Counted from the stretch's first letter, positions 1 through 43,371 are shown. The stretch: 43,371 bases of DNA from Salibacteraceae bacterium (GCA_040905305.1 JBBDRU010000104.1:1-43371), one strand, 5' to 3'. Notes: generated by a model not told the origin, from the sequence alone. A program made the numbers and translations.

Positions 1-1369
1 TTTCAGGGTCATAACTCAAAGAGGCATCATAGGCACTGTCTGAAGATTCATGCCGACCGAGTTCGTGGTAAGCGTCTCCCAAGCTGGCTAGCATTTGTGC
101 CGACAGTTGATTGTTTCCCAGCACCATTTGCGCACCCTGTTTTAAGGATTTTGCGGCTGCCTCATAGTTTTCTGCCTGATTGTTCGCAATGCCATTAAAC
201 AAATAGACCATGGGCTGAGCAGGAAAATACTCCATCGCAGCTTTGCTATCTGCGATAAGAGAATCATTCATCCCCAACTCTGAATCGATTAGCAAAATTT
301 GATTCCAAATAGCATACCTGGAAGGGTCTATTTTTACTGCTTTTCGATATTGCCCCCTCGCCTTATCACGTTGGTTGTCAAGGGATAAATAATCTCCATA
401 AACGGAATAGCTCTTAGCCTGCTCTGGATGAGTTTCAACCACCGCCTTGCACAACTCCAGTGCTTCTTGCCTCACTTTAGGATAACGCTCAGCCTCGCCA
501 AACATTTTGATGAGCACCCCCACCTTGGTATCAATGTCGAGGTTTGAATTTTCATACGCTTCTTTTAAAAACTTGTAGGACTTTTCTTTCTCGCCTACTT
601 TATCATAAAACTCGCTGAGCGACAATTGAATGTACGGATTATGCGGATCTAATTCTAAAGCCTTTTTATAAACATTTATCGCCTTTTTATACTCTCCTCT
701 GGCTTTGTATAACTCGGCCAACATACCATAAAGTTGATTGTCTCCCGGAAACGCATCCAGCAGTTTCTCAACCTCCTCGGCAGCCTCATCATACTTTTCC
801 TTTTTAATGAAATACTGATATTTTCTTCTGGTAACTTCTTCCGTAACACCTGCTGTAGCCTCAAATTCATCAAAAGCTTTCATGGCTTTGCGCTCTTTTC
901 CTGCGTAGAGCAATGTATTGGCATAATCGAGCTGAAGTTGTGCGTTTTTTGGGTAACGCTTAGAAAGCGTTGCATAGATTTTGGAGGCGTCTTTATATTT
1001 CTCCCTTTCCAACATTACTTGTGCTAAACTGAGCCAATACCATTTATTTTTCTCGTCAACGTTAGCCGCCTTTTGAAAGTTTTTTTCTGCTTCGTCCAAC
1101 ATTTTTTGTTCGAGGTATATTTTTCCTAATCCAAAATATGACGCATCATGATCCGGTGCTATGGAGAGGCATTGGTTAAATAGATCCACAGACGCTTCTA
1201 AATTGCCTAATTGCCGTTCCTTTTCAGCGTTGATAAATTTACGAGTGAGCGAAATGCTATCCTCTTGCGACAGGGCGTTTTTCTGGGCACAGACAGCGGT
1301 TTGCATGAGCAACAAAAGCACAGTTATCACCCCGTAAACCAATCCATTATGTTTTGTTTTTATATTCAA
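1..1369 (-). CDS. TPR-repeat protein with N-terminal signal peptide (3-prime end runs off the window start)
   Basis: Absent from the ORF track because it is open to the window edge. Manual minus-strand translation is uninterrupted from about 1369 to 1. It shows repeated TPR-like helices, e.g. YFGLGKIYLEQKMLDEAEKNFQKAANVDEKN and AELYKARGEYKKAINVYKKALELDPHNPY. The N-terminus LNIKTKHNGLVYGVITVLLLLMQTAVCAQ looks like a signal peptide. The start is either TTG at 1369 or ATG at 1306. Confidence 0.75.
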   Translation of the reverse strand, partial: MNIKTKHNGLVYGVITVLLLLMQTAVCAQKNALSQEDSISLTRKFINAEKERQLGNLEASVDLFNQCLSIAPDHDASYFGLGKIYLEQKMLDEAEKNFQKAANVDEKNKWYWLSLAQVMLEREKYKDASKIYATLSKRYPKNAQLQLDYANTLLYAGKERKAMKAFDEFEATAGVTEEVTRRKYQYFIKKEKYDEAAEEVEKLLDAFPGDNQLYGMLAELYKARGEYKKAINVYKKALELDPHNPYIQLSLSEFYDKVGEKEKSYKFLKEAYENSNLDIDTKVGVLIKMFGEAERYPKVRQEALELCKAVVETHPEQAKSYSVYGDYLSLDNQRDKARGQYRKAVKIDPSRYAIWNQILLIDSELGMNDSLIADSKAAMEYFPAQPMVYLFNGIANNQAENYEAAAKSLKQGAQMVLGNNQLSAQMLASLGDAYHELGRHESSDSAYDASLSYDPE

Positions 1370-2367
1370 ATCAAGGTGGAAAAATCACCTAAGCTCACGT
1401 CCAATGCTGAGCGTTTGATGGATGTATTTGTTCCGATAAGGCTGTTATCTATCACGGCATTTTGAATTTGTGCATTTGTACGGATGATGCTATTGCTGAT
1501 GCGCGAATCTTTGATGCTTGCGTCTGCGCCAATGCTCACATGCGGGCCAATAACACTGTTTTCAACCATTGCTCCATCGGCAATCAAAACCGGTTGAATC
1601 AACGTGGAGTTTTTCACATTCGCTTTTTCGCTTACCATGTTTACTTCCTTGTTAAACTCTAAAAGCATCTTATTGGTTTCAACCGTAGCGTTTTTATTTC
1701 CACAATCCATCCAATGATCTACCGTGCCCGGACGAAAGGTTATTCCCTGTTTTTTCATGTTTTCCAAGGCATCCGTCAACTGAAACTCACCACCCTTCAC
1801 CACGTTGTTGTCCATTAAATACTTGAGTTCGCGCTTCAGATGCTTTCCGTCTTTAAAGAAGTAGATTCCGATAATGGCCAAATCACTCACAAAATCTTTT
1901 GGTTTTTCAACAAAATCTGTAATCACCCCCCGGTCGTTTACTTTCACCACACCAAACTGGCTTGGGTCTTCGATTTGCTTCACCCAAATCATGCCGTCTT
2001 GGGAGGCATCAATCCTGAAATCTGCCCGAAACAAGGTGTCGGCAAAAGCAACAATTACAGGGCCATTTAACGAAGGCTCTGCACAATAAATGGCGTGTCC
2101 TGTTCCAAGGGCTATGTCCTGATAATAGATTTTTCCTTTAGCACCAAGGTTCTCCGCAATGGCGATGAGTTCGTTTTCAACTTCCTCCCCAAAATCTCCG
2201 ATGATAAACCCGATTTCATCAATGGGTTCATCTACCATTTTGGCAATATCCTCTACAAGTCGCTGCACGATGGGCTTTCCACCAACGGGGATGAGCGGTT
2301 TTGGTGTAAACAAGGTATGTGGCCGCATGCGTTTTCCTTTTCCGGCCATGGGTATGATTAAATTCAT
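1366..2367 (-). CDS. Sugar-phosphate nucleotidyltransferase with C-terminal left-handed beta-helix (GlmU/RmlA-like family)
   Basis: 333-aa ORF. The N-terminal signature MNLIIPMAGKGKRMRP...KPLIPVGGKP is typical of NTP-transferase folds. The C-terminal hexapeptide-like repeats (VIGPHVSIGADASIKDSRISNSIIRTNAQIQNAVIDNSLIG) fit a left-handed beta-helix. Confidence 0.85.
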   Translation of the reverse strand: MNLIIPMAGKGKRMRPHTLFTPKPLIPVGGKPIVQRLVEDIAKMVDEPIDEIGFIIGDFGEEVENELIAIAENLGAKGKIYYQDIALGTGHAIYCAEPSLNGPVIVAFADTLFRADFRIDASQDGMIWVKQIEDPSQFGVVKVNDRGVITDFVEKPKDFVSDLAIIGIYFFKDGKHLKRELKYLMDNNVVKGGEFQLTDALENMKKQGITFRPGTVDHWMDCGNKNATVETNKMLLEFNKEVNMVSEKANVKNSTLIQPVLIADGAMVENSVIGPHVSIGADASIKDSRISNSIIRTNAQIQNAVIDNSLIGTNTSIKRSALDVSLGDFSTLI

Positions 2368-2462
2368 GCTGCTTCCATATTTGGCGCAAAAATGCGATTC
2401 TCAACGCAAACGCCCTTGCATTGATTGCCAGTCAATTGTTTAGGATTGTTACCAAACCGTTG

Positions 2463-2906
2463 CTAATTTGTTCCGGTGTGGCCAAAACCGCCTTCGCCAC
2501 GATCTGTTTCAGTTAGATTATCAACGGGTTGCCATATCGCGCTCTCATAGCGTGCGATCACCATTTGTGCGATACGTTCACCATCCTTTACTTCAAAGGG
2601 TTCTTTTGAATGATTGATCAATAACACACCAACATCCCCTCGATAATCGGCATCAATGGTGCCCGGTGCGTTTAAAACTGTGATGCCCTTTTTATAGGCC
2701 AATCCAGATCGCGGCCTTATCTGTGCCTCATAACCTTGAGGCAGCGCTATATGCAATCCCGTAGGAATTAATTTCCGCATACCGGGCATAAGCGTTATCA
2801 TCCCATCAGGCAAATGAGCACGCAAATCCATCCCAGCCGAAAATGCCGTTTCATAATGCGGTAGCGGGTGGTTACTTTTATTGATGATCTCTATCGATAT
2901 GGACAT
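2463..2906 (-). CDS. dut: dUTP diphosphatase
   Basis: Motifs [27 protein letters not shown] and GGFGHTG are present. I place the start at the internal ATG (2906, MSISIEII...). The 21 extra residues of the track ORF (to 2969) lie inside the upstream flippase gene. Confidence 0.93.
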
Positions 2907-4392
2907 GTTTTCGGTCTTTAAAAAATTCGAAGTAAGTAATAAACCCGGCATATAAAGCAAGCAAAACAATTCGGTAGGTTGTCAACAATACCTCGTTATT
3001 TGTCGGCAACCATTGATCAAGCAAATAAATGAACAATGCTGAGAAAAAATAACCCATCAATTTGAGCAAATTGTAGGGTACGGGAAAGTGTCGTTTACCG
3101 ATATAATAGCTAGCCACTGCCATAGAAAAGTAGCACGCAAACGTTGCCCACGCTGACCCTCTAAACCCAATGATTGGAATAAGCGCAAAGTTCAAGATCA
3201 CTGTTACTAAAGCACCACCAATAGCAATATAAGAGCCATATCGAGTTTTATCGGTGAGTTTATACCACACGCTCAGGTTGTAATAAACACCTAAAAAAAC
3301 ATTTGCCAGAAGCAAGATTGGAACCACATCCAATCCATCCCAATAAGCTTCATTTGGAATGAAATATTTAAAAAAGTCGATGAACAAGGTTACGCCAACA
3401 AACACAAGCATCACAAACGCAAAAAACAAATGGAGCATACGGGCATATATCTCCCGGCCTTTGTTTGTTTTGTATTGATCAAAAAAGAAGGGTTCAGCGG
3501 CATATCGGTAGGCTTGTATGCAAAGGGTTATAATGATGGAGAGTTTGTAACAAGCACCATAAATCCCGAGCTGGGTCATCGTTTCAAGTTCGCCCAATTC
3601 ATCAAAAAGCATCCATTTAAGCATGGCACGATCCAGCGTTTCATTCACAATACCTGCAAGCCCGGCCACCAAAAGCGGCAGGGCATAAACCAACATCTCT
3701 TTCCACAACGTTGAAGAAAACACCATGCGCACCTTGAGCATATCGGGCAGCATGAGGACAAAACGACCTAAACTGGCGATGAGGTTTGCAATGAACACAT
3801 AGCCCACTCCGATCTCAGGGTTATAAAATGTCTCTACTACCCAGTTGATGTTGCCCGATTTATAGAGCGGCAGGCAATAGGCAAGAAAAAACAGGTTAAG
3901 GCCAATATTGATTCCAATGAAGGTGAAATTGACCATAGCAAAACGGATGGCCTTGTTCTCTGCGCGCAGCTTCGCGAGTGGTATGGCAATTAAGGCATCG
4001 AGGCCAACAATGATTCCAAACCATGAAACGTATTCACTGTGGTCAGGATAACCCAGAACATTAGCAATGGGTTGAGAAAAAACGCTTACCAGCCCGATGA
4101 AAGCAAAAGATGAAAAAGCAAGCGACCAAAGCGCGGTAGAAAAGACGGTTCCATCCCGGTTTTTTTCGCTCGAAAAGTATCGAAAGAAGGCCGTTTCCAT
4201 GCCGTATGTGAGCAGCACGACCAAAAAAGCCACATAAGCATACATCTCCGTGATGATGCCATATTGATCGGGTTGGAAAACCAGCTTGCTCGTATAAAGC
4301 GGGGTGAGCAGGTAGTTCAAAAATCGACCAACAATACTGCTCAAGCCATACACGGCTGTTTGTCCTGCGAGTTGTTTTAAGGGCGATGCCAT
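2878..4392 (-). CDS. Polysaccharide/oligosaccharide flippase, MOP superfamily (Wzx/RfbX-like)
   Basis: 504-aa multi-pass hydrophobic ORF. The N-terminus [27 protein letters not shown] is typical of Bacteroidota polysaccharide biosynthesis (Wzx-like) proteins. It overlaps the dut start by 29 nt. Confidence 0.8.
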
Positions 4393-4547
4393 TAAAACAA
4401 AGAAACGCCCATTACACGTGCTATTGTTCCGCGCATGTTAAAGATTTCAACGTGGTGTTGCTGAATGCAAGGGCTGCTGCGTTTTTTAACCTGAATTCGA
4501 TTATTTTTCGGAAATTGAGATATTACTTTACCTCTGAATTTCGTATC

Positions 4548-7496
4548 CTAAAACTTATGGCTAATGCCCATGCTTACCACTCGTCCGGGATTGATGCTGC
4601 TAAACGGTGCCTTCGTTTCAAAAGCCGTTTCCGAAGCATCTGCCCCGCCTGCAGGATTATAAGTCATGTAAAAACTCTCAAGTCGATCGTTTAGGATGTT
4701 AGAAACTTTGAAATCGATAACCGTTCGTTTCTCCTTGCCGATTTTTTTGTTTACTGAAAATTCGAGGCTATGAAACGGCTCCATATAAATATCTGGGAAA
4801 AGTCCTGCACCAACAATGAAGAGTGTAGGACCTTTTACATTGTAAAAGACTCCAACGTCTAAACCTGATTCTACATTTCGGTAAGCTGCTCCTGCATTCA
4901 CCACATAAGGCGACTGACCAGCCATCTGCCTGGTATCCTTGATGGTTTCACCTGTTTTCTCATAAGTTTTCCTTGAATTAAACTCCACTGAAGTCATGTC
5001 GATTTGCGACTCTACCACCGTCAGGTTACCATTTAGACTGAAGGGTTTTAGTCCGGGAGATACAAAAGCGAGGTCCTTTCTAAACTCTACTTCTACCCCA
5101 TAGAGCTGACCATTCCCAACATTACGCGGTTGGTACTCTGTGCTGGTTTGTTGTTCAGGGATACGCACCAATTCAATAGGGTCGTCAAACCTTTTGTAAA
5201 ACACACTTGCACTCAACAATTGACCATCTTCCATAAATAACTCCCACCGCAGGTCTAAATTATCGATGCGCGTTTCCGTGAGGTTCCCTTCCCAGTCTGT
5301 ATAAGTGAATAAGCTGCCATTAAAAATACGGTTCGTCAACGGATCTATAATTTGAGCAAATGATAGTTCTTTGAACGAAGGACGGGCAATGGTCTTAGAA
5401 TAGGACAACCTAAGGTTTTGCTCTTCAGCCACGCTGTAGATGAAGTTTACTGAAGGAAATAGATCTATTGCATCAAGCACTTTTTCATTTTCGAGGCTTC
5501 GTCCGTTCACCAAATCTCCACTAGCTGCCCGTTGATCACGTCCAGTGTGCCATTGGGTAAATTTCTCTGCTCTTAAACCAAGAATACTATTTAAACGTGG
5601 TGTGATCTGCAATTGGTTGGAAACATAAAGTGCACTGCTCTGCACTGTGCTTTGGTATTCATTCGGATTGGGATTGTTATTCCCTGATTGATAATAAATT
5701 CCATTAGGTCGATTAGGATAAAGGTTTTCAGGATTCAAGATATCCTGTGGGTTGGTGCTTTCCCAGGACTGACTTCCCGTGAACTGGATATCGTAAAACA
5801 AGATCTCATAATCACGTTGTTTAAACGTGTGCAGCCCACCGAACATTAGCTTGGCCTTTCTGTCAGCGAGTGTATATTTTTTGGCTAGGTCAATTCTTGC
5901 TGTCGCATTTACTTCACTCAAATCCCTCCAAATGCGGGAAGGGTTTCCACCTGCTCCTGCGATAAAAGAGGTATCAACTGCCGAAAATGTAAAGGCAGTT
6001 TTTCGAATATCTGGATCAGCGCTTGTAGAGAAGGTTGGCGACAAACGCCAATCAATCTCCCAACCGGAATCATCTAAAAAATGTGACCCATGAAGAAGTA
6101 TATTGTTCATACCTCGTTGATTATACTCTAAATTGTCGGCTCCTGCAAAATAGCCTGATTGGCCAACTGCAGCGCCATCATTATCAATAAAAAACTGTCC
6201 TGCTCTACTCACACCGTTTTGCAAACGCATCAAGGTAAGTCGGTATTTTGACTTTTTGGTTTTATAGGCCAATCCCCCTAATACGCCCACCATGTTGCTT
6301 TCTTCTCCCAATTGACCCGTTTGCACCGTTGCATATCGCAATCCATAAACATCCGGATCGATCAATTTTTGATATTCACCATAGACGACATCATCATAAA
6401 AATTATAGTTCTTTTTATAGGAAAGAGAGAAAATATAACCGAGTTTTCCACCCCTTTTTGAGTTCTTCAGGTCGATCTGGTTGCCAAAAGAGACCCCCGC
6501 GCTGTAGTCCATTAAACTCATTTGACGCTTTGTCCCTAACTCAGGGTTAAAGCTTTCAACGAAATCGTTCACTTCTTCATCAGAATTTGCAGAAATGGGT
6601 GTGGGCACTTTAGCGCGGTTGGCTGCGGCAGGCAAAGCCCTGGTTCCATCATCAAAACCTAAAAAATCAGTTTTACCGCCATTATAAGTGAGGTAATCGG
6701 GGTTAAAATGCATGTCAGGGTTATAGCCTAAGCCAAAAGATACACTTGTGAACTTTTCATCCGGAAACGACTTTGTTTCAATGTTGACCAAACCTCCGGT
6801 AAAGTCTGCCGGCATGTCTGCAGAAAATGTCTTGCTTACCACAATATTGTCGATAAGGTTGGTAGGGAAAATGTCCATTTGCAAGCTGTTCTTATCCGGG
6901 TCAAGACCAGGAATATCAACATTGTTGAGCATAGTCTTGGTGTATCGATCACCCAACCCTCTCACGTAAATGTACTTGCCGTCTTCAACGGTTACACCAG
7001 TTACTCGTTTTGCAGCATCAACCGCGTTTGCGTCTCCCGCCAATTGCATTCTTGAAGCTGATATACCATCAACCATAGCCCCTGATTTTTTCTTCATCAT
7101 CATAAGCGCCTCTTCCGATTGACGAGATGCTTCAGCCTGAATCACGACCTCTTTAAGCAACATGCTGCTTTCCTCTAATTGCAGTTCGCCCAACAAGGCA
7201 GTTTCCCCTGCCTCAACTGTTACTCCTTCTATGGTGAGTGTCTGGAACGTGATGAAAGAAATCTCAACATCATAATTACCCGGGGCAATAGGTAGAGAGA
7301 ACTGCCCGTCAAGATCAGTACTGATACCGTTTGTGGTTCCTTTGATCACCACATTTGCTCCGATGAGTGGCTCACCCATTGTTTTGTCGTAAACAGTTCC
7401 ACGAATCACTCCATTTTCTTGAGCGCTCTGTTGAGCCATCACAGAAGAAGTGAGTAGAAAGAAAACAAAACTGAATAGTGTAAATCTGTGTCTCAT
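4548..7496 (-). CDS. TonB-dependent outer-membrane receptor with N-terminal carboxypeptidase-regulatory-like domain
   Basis: 982 aa. Signal peptide MRHRFTLFSFVFFLLTSSVMAQ. CarbopepD_reg-like segment GVIRGTVYDKTMGEPLIGANVVIKGTTNGISTDLDGQFSL. Plug-like VEDGKYIYVRGLGDRYTKTMLN. Long beta-barrel ending in aromatic ...SHKF. Confidence 0.9.
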   Translation of the reverse strand: MRHRFTLFSFVFFLLTSSVMAQQSAQENGVIRGTVYDKTMGEPLIGANVVIKGTTNGISTDLDGQFSLPIAPGNYDVEISFITFQTLTIEGVTVEAGETALLGELQLEESSMLLKEVVIQAEASRQSEEALMMMKKKSGAMVDGISASRMQLAGDANAVDAAKRVTGVTVEDGKYIYVRGLGDRYTKTMLNNVDIPGLDPDKNSLQMDIFPTNLIDNIVVSKTFSADMPADFTGGLVNIETKSFPDEKFTSVSFGLGYNPDMHFNPDYLTYNGGKTDFLGFDDGTRALPAAANRAKVPTPISANSDEEVNDFVESFNPELGTKRQMSLMDYSAGVSFGNQIDLKNSKRGGKLGYIFSLSYKKNYNFYDDVVYGEYQKLIDPDVYGLRYATVQTGQLGEESNMVGVLGGLAYKTKKSKYRLTLMRLQNGVSRAGQFFIDNDGAAVGQSGYFAGADNLEYNQRGMNNILLHGSHFLDDSGWEIDWRLSPTFSTSADPDIRKTAFTFSAVDTSFIAGAGGNPSRIWRDLSEVNATARIDLAKKYTLADRKAKLMFGGLHTFKQRDYEILFYDIQFTGSQSWESTNPQDILNPENLYPNRPNGIYYQSGNNNPNPNEYQSTVQSSALYVSNQLQITPRLNSILGLRAEKFTQWHTGRDQRAASGDLVNGRSLENEKVLDAIDLFPSVNFIYSVAEEQNLRLSYSKTIARPSFKELSFAQIIDPLTNRIFNGSLFTYTDWEGNLTETRIDNLDLRWELFMEDGQLLSASVFYKRFDDPIELVRIPEQQTSTEYQPRNVGNGQLYGVEVEFRKDLAFVSPGLKPFSLNGNLTVVESQIDMTSVEFNSRKTYEKTGETIKDTRQMAGQSPYVVNAGAAYRNVESGLDVGVFYNVKGPTLFIVGAGLFPDIYMEPFHSLEFSVNKKIGKEKRTVIDFKVSNILNDRLESFYMTYNPAGGADASETAFETKAPFSSINPGRVVSMGISHKF

Positions 7497-7527
7497 CGGG
7501 TTTTTAATTGATTATTAAGAATGGGTT

Positions 7528-7568
7528 TAAAAAAAGCAAACTCGCAGCGCTGATGCTGCAAGTTTGCT
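7528..7568 (-). terminator. Rho-independent terminator-like hairpin between the lipoprotein gene and the TonB-dependent receptor gene
   Basis: Plus strand reads AGCAAACTCGCAGC-GCTGAT-GCTGCAAGTTTGCT (one mismatch), preceded by an A-run at 7528-7535. On the minus strand this is a hairpin followed by a T-run. Confidence 0.5.
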
Positions 7569-7606
7569 TGAGTCGGTATGAATACTATTTACGTTCAATA
7601 GTTAGA

Positions 7607-8887
7607 TTAAAGTCCTGATAGTTTTCCGGCTTGAGCAGTCCATGTCCAGCTAAGAACCGAAACATCAGCTTTGCTTGAACCTCCTGCAGTGATTCCAGCA
7701 GGGACATCACCATCAACATAATTTTCCAATTCGCTGGCAGGAACATCTAATTCAATTCCTTCAAACGAAATGCTGCCTTCGCTTGCAACTACTCTGTTGA
7801 TCATTTGGCCATCCACTATTCCAGTGAAATAGATGTTTTTCAAATCAACGATCGAGTTGTCATCAGTATTGATGATGTCTTCAGTAACTCTACCAAGATC
7901 ATCATCAGACATAACAACCGTTCCTTTTTGAATGGTGTGACCGGCTTCGAATGACCCTTCAGGCCCGTCCAATTCAAAGGCGTGACCAGTTGCAGCGAGA
8001 ACCACGAAATTCTCAACCGTACCAGACCATGACTGATCCGTGTCAAGACCATCATCACCCGAGTTCCAAACCACTACATTCTTGACGTCAACGGTTCCAC
8101 CAAACCATTCGATTCCGTCATCCTGGTTTGCAATAACCTCAATGTTTTCAACCACTGTTCCTGTTCCAACACCACCCATCGTAAGGCCATTGATCTCGTT
8201 TCCAGAACCGATGTTTGCCCCACCGTGGCGGATAGAGATATACTTGATAACACCTGAATTATCGGCATCATCAGAACCTCCGTAAAGGCCATTAGGGTCT
8301 GAAGTAGGAATTCCTTCGATTTGAACTTCACTCACATCACCGTTATCGTTTGAAGCAGAAATCTTTGCTTTTCCAAGAACAATGACACCTCCCCAATAAC
8401 CGTTAATGTCAGGATCAAGGTTTGGGCTAGCGAAATCACCACCGGCTACTTGCTCAGGAGTGATCTCATCCGCTACTGATGTAAAGATGATCGGAGCTTC
8501 AGCAGTTCCTTCGGCCATCAACATACCGCCTCTGGCAACAATAAGAGCAGTGGCGTTGGCACCTGTTCCTGCTTCCCCTTTAATAACAGTTCCTGGCTCA
8601 ATGGTTAATGTAGCACCATCTTCTACCACAATACGCCCACCAAGTATGTGAACTTTATTGCTTGTCCAGGTGGCATCAGCAGTAATGTTGCTCGTAATGG
8701 TTACAGTGGTTTCATCATCTACGTCTGGATAGTTACAAGAGCCGTCATCCTCTTTTGCTTTCTCATCGTAGTTAGTTGCTTCTGGATCAGTACATCCTTC
8801 TCGTTTACAAGAAGAGACTGAAAGTACAAAGCCAAGCGCCAGAAGAGCGGCTAGTGACTTAGTTGCGGATAGGTAAATTCTTTTCAT
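7607..8887 (-). CDS. Lipoprotein, probable parallel beta-helix surface protein partnered with the adjacent TonB-dependent receptor
   Basis: 426 aa. Lipobox LSVSSC. Gly/Asp/Asn-rich repeats (GGANIGSGNEINGLTMGGVGTG, NQDDGIEWFGGT, NSGDDGLDTDQSW) suggest beta-helix turns. It lies immediately upstream of the receptor on the same strand. Confidence 0.65.
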   Translation of the reverse strand: MKRIYLSATKSLAALLALGFVLSVSSCKREGCTDPEATNYDEKAKEDDGSCNYPDVDDETTVTITSNITADATWTSNKVHILGGRIVVEDGATLTIEPGTVIKGEAGTGANATALIVARGGMLMAEGTAEAPIIFTSVADEITPEQVAGGDFASPNLDPDINGYWGGVIVLGKAKISASNDNGDVSEVQIEGIPTSDPNGLYGGSDDADNSGVIKYISIRHGGANIGSGNEINGLTMGGVGTGTVVENIEVIANQDDGIEWFGGTVDVKNVVVWNSGDDGLDTDQSWSGTVENFVVLAATGHAFELDGPEGSFEAGHTIQKGTVVMSDDDLGRVTEDIINTDDNSIVDLKNIYFTGIVDGQMINRVVASEGSISFEGIELDVPASELENYVDGDVPAGITAGGSSKADVSVLSWTWTAQAGKLSGL

Positions 8888-9140
8888 TTCTATTGATTTT
8901 TGTTTGGCACAAAGGAATTGCCATTAGATTACCTCGTAATTAGTGCATGGTTAAGGAAAAGTTATGAAACTGTTGATTGAATGTTTAATCACACCGATGC
9001 TTGTTGGCCTTGTCTTAACACAGCTATTTAAACGCCCTGCTACCGGAGGTTGGCAAAAAGTGTTTACATTCGAGTAATCTCCTGTTAACACTTAGTATGC
9101 ATTCCTAACCTTTTAATAACGGTCACATAAATAAACAACC

Positions 9141-9869
9141 ATGTCAGTAAATCTACATTCGAAGCCAGATTTTGATAATCAAGAATCCATGCTTTCAAAA
9201 AAGAAAATCCTTGTAGTAGATGACGAGGAAGACATACTGGAGTTTTTAAGCTACAACCTTTCCAAAGAGGGCGCAAAAGTTTACACGGCAAAAAACGGGG
9301 TTTTGGCTATAGAGATTGCGCGAACTAAGCGCCCTGATCTTATACTATTGGATGTAATGATGCCGGAAATGGACGGTGTTGAAACCTGCATGCACCTGCG
9401 CGAAAAACCCGAAACCAAAAACATCATCATCGCTTTTCTTACCGCAAGAGGCGAAGATTATTCACAAATTGCAGGCTTTGATGCCGGAGCTGATGACTAC
9501 ATCGCCAAGCCTATTAAGCCACGGGTTTTAATCAGTAGAATCAAAGCCCTGTTACGAAGAAAAGAAGGTCCTATGCAAGCGGATGGATCCGTGGAGCTAA
9601 AGTCTCTAAAAATTGACCGCGACCGCTATGTAGTGGTTAAAGATGATGTAGAGCTCAATATGCCCAAAAAAGAATTTGAACTGCTCGCGTTGCTTATTTC
9701 CGTGCCTGGAAAAGTATTTACTCGAGAGGCTATTTTATCTTCTGTTTGGGGCGAAGATGTAGTTGTTGGTGACCGAACCATTGACGTTCATATTCGAAAA
9801 CTTCGTGAGAAAATTGGAAGTCCGCACATCAAAACAATTAAAGGAGTCGGTTACAAGTTTGAAGAATAG
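9141..9869 (+). CDS. Response regulator, OmpR/PhoB family (receiver + winged-helix DNA binding)
   Basis: Receiver motifs KILVVDDEEDI and DLILLDVMMPEMDG. C-terminal winged helix LSVPGKVFTREAIL...TIDVHIRKLREKI...IKTIKGVGYKF. The true start may be the ATG at 9189 (MLSKKKILVVDD). Confidence 0.9.
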   Translation: MSVNLHSKPDFDNQESMLSKKKILVVDDEEDILEFLSYNLSKEGAKVYTAKNGVLAIEIARTKRPDLILLDVMMPEMDGVETCMHLREKPETKNIIIAFLTARGEDYSQIAGFDAGADDYIAKPIKPRVLISRIKALLRRKEGPMQADGSVELKSLKIDRDRYVVVKDDVELNMPKKEFELLALLISVPGKVFTREAILSSVWGEDVVVGDRTIDVHIRKLREKIGSPHIKTIKGVGYKFEE

Positions 9870-9895
9870 AATAGCTTTCTTCGCAGAAGCTGACT

Positions 9896-10942
9896 ATGAA
9901 AATTGAAACTCCTTTTCAGGCTGCAAGTCTTATTGCTGTTGCAATTGTAACAGTAGTAACGATCATATTGCTCATCATTACCCTTTCCTGGAACACATCT
10001 CTGCAATGGTGGACATGGCTTATATTTATCATAACTTCTTTTTCAGTTGCTTATGGAATGAGCTACTGGGCTATACAAAAGTTTATTCACGGGAAAATAA
10101 TGACCCTTTACAGGGTAATACTTTCGCCAGATAACCTTAACAAAGGCGTTCGTTCTGCACTTAAATCAAAAGATACACTGGGTGTCGTTCAAGAAGATGT
10201 GAAAAACTGGGTTTCTGTAAAACAATCTGAAATTCAAACACTAAAAGAGCAAGCGAAGTTCAGGCGTGATTTTGTTGGGAATTTAGCCCATGAGCTCAGA
10301 ACACCGATTTTTAATATGCAGGGCTACTTGCAAACGCTGATTGAAGGTGGGTTGGAAGATCCAAAAATCAACTATGATTACCTGGATCGTGCCGATAAAA
10401 ACCTCGAACGTCTAATCACTTTAGTGGAAGATTTGGATGGAATCTCGCGCTTAGAGTCGGGTGAAAAAGTGCTGAAAAAGGAAAAATTCAACATCAATGA
10501 ATTGGTCAAGGAAGTGTTTAGCCTGTTTGAGCTTCGCACCAAAGAAAAAGGTATAATGTTGCGGTTCAATAAGAAATATGAAAAGCCTTTTTTTGTGATG
10601 GGCGATCGTAGCAAAATTCAGCAAGTCATCACCAACCTCATCGCCAACGCCATTCAATACGGAAAAGAAACCGGTTATTGTGAAGTGCGTTTTTTCGATA
10701 TGTCTGAAAGCTTGCTCATCGAGGTTGCCGATGATGGAATCGGTATTCCCGCCAACCATTTGCCTCGTCTTTTCGAGCGCTTTTACCGTGTTGATAAGAG
10801 CCGATCCAGGCATGAAGGCGGAACAGGTTTAGGGCTCGCCATTTGTAAACACATCATTGAATCTCACGGGCAAACCATCAGCGCCCGCAGTGTTGAAGAA
10901 AAAGGAACAACTTTCTCCTTTACTTTGGACAAAGCAAAATAA
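9896..10942 (+). CDS. Sensor histidine kinase (PhoR-like HisKA + HATPase_c), two TM helices, no obvious periplasmic sensor domain
   Basis: H-box FVGNLAHELRTPI, N-box ITNLIANAIQYG, G1 VADDGIGI, G2 GGTGLGLAICKHI. Two N-terminal hydrophobic helices are separated by a short loop. Confidence 0.9.
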   Translation: MKIETPFQAASLIAVAIVTVVTIILLIITLSWNTSLQWWTWLIFIITSFSVAYGMSYWAIQKFIHGKIMTLYRVILSPDNLNKGVRSALKSKDTLGVVQEDVKNWVSVKQSEIQTLKEQAKFRRDFVGNLAHELRTPIFNMQGYLQTLIEGGLEDPKINYDYLDRADKNLERLITLVEDLDGISRLESGEKVLKKEKFNINELVKEVFSLFELRTKEKGIMLRFNKKYEKPFFVMGDRSKIQQVITNLIANAIQYGKETGYCEVRFFDMSESLLIEVADDGIGIPANHLPRLFERFYRVDKSRSRHEGGTGLGLAICKHIIESHGQTISARSVEEKGTTFSFTLDKAK

Positions 10943-10951
10943 GCGCTTCAC

Positions 10952-11938
10952 ATGGATCATTTCAGAACGGAAGTAACAGCTCCCGAATTTCCTTTTTCGG
11001 TCGATCATCAATCTATTATAGCCATGATTGGTTCTTGCTTTGCAGAGAACATTGGTGATCGGTTTAGGCAGCACAAAATCGATGCGCACATCAACCCTTT
11101 TGGTATTTTATTCAACCCTTTTTCCATTATGAACGCGTTGGAGCGCATGCTCAACAGCCGACCTTATCAGGAAAACGAATTGATCGCATTCAATGAACGT
11201 TTTGTAAGCCTTGATCATCACGGAAAATTTAGTCACTCCACAGCATCGGAAACCCTGAATAGCATAAACAAGTCTCTGGAGGAGGGTCGTGCACAATTGC
11301 TTAAATCAGAAGTTGTCTTTATCACTTTGGGTTCTGCCTGGGTGTATGAATATTCAGAACGAGGGCATATTGTAGCCAATTGCCACAAAATTCCCAACAA
11401 AGCATTTAAAAAAAGACTGCTCAGCTTTCAGGAAACACATCTTATTCTTCGGCATATCCCGCAGTTTTTGGCTTCGAAAGGAATCACGGCAAACATTGTT
11501 TTTACGGTAAGCCCGGTGCGACACTGGAAAGATGGTGCTGCTGAAAACCAACGGAGCAAATCACATCTTCTAAGTGCTGTGCATGAAGTGGTAGATGAAT
11601 TTGAGGCCTGTCATTATTTTCCGTCCTATGAATTTATGATGGATGATTTGCGCGACTACCGGTTTTATAAATCAGACATGCTTCACCCAAGCGACCAGGC
11701 GCTTGACTACATTTGGGAAAAGGTTCAGCAAAGCTTTTTCTCTGATGAAACACGCATTATCTGTCAGGAATTAAAGGCTGTAACCCAAGCGGCAACGCAT
11801 CGACCGATTGACCCTGAGAGCAATTCCTTTCAGCGTTTTTTAAAAAAGCAAATCAACATCATTGATGTGTTAGAGCAAAAGTATCCCCGCATCGACCTGA
11901 GCAAAGAGCGTAAACACTTTCTTTCGTTTCAGCTCTGA
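10952..11938 (+). CDS. GSCFA-domain protein
   Basis: 328 aa. Contains the eponymous MIGSCFAENIG motif near the N-terminus, and its length is typical of the family. Confidence 0.8.
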   Translation: MDHFRTEVTAPEFPFSVDHQSIIAMIGSCFAENIGDRFRQHKIDAHINPFGILFNPFSIMNALERMLNSRPYQENELIAFNERFVSLDHHGKFSHSTASETLNSINKSLEEGRAQLLKSEVVFITLGSAWVYEYSERGHIVANCHKIPNKAFKKRLLSFQETHLILRHIPQFLASKGITANIVFTVSPVRHWKDGAAENQRSKSHLLSAVHEVVDEFEACHYFPSYEFMMDDLRDYRFYKSDMLHPSDQALDYIWEKVQQSFFSDETRIICQELKAVTQAATHRPIDPESNSFQRFLKKQINIIDVLEQKYPRIDLSKERKHFLSFQL

Positions 11939-11940
11939 CC

Positions 11941-12870
11941 TTATTTTTCACTATGCAGCTTTGCGAGGTATTCTTGCTCTGTTTGTCCGGGAGTTGGGTG
12001 CCACTCCACTTCGTTTACTCCTAAAACATAGAAATCCATTATGGTAGAATAGCCACTTCGCGAAATCACTTTTTTTGCCTGAGAGAGCGCTTGATATAGC
12101 TCATGATCATTTAAGTGATTTACAATTTTAATGTTATCAAGGTTTTTTTCGTCTGTCTCATGTGGTTTTCCCCGCAATAAAAGCAGCCGCTGACCACTCT
12201 CCAAATAGCGTCTCACAACGTCCACTTCAAACAAACTGCGCTGCGGCTCAGGTCCACTCACAATAGCCACTGCATCCCAAACCCATTTGCCGGTTTTTGA
12301 GAGCGGTGCCTGAAACCGACTCAACGGCCCTATATATAAAAAGCGTTTTGGCATCTTAGCAGGATGGGAAAGCTCTCCTGCCAAACCTGGTTTTTTGTTG
12401 AAATCAGGAATCCAAACTTCGTCATATTGATTCATCACCCACCGATTTAACCAATTGACCAAGCCCTGAAAACGAGGTGTTTTTATTTCAATTTGATGGT
12501 GAACAAAAACCGAAAAAACACTTCTATTCCACAAACCAAATCGGCCATCAGAGATCACCTTGGTTATTTGGTGTTTTTTGATCAGGGTTTTTAAGTGCGC
12601 GTGCTCTTTCCAAATGTTCCACAAAAATTTTGGCCCACGCCAGAAAAAATGACGCATCATATTTCCATCGGCTGGGTAGGTTATGACCATGAAGGGTATT
12701 TCTACCACCTCCAGTTCGGGAAAATGTGCGTGAAGCAGGGCTTCTGGGCCATCGTTTGCAGCAATGAGCACCTCGTTTCCACGATCCAGTTCTTTTCGAA
12801 TTAATGGAATACAGCGGGCCGCGTGTCCCAGGCCCCAATGCAACGGTGCGATAAGAATTTTTTCTGCCAC
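11941..12870 (-). CDS. Glycosyltransferase (GT-B, MurG/GT28-like family)
   Basis: The N-terminus KILIAPLHWGLGHAARCIPLIREL is characteristic of the GT1/GT28-like glycosyltransferase group. 309 aa. Confidence 0.7.
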   Translation of the reverse strand: MAEKILIAPLHWGLGHAARCIPLIRKELDRGNEVLIAANDGPEALLHAHFPELEVVEIPFMVITYPADGNMMRHFFWRGPKFLWNIWKEHAHLKTLIKKHQITKVISDGRFGLWNRSVFSVFVHHQIEIKTPRFQGLVNWLNRWVMNQYDEVWIPDFNKKPGLAGELSHPAKMPKRFLYIGPLSRFQAPLSKTGKWVWDAVAIVSGPEPQRSLFEVDVVRRYLESGQRLLLLRGKPHETDEKNLDNIKIVNHLNDHELYQALSQAKKVISRSGYSTIMDFYVLGVNEVEWHPTPGQTEQEYLAKLHSEK

Positions 12871-12906
12871 GGCATCAAAAGAAAGGAATCTCTACATCTT
12901 TGTGTT

Positions 12907-13605
12907 ATGAAAAATGCAATTATCACCGGTTCATCTAAAGGATTAGGTAGGGCCATCGCTGAAAAGCTGTCTGCAGAAGGTTATCGAGTCTGGCTCACGG
13001 CACGAAACGCCTCCGCACTTAAAGCCGCAAAAGAGGCCATTGAAGCCAAAACTGGCAGTCCTGTCGAAATCGACACCATCGACCTTGCCGATCATGATCA
13101 AACCACGCGCTATGCCAAATCTATTTTAGAGCGCTGCGAGCACGTTGACGTTTTGGTAAACAACGCGGGGATTTTTGTCCCGGATCAACTGCACCGAGGA
13201 AAAACCACACTCACATCTCAAATGAATTTGAACTTTTATGCCGCGCACACCATCACGCAGGCGTTGATGCAAAAGTTCATGGATCAAAAGTCTGGACATA
13301 TTTTTAATATCTGCTCAGCGGTGACCCGCAAACCAAGAGCAGAAGCCGCGAGTTATACCATTTCTAAGTTTGCTTTACTCGGTTATCACAAGGTGTTGCA
13401 TCAAACTTTGCTTCCGCTGAATATAAAGGTAACAGCCTTTTTCCCCGGATCCATCAACACTTCCAGTTGGGACGGGATGAATGTGCCACGAAATGAGTTT
13501 ATCCAACCCGAAGATATTGCGGAAATGCTTTCAGGAATTCTAAAACTGAAAAGCGGTACGGTGCCGTCAGAAATCGACTTAACCGCTATAAATCCCGATT
13601 ATTGA
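12907..13605 (+). CDS. Short-chain dehydrogenase/reductase (SDR)
   Basis: TGSSKGLGRAIA cofactor motif, NNAG, and a catalytic YTISKFAL (YxxxK) motif. The start is set at the internal ATG 12907 (MKNAIITG) because the track ORF extension overlaps the divergent glycosyltransferase gene. Confidence 0.85.
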   Translation: MKNAIITGSSKGLGRAIAEKLSAEGYRVWLTARNASALKAAKEAIEAKTGSPVEIDTIDLADHDQTTRYAKSILERCEHVDVLVNNAGIFVPDQLHRGKTTLTSQMNLNFYAAHTITQALMQKFMDQKSGHIFNICSAVTRKPRAEAASYTISKFALLGYHKVLHQTLLPLNIKVTAFFPGSINTSSWDGMNVPRNEFIQPEDIAEMLSGILKLKSGTVPSEIDLTAINPDY

Positions 13606-14312
13606 TGGGGAAAAACAAACTGAAAAAGTTTGCTAAGGTGAAGGAAATGCCCCATGTGTTGGAGCCGCCATTCAAGGAAATTTTAGCGAACGACTATAGG
13701 CTAAAAGGAAAATGGCACGAAGAGTTTGGCAACAACAACCCCATCGTTTTGGAGTTGGCCTGTGGAAAAGGAGAATACGCAGTAGGCATGGGTCAATTAT
13801 TTCCAAATAAAAATTTTATCGGAATCGACATCAAAGGTTCACGCATGTTTTCGGGAGCTACTGAAGTAGAAGAAAAAGGAATGGGTAACGTGCGGTTTTT
13901 ACGCACTAAAATCGACATGATCACCTCATTTTTTGCCAAAAACGAAGTGGACGAAATCTGGATATTATTTGCCGACCCACAACTTGGAAAAGCACGTAAG
14001 CGCCTGACAAGCCAGCTTTTTCTGAATCGCTACGTTCAATTATTAAACCCCGGAGGAGCCTTGCATTTAAAGTCAGACAGCGATGAGCTTTATGCTTTTA
14101 CCAGGGATGAATCTATTCCTGAATTTAATGCCAACTCTGATGTGTTTTCTTTTGATCTGAAGTTCGATACGCCCCGACTTTATGAAGAAGGAATAAGCCA
14201 ACTTGATGAAAGCTCGCAAAGTGTACTGAACATTCGCACTTATTATGAACAAATATGGCTAACCCAGGGAAAGACAATTAAATATTTGCGTTACGAGCTT
14301 CATAAAAACTAA
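13605..14312 (+). CDS. trmB: tRNA (guanine46-N7)-methyltransferase
   Basis: Shows VLELACGKGEY, IGIDIKG and FADPQ...KRL motifs and typical length. The ATG at 13605 overlaps the SDR stop (TTGATG context). Confidence 0.87.
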   Translation: MGKNKLKKFAKVKEMPHVLEPPFKEILANDYRLKGKWHEEFGNNNPIVLELACGKGEYAVGMGQLFPNKNFIGIDIKGSRMFSGATEVEEKGMGNVRFLRTKIDMITSFFAKNEVDEIWILFADPQLGKARKRLTSQLFLNRYVQLLNPGGALHLKSDSDELYAFTRDESIPEFNANSDVFSFDLKFDTPRLYEEGISQLDESSQSVLNIRTYYEQIWLTQGKTIKYLRYELHKN

Positions 14313-16720
14313 CGGTTTATTAAGCGATTTCTCGTGGTGTTATAGTCTAAAAAATACGAAAGCCTAAATGATATGTTGTTCTGCATGGGTGCTGCAAAAG
14401 CGCGATCCAGGTTTACAAGATAACTTGATCCAACCGTATTTCCCGTAGCTGCCACCACATTTCGATAGAGCAGTACGATTTCTGATGCTGGAGCAAACCA
14501 CCAGGAAAATCGCACATCGATATTAAACGTGTTGAAGTTTAAGTCGTTCACCCCTGACAACGAGGCACTGGTCAATGAGCCGTCCTGCTCAAGCAAAGCA
14601 AAACTTTGATAATCTACATCCGTATAAGAATGCCTGAATGCTACATTTAGAGAGCTTGTTGGGTTAAACACAAATTGAGCATTAACAATGTTTTCAATGT
14701 TGCGCGTATTTCTTCTTCCAAAGTATATTTCATCAGGATCATTATCAGGAACAAACCCCCGGTCATTTTTGGTTTCCGTAATGATGAATTCGGGAATAGC
14801 AAAAAACCGATCGCCTATCCTAAACCGAGGGGCAAGACGATAATTGATCACGTGTCTATCAAATGCAGCCACATAGCCGTATCTAATACGAGAATCCACT
14901 GCCACAGTCTTGCGGTAATCAGAAGAAATAAAAGCAGAACCTTCAGCCTGTGGGGGAAGCTTAAACCATCGACCTAAAGCTCTCGGCTCAAAATAATCAT
15001 AGGTTTCAAATGGTCGGCCGGTTACGTCTCCTCCAAACGCAAAAAAACTGCGAAACATATAAAAAGCGTTGTAACTCACATAAAAATCCTCGTATCTATA
15101 AGGTTTAAACAAAGACTCATATCCAGCCGAAAGCGTGTGTTCATATCGATTCCAAACGCCCCTGGGTTGAATGGTTATGTAACTGGCGGATGCATAATGG
15201 CCGATCTGATTATTGCGTTGTTGGAAACCTAAATCGTTGATATCGTAATTCTCTGTGATCAACGATTGATCAAATCGCCAACGCCAGTTGCCAGAAATAT
15301 CTGCCAACATCCATCCACCGCTGTAGCCATCGTTTACCTTATCATTTTCAAAGAGTGCGCTTTGCTTCGCATTGAATCCCAATCCATGCTTTCCTGATTT
15401 GGAGACAAAATCACCCACTACTGCAGCAACGTTAGCGTCTCGTGCAGGTCCTCTACGCAGCGTATTTGTGTTGATAAAACTAAGAGACGAGTTACGATTG
15501 ATCCGTTTGTCCAGCACAAATACATTGTAATTGGTCATTGGCTCTGTGAGCAATTGAGTTTCCTGTCCGTCCTCGATTCGTGTGCTGTAATTATCAGCTG
15601 TGAGCGCGTTCATCACCCCAATACCAAGATTGTTTTTGGTGCGCCCAGAGATTTTTGTTGCATTTAGCAGTCGGGTATATTCTTGTCGAATGGTAACGCT
15701 ATCGTTTGAGTTGAGGTCTTGACCACGAATGTTTTTTGGTGCTCCACCAATTCTTCTGGTATAGAGTAAATCACCAATCGTAAAGAGCTCGGTTCCTTCC
15801 GTAAAAAACTGTCGGTTTTCATCAAATCGATTCTCAAAAGGTGATAAGTTTAAAAACTGCTGATCAAAAGCGACCTGACCAAAATCCGGAATCAAAGTCA
15901 TGTCCAGCGTAAAACTCTCATTGATTCCATACTTAAGGTCTAAGCCTGCATTTAGATCATAATTTCTCGTTCCATCAAAGTCATCAGCATATGCTGAAAA
16001 ATATGGCATGGCAGAAAGTCGAACCGGAGGGTCAATATCTGTCATATCAGTAAGCAACCCGCATTGGTATTCGAGTCTATAGCCAGCGCTTTTATCAAGA
16101 AAATTCCAAGATGACGTTTTCCGATTTCTGCGCACGCTGCGCATGAAGTTGATTCCCCAGTCTTTTACCATAGTTTCGGGGAAGCGTAAAGCGATGTAGG
16201 GGATTTCCGCCTCCATAACCCAGCCTGAATCATTGATTCGCACCGCACTTTTCCAAACCGAATTCAAGCTAAAGTCATCCCCGTTTACCGTGGTGCGAGC
16301 ATCGGCTTGTGTACCTGCTGCGGTTACCCAAAAATTAAAATCGCTGAGTCCATCGTTGTATGGGTTGATAAAAAACCCAAACCAATCGGTGTTCTCGTTG
16401 TAGCTATCTCGCTTCGTCAATTGGGTTAAAATACTATCTGGCGATGGATCGTGCATCACGGCAATGATGTATAGGGCTGCATCATCGTATAAGACGCGCA
16501 CTTCTGTTTGAAAGCTCCGCGGAATGCTGTCTCCGTTTTCAGGCTCAAACATTACAAAATCAGTGGCCACGGGAGCAGATTTCCACGTATCATCTTCTAT
16601 TTTACCATCAATTTCAGGTCGATCAACCGCTCGCACAGCAGGCATCGTTTTGCGCTCTACCTGAGCTAAAAGCAGGCTATGAAAAGCAAGAAAAGCACAA
16701 ATCAACACAACGGATCTCAT
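14309..16720 (-). CDS. Large secreted/outer-membrane protein, CBM9-like N-domain + DUF5916-like barrel (family call from memory)
   Basis: Signal peptide MRSVVLICAFLAFHSLLLAQ (start at ATG 16720). The N-terminal PEIDGKIEDDTWKSAP motif is typical of carbohydrate-binding family 9-like domains. The C-terminal region is long and rich in beta strands. Its stop overlaps the trmB stop (CTAA). Confidence 0.6.
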   Translation of the reverse strand: MRSVVLICAFLAFHSLLLAQVERKTMPAVRAVDRPEIDGKIEDDTWKSAPVATDFVMFEPENGDSIPRSFQTEVRVLYDDAALYIIAVMHDPSPDSILTQLTKRDSYNENTDWFGFFINPYNDGLSDFNFWVTAAGTQADARTTVNGDDFSLNSVWKSAVRINDSGWVMEAEIPYIALRFPETMVKDWGINFMRSVRRNRKTSSWNFLDKSAGYRLEYQCGLLTDMTDIDPPVRLSAMPYFSAYADDFDGTRNYDLNAGLDLKYGINESFTLDMTLIPDFGQVAFDQQFLNLSPFENRFDENRQFFTEGTELFTIGDLLYTRRIGGAPKNIRGQDLNSNDSVTIRQEYTRLLNATKISGRTKNNLGIGVMNALTADNYSTRIEDGQETQLLTEPMTNYNVFVLDKRINRNSSLSFINTNTLRRGPARDANVAAVVGDFVSKSGKHGLGFNAKQSALFENDKVNDGYSGGWMLADISGNWRWRFDQSLITENYDINDLGFQQRNNQIGHYASASYITIQPRGVWNRYEHTLSAGYESLFKPYRYEDFYVSYNAFYMFRSFFAFGGDVTGRPFETYDYFEPRALGRWFKLPPQAEGSAFISSDYRKTVAVDSRIRYGYVAAFDRHVINYRLAPRFRIGDRFFAIPEFIITETKNDRGFVPDNDPDEIYFGRRNTRNIENIVNAQFVFNPTSSLNVAFRHSYTDVDYQSFALLEQDGSLTSASLSGVNDLNFNTFNIDVRFSWWFAPASEIVLLYRNVVAATGNTVGSSYLVNLDRAFAAPMQNNISFRLSYFLDYNTTRNRLINR

Positions 16721-16894
16721 GGCACGAAAGTAAAATGGATATGAAAGAGAACGCACGGTAACCTTTCTTAAGGACAAAATCAACCAAAGCGCAGTTTTTA
16801 AACCCGTTTGGCTCCATTTGAAAATCTATTGTGATAGCTTTGAAAAGCCTCGTAGTTTTAAGTGAATGCAACATTTTATGTCATTTTTATAAGC

Positions 16895-17230
16895 ATGGAA
16901 AAAGACTTTTTTGATCAGGTGTATCAAGTAGCACGTCTCATTCCTGAAGGGCGAGTCACCAATTATGGAGCCATCGGCAACTACTTAGGCGCAGCCCGTT
17001 CAGCGCGCATGGTGGGCTGGGCGATGAACAACGCGCATCATCAAACCCCGCCTGTGCCGGCTCATCGCGTGGTAAACAGCCAGGGGTTATTGACCGGAAA
17101 AATGCATTTTGAAACGCCTTTTCGTATGCAAGAATTACTGGAGGCCGAAGGCGTGCACATAGAAAACGACCAGGTAGCCGATTTCAAATCCGTGTTTTGG
17201 GATCCGATGGTGGAGTTGGGTATGGGTTAG
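16895..17230 (+). CDS. Alkyltransferase-like (ATL) protein / MGMT-family DNA-binding domain lacking the acceptor cysteine
   Basis: 111 aa matching the MGMT C-domain (RVTNYGAIG...ARMVGWAM...). The canonical PCHRV is PAHRVV here (ccg gct cat cgc gtg gta, around 17055-17072). Confidence 0.8.
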   Translation: MEKDFFDQVYQVARLIPEGRVTNYGAIGNYLGAARSARMVGWAMNNAHHQTPPVPAHRVVNSQGLLTGKMHFETPFRMQELLEAEGVHIENDQVADFKSVFWDPMVELGMG

Positions 17231-17270
17231 AAGATTACTGCGGGAACTTTACCATAAAATATAAAAAGCT

Positions 17271-17277
17271 TACTTTG
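17271..17277 (+). promoter_or_regulatory. Putative Bacteroidota -7 promoter box upstream of the AAA+ gene
   Basis: TACTTTG matches the TAnnTTTG consensus (with the preceding T/A context), 24 nt upstream of ATG 17301. Confidence 0.3.
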
Positions 17278-17300
17278 CAACAGCATTAGGTGATTGTATC

Positions 17301-18332
17301 ATGAGCCAATTCGACTACATTAAAGACATTGCAAAGTATGGTCTGGAAAACGACCAAGAAAGGCTATTGTCTGTTCTGAATGAACTTATTGAGTACTCCA
17401 AAAAGACTAAGAAAGTTAATTTTGCTATTCAGCTTCAGTCCATACTTAAAGAAGCTATCAGAGATCAACAAACAAGCGGACTCACAAAAGTCGGATCAGA
17501 TAAGTACTATCAAAGAGTTGAAGATCGAGAGGTAGGTGACTTAATCCTTGAAAAATTAACCTCCGATTATAGCTTTAAGAATTTAGTCTGTAATACTAAA
17601 ATCAAGACGCAATTGGACTATTTTATCAAGGAACACCAAACCGCAGACCTTTTAAGAAAATACGACCTACCAATATCCAATAAGGTTTTGTTGCATGGCC
17701 CTTCCGGTTGCGGAAAAACCCTCACCTCATACGTAATAGCTGGCGAATTAGAAAAGATGATGATTGTTGTCAATCTAGGGGCAATCGTTTCGTCTAAGCT
17801 CGGAGAAACAAGTAAGAACCTTGCAAAGGTATTTCGGAAGGCTTCATCCGAAGAATGTATCATTTTCATAGATGAGTTTGATTCATTAGGGAAGGTAAGA
17901 GACTACAATCAAGATCATGGAGAAATGAAAAGGGTGGTCAATACCATTCTTCAACTCTTTGATTATCTACCTCAAAATAGTATTGTTATTGCTGCTACCA
18001 ATCAAAAAGACATGGTAGATGAAGCATTGTTGAGAAGATTCGATCTTAGTATTGAATTCCCTTTGCCAGATGTTGAAAAAATCAAGGAGCTTGTTAAACT
18101 GACGTTGAAAAACGGTGAGTTTAAATTTGATAAACCCAGATCAATCAACAAAGTCATTGAAAGTGCAAAAGGTCTGTCATATTATAGTATTCAGAAAACA
18201 TTGGTAACCGCAATTAAAAGAAGCCTGTTTAACCAAGCCGAAAGCAAGGTTAAACGCATAAAGGCGACTATCAGTACCGATATTTGGAAAGACTTAATTA
18301 CTGAGGAAAAGGAAGCATTAAAGAAGAAGTAA
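17301..18332 (+). CDS. AAA+ ATPase, classical clade, with ~125-aa helical N-terminal domain (IetA-like candidate)
   Basis: Walker A GPSGCGKT (aa 133-140), Walker B IIFIDEFD (aa 187-194), sensor-1 IAATN and LLRRFD arginines. 343 aa, with no TM segment or signal peptide. Confidence 0.9.
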   Translation: MSQFDYIKDIAKYGLENDQERLLSVLNELIEYSKKTKKVNFAIQLQSILKEAIRDQQTSGLTKVGSDKYYQRVEDREVGDLILEKLTSDYSFKNLVCNTKIKTQLDYFIKEHQTADLLRKYDLPISNKVLLHGPSGCGKTLTSYVIAGELEKMMIVVNLGAIVSSKLGETSKNLAKVFRKASSEECIIFIDEFDSLGKVRDYNQDHGEMKRVVNTILQLFDYLPQNSIVIAATNQKDMVDEALLRRFDLSIEFPLPDVEKIKELVKLTLKNGEFKFDKPRSINKVIESAKGLSYYSIQKTLVTAIKRSLFNQAESKVKRIKATISTDIWKDLITEEKEALKKK

Positions 18333-18348
18333 ATTATTCTCCTTCAAA

Positions 18349-20781
18349 TTAAACATCCCCTTCTGCCTCTGCTTCCCCTTCAACATGAATGATATTCTCA
18401 ATTTCGTTCACAGCAAGCATTTCAGCATAGAGCTTACCTGTTTGTTTAGCTTCCGTTAGGTTTTCCTCAAGGGTAATAGCCATTGATAAGGGATGTGCCT
18501 TATTGTATTTTTCAAGCGACTGCGGCAATAATTGTGGATTAAGTAAGCAATGTATTACCAGTTTGAAGGTGGAACCTTCTTCTTCTAAATCCTTAGTATT
18601 GATTTGAAAATTTACTTTTTGTGTATTTGAAGCTGGTATTGGATTAGAGACCCCTCTGTTATTCTGTGACCAAGATTCTTTTAAGTGTGACTTAACTTCT
18701 TTTTCAGATTTGAGAATATCCTCAGCAGATTGATTTCTTACTATTCTAAAAGCCATTCTTAAGGGGCAATATCCTAATTGATTATTTTGTACTGGCTCAA
18801 AACTGAAACACAAGGTTGCAGATAATTTCAGTACGCCCTTCTTTCCTAAGTCTTCCTGTATTAAATAAGCCGGAAAGTTTAAAGGTATTATCTTCATTTC
18901 ATCCGGGTTGATCTCATCTTCAATAACAAAAGTTATGGCATTATCTGTTGAAGTGGTGCTTTTATCCGGGTTAACGACACCATAACCAGCAGTTTTATTT
19001 CTTAGCTTGACAACCGGATCGGCAAAAGGAATAGCATCCAGGGAGGCAGAATTTACTATCAGTGCCTTGATTGTCTGCACCCTTAATGTTGGATAGCTTT
19101 TCTGAATCTGGGCTGCAATGTTTGCAACTAAAGGAGTAGAAAAGCTGGTTCCGGCATGTCTGTAAAAACCGAAAGCAGGATTTGCAGATAATACTTCCAT
19201 CAAGGCATCATTATTTGTACCCACAAAGCCATTTCCTTGCTCGTAATCACCCCCGCCCTCAATTACATCCGGTTTGAACAAATGGGGATTGTTCTTTGTG
19301 AATCTTTTGTCTGGTTTTTTGTATTGTTCGAGGTCAATATGGCTTTTACGGGAGTATAATGTCGGAAATTCCCGACCATGAGAGATGCCTGCAAAAGTAC
19401 CATCTTGAAGATTGTCAGCCGCTGCACCAACGACAACATTGTTCATACTATCAGCAGGAGATGACAAGTTGGTTTCTTCTTCTTTAAAATAGTTGAGATC
19501 GTATCTGGTCTGGTTGATTGCGTTATTGTTGTTTGCTGTGCAAATGAAGATCAGACAGTCATTCTCATGAGCAAACTTGTCTAATTCGTAAGCGTAAGCT
19601 GAAAAATCTTCATTGGTCGCTTTGTGTGCCGAGTAACAGGTAGTAAGTACGAACAAACGCATCTCAGGATATTCAGCTTTGGCACGTTTCAGTAAATCCA
19701 ACACATCCAGCATGGATAAATGGCCACTATCCGCATCCAATATTTTCACAGAGAGCAGCCTTGCATCAGCCGGTATTTCTCCGATATAATTTACTGAATA
19801 GGGCTTTCTACCCAAGGCAGCCAGAGCAGCAATGGAAGTGCCGTGACCAAAACCGTCATTGGCGTTATCGACAAACGGACTACTTCCAGTGAGGTTAAAC
19901 CTATCATCATTTATCAATATAGGAGCTAATGGGGTTGTATTGCTTATTCCGGTATCTAATATCCCAATTGTAGGAAGATCCTCATCAGGGTTGCTGATTT
20001 CAAAACCGTAAGCTCTTTCAACCGTATTGAGTTCGGATGGGCGAACAACTGTTGACAGGGAAGAGGTTACACTTAGTAGAATATCAAAGTTCCTGGCTAT
20101 TTCTTCAATACTCTCCTGTGAGGCACCAAATACTTCAAGTACTCCAGTATCTTCAATTAACCGGTATTCGTACTCATTCTCTGTAAGGTATTGTTGCAAA
20201 CGATTGTAGATGGTAGAAACATCCTCTGAGCCAGCAGGAAACTCTATCAACTTGAAGTTCATCAGTTGTACCCGGTCCTGATAATCAAGAATGTCTTTTG
20301 TAGTTAGAAGTTTAAAGTCCCTGATGAATTTTACTTTTCCTCTGTACTCTGCCTGCTCGTTTTCACCGGATTCTTTCAGGATAAAATTTTGAATATCTTG
20401 CAAGAAAGTGGCAAACTTATCCTGATCCACTACCGCAAATAATACTTCCCGATTGAAATGAGAAAAATTAACACCTTCTAACCCAAACTCATTATAGTAG
20501 AACTGATAATAATCTTTGATATTAAATTGATCCTGAAACCTGATTTGTATGTAATCAATATGAGCAGGAATTTGCAGGGCTTCATTTCGTTCCTGTCTCC
20601 TGTTGGTCAAATCAGTATTTAGCCTAGCTAAGGATCCTCTGAACGTATCTACCATTGGCAGGTAATCCGGTTCTTCTTCCGCTCGATCTTCTTGACCTCC
20701 AAAACCATAATTGAAGTCCATTTTTATAGATTGTTCCTTCTGAGTTGAGGAGTTGAGCTTTATGTGCGGTTTCTTTGCCAT
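18349..20781 (-). CDS. S8 (subtilisin-family) serine peptidase, cytoplasmic, multi-domain (IetS-like candidate)
   Basis: Ordered triad motifs TIGILDTGIS (D276), GFGHGTSIA (H313) and HAGTSFSTPLVA (S546). 810 aa. No signal peptide or lipobox. The ~265-aa N-domain and ~200-aa C-domain are unassigned. An alternative start is M21 (20721). Confidence 0.9.
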   Translation of the reverse strand: MAKKPHIKLNSSTQKEQSIKMDFNYGFGGQEDRAEEEPDYLPMVDTFRGSLARLNTDLTNRRQERNEALQIPAHIDYIQIRFQDQFNIKDYYQFYYNEFGLEGVNFSHFNREVLFAVVDQDKFATFLQDIQNFILKESGENEQAEYRGKVKFIRDFKLLTTKDILDYQDRVQLMNFKLIEFPAGSEDVSTIYNRLQQYLTENEYEYRLIEDTGVLEVFGASQESIEEIARNFDILLSVTSSLSTVVRPSELNTVERAYGFEISNPDEDLPTIGILDTGISNTTPLAPILINDDRFNLTGSSPFVDNANDGFGHGTSIAALAALGRKPYSVNYIGEIPADARLLSVKILDADSGHLSMLDVLDLLKRAKAEYPEMRLFVLTTCYSAHKATNEDFSAYAYELDKFAHENDCLIFICTANNNNAINQTRYDLNYFKEEETNLSSPADSMNNVVVGAAADNLQDGTFAGISHGREFPTLYSRKSHIDLEQYKKPDKRFTKNNPHLFKPDVIEGGGDYEQGNGFVGTNNDALMEVLSANPAFGFYRHAGTSFSTPLVANIAAQIQKSYPTLRVQTIKALIVNSASLDAIPFADPVVKLRNKTAGYGVVNPDKSTTSTDNAITFVIEDEINPDEMKIIPLNFPAYLIQEDLGKKGVLKLSATLCFSFEPVQNNQLGYCPLRMAFRIVRNQSAEDILKSEKEVKSHLKESWSQNNRGVSNPIPASNTQKVNFQINTKDLEEEGSTFKLVIHCLLNPQLLPQSLEKYNKAHPLSMAITLEENLTEAKQTGKLYAEMLAVNEIENIIHVEGEAEAEGDV

Positions 20782-20795
20782 ATTGTAGTTGAACT

Positions 20796-21761
20796 TTAAC
20801 CCAATTCCATTTTTGCTATTTCATCCAAATCCACATTAAACACACACCCGTCTTTAAAACCACGGTTACCCAGTTTGCTGGTGGGGCGTTTTTTACAGTT
20901 GGCTTCAATGATTACCGAACCATTGCCAGGCTGCCAAGGGGCGAACCCAATTTCGGGCGTGGTGGAAAACCACAGCGAAATCAACGGTTTTTTCAAAGCT
21001 GCCGCGATGTGCATCAGCCCCGTGTCGTGAGAAATGACCTTCTCGGCTCGCTCAATAATGCTGGCAGATTGATTTAAACTGAATGCGCCACAAGCATTAA
21101 AAACTCGATTTCCACATACTTTCACTACTTCGTCTGCACGCTCACGGTCTTCAACACCCCCCAGTAAAATCATCGGTGATTTGATCTTTTCGCACAAGCG
21201 AATCATCTTATCTGTTGGTAGAATTTTTCCCTTCATTTTCCCTCCGATGGCATAAGCGATGTAACTGTCTCGAAACGGTTCGGGCAACATGGCAGGCATA
21301 ACAACGTCATCATCTGGGATGAAAAAATCCAGACCATTTCCATCATCCTCCACACCCAGTGGTTTCACGGCTTCAAAGCTGCGCTTTACTACATGGCCAA
21401 TTGGAAGTATTTCTCGCTTGACATTTACATAAATCCATTTGGCTACATTACGCTTATCTATAGTGAAGTTTAGTGATTTACAAGTATGCTTCACTTGCTT
21501 GGATCTCAGGTTGTTGTGCAGGTCAACTACATAATCATAATAACCGGGAACCAATTGGTCTTTCACTTCGCTCACGCGCTTGTCGATGGTGATAACCTTG
21601 TTGATATGAGGGTTTGCAGATAGCAACCCGGCATATACTTTTTTAGTGATAAAGTCTATTTGCACTTCCCCTTCAAGTTGTGATTTTAAAGCTCTTACAA
21701 CAGGCGTTGTGAGTACGATATCTCCAATGGAGCTGAAGCGGATGATGAGGATGCGGGTCAT
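20796..21761 (-). CDS. Glycosyltransferase family 9 (heptosyltransferase-like)
   Basis: MTRILIIRFSSIGDIVLTTPVVRALK is the typical GT9 N-terminus, and the C-terminal half has HDTGLMHIAAAL. The start is set at ATG 21761. Confidence 0.85.
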   Translation of the reverse strand: MTRILIIRFSSIGDIVLTTPVVRALKSQLEGEVQIDFITKKVYAGLLSANPHINKVITIDKRVSEVKDQLVPGYYDYVVDLHNNLRSKQVKHTCKSLNFTIDKRNVAKWIYVNVKREILPIGHVVKRSFEAVKPLGVEDDGNGLDFFIPDDDVVMPAMLPEPFRDSYIAYAIGGKMKGKILPTDKMIRLCEKIKSPMILLGGVEDRERADEVVKVCGNRVFNACGAFSLNQSASIIERAEKVISHDTGLMHIAAALKKPLISLWFSTTPEIGFAPWQPGNGSVIIEANCKKRPTSKLGNRGFKDGCVFNVDLDEIAKMELG

Positions 21762-21895
21762 AAAAACAGATCGCAAAGTTGCGTTTTTAGCGCGGATTTT
21801 AGCGCAAAGCGTTTAGATTCGAGCAGATCGGAAGAAACATTCCAACGGATTTTATCCGGTTACCCGCCTGAGAAAATCATTTCTCAAAAAAAGGC

Positions 21896-21926
21896 AAAAA
21901 AAAGAGGGCATCTTACGATGCCCTCT
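21896..21926 (-). terminator. Rho-independent terminator of the small lipoprotein gene
   Basis: Perfect 10-bp stem AGAGGGCATC-TTAC-GATGCCCTCT (21903-21926). It is followed on the minus strand by a T-run (plus-strand A-run 21896-21902). Confidence 0.65.
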
Positions 21927-21947
21927 TTCAATAGCTTTAAAGCTTGA

Positions 21948-22145
21948 TTAAGCTTCAGCCCAAGTACAAACATTGGTAGATGTACAAGCAGCCTCAGCAT
22001 CGTCAGCTTCGCTTTTAGAAAGACCATTGTATTCTGTAGTTGTAGAAATTCCAAATACTTCACAAGTACATGTGTAATCTTTCTTGCAAGAAGTACCTGC
22101 AAATACGAATGCTACAAGAGCAACTGGTAATAATAACTTTTTCAT
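21948..22145 (-). CDS. Small Cys-rich lipoprotein (65 aa)
   Basis: Signal peptide plus lipobox MKKLLLPVALVAFVFAGTSC. The mature ~45-aa peptide has four further cysteines (CTC...C...C). The gene has its own -7 box and terminator. Confidence 0.6.
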   Translation of the reverse strand: MKKLLLPVALVAFVFAGTSCKKDYTCTCEVFGISTTTEYNGLSKSEADDAEAACTSTNVCTWAEA

Positions 22146-22174
22146 TGTAATTAATTTTTGATTAGCAATTGGCG

Positions 22175-22182
22175 CAAATGTA
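22175..22182 (-). promoter_or_regulatory. Putative -7 promoter box for the small lipoprotein gene
   Basis: The minus strand reads TACATTTG (TAnnTTTG), about 30 nt upstream of ATG 22145. Confidence 0.35.
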
Positions 22183-22381
22183 ACCGTATTTCAATTACTA
22201 CAAAAATTTTTCTTAAAATGTGTTTATTGCAGCAAAATCAAGACACACAGGCGCAGGAAGGCTTTTTAGCATGTTTGAACTCCTCAAATTTGAATAGGCA
22301 CACGACCGATTTAATCGCTTTTTCAAACCACTCAGCGCATGCTCACCGCAAAAAAAGCAGAATATCGATAACTTTGACCGC

Positions 22382-23209
22382 ATGCTGATCGATAGTCATA
22401 CCCACATTTACCTGCCAGAATTTGATGAAGATTTTGACGAAATGATTCTCAGAGCCAGAAAGGAAAACGTTCAGGCATTTCTGCTTCCAAACATTGACGC
22501 CTTGTCCATTCAGGGTTTGCATCAAGTATGCGACCGCCTTCCAGACCATGCTTTCCCAATGATGGGATTGCATCCTTGTTCTGTCAAAGAGCAATACCTT
22601 GATGAATTGGAAGAAATAAAGCGGCATTTATTTCAGCCGGTGCGCAAATATTGGGCAGTAGGTGAAATCGGTATTGACCTGTATTGGGATAAATCTACGC
22701 TGAAAGCTCAAACCGAAGCACTAACACGACAAATTGAATGGGCAAAAACGCTTGACTTACCCGTTGTGTTACACATTCGAGATGCTTTTGACGAAACCTT
22801 TGAGGTTATTGATCGCCTCAACGATGAAAAACTACGTGGGGTTTTTCATTGTTTCACTGGAACTAGGCAACAAGCAGAACACATCATTGGCTATGGTGGA
22901 TTCAAACTGGGAATTGGCGGAGTTGTCACTTTTAAGAATGGTAAAATCGACCGTTTCATTCATGAAATCGACCTATCTCATATCATCCTTGAAACGGATG
23001 CGCCCTATCTCGCACCTGTCCCGCATAGAGGAAAAAGAAACGAGCCTGCCTATCTGGCACTGGTGGCTCAAAAACTTGCTGAGTGCTATGGTGTTTCGTT
23101 AGAGGAAGTTCAAAACGCAACCACCCAAAACTGTATTGACCTATTTCAACTAAACCTGCCTTCTGATGAGAATAATGATATTTCTAATTCTATGCATTTG
23201 GACGACTAG
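22382..23209 (+). CDS. tatD: TatD-family metal-dependent hydrolase/DNase
   Basis: MLIDSHTHIY start, with GEIGIDLYW, VLHIRDA, GVFHCFTG and ILETDAPYL motifs. A ~20-aa C-terminal tail overlaps the next ORF. Confidence 0.88.
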   Translation: MLIDSHTHIYLPEFDEDFDEMILRARKENVQAFLLPNIDALSIQGLHQVCDRLPDHAFPMMGLHPCSVKEQYLDELEEIKRHLFQPVRKYWAVGEIGIDLYWDKSTLKAQTEALTRQIEWAKTLDLPVVLHIRDAFDETFEVIDRLNDEKLRGVFHCFTGTRQQAEHIIGYGGFKLGIGGVVTFKNGKIDRFIHEIDLSHIILETDAPYLAPVPHRGKRNEPAYLALVAQKLAECYGVSLEEVQNATTQNCIDLFQLNLPSDENNDISNSMHLDD

Positions 23210-24326
23210 CGCATCTGCCCAAAATCACGATTCGAATGACATAAGCATAAGAGGATATGCCGATGCTTATTACTCATGGTATTCCAACGCAAATCAGGTA
23301 GCACTTCAACAGCACGATGCCATAGGCGCCTTTCACAATAACTTCGGGCTCAACATAGCTCAGGTTAGCACGGCATATAATGGTGACAGAATCAGGGGAG
23401 TTGCTACTGTTCATTTTGGTGATATTCCTTTGATAACCTGGCAACCAAAATATCGAAATATACAAGAAGCCAACGCGGGAATCCGAATCTTCAAGCGCTT
23501 TTGGTTGGATGTGGGTTTTTTCAAAACGCATGTAGGTACCGAAAGCTTCTTGCCTAAGGACAACCTCACCAGCATCATAACACTAGCTACCTTCTACGGG
23601 CCATTTTATCAAAGCGGTGCTAGGTTGAGTTATGACACCGATTCTGATTGGCATTTTGAATTGCATGCCATAAACGGATACAACCTTCACATTGATGACA
23701 ATGAATTCAAGACCTTCGGAGCGCTTGTTAGCAAAAAATGGAACGACCGCTTTTTCACCAGCTATTCAAACATGCTCGGACAAGAAAATGTAGGTCAATT
23801 ACAGGACGGGTATTTGGTGTATCAAAATGCCTTTATTCATGCATCCTTGAAAAAGTGGGACATTCAAATCGGTGGTGATATCGCACTTGCCAACGAATGG
23901 CGAACAAATGATGGGTGGTTGAGTAAACCCCTCTATAATGGACTGGTCACTGCAAAATACCATCTTGACGAGCGCTTTTCCATCGCCATGCGCGGAGAAA
24001 TTTTTAGCGATGCGCTTGCCATCAACAGCCGAAGAATAATTCCCATTCATGCAGAGTCTTCATCCCTCTCTTATCCGAGCCGATACAATGCAAATGCTGG
24101 AATGACCATCTATGGAGGAACCATTAGCCTTGAATACAAACCCAATGATCATGGTTTCTTTAGAATTGAATCCAGAACTCTATTTGACCCCGATGCACTT
24201 TATACCGAGCACCCTGATGGTTTTAATGCGGAAGTCGTTGGCTTAAACCCGATGCTAACTAGCCGAACACAAGTGATGGCCACCATTGCTTTTTATTTCG
24301 AGAAAACCTTCAAATTCGCACGGTGA
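23166..24326 (+). CDS. Outer-membrane beta-barrel (porin-like) protein
   Basis: Signal peptide MRIMIFLILCIWTTSASAQ. Alternating-hydrophobic beta-strand pattern with aromatic residues near the C-terminus (...FYFEKTFKFAR). The family is not recognised more precisely. Confidence 0.6.
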   Translation: MRIMIFLILCIWTTSASAQNHDSNDISIRGYADAYYSWYSNANQVALQQHDAIGAFHNNFGLNIAQVSTAYNGDRIRGVATVHFGDIPLITWQPKYRNIQEANAGIRIFKRFWLDVGFFKTHVGTESFLPKDNLTSIITLATFYGPFYQSGARLSYDTDSDWHFELHAINGYNLHIDDNEFKTFGALVSKKWNDRFFTSYSNMLGQENVGQLQDGYLVYQNAFIHASLKKWDIQIGGDIALANEWRTNDGWLSKPLYNGLVTAKYHLDERFSIAMRGEIFSDALAINSRRIIPIHAESSSLSYPSRYNANAGMTIYGGTISLEYKPNDHGFFRIESRTLFDPDALYTEHPDGFNAEVVGLNPMLTSRTQVMATIAFYFEKTFKFAR

Positions 24327-25345
24327 ATTCTATTCTTATTATTTATACCGGTGGCACTATTGGCATGATCGAATCAGAAGACCGCCAAAACTTAGTGCCG
24401 TTTAATCTTGAGCAGGTGCTTGAAAAAGTGCCTGAACTCAAGAAAATTGATGCCCGATTGGACTCGATATCTTTCGAAAATCCAATCGATAGCTCAGACA
24501 TGCAACCCGAGCATTGGAACAGCATTGCACTTCTCATCGAAGAACGATACGAAATGTATGATGGCTTTGTAGTTCTTCATGGCTCAGACACCCTGGCATA
24601 CACCGCCTCTGCCTTGAGCTTTATGTTTGATGGCCTTTCAAAACCGGTGATTCTAACCGGGTCACAACTGCCAATCGGAATGATCAGAACCGATGCGCGT
24701 GAAAACCTGATCACTGCCGTTGAGTTTGCTGCACGAACCTTACACGAAGAACCGGTGATTCAAGAAGTAGCGGTATATTTTGAAGACCTACTCTATCGCG
24801 GAAACCGCACGAAAAAATACAGCACCGAAGCTTTCGATGCTTTCATCTCGCCAAATTATCCGGTGCTCGGTGAAGCGGGTGTAAACTTGAATTTTGATTA
24901 CGAAGAGCTTTATCGATCAGATGCCGATGAGTTTAAAGTGGTTTATGGTTTTGATAACCGCGTAGCTGTGCTTACATTATTTCCCGGTATTTCAGAACAT
25001 TTGATTCGTTCTGTGCTGTCGAATCCTGAATTGCGTGGCATTGTAATGATGACATTTGGATCTGGAAATGCGCCAACACAGCAGTGGTTTTTAAATGCTG
25101 TTTCCGAAGCCGTTGATAGAGGCCTGGTGATTGTAAACGTTACGCAGTGCGCCAAAGGAAAGGTAGAACAGGGTAAGTATGAAACCAGTGTTGGTTTGCT
25201 TAATTGCGGTGTAGTGAGTTGTGGTGATATGACCGTGGAAGCCACCCTTACTAAAATGATGTTTTTACTAGGCCAAAGTGGCGACAGCGATTGGGTAAGA
25301 GACAAAATGGCAACGAACCTTCGAGGCGAATTATCTGTGAGTTAA
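24323..25345 (+). CDS. ansA: Type I L-asparaginase
   Basis: ILIIYTGGTIGM (catalytic Thr motif) and VVLHGSDTLAYTA. 340 aa. The GTG start overlaps the preceding stop (GTGA). Confidence 0.9.
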   Translation: MNSILIIYTGGTIGMIESEDRQNLVPFNLEQVLEKVPELKKIDARLDSISFENPIDSSDMQPEHWNSIALLIEERYEMYDGFVVLHGSDTLAYTASALSFMFDGLSKPVILTGSQLPIGMIRTDARENLITAVEFAARTLHEEPVIQEVAVYFEDLLYRGNRTKKYSTEAFDAFISPNYPVLGEAGVNLNFDYEELYRSDADEFKVVYGFDNRVAVLTLFPGISEHLIRSVLSNPELRGIVMMTFGSGNAPTQQWFLNAVSEAVDRGLVIVNVTQCAKGKVEQGKYETSVGLLNCGVVSCGDMTVEATLTKMMFLLGQSGDSDWVRDKMATNLRGELSVS

Positions 25346-27481
25346 ATGGCAAGAAGAGACAAGTCGAAATATTATAAGCACAAAAAAGAAGCTTCATCAA
25401 ACTCTTCACAACCCACAGAAGAGCCTGAGAAAGTTGATGAAACAGTTGTTGAGTTAGAATTGAAAAACAAAAGCCTACCCTTCATCCTGGTTTTTGCATT
25501 GGGCTTTTTGCTTTATGCCAACACCATTCCTTTTGACTATGTGTTGGATGATAAGCTTTACATCACTTCGAATTCATTTACAAAAAAAGGGCTTGCCGGT
25601 TTGTCAGAAATTTGGACAAATGATTTAATGACCGGTTTCTTTGGCAGTAAAAAAAACCTGGTAGAAGGCGGAAGGTACCGTCCGCTGGCACTCACCACTC
25701 ATGCCGCTGAGTGGCAATTATTTAAAGAAAACCCGCACATCAGTCATTTCATCAACATCGTGCTTTATGGGTTCATAGGTGTGGTGTTGTTGATGGTGTT
25801 ACAACGCATATTTGGGTGGAAAGAAAACCGCTGGTGGTGGAGCATTCCGTTTGTGACAACCTTGCTTTACATCGCCCATCCGCTGCACACAGAAGTGGCA
25901 GCAAACATCAAAAGCCGTGACGAGCTCATGAGTCTGTTTTTTGCCTTGCTCGCATTCAAAGCTGTTTTTGACTTCTTCGAAAAACAAAAAAACAGCACTT
26001 TGGTGCTGAGTGGATTTTGGTTTCTGCTAAGCCTCTTTTCAAAAGAATCTTCCATTACTTTTTTAGGTGTTGTTCCCCTCACATTGATCTTTTTCACTAA
26101 AGAAAAATTGAAACCGGGTATCCTCGCCATGAGTGGGATGATTGGGGCAACTTTACTCTACCTCGCCATAAGGTTATATGTGTTTGCAGATCAAGGGGGA
26201 AGCCTGAGTGTGGCGCAAGAGTTGATGAACAAGCCATACATCAATGCCACCCAAACGGAATGGTTGGCAAGTGTGTTTTTTACCATGGCTCTATACCTAA
26301 AACTGCTTGTTTGGCCTCATCCGTTAACGCATGATTACTATCCGTTTCATCCGTTTAGAACCTATGATGAATTGGTTGCGGGAGCGCGGCCTTACCTTGA
26401 TTGGTCTAGCTCGGGGGCCGTTTTAGGGGTTGTGATCTACGCTGTTATTCTCGGTTATGGACTTTATGCCTTAACCAACCGATTAAAAGGGGGAAAACCA
26501 AACATCATTGGCTACGGGTCTCTCCTTTATTTTGGCACCTTCATATTATTCAGCAACCTGTTTTTTGATATTGGCGCATTTATGAACGAGCGTTTTTTGT
26601 TTATCCCATCCCTCGGGTTTAGCATTATCATCGCTTATCTGATCATTGAGAAAGCCCTGCCAAAACTGGGGCAAAAAACCACCGCTGCACTTTTGGCGAT
26701 TGTGCTCATTGCTTATGCCGGTCAGACCATTTCGCGCAATAATGCATGGGAAAATGACCGCACGCTCGCGATGGCCGATGTGGTTACTTCAGACGGTTCT
26801 GCAAAAGTTAAAATGACCATGGGCAGCGAATTACTGGACATGGCCAAAGAGCAAAGCAACCCCAATGAAAAAACCCGCTTGCTCAAGGAAGCCGAAAAGT
26901 ATTGCTTGCAGTCATTAAAGATCTACCCTCAATACTTTCCGCCATTAGACATTATTGGGAATGTCTATTTTGAAATGGAAAATTATGCCTATAGCGTACA
27001 TTATTTTCTAAGGGCAGTTCAAAAGAAAAGCAACGATACACGGTTGCTAAATAATCTAGAAGCCGTTGGAAACGTGGCCTTAGAAAAAGGCGATATCACT
27101 TCAGCCGAAAAGGCATATAAAACGCTGGCAAAGCTGTATAACGGAGCCGACCAATCGCGAATTCTTTCTGCGCTTGGTGAACTCTATGGGAAACACAAAC
27201 AAGACCTGAACAAAGGAAAAATATACTTGAAGAAAGCTATAAAAGCCAACCCGTCTAACGCTGCTGCTTATCAAAAAATTGGAATCGTTTATGCCATGAC
27301 TTCACAAGCCGACTCGGCATTGTATAACTTCAATCGCGCATTAGAGCTCGACCCTGAAAACGCGCGCGTATTGCTGAACCTAGCCATTTTATACAACCAA
27401 TTAGGCGACAAGGCAAAAGGTGAAGAGTTCATGCAGCGTGCGGTAGAAATCGACCCCAATATAAATGCTCGAAATCGCTAG
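25346..27481 (+). CDS. Multi-pass membrane protein with C-terminal TPR repeats (TMTC/DUF1736-like, GT-C-like glycosyltransferase candidate)
   Basis: 711 aa. About 10 hydrophobic helices lie in aa 45-470. TPR repeats follow (e.g. AAAYQKIGIVYAMTSQADSALYNFNRALELDPENARVLLNLAILYNQLGDKAKGEEFMQRAVEIDP). The ATG directly abuts the ansA stop. Confidence 0.6.
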   Translation: MARRDKSKYYKHKKEASSNSSQPTEEPEKVDETVVELELKNKSLPFILVFALGFLLYANTIPFDYVLDDKLYITSNSFTKKGLAGLSEIWTNDLMTGFFGSKKNLVEGGRYRPLALTTHAAEWQLFKENPHISHFINIVLYGFIGVVLLMVLQRIFGWKENRWWWSIPFVTTLLYIAHPLHTEVAANIKSRDELMSLFFALLAFKAVFDFFEKQKNSTLVLSGFWFLLSLFSKESSITFLGVVPLTLIFFTKEKLKPGILAMSGMIGATLLYLAIRLYVFADQGGSLSVAQELMNKPYINATQTEWLASVFFTMALYLKLLVWPHPLTHDYYPFHPFRTYDELVAGARPYLDWSSSGAVLGVVIYAVILGYGLYALTNRLKGGKPNIIGYGSLLYFGTFILFSNLFFDIGAFMNERFLFIPSLGFSIIIAYLIIEKALPKLGQKTTAALLAIVLIAYAGQTISRNNAWENDRTLAMADVVTSDGSAKVKMTMGSELLDMAKEQSNPNEKTRLLKEAEKYCLQSLKIYPQYFPPLDIIGNVYFEMENYAYSVHYFLRAVQKKSNDTRLLNNLEAVGNVALEKGDITSAEKAYKTLAKLYNGADQSRILSALGELYGKHKQDLNKGKIYLKKAIKANPSNAAAYQKIGIVYAMTSQADSALYNFNRALELDPENARVLLNLAILYNQLGDKAKGEEFMQRAVEIDPNINARNR

Positions 27482-27546
27482 GGATTTCATTGCCATGGAT
27501 CGTTCATTATCAATGTATATATCGTTAAATTCGCAGCCCTAAAACA

Positions 27547-27631
27547 GGAGAGGTGGCAGAGTGGCTGAATGCGCACGCTTGGAAAGCGTGTTTACGGAAA
27601 CGTAACGAGGGTTCGAATCCCTCTCTCTCCG
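27547..27631 (+). tRNA. tRNA-Ser (anticodon GGA)
   Basis: Manual cloverleaf. Acceptor GGAGAGG/TCTCTCC (one G-U pair). Anticodon stem CACGC/GCGTG with loop TTGGAAA (GGA at 27581-27583). Long variable arm. T-arm GAGGG-TTCGAAT-CCCTC. Discriminator G. No encoded CCA. Confidence 0.92.
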
Positions 27632-27664
27632 CAACTTGATACAGACGCTTCGCAAAGTGGGGCG

Positions 27665-28056
27665 TTTTTCATTTTGGCAGACCTGAAGTCCAAGCTTGCT
27701 TGAGCGAAAGGTCGGCCGAAATGAAAACAGACGGTGCGAAGCAGCGACCTGGATCAGGTTGTGTCTCACCCTAATTAGGGATCACCCCGAGTGCTCGGGG
27801 TAATCCCCCTCTCTCCGCAGACAATTAAGCTCAACGCCCCGCATGGGGCGTTTTTCATTTCAGGAGTCCGCTTGAGCTTGCTCAAGTTAGGGCTCAGGAG
27901 ATGAAAATGACCTGAGCGGAAGCCAAGGTTGAGCTTCATTGACTGAGCTTCCACCACGCGACAGGAGTCGCACGGCAGCGCGGGGGGCAAAGCGCGGGGA
28001 CTTTTGTTTCGAGGGGTTTTAGAAAGCTTGCTTTTGCGAATCCTGAGAAATAAAAA
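27665..28056 (+). repeat. Three copies of a ~55-63-nt palindromic element sharing an AGCTTGCT core (27665-27727, 27851-27908, 28002-28056)
   Basis: Each copy has outer inverted arms of the form TTTTCATTT ... AAATGAAAA (degenerate in copy 3). The central AGCTTGCT is at 27693-27700, 27875-27882 and 28025-28032. Copy 2 centre is the palindrome CTTGAGC-TTG-CTCAAG. Confidence 0.45.
27797..27819 (+). repeat. Pseudo copy of the tRNA-Ser 3-prime end (T-arm/acceptor half), copy 2
   Basis: GGGGTAATCCCCCTCTCTCCGCA versus the genuine GGGTTCGAATCCCTCTCTCTCCGCA (27609-27633). It is followed by the perfect hairpin ACGCCCC-GCAT-GGGGCGT plus a T-run (27834-27856). Confidence 0.55.
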
Positions 28057-28222
28057 TGGGCTGTGAAACAGCCGAATTTGTTGAGTTTGTAGCCCCCTCC
28101 ATAACGGGATCACGACAGTAATCCCGAGTCAAATCAATCTCACATTTTGGAATTTGCTTCAGGCTAGAACTCGGTTAGAAGTATTTTCTTCTGTCTAAGA
28201 TCAACTTGATGTCCTCATTTAA

Positions 28223-28253
28223 CTGAGTTAGAAACTCAGATCTTTCTCTCCGC
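28223..28253 (+). repeat. More diverged pseudo copy of the tRNA-Ser 3-prime end, copy 3
   Basis: CTGAG-TTAGAAA-CTCAG (T-arm-like) followed by ATCTTTCTCTCCGCC. It is followed by the hairpin ACGCCCC-ATC-GGGGCGT plus a T-run (28267-28287). The 9-mer CAACTTGAT that follows the real tRNA (27632-27640) recurs at 28202-28210. Confidence 0.45.
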
Positions 28254-28293
28254 CAAAGTATGATCAACGCCCCATCGGGGCGTTTTCTGTTTC

Positions 28294-28330
28294 AATCCTC
28301 AAAGGTTTTTGAAACCTTTGAGGATTTTTA
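28294..28330 (+). terminator. Perfect 15-bp hairpin with T-tract (terminator-like)
   Basis: AATCCTCAAAGGTTT-TTG-AAACCTTTGAGGATT followed by TTTTA. Confidence 0.5.
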
Positions 28331-28565
28331 ATGAGCTACGGCAGCGGTGCATCCCTGCTTGGTTTGTTTTTCTTTTAAAATACGAACGCGATGCCATCGT
28401 GCTCGAGGAACATACGCGCACCATCGGGTGTGACTGTTTGCGGACGAGGAAAGAAGGAACACCGCTTTTCCCGACTTCATGTTTATTTCCAAAGGTGTCA
28501 GGGATTACGCTTCGCTTTAATTCCTGTGTTGGGGCGCGACCATCAGGAGCGCAGAAGGGGTGCGT

Positions 28566-28865
28566 TTACTTCAACTTTTTCTTTGATGGATGTTGGCGAG
28601 TATAGAAGAAGGTAAGCAACTCGATATTGTATTTATTTACCCTGTAATAAAGACTGGTTTGCTTACTGATGACACAACGCCTAATGGAAGTTTGTTGGCT
28701 GGAAGGGTTCATTTCTGGTCGTTGAGCTATTAAGCTTAGGCTTTTCTCGATCTTGGCATCCAGCTTTTTTACTGTTTGCATTCCCCCTTTTTCAAGGAGG
28801 TATTCATACAATTCTTGTTGATCTTGACTCGCCCGATCGGTGTAGTAGATTTTATAGTTGGGCAT
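28566..28865 (-). CDS. Type II toxin, ParE/RelE superfamily
   Basis: 99 aa. Starts MPNYKIYYTDRASQDQQELYEYL and ends ...IELLTFFYTRQHP, typical of plasmid-stabilisation ParE/RelE toxins. Its ATG shares one nt with the antitoxin stop (TGATG). Confidence 0.8.
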   Translation of the reverse strand: MPNYKIYYTDRASQDQQELYEYLLEKGGMQTVKKLDAKIEKSLSLIAQRPEMNPSSQQTSIRRCVISKQTSLYYRVNKYNIELLTFFYTRQHPSKKKLK

Positions 28866-29122
28866 CAGAGTCCGAACTTGGCACTGATCTTTTTTCGAAC
28901 CTCTTCATGTGGAACAAGTTCGCCACGGTCTGTCTGGGCAATGCCTTCTTCAATAGCCTGTCGTTCTTCTTCGCTGATCTCGTTCCACCAGTCAGACTGC
29001 TCTTTCGTAAGAATGTCTTTTATCTTCTGCAAAACAGATTCGCGGGTTTCGCTAAGCAGCTTTTGTGCTAATTCGATTTTTGTAGCTTGAACATCCATGT
29101 TCGCAAAGTTAATTCGTTTCAC
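28865..29122 (-). CDS. Antitoxin, putative addiction-module component (Unstab_antitox-like)
   Basis: KIELAQKLLSE...DWWNEISEEERQAIEEGIAQTDRGELVPHEEV resembles the TIGR02574-type addiction module component. The track start is GTG 29122, but ATG 29098 (MDVQATK...) is more likely. Confidence 0.7.
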   Translation of the reverse strand: MKRINFANMDVQATKIELAQKLLSETRESVLQKIKDILTKEQSDWWNEISEEERQAIEEGIAQTDRGELVPHEEVRKKISAKFGL

Positions 29123-29322
29123 CCAATCGGATGGAACTGCTCAATGTCTTTTTGCAAGTCGTCCAGATCATTGACCAAATAGGCTTTTGTTGAACTGATG
29201 TATTTGTGTCCGGCCATGTATTGGGCTTGTCTGAGGTTGTAGTTTTTCAGCCTGTGAACGATCACACTTGCCCAGCTGCCGCGCGAAACGAAGTTCAGCG
29301 AAGCTAATCCCTTCGCGTGGTC
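29119..29322 (-). pseudogene. C-terminal stub (67 aa) of a tyrosine recombinase/integrase
   Basis: Manual translation in a frame different from track ORF 29168-29362 gives DHAKGLASLNFVSRGSWASVIVHRLKNYNLRQAQYMAGHKYISSTKAYLVNDLDDLQKDIEQFHPIG*. This matches the C-terminal box II region (..R-A-S-V-I.., AGH, catalytic Y) of Bacteroidota integrases. An in-frame stop sits immediately upstream (29323-29325), and the box arginine appears replaced (GSWAS). Confidence 0.65.
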
Positions 29323-29327
29323 TTACC

Positions 29328-29695
29328 TTAATAACTCCACTTCCTGACAACAATGACATCATTCAAATATCCTTTTTCTCCGGTATAATCTCCAGCACTG
29401 CTGTAAAGATATTCCTCTGGTTTATACGCTAACCCTTCCTGAACCGGGTTTTGATGAATGTAATTTATTTTTCGTCAATTACCTTGTTACTCCAAAGCTC
29501 AATCGGTTTATTATCGTGTCTCCAGAATTGATGTTCCGTTGTGTTCGATGACTGCGAAGCCACTTTTTTAAACTGTGCAATCATCCATTCTTTCCTGCTT
29601 TCCCGAGGGTTTTCGCTAATGGCCTCGATAAGTTTTCTACTCGTGAATCGTTTAATATCACCCAACACACTGTCAGGCTTTTCTTCTCCTGGCAC
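29328..29695 (-). pseudogene. Y1 (IS200/IS605-like, RayT-like) transposase remnant: 5-prime truncated and frameshifted
   Basis: Track ORF 29465-29695 gives ...DIKRFTSRKLIEAISENPRESRKEWMIAQFKK...HQFWRHDNKPIELWSNKVIDEK*. The protein continues in another frame as NYIHQNPVQEGLAYKPEEYLYSSAGDYTGEKGYLNDVIVVRKWSY* (stop at 29328-29330). The junction GAAAAATAAATTAC is consistent with a 1-nt deletion. The N-terminal ~60-70 aa, including the HUH region, are missing (in-frame stop at 29696-29698). Confidence 0.7.
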
Positions 29696-29731
29696 CTAAC
29701 CATAAGGGGTCAATCACTTACCTTTGTTTGT

Positions 29732-30121
29732 ATGGTATTGGAAAAGCATAGGGCACATAACACAATAATAAAGGGTGTTGCAATCATTTCATTGATGCTA
29801 ATTTCTATACCGCCAATCTTCAACGTTGGAATAGCCATTAATTATCAGGTTGATCAAAAAGAGTATTTGCAGCGCTGTGAAAACAAGGACAAACCCTTGA
29901 TGCATTGCAATGGGAAATGTGTGCTTGCTAAAAAATTAATGGTTTCCAGAAATAATGAAGCTCCCGACCAACCAAAGATCATAACGCTTCAGTTGGCCTT
30001 TTTTGAAGAACCCGTTGAAACGGTTTTTTTTAAATCCCGCCAGGAATTGACTTTTTTTAATGATTCGGGCAAGCTCAATGACTTTGCACTTCCTATAGAT
30101 CATCCGCCTCAATTTTCATGA
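29732..30121 (+). CDS. Small membrane-anchored protein with Cys motif C-x9-C-NGKC (function unknown)
   Basis: 129 aa. One N-terminal TM segment (IIKGVAIISLMLISIPPIF), then QRCENKDKPLMHCNGKCVLAKKL. A TACCTTTG -7-like box at 29719-29726 almost abuts the ATG, so the start is uncertain (alternative M22 at 29795). Confidence 0.45.
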   Translation: MVLEKHRAHNTIIKGVAIISLMLISIPPIFNVGIAINYQVDQKEYLQRCENKDKPLMHCNGKCVLAKKLMVSRNNEAPDQPKIITLQLAFFEEPVETVFFKSRQELTFFNDSGKLNDFALPIDHPPQFS

Positions 30122-30171
30122 TTTTTTTCGATTCACTCTTTTAAAGACACATTAATCAAACATTAATTATC

Positions 30172-30984
30172 ATGAAAAATAAACTCATATTATGTGTGGT
30201 AGGCGTTGCACTGCTATCATTTATCGGCCCGGGGTGTAAAAATGAAATTCCTGAACCCCCCAATATCAAAGAGATGATCACCTCAGATTTTGTCTTCATT
30301 ACTTCAACCCAAGTAGCAGAACACACCCTGTCGCTTTACGCAGATGAACAACTGAAAGTAGGATACAATCAACTCTATATGATCATGGAAGATCAAGATG
30401 AAAAATTGATCACTGATTTTGAAATAAATAGTATCCGTCCAATGATGGACATGGGTAATATGGAGCACAGCACTCCTATTGAACCTGTTTCTAAAGACAG
30501 CTACAGAGCTCAGGTAGGCATCGTTTTCATTATGCCCTCCACGGCCGGTGACTGGCGCATTGACCTGGGTCTATCTGTTGGAAATCAGAACTATGAAGAA
30601 ACACTGACGTTTGATGTTGAAGCATCTGATCCCACCCGGTTGTTATCATTTGTTGACAGCATTTCAAGCATAAGTTATTTCATTGCACTCGTTGAACCGA
30701 GATTGCCGGAAGTTGGTGAAAACGACTTCATTTTAGGAATCTATCAACGCGAAAGCATGATGAGCTTTCCTCAGGCAGATGATCTTTCTGTGGAAATAGA
30801 GCCGTGGATGCCATCGATGTCTCACGGGTCAACGAACAACGTGAACCCGACTCAGAAAGAAGATGGATTATATCACGGGGTTGTAAATTATTCCATGGCC
30901 GGAGATTGGGAAGTAAGGCTTGTTATTTTAAATAACTCAGGGGATACATTGGCGCAAGACCTTTCTTTTGAGTTTCTGTTATAG
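30172..30984 (+). CDS. Lipoprotein with two tandem YtkA/FixH-like domains carrying Met/His motifs
   Basis: Lipobox SFIGPGC. Two internally similar halves contain IRPMMDMGNMEHSTPIEP...AGDWRIDL and IEPWMPSMSHGSTNNVNP...GLYHGVVNYSMAGDWEVRL. The family name is assigned from memory of YtkA-like domains. Confidence 0.5.
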   Translation: MKNKLILCVVGVALLSFIGPGCKNEIPEPPNIKEMITSDFVFITSTQVAEHTLSLYADEQLKVGYNQLYMIMEDQDEKLITDFEINSIRPMMDMGNMEHSTPIEPVSKDSYRAQVGIVFIMPSTAGDWRIDLGLSVGNQNYEETLTFDVEASDPTRLLSFVDSISSISYFIALVEPRLPEVGENDFILGIYQRESMMSFPQADDLSVEIEPWMPSMSHGSTNNVNPTQKEDGLYHGVVNYSMAGDWEVRLVILNNSGDTLAQDLSFEFLL

Positions 30985-31007
30985 CTTTGATAACGCATCT
31001 TTCTTGT

Positions 31008-31039
31008 GGAGCGCGATGTTTTATCGCGCTCCTTTTTTT
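31008..31039 (+). terminator. Rho-independent terminator after the lipoprotein gene
   Basis: GGAGCGCGAT-GTTTT-ATCGCGCTCC followed by TTTTTTT. Confidence 0.7.
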
Positions 31040-31114
31040 ATCAAGAATCAACAGCTATGTTCAACAACCTTCCTATCGCAGGTGATAAAAGATTAAACGT
31101 TAAAAACCCGATCC

Positions 31115-31666
31115 ATGCAAAAAGCCTTCAAACACAAATCTGAATCTGAAATGGTGCTTGCAGAACTGATGACGCCAAACAACAGCAACTTCAGCGGCAA
31201 AATTCATGGAGGATATATCCTCTCAAAAATGGATGCTGTGGCCTTTGCATGTGCATCAAAACATTCCGGACATTATTGTGTCACTGCTTCGGTAAACACG
31301 GTAGATTTTTTAGCCCCGATAGAAGTGGGCGAATTGGTGTCCATGAAAGCCATGATCAATTATGTTGGCACCAGTTCGATGGTAGTCGGAATCCGGGTAG
31401 AGTCAGAAAACATTCACACCGGAGAAGTAAAACACTGCAACTCCAGCTATTTCACCATGGTGGCCAAATCAGAAGATGGCTCAAACGCAAAAGTGCCGGG
31501 AATTATTCTTGAATCATCTGAAGATGTAAGGCGATTTTTACGAAGCATTGAACGCAAACGGGTAAGGAAAATAAGATCTACCGAATATGGCAGCGATGGA
31601 TTTGACCTGCAAAAGCATATAAAAAAACTGGAAGGACACAATGTTTCCCTGAAACTGCCTGATTGA
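31115..31666 (+). CDS. Acyl-CoA thioesterase (hotdog fold, YciA/ACOT-like)
   Basis: LMTPNNSNFSGKIHGGYILSKMDAVAFACASKHSG...VTASVNTVDFLAPIEVGELV is the typical 4HBT/BFIT hotdog signature. Confidence 0.85.
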   Translation: MQKAFKHKSESEMVLAELMTPNNSNFSGKIHGGYILSKMDAVAFACASKHSGHYCVTASVNTVDFLAPIEVGELVSMKAMINYVGTSSMVVGIRVESENIHTGEVKHCNSSYFTMVAKSEDGSNAKVPGIILESSEDVRRFLRSIERKRVRKIRSTEYGSDGFDLQKHIKKLEGHNVSLKLPD

Positions 31667-31667
31667 A

Positions 31668-32060
31668 CTATTCAAAATAATCATGGTAAGCACTGAGGTG
31701 GCTTTTTACTGCCGGTAATTCATCTTCACAGTTTTCCTTGCTGCAGTCTTGCAGCGGAACCAAAAGGCTTCTCAACGGAATCAAATAGTTATGCAGCTGC
31801 TCGTGCGCATTGCCTTTCATGGTGCATTTGGCAAAAATCATTTGAAAATCATTCAATAGCGCTAGGTGCAATTCCATTCCAGATTGCGTCTGGTTGTTTT
31901 CGAATGCACTTACCTTATCCTGCATGGCTTTTATGCCATCGGTAGTTTCTTGATTTGCCTTCCATTTTTCTCCTTCGTTCAACTCAACATTAAGTTCCTG
32001 ACTCAAAAGAGCGCTTGAAGAACACAGCAAAAAAACCAGAATAAATACGCTTCTCATCAT
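31668..32060 (-). CDS. Secreted hypothetical protein (helical, His/Cys-containing)
   Basis: Signal peptide MMRSVFILVFLLCSSSALLSQ. 130 aa. No family recognised. Confidence 0.45.
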   Translation of the reverse strand: MMRSVFILVFLLCSSSALLSQELNVELNEGEKWKANQETTDGIKAMQDKVSAFENNQTQSGMELHLALLNDFQMIFAKCTMKGNAHEQLHNYLIPLRSLLVPLQDCSKENCEDELPAVKSHLSAYHDYFE

Positions 32061-32139
32061 TCAAAAATTAAATTAGACCTCCATAAAGGTAACGAAAGTT
32101 TTAAGCCTGAAGAATAATCAAGCTCAGGTTCTAATCATA

Positions 32140-32733
32140 TCATGGAGCCAGTCGTTGTTTTTGCCACCGTTCATTTTCAAATATAAAAACGAAGCGATCA
32201 TGTAATCGAGCGCTATGACCCGTCCAAAACTCAATGCGCAATGGCCGGATTAAAAACCCACCCCAATGAGGCGGCCGAGTTACTTTTTTCCCTTCAAACC
32301 GCTTTCTAACGCTTTCCAACTCGCTGATCAACCAATCCCGGTTTTCTATAGCCGAACTCTGGGGCGATGCCCATGCACCCAGCTGGCTTTCTCTTGCCCG
32401 ACCCTCAAAGTAAGCGTCAGAAAGTTCTTCAGGAGCTTTCTCAGCAAGGCCGTTGATCCTGATTTGATGATCGCGCTCGGGCCAGTGCAGTTTCAACGCC
32501 ACTTTTGGGTTTTCCAATAGTTGTTGCGCTTTATTGCTTCGGTAATTGGTGTAAAACACAAATCCTTCTTCCAGCACTTCACGCAGATATACAACCCTTA
32601 CGTGAGGCATCGCTTCACTATCTACTGTTGCTACCGTCATGGCATAGGGCTCTTGAACCTGATGCAAAAGCGCGTCTTGCAACCATTCGCTAAAAAGCTT
32701 CATCGGGTCGGCAGGTAAATCAGGTGTTTCCAT
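32140..32733 (-). CDS. pdxH: Pyridoxamine 5-prime-phosphate oxidase
   Basis: PYAMTVATVD...PHVRVVYLRE, FYTNYRSNKAQQL, RIEFWTG...RLHDR and ...WQKQRLAP are canonical PdxH blocks. Confidence 0.9.
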   Translation of the reverse strand: METPDLPADPMKLFSEWLQDALLHQVQEPYAMTVATVDSEAMPHVRVVYLREVLEEGFVFYTNYRSNKAQQLLENPKVALKLHWPERDHQIRINGLAEKAPEELSDAYFEGRARESQLGAWASPQSSAIENRDWLISELESVRKRFEGKKVTRPPHWGGFLIRPLRIEFWTGHSARLHDRFVFIFENERWQKQRLAP

Positions 32734-32918
32734 ATTGGTTGAGATGAGCGTTTTGAAAGGATCCGCTAAGGTAATTCATGAAGAATAATCAAACTCAGGT
32801 TTTTACTTTCTAAAACTGCCTATCTGATTGTTGTGTTACAAAAGTTACAGACTTGCTTAAATAACAGGCGCAACTTTGCATCATTAAATCAAAGGTTAAA
32901 CGATAAAACAGAAAGAAC

Positions 32919-33224
32919 ATGGGATTTTTTGGAATGTTTGGATCAGACTCCAACGAAACAGTTAAAGATATGCTGGCAAAAGGCGCAGTTGTGGTTGATG
33001 TTAGAACCAGAGCAGAATTTCAGGGAGGCCACGTGGCCGGATCAAAAAACTATCCACTTCAGGAAATTGAAGGAAAGGTGAGTGAGTTAAAGAAGATAAA
33101 CAAGCCTTTGGTCCTTTGCTGCGCGAGTGGAGCAAGAAGCGGTCAGGCAGCGGGTTTTTTAAAGCAGCAGGGAATTGAGTGCGAAAACGGAGGAGGCTGG
33201 ATGGCTGTGAATAGATTGGTTTGA
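32919..33224 (+). CDS. Single-domain rhodanese-like sulfurtransferase
   Basis: VVDVRTRAEFQGGHVAGSKNYPL and the active-site loop LCCASGARSGQA. 101 aa. Confidence 0.85.
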   Translation: MGFFGMFGSDSNETVKDMLAKGAVVVDVRTRAEFQGGHVAGSKNYPLQEIEGKVSELKKINKPLVLCCASGARSGQAAGFLKQQGIECENGGGWMAVNRLV

Positions 33225-33301
33225 AGATTTGCAGCCACATGATTCTCCGTTAAAACAAACACTCAACTGAGCACCAACAAACAAGGAGGTGCAAATTAAA
33301 A

Positions 33302-33329
33302 AGTGCGGAAAATTTCCGCACTTTTTTTT
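33302..33329 (+). terminator. Rho-independent terminator after the rhodanese gene
   Basis: AGTGCGGAAA-A-TTTCCGCACT followed by a T-run (TTTTTTTT). Confidence 0.7.
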
Positions 33330-33641
33330 GCTCCATGCTATCCACTGATTTCGCTGCCGTATTTTGCCGGTTCACCACCATACACTCATCTTTATCCATC
33401 CATCACTCATCAGCACGACCAGATTCTTTGGTTTGATCGTTAAAAAACACCACCTTTTTATAAATTTGAACGCTTTTAATAGGAGTCAAAGTGAATATTT
33501 AGCAATAATTTTCCATTCTTTGTCTTCGATTAAAAAATTCATGTAATGGTAATAATCTGAATGATTTGCCTTTTATATGTTTACAGCCTTAAAATTGAAC
33601 CTTAAGAAAAAGAACAAAAATCCAAATTCAAACCAGTTAAT

Positions 33642-34478
33642 ATGAAACGTAACTTTTTATCTATTGCAATGTCCGTAGCCCTTATCTTCTCTGGCTTAAC
33701 GGTTTCATTTGCGCAAGATGACACCACCTCCACCGAAGGTGATTCAGCAGCCGCTCAAGAAGAAGTAGTAGAAGAACCAACCCCGGTTGAAGAACCTGCT
33801 CCCATGGAAATGGAGGCTGAAGAAGAAGAGGCTGCCGCAGACAAAAGTTTGCATCAGGTAATAAAGCAGAAGTTTATTGAAGGCGGTCCTGAGTTCATGT
33901 CATTCGTATTGATCTGCCTTATTTTGGGCCTTGCTCTATCCATCGAGCGCATTCTATACCTCAACATGGCAACCACCAACACCGGCAAACTGCTGGAAGA
34001 AGTTGATGGCGCCCTTGCAAGTGGTGGTGTTGAAGCTGCAAAAGAAGTTTGCAGAAACACACGCGGACCTGTAGCAAGCATATTCTATCAAGGTTTAGAC
34101 CGTGCAGACCACGGAATTGAAATGGTTGAAAAGTCAGTCGTTTCTTACGGAAGCGTTCAAATGGGCCTGCTTGAAAAAGGACTTTCATGGATTTCGCTTT
34201 TCATCGCTCTGGCTCCGATGCTAGGATTCTTCGGAACGGTAATCGGTATGATTGAAGCCTTTGATGCCATTGCAGCAGCAAACAACATTTCTCCCGGTAT
34301 TGTGGCAGGTGGTATTGGTGTGGCATTGATCACAACAGTATCTGGTTTGTTGGTAGCGATGATTCTTCAGGTTTTCTACAACTACATCGTTGCTAAAGTT
34401 GACAGCCTTGTAAATCAAATGGAAGACGCATCAATCGGTCTTGTTGATCTATTGATTAAGCATAACCACACCAAATAA
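33642..34478 (+). CDS. exbB: MotA/TolQ/ExbB proton-channel family protein with signal peptide and acidic N-terminal extension
   Basis: Three TM helices and the typical LIALAPMLGFFGTVIGMIEAF...GIGVALITTVSGL core. The N-terminus is MKRNFLSIAMSVALIFSGLTVSFAQ followed by an E/A/P-rich stretch. Confidence 0.87.
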   Translation: MKRNFLSIAMSVALIFSGLTVSFAQDDTTSTEGDSAAAQEEVVEEPTPVEEPAPMEMEAEEEEAAADKSLHQVIKQKFIEGGPEFMSFVLICLILGLALSIERILYLNMATTNTGKLLEEVDGALASGGVEAAKEVCRNTRGPVASIFYQGLDRADHGIEMVEKSVVSYGSVQMGLLEKGLSWISLFIALAPMLGFFGTVIGMIEAFDAIAAANNISPGIVAGGIGVALITTVSGLLVAMILQVFYNYIVAKVDSLVNQMEDASIGLVDLLIKHNHTK

Positions 34479-34488
34479 ATATTCGAAC

Positions 34489-34923
34489 ATGTTTGAAAGA
34501 ATCAACAACATTGTGATGCTTGTGATTATCGCCATTGGAGTAATCCTGATGGTGATGACCATGTCATCCGGCTTAACTCCTGAACAGAGTGAATGCACCG
34601 ATTGCGGTGCCGTAGGTTCCTTCATCGGCCTAAGCTACATTCTATTGCTGGTTGCCGTTTTGGCAACTTTAGGTGGTGCGGTATTGCAGGCACTCATGAA
34701 TCCCGGTCAAATTAAAGGAACATTGATCGGTGTTGGAGTGGTAGCAGTAGTTCTTATATTGAGCTACGTATTAGCCGATGGCACGGTAGAGACTTATTTC
34801 GCAAGTGGAACTACAGAAACATCATCAAAGTTAAGCGGTGCAGGACTTTACGCCTTTTACATATTGTTTGTTTTGGCTGTGGTGTCCATCGCTTATTCCT
34901 CAATTTCTAAACTGCTCAAATAA
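34489..34923 (+). CDS. Four-TM small membrane protein inserted in the exbB-exbD cluster (function unknown)
   Basis: 144 aa with four hydrophobic helices, spaced 10 nt after exbB and 5 nt before exbD. Confidence 0.5.
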   Translation: MFERINNIVMLVIIAIGVILMVMTMSSGLTPEQSECTDCGAVGSFIGLSYILLLVAVLATLGGAVLQALMNPGQIKGTLIGVGVVAVVLILSYVLADGTVETYFASGTTETSSKLSGAGLYAFYILFVLAVVSIAYSSISKLLK

Positions 34924-34928
34924 CAGCT

Positions 34929-35543
34929 ATGGCAAGGAAGAAAAGAGAATTACAAGAAATCAATGCAGGGTCGATGGCAGATATTGCCTTCCTGCTCTTG
35001 GTATTCTTCCTCGTTACCACGACAATGGATACCAGCTGGGGACTTGCGCGCAGACTTCCTCCGCCACTTGATGAAAATCAACCTGACCCTCCACCCATTA
35101 AAGACCGCAACGTATTTGTGGTTTTAGCCAATGCCAATGATCAATTGCTGGTAGAGGGCGATTTGATGGAAGTATCCGAACTAAGAGCGGCTGCAAAAGA
35201 ATTCATTGCCAACCCAAGGCGCGAGGAAGGCTTGCCCGAATTTAGAGAAGAGGAAGTTCCGTTATTGGGAACCCGTCAGGTTTCTAAACAAGTTATTTCA
35301 CTTCAGAATGATAACGGCACGTCCTATGATTTGTACATTCAGGTGCAGAATGAGTTGGCCGCTGCATATACTGAATTGAGAAATGAACTCGCACAGCGTG
35401 AGTTTGGTATGTCTTATAATCAAATTGAAGAGTTAGCTAAATCTGAAGAGGCTACTGAAAAGTCTAAGTTAATGCTCGATGCCATTCGGGATATTTACCC
35501 ACAGCGCATTTCTGAAGCAGAACCTAAAAACGTAGGAGGATAA
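34929..35543 (+). CDS. exbD: ExbD/TolR biopolymer transport protein (long form)
   Basis: INAGSMADIAFLLLVFFLVTTTM is the ExbD N-terminal TM signature. 204 aa. Confidence 0.85.
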   Translation: MARKKRELQEINAGSMADIAFLLLVFFLVTTTMDTSWGLARRLPPPLDENQPDPPPIKDRNVFVVLANANDQLLVEGDLMEVSELRAAAKEFIANPRREEGLPEFREEEVPLLGTRQVSKQVISLQNDNGTSYDLYIQVQNELAAAYTELRNELAQREFGMSYNQIEELAKSEEATEKSKLMLDAIRDIYPQRISEAEPKNVGG

Positions 35544-35546
35544 CCC

Positions 35547-36008
35547 ATGTCAAAGTTTAAAAAAGATAACAGCAAAGGAACGCCAGCGGTTAGCACGGCA
35601 TCTCTACCCGATATTGTTTTCATGCTTTTGTTCTTCTTCATGGTAACCACCGTAATGCGCGAAGTTGATTTAAAGATCAAGCTTGATCAGCCGGAAGCCA
35701 CGGAAATTTCCAAATTGGAAGACAAATCTTTGGTGGATTACGTTTATATTGGTGAACCCATGAACTCTGAACTGTATGGAACGGTTGCTAAAATTCAGCT
35801 CGATGATGATTTTGCAACGGTAGAAGACATTCAGGATTATGTGGTTGCCAAACGCGCTGAAAGACCCGAGGCTTTGCAGGGAAAAATAACCGTTTCACTA
35901 AAAGTTGATAAAGAAACCAAAATGGGCATAGTAACCGATGTTAAGCAAGAGCTCAGAAAGGTGCAAGCATTGAAAATCAACTACTCCACCCGCGAGAAAC
36001 TGAATTAA
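35547..36008 (+). CDS. exbD: ExbD/TolR biopolymer transport protein (short form)
   Basis: STASLPDIVFMLLFFFMVTTVM signature. 153 aa. Confidence 0.85.
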   Translation: MSKFKKDNSKGTPAVSTASLPDIVFMLLFFFMVTTVMREVDLKIKLDQPEATEISKLEDKSLVDYVYIGEPMNSELYGTVAKIQLDDDFATVEDIQDYVVAKRAERPEALQGKITVSLKVDKETKMGIVTDVKQELRKVQALKINYSTREKLN

Positions 36009-36014
36009 CTGAAA

Positions 36015-36962
36015 TCAGGTTTGAATGCCGCTGTCTTGATCGATAGCGGCTTTTTTTATGCGTTTGCTGCTAAAGTACAAACTCACCATTCCTGCTGTTA
36101 CTACAGCTAAACTTAGTATCGCATACCTCATCTCTCCGCTGTTTGCCCCGATGGTTTCTACTTGCTCATCAATGGCCTCCAAGCCGATATACCAGGTGAT
36201 CAAAACCGCCAAACCGTTATTGATCAAGTGACCTGCCATAGGTAATATTAAACTCCCTGACCAATGAGCAGCATAGCCAAATACAGCGCCCAGCAATAAC
36301 CTGGGAAAAAAGCCTAAAAACTGCATATGAAAAAAGGAAAACAAAAACGCGGTCAACCAAATCGCTCCATGATAGTTTTTCACCACTTTAAGTAAAATGG
36401 GCTGCATGGTTCCTCTAAAAAAAACCTCCTCACATAACGCTGGAATAAACGCAATTAGAAACAGGTTAAAAAGCAAATCTCCAACCGTTTCCATATGTAA
36501 AAAAGATCGGATCAATACCTCTGCCTGTTTTTCCGTTTGCCGCATCCAGTCTTCAATAGACGAGAAAGCCCCTGGCAAGTGCAGGCCACTATTCCACTCT
36601 GCAACAAAGTTGATAAGGGGCAATGCCGAAATCATGGTGGCTCCAAACACCAACAACATCAACCATCGCCCTTTAACCAAAGCCAATGGGTAACTTTTTT
36701 CCTTGATGAAGTATAAATAGATCAGATAAGGAGCGAAGAACAAGCCTATCGATTGCACTAACTGAAAAACTTTGAGAGCGATCATTTTTTCACCTCCGCC
36801 ATCGGCCAGGCTCATCGGGTCTGTGATGACATCGAGCCCCCACCCCATCGATAAAAATACACCCATCGCGAGCATCATCAAAACAAACATGGCTCCAAAC
36901 CCTAACAAAACAAGAACACCTAGCTGAATAAGGGGATGAGCAGATCGTATGGCTTCACGCAT
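36015..36962 (-). CDS. CPBP-family intramembrane glutamic endopeptidase (CAAX protease-like)
   Basis: Motifs EEVFFRG, FSFFHMQF and HLINN. The start is set at ATG 36962 (MREAIRS...), because the longer track ORF (to 37127) overlaps the divergent dusB gene. Confidence 0.85.
   Translation of the reverse strand: MREAIRSAHPLIQLGVLVLLGFGAMFVLMMLAMGVFLSMGWGLDVITDPMSLADGGGEKMIALKVFQLVQSIGLFFAPYLIYLYFIKEKSYPLALVKGRWLMLLVFGATMISALPLINFVAEWNSGLHLPGAFSSIEDWMRQTEKQAEVLIRSFLHMETVGDLLFNLFLIAFIPALCEEVFFRGTMQPILLKVVKNYHGAIWLTAFLFSFFHMQFLGFFPRLLLGAVFGYAAHWSGSLILPMAGHLINNGLAVLITWYIGLEAIDEQVETIGANSGEMRYAILSLAVVTAGMVSLYFSSKRIKKAAIDQDSGIQT
36027..36057 (+). terminator. Terminator-like hairpin for the exb operon, embedded in the 3-prime coding end of the convergent CPBP gene
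   Basis: GCCGCT-(12 nt)-AGCGGC followed by TTTTTTT (36051-36057). On the minus strand the same bases encode ...KKAAIDQDSGIQT*. Confidence 0.45.
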
Positions 36963-36986
36963 GGATAGAGGTATAAGATTAGGACA

Positions 36987-36994
36987 TAACTTTG
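36987..36994 (+). promoter_or_regulatory. Putative -7 promoter box for dusB
   Basis: TAACTTTG (TAnnTTTG), 12 nt upstream of ATG 37006. Confidence 0.3.
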
Positions 36995-37005
36995 CAGCCG
37001 CAAAA

Positions 37006-38001
37006 ATGGTGAAGATTGCAAACATAGAACTAGGTGAATTCCCTTTACTTCTCGCCCCGATGGAAGATGTAAGCGATCCGCCATTCCGTGCCTTGTGCAA
37101 AAGACACGGTGCAGACCTCATGTACACTGAATTTATCAGCTCAGAAGGCCTGATTCGTGATGCGGCAAAAAGTGTTCAAAAACTTGACATCTACGAAGAT
37201 GAGCGACCCGTTGGGATTCAAATTTTTGGCGGAGAAGAAGATGCCATGCGTGAATCCGCTGAAATCGTTGAACGCACCAACCCTGATTTGCTCGACATAA
37301 ATTTTGGCTGTCCGGTTAAAAAAGTCGTATGTAAAAATGCGGGAGCTGGAATATTGCGAGACATCCCTAAAATGGTAAAGCTCACAAAAGCCATAGTTGA
37401 TAGCACGAGTCTTCCAGTAACGGTTAAAACCCGGCTCGGGTGGGACGAACATTCAAAATACATAATAGAAGTAGCTGAGCGCCTGCAGGATGTTGGCATA
37501 CAAGCCATTTCTATTCATGGCCGAACTCGCGTTCAGATGTATAAAGGCCAAGCCGACTGGACGCTGATCGGTGAGGTAAAAAATAATCCGCGCATTCACA
37601 TTCCGGTTTTTGGAAATGGAGATATTGACACTCCAGAAAAGGCCATTGAAATGCGCAATCGTTTTGGCGTTGATGGCGTAATGATCGGCAGGGCAGCGAT
37701 TGGCTACCCATGGATTTTTGATGAAATAAAACACTTCATGAAAACTGGCAAACATTTGCCCCAGCCGACATTAGAACAGCGAGCCGCCATAGCAAAAGAA
37801 CACTTGCAGCGGTCGATTAAATGGAAGGGAGAGCGATTGGGAATATTAGAAATGCGCAGGCACTATTCAAACTATTTCAAAGGTGTTTCGCACTTTAAAG
37901 AAACACGCACTGTATTAGTTATGGAGTTAAATGCAAGTGCACTGTTTGAAATTCTAGATAACATCAAAGAAGAGAATCATCAGTTGGTAACAACTTTTTG
38001 A
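37006..38001 (+). CDS. dusB: tRNA-dihydrouridine synthase B
   Basis: LLLAPMEDVSDPPFR, DINFGCPV, VTVKTRLGW, ISIHGRT and GNGDI, plus the C-terminal helical domain. The start is set at ATG 37006 (MVKIANIELG). Confidence 0.9.
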   Translation: MVKIANIELGEFPLLLAPMEDVSDPPFRALCKRHGADLMYTEFISSEGLIRDAAKSVQKLDIYEDERPVGIQIFGGEEDAMRESAEIVERTNPDLLDINFGCPVKKVVCKNAGAGILRDIPKMVKLTKAIVDSTSLPVTVKTRLGWDEHSKYIIEVAERLQDVGIQAISIHGRTRVQMYKGQADWTLIGEVKNNPRIHIPVFGNGDIDTPEKAIEMRNRFGVDGVMIGRAAIGYPWIFDEIKHFMKTGKHLPQPTLEQRAAIAKEHLQRSIKWKGERLGILEMRRHYSNYFKGVSHFKETRTVLVMELNASALFEILDNIKEENHQLVTTF

Positions 38002-39206
38002 AGCTTTTGCCGGTTAAGCAGTATCCTTACGGGAATTACACTTGCTACAAAGCCTATCACACCTACCACCGCCAAAACGGCCAATAAATCACTCAGGTGA
38101 AATGCCACCGGATAATACTCAACCAACCCACCCTGCAGCGGGAAGAACCCGATGTACTGCTGAATGAGTACGATAATAATGCCCGTTCCTGACCCCACCA
38201 ACGCCCCCACCGTTGTGATCAGCAATCCTTCAAATAAGAACACGCGCTGCACGTCTTTCACGCTTTGTCCGATCGATCGCAATAAGGAGATGTCTTTCTT
38301 CTTATCAATGATCAACATCGTCAGGCTTCCTATGAGGTTGAAGGTAGCTACGATAAGGATAAAACTCAGGATGAAAAAAGTTACCCACTTTTCTGTAGCG
38401 TTGGTTTTAAAAATGACGTCATTTAGCTCTATCCTTGTTTTAACCACAAATTTATCTCCAAGCAACTGAGAAAGCTTCTCTTTAAACTGCGATTCTTTAA
38501 CTCCCTCATTCAGCGTTATTTCCACAAAAGAGGCCCTTTCGTTATACTTGAGCAATTTAGAAGCGAATTCAAACGGCACGTAACAATAAGAGTAATCAAA
38601 CTCAGGATTCATAGCCACTATTCCAGCAGGTAAAATGCGCTCGGATACAAACTTGTTTTGCGGGTTGAGTGACTTTGTGGCCTCTCTGTTGGCTGCAAAA
38701 ACCTTGATGCCATCATAGGAGTCCCTCACAAAAAGATTTAGATTGTCGGCCACTCCATAACCGATCAGTGCCCGTGCGCTATTCTGAAAGGTGAGTTCAT
38801 GAGTGCCTTCTATAACAAACGGCTCTAAGCCCAGGTTAGGTAAATAAGCTGGCTCAATGCCGCGCAGAGTAACGATGGTTTGCTGGTCTCTAAACTGCAA
38901 AAAAACGGTTTCCTCAAGCATGGGAGCCATGGCTTTTACTTCAGGCCAGGAGGCTATTTCATCCACTTGAGCTGAATCGAGATCGAAGGTTTTTCCCATA
39001 GCCGGAGCGATACGAATATCCGGATCAACAGATGTGTAAAGATCCGCCACCAAAGACTCTAATCCATTAAATGCGCTCAATACAACGATCATCGCAAAGC
39101 TACCAACAGCCACTCCTGCAGCAGCAATTCCAGATATAATGTTGATCACATTCCGGTTTTTCTTAGAAAACAAATAGCGCTTTGCGATGGAAAAGCTTAC
39201 GTTCAC
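37980..39206 (-). CDS. FtsX-like ABC transporter permease (LolC/LolE family)
   Basis: FSIAKRYLFSKKNRNVINIISGIAAAGVAVGSFAMIVVLSAFNG N-terminus, a MacB-like periplasmic domain and a C-terminal FtsX 3-TM bundle. 408 aa. Confidence 0.85.
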   Translation of the reverse strand: MNVSFSIAKRYLFSKKNRNVINIISGIAAAGVAVGSFAMIVVLSAFNGLESLVADLYTSVDPDIRIAPAMGKTFDLDSAQVDEIASWPEVKAMAPMLEETVFLQFRDQQTIVTLRGIEPAYLPNLGLEPFVIEGTHELTFQNSARALIGYGVADNLNLFVRDSYDGIKVFAANREATKSLNPQNKFVSERILPAGIVAMNPEFDYSYCYVPFEFASKLLKYNERASFVEITLNEGVKESQFKEKLSQLLGDKFVVKTRIELNDVIFKTNATEKWVTFFILSFILIVATFNLIGSLTMLIIDKKKDISLLRSIGQSVKDVQRVFLFEGLLITTVGALVGSGTGIIIVLIQQYIGFFPLQGGLVEYYPVAFHLSDLLAVLAVVGVIGFVASVIPVRILLNRQKLQKVVTN

Positions 39207-39548
39207 CTAGTCCTTTTTTAAGATCTCGTCAATGCGATCAGCATAATCGAGCGAATCATCGTAATAAAACCGTATTTCGGGCATTTTTCGAAACTGATTT
39301 CGAATAATTTGATAGAGGTTGTGGCTAATTTCAGTAATGTGATCATTGAGAAGATCAACCACTTTTTCAGGTTCTGTTGTTGGAAACACACTCACATAAA
39401 CCCGCGCAAAACTCAAGTCAGGAACCACCCGCACAATCGTGATGGACACCATGTTTCCCTGACACAAATGCTTAAACGTGCTTTGAAAAAGCATTCCTAA
39501 TTCTCTTTGAATCAATCGCGCTACCTTTTGTTGTCTCACACTTTCCAT
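39207..39548 (-). CDS. rbfA: Ribosome-binding factor A
   Basis: SVRQQKVARLIQRELGMLF...VSITIVRVVPDLSFARVYVSV...MPEIRFYYDDSLDYADRIDEIL. The start is set at ATG 39548, and the stop abuts the lolE-like start. Confidence 0.88.
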   Translation of the reverse strand: MESVRQQKVARLIQRELGMLFQSTFKHLCQGNMVSITIVRVVPDLSFARVYVSVFPTTEPEKVVDLLNDHITEISHNLYQIIRNQFRKMPEIRFYYDDSLDYADRIDEILKKD

Positions 39549-39675
39549 GTGGACAAAAATAGGTATTGGATTAGGTTTTATGAGTTGATGAGAAGATCTG
39601 TGATATCTTGTAAACCTTTCGGTTGACAATTGCGTCTATACCCTTAAATTGCACCATCATAAAAAACATCACACT

Positions 39676-41169
39676 ATGAAGAAACTATTACTTTCATTTT
39701 CTTTTCTATCACTCGCTACACTTGCTAGCGCTCAAATCACCATTACTCAGGCTGATTATGGCTCTGCCGGTGACAGCATTGTTATAGGCACAGATAACGC
39801 AGCTCCAGCTAATTTAAGCGTGGGAGGAACCGGCATGCAAACCTGGGATTACACCATGCTTGCGCTGAACAACATCAACATTCTGAACTTTGTAGATCCT
39901 TCTACTACCATAAGCGGGTCTGCGTTTCCCAATGCAGATTTGGCGATTGAGCGCCTAACGGATACGTTATTTTTTACCTCCAGTGCAGCATCTTTTGATG
40001 TGGACGGAGTGACAGGCGATGGGTTCGGATTAGGGGTTTCTCTTCAGGTTGATTTTAAACCTAACTCCACTCAGATGCAGTTTCCAGCTACGCTAAACGA
40101 CAACTACATTGACACAGCAGTTTTTGACACAACAGTAAGTTGTCAGGAATTTGGCTTTGGTGGGTTTTGTGATTCTGCGAGAATAAAACGAAAATTAATT
40201 GCAACAAGTGAAATTGATGCATACGGAAGCATTCAAACACCCGGTGGAACATTTAACTCCATTCGACAATATTTCAGGGAATTCAACCAGGATACAATAT
40301 GGACAAAAGTGCCTTTTCTGGGATGGCAAATATTCACCGACAGTCAGTCGGTGGTTCACAACTATCGATGGATGGCAAATGATGAAAAATGGCCCGTATT
40401 AAACGCGATTGCAGATGCTCAAAATGGAGACATAATTTCTGCTGAATACGTCATTGGCGATCAAGTGCTTGGGTTCGCTAATAGCGAAATTGACCCTTCT
40501 TGTAACGGTGATTGTGACGGTTCCGCTTCGATTTATGCCGTGGGTGGACAGCCACCATATTCTTACTCATGGCCTGATGGACAAACCACCGCGATGGCCA
40601 CAGGGCTTTGTGCAGGCAATTATATTGTGACCATTGAAGATTCTGATACCAGCTCCTATGAAGTAGAAATACAATTGAACGACCCAAGTCCAATTTCCAT
40701 CGCTGGCGCTGTGCAGGGAGTAAATGTAGATGATGACGGAGCCATTGATGTTACCGTTTCCGGTGGCGCTGGAGGCTATACCTACGAGTGGTCAGGTCCA
40801 GATGGATATACGGCCACTACGGCTGACATTGGTGACCTTGAACCGGGTGAGTACACCCTTATCGCAACAGATCAAAACGATTGTGATACTTCAAAAAGCT
40901 TCCTCGTTGAGTTGACCGGGATTAGAACTGCTGAAGAATCCGGCTTTAACGTTTTTCCTAATCCAGCAAACGAACAATTCACCGTACGCAGCAATAACCT
41001 CATTCAGCACATTACGATGAGTGATTTGCTTGGAAATGTAATGCTGAACCAAAGACCGATGAAAAATACCGTTGAAATCAATACGCTTTCGATCGCTCAA
41101 GGAATTTACATCATCGAAGTTGAAACGGAATCTGGAGTATTTCTGAATAAATTAACCATTCGTCATTGA
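39676..41169 (+). CDS. Secreted T9SS cargo protein with SprB-type repeats and C-terminal Por sorting domain
   Basis: Signal peptide MKKLLLSFSFLSLATLASAQ. Two SprB-like repeats (CNGDCDGSASIYAVGGQPPYSYSWPDGQ... and GAIDVTVSGGAGGYTYEWSGPDGY...). T9SS CTD FNVFPNPANEQFTV...GIYIIEVETESGVFLNKLTIRH. Confidence 0.8.
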   Translation: MKKLLLSFSFLSLATLASAQITITQADYGSAGDSIVIGTDNAAPANLSVGGTGMQTWDYTMLALNNINILNFVDPSTTISGSAFPNADLAIERLTDTLFFTSSAASFDVDGVTGDGFGLGVSLQVDFKPNSTQMQFPATLNDNYIDTAVFDTTVSCQEFGFGGFCDSARIKRKLIATSEIDAYGSIQTPGGTFNSIRQYFREFNQDTIWTKVPFLGWQIFTDSQSVVHNYRWMANDEKWPVLNAIADAQNGDIISAEYVIGDQVLGFANSEIDPSCNGDCDGSASIYAVGGQPPYSYSWPDGQTTAMATGLCAGNYIVTIEDSDTSSYEVEIQLNDPSPISIAGAVQGVNVDDDGAIDVTVSGGAGGYTYEWSGPDGYTATTADIGDLEPGEYTLIATDQNDCDTSKSFLVELTGIRTAEESGFNVFPNPANEQFTVRSNNLIQHITMSDLLGNVMLNQRPMKNTVEINTLSIAQGIYIIEVETESGVFLNKLTIRH

Positions 41170-41217
41170 TGGGTTTCAAAATAGAAACTGACAAAAATCA
41201 TGATTAGCTAAATTAAA

Positions 41218-41247
41218 GCGGGGCACTTTTGATGCCTCGCTTTTTTT
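41218..41247 (+). terminator. Rho-independent terminator after the T9SS cargo gene
   Basis: GCGGGGCA-CTTTTGA-TGCCTCGC (one G-U pair) followed by TTTTTTT. It ends one nt before the next ATG. Confidence 0.55.
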
Positions 41248-43371
41248 ATGAGCCAAGCCAAACAAACCGAAAAAACTACCTGCTATCACTGCGGTGAAGA
41301 TTGCATCGATCAAACCCTAGTGCATGATAACCATTCCTTTTGCTGTCAAGGCTGCAAAGCGGTTTACACCTTGCTAAACGACACCGGACTGATCTCTTAC
41401 TATGAAATAGATGAGAAAACTCCGGGCAAAACGGTAAAAGAGGATCACAGCAGCAAAGATTTTTTAGACCTGGAAGAGGTTCAAAATCGGTATTTTGATT
41501 TTAAGGAAGGGCGACAAAGAAAAGTCACCTTTTATTTACCCTCGATGCACTGCGCAGCATGCATTTGGTTGCTTGAACGCCTTGAGCAGATAAACAACGG
41601 AGTTGTGAAATCTGAGGTAAATTTTTTACGTAAAGAACTCACCGTGTTTTTCCATTGCGACCAGATCAGTCTAAAGGAACTGGTTATCCTACTCGAAAAA
41701 CTAGGCTATCCTCCAGACTTACAACGAGATCTTTCACATCAAAACAAGAAGAATCCGGAACAAAGAAAATTACTGCTAAAGCTGGGCGTTGCGGGCTTTG
41801 CTTTTGGCAATATCATGCTGTTCAGCTTTCCTGATTATTTATCTCTGGAAGACGCGTCATTGGACTCATTTAAACCCTTGTTTAGCTTTCTCAACCTCCT
41901 TTTGGCCATGCCTGTGCTAGTCTATTCGGCTATGGATTACTTGAAAAGCGCATGGAAAAGCATCCGTATTGGCTACCTCACCATTGACGTTCCCATTGCA
42001 TTAGGCATCATCGCTTTATTTGGGAGAAGCGCTTATGAAGTATTGAGCAGCACCGGTGCAGGATATTTCGATTCATTTGCCGGATTGATTTTCTTTTTAC
42101 TGATCGGTAAATGGTATCAAGGCCGAACTTATGAAGCCCTCGCCTTTGACCGGGATTTTAAATCCTATTTTCCTATTGCAGTAACCCGCATCAAAAATCA
42201 ACAGGAAGAAGTTTGCATGCTAGAAGAAATTGAAGTTGGTAATCGAATAAAACTACTGAACAACCAGGTAATTCCTGCTGATTCTATATTGATCAAAGGC
42301 ATCGCCAATATTGACTACAGTTTTGTAAATGGAGAAAGTGATATCATAGAAAAACACGAAGGCGATGTGCTTCATGCTGGAGGAAGACAAACAGCAGGCA
42401 GCATTGAAATTGAGGTTGTAAAGAACGTTTCGCACAGTTACTTAACAGGCCTTTGGAATCAGGAAGTCTTTAACAACAATGACGAACAACGCTTTTCTGG
42501 GTTGATCGATAAGGTGAGTCGTTATTTTTCGGTAGCAATACTTTCCATTGCATTTCTAACCCTGGGGTTGAGGTGGTGGTTTGAGTTGGGCGAAACCTTC
42601 AATGCATTCACTGCTGTGCTTATCATTGCCTGTCCATGCGCATTGGCGTTAAGCATGCCGTTTGCTATGGGTAACGTATCCCGAATATTAGGCAAGCTCG
42701 GTTTTTTCGTGAAAAATGCCCGTACTTTAGAAAAGATGGCTTCACTGGATACAGTTGTTTTTGATAAAACCGGAACACTCACCAATGCCACCCGTAGTAA
42801 AGTCCTTTTTAACGGTCCCGCGCTTAGCGAAAATCAAATGGTTTTAGTACGATCCGCTGCAGCAAGCTCTACCCACCCGTTGAGTGTAGCTATCAAAACC
42901 AGCCTACCTGCATTAAGCACTTCTGCTCCTGATTTTTATGAAGAATTGGCCGGGCTCGGGCTGAAAGCTAGAATTGGAGAAAGCGAAGTAGCATTGGGGT
43001 CAGCTCAAATGGCGAAAACCCTTTCAAAGAAAGAGGAATCAACATTTAACACTTCAGTTGTTCACTTGTGGATAGATGGAAAACACCTGGGCTATTTTAC
43101 CATCGAAAAAGAGGTGAGAGAAGGAATTCCTGAGCTTGTTAAACAATTACAGTTGCGCTTTGAAACCCATCTTCTTAGTGGTGATAACGACTCTGAAATG
43201 AAACGTATGAAATCTATTTTTGGAGAGAAAAGTAAGCTATGGTTCAAGCAATCTCCAATGGATAAACTTCACTACGTAGCTCAAGTTCAACAAAACGGTC
43301 GTTCCGTTTTGATGCTTGGCGATGGACTAAATGATGCCGGTGCGCTGAAAGAAGCCAATGTTGGCATTGCT
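41248..43371 (+). CDS. ccoI: Heavy-metal (P1B) P-type ATPase, CcoI/FixI-like, 3-prime end runs off the window
   Basis: Absent from the ORF track (open to the edge); translated manually. The N-terminal Cys-rich domain CYHCGEDC...FCCQGCKAVY, MHCAAC, the membrane CPC motif (IIACPCALALSMP), the phosphorylation site DKTGTLT and the hinge GDGLNDAGAL are all present. The symbol is tentative. Confidence 0.85.
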   Translation, partial: MSQAKQTEKTTCYHCGEDCIDQTLVHDNHSFCCQGCKAVYTLLNDTGLISYYEIDEKTPGKTVKEDHSSKDFLDLEEVQNRYFDFKEGRQRKVTFYLPSMHCAACIWLLERLEQINNGVVKSEVNFLRKELTVFFHCDQISLKELVILLEKLGYPPDLQRDLSHQNKKNPEQRKLLLKLGVAGFAFGNIMLFSFPDYLSLEDASLDSFKPLFSFLNLLLAMPVLVYSAMDYLKSAWKSIRIGYLTIDVPIALGIIALFGRSAYEVLSSTGAGYFDSFAGLIFFLLIGKWYQGRTYEALAFDRDFKSYFPIAVTRIKNQQEEVCMLEEIEVGNRIKLLNNQVIPADSILIKGIANIDYSFVNGESDIIEKHEGDVLHAGGRQTAGSIEIEVVKNVSHSYLTGLWNQEVFNNNDEQRFSGLIDKVSRYFSVAILSIAFLTLGLRWWFELGETFNAFTAVLIIACPCALALSMPFAMGNVSRILGKLGFFVKNARTLEKMASLDTVVFDKTGTLTNATRSKVLFNGPALSENQMVLVRSAAASSTHPLSVAIKTSLPALSTSAPDFYEELAGLGLKARIGESEVALGSAQMAKTLSKKEESTFNTSVVHLWIDGKHLGYFTIEKEVREGIPELVKQLQLRFETHLLSGDNDSEMKRMKSIFGEKSKLWFKQSPMDKLHYVAQVQQNGRSVLMLGDGLNDAGALKEANVGIA

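What the first reader, a model, noticed from the sequence alone, without database searches (positions are those of the whole stretch)
17231..20795. AT-rich two-gene islet: AAA+ ATPase plus cytoplasmic S8 subtilase wedged between core genes (IetAS-like candidate defence module, mechanism unknown)
Seen in sequence. ORF 17301-18332(+) encodes a 343-aa protein with a ~125-aa helical N-domain and a classical AAA module: Walker A GPSGCGKT (aa 133-140), Walker B IIFIDEFD (aa 187-194), sensor-1 IAATN and RRFD arginines. ORF 18349-20781(-) encodes an 810-aa protein with an ordered subtilase triad (D276 in GILDTGI, H313 in GHGTS, S546 in GTSFSTP) and no signal peptide or lipobox. The pair exactly fills the gap between two convergent housekeeping-type genes, the ATL gene ending at 17230 and the GT9 gene ending at 20796. 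It looks more AT-rich than its surroundings. My hand counts of single 60-nt samples gave roughly 32-42 percent G+C inside versus roughly 45-48 percent in flanking genes; these are approximate and must be recomputed. No integrase, transposase or att repeat is attached. Established knowledge (from memory): an ATPase + S8 protease pair named ietAS was among the experimentally validated anti-phage systems of Gao et al. 2020, and its mechanism has not been resolved. Inference: this is a horizontally acquired member or divergent relative of that class, with the ATPase acting as sensor/unfoldase and the protease as effector or activator.
Basis: partly seen in the sequence, partly recalled or inferred. 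Interest (0 to 1): 0.8.

Follow-up and report, generated by a model that had tools for sequence, protein, structure and literature searches.

The report
Tail-to-tail IetAS defence gene pair
A 3.5-kb inserted gene pair (an AAA+ ATPase and a cytoplasmic subtilisin-like protease) belongs to the known IetAS toxin–antitoxin/anti-phage family, but to a distinct, so far unlabelled branch whose genes face each other and whose sequence features suggest how the ATPase might restrain the protease.

Summary
ORFs 17301-18332(+) and 18349-20781(-) carry the stated AAA+ motifs and S8 triad. The pair fills the gap between convergent ATL and GT9 genes. Its G+C is 38.5% against 43.1% elsewhere.

PADLOC IetA (E=5e-74) and IetS (E=2e-37) profiles match. 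Three syntenic Flavobacteriales genomes have an empty site. IetA proteins 92-96% identical sit in other contexts, including a restriction-modification island.

New here: the pair belongs to a monophyletic IetAS sub-clade.
- The genes are tail-to-tail in 71/72 metagenomic and 4 viral loci. All 16 canonical systems checked are co-directional ietA→ietS.
- IetA pore-loop 1 is Lys-Leu-Gly, against an aromatic or Met residue in 11/11 canonical IetA.
- Every IetS ends in a disordered acidic tail.
- The IetS model looks like an unprocessed pro-subtilase: two pro-domain-like units, the S8 core and a β-domain.

Inferred mechanism: the protease is the toxin and the ATP-dependent IetA is the antitoxin, possibly gripping the acidic tail. 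Phage infection releases the protease and aborts infection.

It is a new variant of a known kind, of moderate interest. Function and mechanism are untested.

The parts
17271..17277 (+). TACTTTG, a promoter-like element resembling the Bacteroidota -7 box, 24 nt upstream of the ietA ATG. It marks roughly the left edge of the DNA shared with other copies of the module.
   Evidence: The element is conserved as TAnTTTG 15-30 nt upstream of ietA in four different genomic contexts. The true TAnnTTTG motif lies directly upstream of the neighbouring host genes ATL, TatD and the lipoprotein gene. The motif count in the window is not above shuffles, so the conservation carries the evidence, not the match itself.
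17301..18332 (+). ietA: a 343-aa classical AAA+ ATPase, the putative antitoxin.
   Evidence: PADLOC IetA PDLC02196 E=4.7e-74 over nearly the full length. Pfam AAA 1e-32. The AF2 model's best PDB matches are p97 D2, with archaeal Vps4 (4d82) also among the listed matches. Catalytic residues are invariant.
17301..17471 (+). IetA N-terminal three-helix domain (aa 1-57), followed by a disordered linker (aa 52-66).
   Evidence: AF2 places helices at 3-16, 19-36 and 40-57, with moderate confidence. The domain is highly conserved, at 71% mean identity over 51 pairs. No Pfam family matches it.
17796..17804 (+). IetA pore-loop 1, K166-L167-G168. Lys replaces the aromatic or Met 'paddle' residue of canonical IetA.
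   Evidence: K in 50 of 52 and R in 2 of 52 convergent-clade IetA. The same position is F, Y or M in 11 of 11 co-directional IetA.
17889..17933 (+). IetA pore-loop 2 (aa 197-211, GKVRDYNQDHGEMKR), rich in basic residues and nearly invariant. Tyr202 is specific to this clade.
   Evidence: The AF2 model has low confidence here, consistent with a flexible loop.
18333..18348 (.). 16-nt spacer between the two convergent stop codons. It holds no terminator.
   Evidence: No terminator-like site lies in the spacer. The junction has no significant RNA hairpin (z +0.20 and -1.31). Stop-to-stop gaps are 6-115 nt in 71 related loci.
18349..20781 (-). ietS: an 810-aa cytoplasmic S8 subtilase, the putative toxin/effector.
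   Evidence: PADLOC IetS PDLC02197 E=1.8e-37. Pfam Peptidase_S8 6.9e-27. BLASTP to the P. aeruginosa plasmid IetS gives one unrearranged alignment over aa 95-713 (22% identity, E=6e-26). AF2 pTM 0.85.
20062..20553 (-). Two tandem β-α-β-β-α-β units of IetS (aa 77-158 and 173-240) with the topology of a subtilase pro-domain.
   Evidence: AF2 secondary structure. The best PDB matches are unprocessed pro-forms: ProN-Tk-SP 3afg (E=3e-21, 639 aligned columns), pro-subtilisin E 3whi, and PCSK9. No Pfam hit.
18982..19995 (-). S8 catalytic core of IetS (aa 263-600). Codons: D276 at 19954-19956, H313 at 19843-19845, S546 at 19144-19146. The probable oxyanion Asn is N417/N418. Low-confidence insertions lie at aa 418-439, 457-501 and 512-525.
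18457..18981 (-). C-terminal β-rich domain of IetS (aa 601-775).
   Evidence: AF2 strands. The long alignments to Tk-SP, KP-43, furin and PCSK9, which carry C-terminal β-domains, are consistent with this.
18352..18396 (-). Disordered acidic C-terminal tail of IetS (aa 796-810, NIIHVEGEAEAEGDV; net charge -5).
   Evidence: pLDDT is 29 for aa 801-810. Tails are acidic in 48 of 48 convergent-clade IetS (-3 to -7). Of 115 homologues, 87% reach -4 or lower, against 4.7% of internal 15-aa windows. The tail persists in full-length representatives down to about 30% identity.
20782..20795 (-). 14-nt junction between the GT9 stop and the ietS ATG on the same strand. There is no room for a separate ietS promoter.
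   Evidence: Similarity to other copies of the module begins at the ietS ATG in the window and in L164. No -7-type motif occurs on the minus strand between 20782 and 21000.

Best explanation
The interval 17231-20795 is a horizontally acquired two-gene module of the IetAS family, a toxin-antitoxin and abortive-infection anti-phage system. It belongs to a distinct 'tail-to-tail' sub-clade.

Shown here:
- Both proteins are homologous to IetA and IetS.
- Both have intact catalytic sites.
- The two genes are co-inherited.
- The module is accessory and mobile.
- It is often found next to restriction-modification and other defence genes.

Taken from published work on relatives: IetS, a cytoplasmic subtilase, is the toxin whose protease activity is needed for defence. 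IetA is the ATP-dependent antitoxin. Specific phage proteins trigger toxicity.

Inferred here:
1. IetS is built like an unprocessed pro-subtilase, with two pro-domain-like units, the S8 core and a β-domain.
2. The IetA hexamer restrains IetS by engaging its disordered, alternating acidic C-terminal tail through a Lys-bearing pore-loop 1 and a basic pore-loop 2. This would resemble the way katanin and spastin grip the acidic tubulin tail.
3. When a phage product blocks IetA, or IetA or ATP supply fails, IetS is freed, cleaves cellular and/or phage proteins, and infection aborts.
4. In this window ietA has its own promoter-like element, whereas ietS is probably transcribed by read-through from GT9. 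That would keep toxin expression low.
For: Family:
- PADLOC IetA 248 bits, in the range of bona fide plasmid IetA (240-349 bits). IetS 127 bits.
- NCBIfam IteA and IteS are the top hits.
- The BLASTP alignment to the Pseudomonas IetS runs unrearranged over aa 95-713.

Pairing:
- IetS lies tail-to-tail next to IetA in 71 of 72 metagenomic loci and in 4 viral contigs.
- IetA and IetS pairwise distances correlate (Mantel r=0.78, 0 of 2000 permutations reach it).
- All catalytic residues are conserved.

Accessory and mobile:
- An empty site in three syntenic genomes.
- Low G+C.
- IetA 92-96% identical in other contexts: an R-M/helicase island in L164, and a site between DUF5916 and RecG in L167.

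Defence neighbourhood: type I, II, IIG and III R-M genes, DRT reverse transcriptases and MADS components occur among the neighbours of related pairs.

Literature:
- IetS is the toxin and IetA the antitoxin; an ietA mutant could not be constructed; protease activity is needed; the mechanism is unknown (PMC13069673).
- The system acts by abortive infection and is triggered by SPbeta yosG (10.1101/2022.08.27.505566).
- The Mycoplasma AAA/S8 toxin-antitoxin pair has been validated (PMC8562856).

Mechanistic inference:
- Pro-form-like fold of IetS.
- K-L-G pore loop against [F/Y/M] in 11 of 11 canonical IetA.
- Uniformly acidic, disordered tail.
- Basic, invariant pore-loop 2.
- The precedent of katanin and spastin gripping acidic tubulin tails is cited in PMC7749064.

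Expression.
Against: - No experiment exists for this clade. Defence, toxicity and the IetA-IetS contact are all inferred.
- NCBIfam equivalog cut-offs are missed by a wide margin (208 against 510 bits; 107 against 900 bits), so function cannot simply be transferred from the tested systems.
- The link between the Lys pore loop and the acidic tail holds within one monophyletic clade, so it counts as a single evolutionary event.
- One canonical system (B. plantarii) combines an acidic tail with an aromatic pore loop.
- If the pro-domain-like units inhibit the protease as they do in secreted subtilases, IetS alone should be inactive. That sits awkwardly with IetS being toxic on its own in relatives.
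- The motif evidence for promoters is weak, since counts are not above shuffles.
- The IetA N-domain model has only moderate confidence.
Confidence: 0.7

Rival explanations
1. The module is a selfish addiction (toxin-antitoxin) cassette with no anti-phage role. It persists because losing it kills the cell, which is how ietAS was first described on plasmid pTiC58.
For: - ietAS was first identified as a plasmid-stabilisation toxin-antitoxin system (PMC13069673; PMC8562856).
- The module moves between unrelated sites with no benefit demonstrated.
- Copies occur on mobilisable elements and on viral contigs.
Against: - Related IetAS systems protect against phages and act by abortive infection.
- Related convergent pairs sit beside R-M, DRT and other defence genes.
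- The two roles are not mutually exclusive.
Confidence: 0.17
2. The pair is a housekeeping regulated-proteolysis machine: an AAA+ unfoldase feeds substrates to a partner protease for protein quality control, and no toxin is involved.
For: - IetA is closest to the p97/Cdc48, PAN and FtsH AAA modules.
- Both enzymes keep intact active sites.
Against: - The pair is absent from the three closest syntenic genomes, has foreign composition, and lands in unrelated loci.
- IetS evolves about 1.8 times faster than IetA and partners appear to swap, which is atypical of a housekeeping complex.
- Pore-loop 1 lacks the aromatic residue typical of threading unfoldases.
- The homologous pairs behave as toxin and antitoxin.
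Confidence: 0.05
3. The tail-to-tail gene order is itself regulatory. Convergent transcription across a 16-nt spacer would give overlapping antisense 3' ends or polymerase collisions that couple toxin and antitoxin levels, for example releasing ietS when ietA transcription falls during phage takeover. This would add to the protein-level model, not replace it.
For: - The orientation is kept in 71 of 72 plus 4 loci, across 45-96% IetA identity, with stop-to-stop gaps of only 6-115 nt.
- All 16 canonical systems checked are co-directional.
- No terminator or significant hairpin lies between the genes.
Against: - Conservation of order within a monophyletic two-gene module can be simple inheritance.
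- There are no transcript data.
- The spacer sequence is not conserved beyond close relatives.
- The apparent partner swaps (L087, L103) show the junction tolerates recombination.
Confidence: 0.15
4. The adjacency is fortuitous, and the two genes are unrelated cargo.
For: None beyond the absence of a shared operon.
Against: - The genes are adjacent in 71 of 72 independent loci and their divergence is correlated.
- Both match the two components of one known system.
Confidence: 0.01

Closest known systems
IetAS (ietA/ietS of Agrobacterium pTiC58; 'ietAS' of Gao et al. 2020; PADLOC IetA/IetS; NCBIfam IteA/IteS)
   Same: - Both are a two-gene AAA+ ATPase plus roughly 800-aa cytoplasmic S8 peptidase.
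- Profile matches to both components.
- One unrearranged BLASTP alignment to canonical IetS over aa 95-713.
- A shared pore-loop 2 signature, and a conserved (L/I)-Y motif followed by a C-terminal tail that is often charged.
- Both are accessory, mobile and found near R-M genes (RM III co-localisation in E. coli is reported in 10.1101/2022.08.21.504612).
   Different: - The genes are convergent instead of forming an ietA→ietS operon (71/72 plus 4 loci against 16/16).
- IetA forms a separate clade, at most 33% identical to canonical IetA.
- No PADLOC IetS model scores above 127 bits here, whereas canonical proteins score 140-1320 bits.
- NCBIfam cut-offs are not met.
- Pore-loop 1 has Lys instead of F, Y or M, and Tyr202 appears in pore-loop 2.
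- The IetS tail is uniformly acidic, whereas canonical tails are often Arg/Lys-rich or near-neutral.
[quoted passage not shown]
   Same: A chromosomal AAA plus S8 pair. The protease is toxic and the ATPase neutralises it. The pair shows signs of horizontal transfer.
   Different: It is an operon with the antitoxin upstream. Its sequence relationship to this clade was not tested here.
ietHAS (IetAS variant with an SNF2 helicase; Nucleic Acids Res 2026, PMC13069673)
   Same: It is a variant architecture of the same family, which shows the family is modular.
   Different: It has a third helicase gene. No helicase is attached here. The 1218-aa helicase next to the L164 copy lies on the other strand and is absent from the window.
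Meiotic-clade AAA ATPases (katanin, spastin, Vps4): a 'works like' comparison only
   Same: - A single AAA module preceded by a small helical N-domain.
- An arginine pair (RRFD, aa 245-248) in the second region of homology, which from memory resembles the motif of this clade.
- An archaeal Vps4 structure is among the fold matches and CdvC is the second-best NCBIfam hit.
- Proposed gripping of an acidic, disordered C-terminal tail by basic pore loops, as katanin and spastin do with tubulin tails (references listed in PMC7749064).
   Different: Membership is not claimed. The best sequence and fold matches are p97 D2. The meiotic-clade enzymes keep an aromatic pore-loop 1 residue (from memory). 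The IetA N-domain matches no MIT profile.
Pro-subtilases with C-terminal β-domains (ProN-Tk-SP 3afg, pro-subtilisin E 3whi, PCSK9, kexin/furin)
   Same: The domain order is pro-domain-like α/β unit(s), then S8 core, then β-domain. These are the best structural matches.
   Different: - Those enzymes are secreted, whereas IetS has no signal peptide.
- IetS has two pro-domain-like units plus a long N-terminal helix, large insertions in the core, and an acidic tail.
- Sequence similarity is confined to the catalytic motifs.

Membership tests
IetAS (PADLOC / Gao et al. 2020 definition) | An AAA+ ATPase matching IetA profiles | tested here: met
   PDLC02196 E=4.7e-74 over aa 4-331 of 343, and three further IetA models at E≤6e-37. 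The score equals that of plasmid IetA from Agrobacterium and Klebsiella.
IetAS (PADLOC / Gao et al. 2020 definition) | An S8 peptidase matching IetS profiles, with an intact Asp-His-Ser triad | tested here: met
   Seven IetS models match at E between 1.8e-37 and 5e-10. The triad and N417 are invariant. The match is weaker than for canonical proteins and covers mainly aa 174-730.
IetAS (PADLOC / Gao et al. 2020 definition) | The two genes are adjacent and co-inherited | tested here: met
   71 of 72 loci and 4 viral contigs. Mantel r=0.78.
IetAS as described experimentally (pTiC58, E. coli, B. cereus, Mycoplasma) | An operon with ietA upstream of ietS on the same strand | tested here: not met
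   The genes are convergent, with a 16-nt spacer. All 16 canonical systems examined are co-directional. Profile-based tools probably do not require a particular orientation (from memory), so this makes the pair a variant without excluding it from the family.
NCBIfam IteA_antiphage / IteS_antiphage equivalogs | A score above the curated cut-off | tested here: not met
   IteA 208.5 bits against a cut-off of 510. IteS 106.9 bits against 900. The source names seen for homologues are generic ('AAA family ATPase', 'ATP-binding protein', 'S8 family peptidase').
IetAS | The protease is toxic and the ATPase neutralises it (toxin-antitoxin behaviour) | not testable with these tools
   Known only for relatives.
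IetAS | Protection against phage that depends on protease activity | not testable with these tools
   Known only for relatives. The indirect support here is the defence-island neighbourhood.
Accessory defence islet | Presence/absence polymorphism at a conserved site, and foreign composition | tested here: met
   An empty site in L001-L003, with about 20 nt between the GT9 and ATL stops. G+C z = -5.95.
Meiotic-clade AAA (Vps4/katanin/spastin) | An MIT-type N-domain and an aromatic pore-loop 1 | tested here: not met
   No MIT or other Pfam match for aa 1-124. Pore-loop 1 is K-L-G. The resemblance is functional analogy only.

The most novel reading that the evidence does not exclude
The tail-to-tail clade may expose the general, still unknown logic of IetAS. 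In this reading the AAA+ antitoxin holds a zymogen-like subtilase toxin by its charged, disordered C-terminal tail. Pore-loop chemistry and tail charge would have co-evolved: Lys with acidic tails here, and an aromatic residue with tails that are often basic in canonical systems. Convergent transcription would add a second, RNA-level coupling of toxin to antitoxin. Solitary prophage-borne IetA copies (L171, L172) would then be antitoxin mimics that disarm the system.
Probability: 0.2. Interest if true: 0.7.

Novelty: new variant of a known kind. Interest (0 to 1): 0.42.

Why it matters
IetAS has been known as a toxin-antitoxin system since 2009 and as a validated anti-phage system since 2020, yet a 2026 paper still calls its mechanism unknown. 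No structure of either protein family is in the PDB copy searched.

This locus adds three things:
- It is a clean natural insertion with a matching empty site, which shows that a bare two-gene IetAS module can move without a recombinase.
- It defines a named-nowhere sub-clade of about 100 clusters at 50% identity. The named members seen are Bacteroidota, and it also occurs in gut and marine metagenomes. The source names seen for its proteins are generic.
- Comparing this sub-clade with canonical systems gives concrete mutational targets for the antitoxin-toxin interface: IetA K166 and Y202, and the IetS tail at 796-810.

If the tail-grip idea holds, the family's mechanism becomes directly testable.

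Tried and rejected
- Target-site duplications or terminal inverted repeats at the junctions: only chance-level short repeats were found.
- A bidirectional terminator or hairpin across the two stop codons: not significant (z +0.20 and -1.31). Terminator-like sites in the region do not exceed shuffles (4 against 4.8).
- Pfam annotation of the IetS N- and C-terminal domains and the IetA N-domain, even at E≤10: nothing credible.
- A sequence search of the PDB for an IetS or IetA structure: only generic subtilisins (E≥2e-4) and p97.
- Shared DUF5916 neighbours in the window and in L167/L088 as a clue to a common insertion site: the proteins are only 30% identical, so they are paralogues and the shared neighbour is a coincidence.
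- Sequenced phage genomes as carriers: only 3 weak partial S8 hits. IMG/VR contigs do carry the pair.
- Rfam and tRNA scans: a single tRNA-Ser at 27547, unrelated to the islet.
- Enrichment of -7 promoter motifs: the counts are below shuffle expectation, so single matches carry little weight.
- Gao et al. 2020 and Yamamoto et al. 2009 could not be read: the ids I tried were not held. Their content is cited only through later papers.
- The PADLOC scan of 122 neighbouring ORFs reports families, not the number of members hit. It therefore supports a defence neighbourhood only qualitatively.

Full report
**1. Observation**

The two ORFs are as described. IetA runs 17301-18332(+) and is 343 aa. IetS runs 18349-20781(-) and is 810 aa. 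The Walker A, Walker B, sensor-1 and RRFD motifs, and the D276/H313/S546 triad, are at the stated residues.

The left neighbour is an ATL-like PF01035 protein ending at 17230. The right neighbour is a GT9 PF01075 glycosyltransferase whose stop codon lies at 20796.

Recomputed G+C is 38.5% for 17231-20795, against 43.1% for the rest of the window. All 655 same-size windows outside the islet are higher (minimum 41.1%, z = -5.95). GC3 is 0.36-0.375, against 0.39-0.53 in the neighbours.

No junction repeats rise above chance. None of the ten neighbouring ORFs scanned against Pfam matches a recombinase family. The genes are convergent with 16 nt between their stops, and ietS begins 14 nt after the GT9 stop on the same strand.

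**2. Identity**

IetA matches four PADLOC IetA models. The best is PDLC02196 at E=4.7e-74, covering nearly the full length. IetS matches seven IetS models, the best at E=1.8e-37. NCBIfam's top hits are IteA_antiphage and IteS_antiphage, but both fall far below the equivalog cut-offs (208 against 510 bits; 107 against 900 bits).

Bona fide plasmid IetA proteins score 240-349 bits on the same model, so the window's IetA (248 bits) is an ordinary member by that measure. Canonical IetS proteins score 140-1320 bits on PDLC02198, while the window's IetS reaches only 127 bits on any model. BLASTP against the P. aeruginosa plasmid IetS still gives one unrearranged alignment from residue 95 to 713 (22% identity, E=6e-26).

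No solved structure exists for either family.

**3. Accessory and mobile**

A scan of species-representative genomes with GT9 found three uncultured Flavobacteriales MAGs (L001-L003) with the same gene order: porin, TatD, GT9, ATL, DUF5916, TrmB. In these genomes the GT9 and ATL stops lie about 20 nt apart. None of the 80 loci recovered contains IetA or IetS.

IetA proteins 92-96% identical to the window's occur elsewhere. In L164 the pair sits between a 1218-aa UvrD-like helicase and an HTH/N6-methyltransferase/Eco57I restriction-modification cluster. In L167 and L088 it sits between a paralogous DUF5916 gene and recG, again between convergent host genes.

IetA is far more conserved across Bacteroidota than the host GT9. 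It is 75-76% identical to Chitinophaga and Flavitalea proteins, while GT9 is about 50% identical at that distance.

Neighbours of related pairs include type I, II, IIG and III R-M genes, DRT reverse transcriptases and MADS components. Copies also lie on IMG/VR viral contigs and beside a relaxase.

**4. A distinct tail-to-tail sub-clade**

In 71 of the 72 metagenomic loci that hold both genes, IetS lies on the opposite strand immediately downstream of IetA, with stop-to-stop gaps of 6-115 nt. This holds across IetA identities of 50-95%. Four viral contigs show the same layout.

All 16 canonical systems examined are co-directional, ietA followed by ietS. They come from plasmids of Pseudomonas, Agrobacterium, Klebsiella, Nitrosospira, Vibrio, Rhizobium, Bradyrhizobium, Sinorhizobium, Burkholderia, Leptolyngbya, Synechocystis and the Bacteroidota member Haliscomenobacter, plus one viral contig. 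The characterised Mycoplasma pair is also an operon.

A neighbour-joining tree of 53 IetA sequences separates all convergent from all co-directional members by a single split. Identity is at least 45% within the convergent group and at most 33% between the groups.

The IetS sub-family comprises 117 representatives at E≤1e-30 among 1.84 billion 50%-identity clusters.

Within the clade, IetA and IetS distances correlate (Mantel r=0.78, 0 of 2000 permutations reach it), and IetS diverges about 1.8 times faster. Two loci, L087 and L103, combine a close IetA with a very divergent IetS, which suggests partner exchange.

**5. Anatomy**

*IetA.* The model (pLDDT 76) shows three N-terminal helices, a disordered linker, and a classical AAA module. 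Its best PDB matches are p97 D2, and an archaeal Vps4 structure (4d82) is also among the listed matches.

Pore-loop 1 is K166-L167-G168: K in 50 of 52 and R in 2 of 52 convergent members. All 11 canonical IetA proteins examined have F, Y or M at the first position. Pore-loop 2 (GKVRDYNQDHGEMKR) is rich in basic residues and almost invariant. It shares a family-wide signature with canonical IetA, but Tyr202 is specific to the convergent clade.

*IetS.* The model (pLDDT 79.5, pTM 0.85) has these parts:
- a long helix (aa 41-64);
- two β-α-β-β-α-β units (aa 77-158 and 173-240);
- the S8 core, with three low-confidence insertions;
- a β-rich C-terminal domain (aa 601-775);
- a disordered tail.

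Its best PDB matches are unprocessed pro-forms or subtilases with C-terminal β-domains: ProN-Tk-SP, pro-subtilisin E, PCSK9, KP-43 and furin.

The last 15 residues carry a net charge of -5 in the window. The charge is -3 to -7 in all 48 distinct convergent-clade proteins, often in an alternating acidic/hydrophobic pattern. Among 115 homologues, 87% of tails reach -4 or lower, against 4.7% of internal 15-residue windows.

The acidic tail persists in full-length representatives down to about 30% identity. Canonical IetS tails vary: five are basic, five lie between 0 and -3, and one is strongly acidic. Among the distant, core-only matches, several carry Arg/Lys-rich tails after the same (L/I)-Y motif.

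**6. Expression signals**

A TAnTTTG element is conserved 15-30 nt upstream of ietA in four different contexts, and lies at 17271-17277 in the window. The true TAnnTTTG motif lies directly upstream of the neighbouring host genes.

For ietS, similarity to other copies starts at the ATG in the window and in L164. L167 and L088 keep a 23-nt leader carrying a similar motif. No such motif lies on the minus strand between 20782 and 21000.

Across related loci, the gene upstream of ietS is co-directional in 30 of 39 cases, sometimes only 4-14 nt away. The gene upstream of ietA is co-directional in 17 of 38.

My inference is that ietA has its own promoter here and ietS is read through from GT9. No terminator or significant hairpin separates the two genes.

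**7. Mechanism**

*Established for relatives.* IetS is the toxin and IetA the antitoxin. Protease activity is required for defence. An ietA mutant could not be constructed. The anti-phage mechanism is unknown (PMC13069673). The system acts by abortive infection and can be triggered by one phage protein.

*Inferred here.* The toxin is a zymogen-like cytoplasmic subtilase. The antitoxin hexamer may hold it by its acidic, disordered C-terminal tail through Lys and other basic pore loops, as katanin and spastin hold tubulin tails (references listed in PMC7749064). Loss of that grip during infection would free the protease.

*Caveats.*
- The pairing of pore loop and tail is one clade-level event, not several independent ones.
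- One canonical system pairs an acidic tail with an aromatic loop.
- The role of the pro-domain-like units is unclear.

*My estimates.*
- A member of the IetAS family in the broad sense: about 0.9.
- Toxin-antitoxin behaviour: about 0.75.
- Anti-phage function: about 0.6.
- The tail-grip mechanism: about 0.25.
- A regulatory role for convergent transcription: about 0.15.

**8. Verdict**

The locus is a horizontally acquired IetAS-type module. Profile-based defence finders should detect it, so it is not a new kind of system.

It does represent a coherent variant that, as far as the searchable literature shows, has not been described. That variant combines a convergent gene order, a Lys pore loop, an acidic toxin tail and a divergent IetS. 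Contrasting it with canonical systems yields specific, testable ideas about a mechanism that remains open. Interest is moderate.

Noticed in passing
L171:8001-8999 and L172:8001-8987 (IMG/VR contigs IMGVR_UViG_3300014667_000016 and IMGVR_UViG_3300031088_000745): A solitary IetA homologue (54% identical to the window's) has no IetS within 8 kb. It sits in a prophage-like region beside a DUF4145 protein and a Rha/ANT antirepressor. It could be a phage-encoded antitoxin mimic that counters host IetS.
   Followed up: partly
L143:6947-11301 (Ga0208014_1000097): An IetA (61% identical) is followed by an IS3-family transposase where IetS should be, then by DUF6730 and a MobA/VirD2 relaxase. This looks like a module disrupted by an insertion sequence on a mobilisable element.
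   Followed up: partly
L087 and L103 (metagenomic loci): IetA is 72-76% identical to the window's, but IetS is only 25-33% identical. Other loci with the same IetA identity have IetS at about 55%. This suggests exchange of the protease partner across the tail-to-tail junction.
   Followed up: partly
L102:6923-9595(-): A Type III restriction enzyme (PADLOC REase_III, E=7e-159) ends 5 nt upstream of the ietS start on the same strand. E. coli data in a preprint report co-localisation of RM III and ietAS.
   Followed up: no
window 21900-21929 (-): A strong terminator-like hairpin (13-bp stem followed by a T-run) lies between the 65-aa lipoprotein-like ORF (21948-22145, -) and GT9. GT9 and ietS would therefore need a promoter in 21777-21900, but no -7 motif was found there.
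   Followed up: no
window 29501-30500 and 21501-23000: Two other modest G+C dips occur in 1-kb windows (0.384 and about 0.397). Neither persists at the 3.5-kb scale.
   Followed up: no
L186:1700-4255 (Planctomyces sp. SH-PL62 plasmid pPL62-2): An IetS-like S8 peptidase sits next to parAB with no annotated IetA beside it. The plasmid gene table is incomplete, so this may be either a solitary IetS or an unlisted partner.
   Followed up: no
window 17509-17524 and 17948-17963: A perfect 16-nt inverted repeat (ATCAAAGAGTTGAAGA / TCTTCAACTCTTTGAT) lies inside ietA, with its arms 423 nt apart. Its significance is unknown and it may be chance.
   Followed up: no
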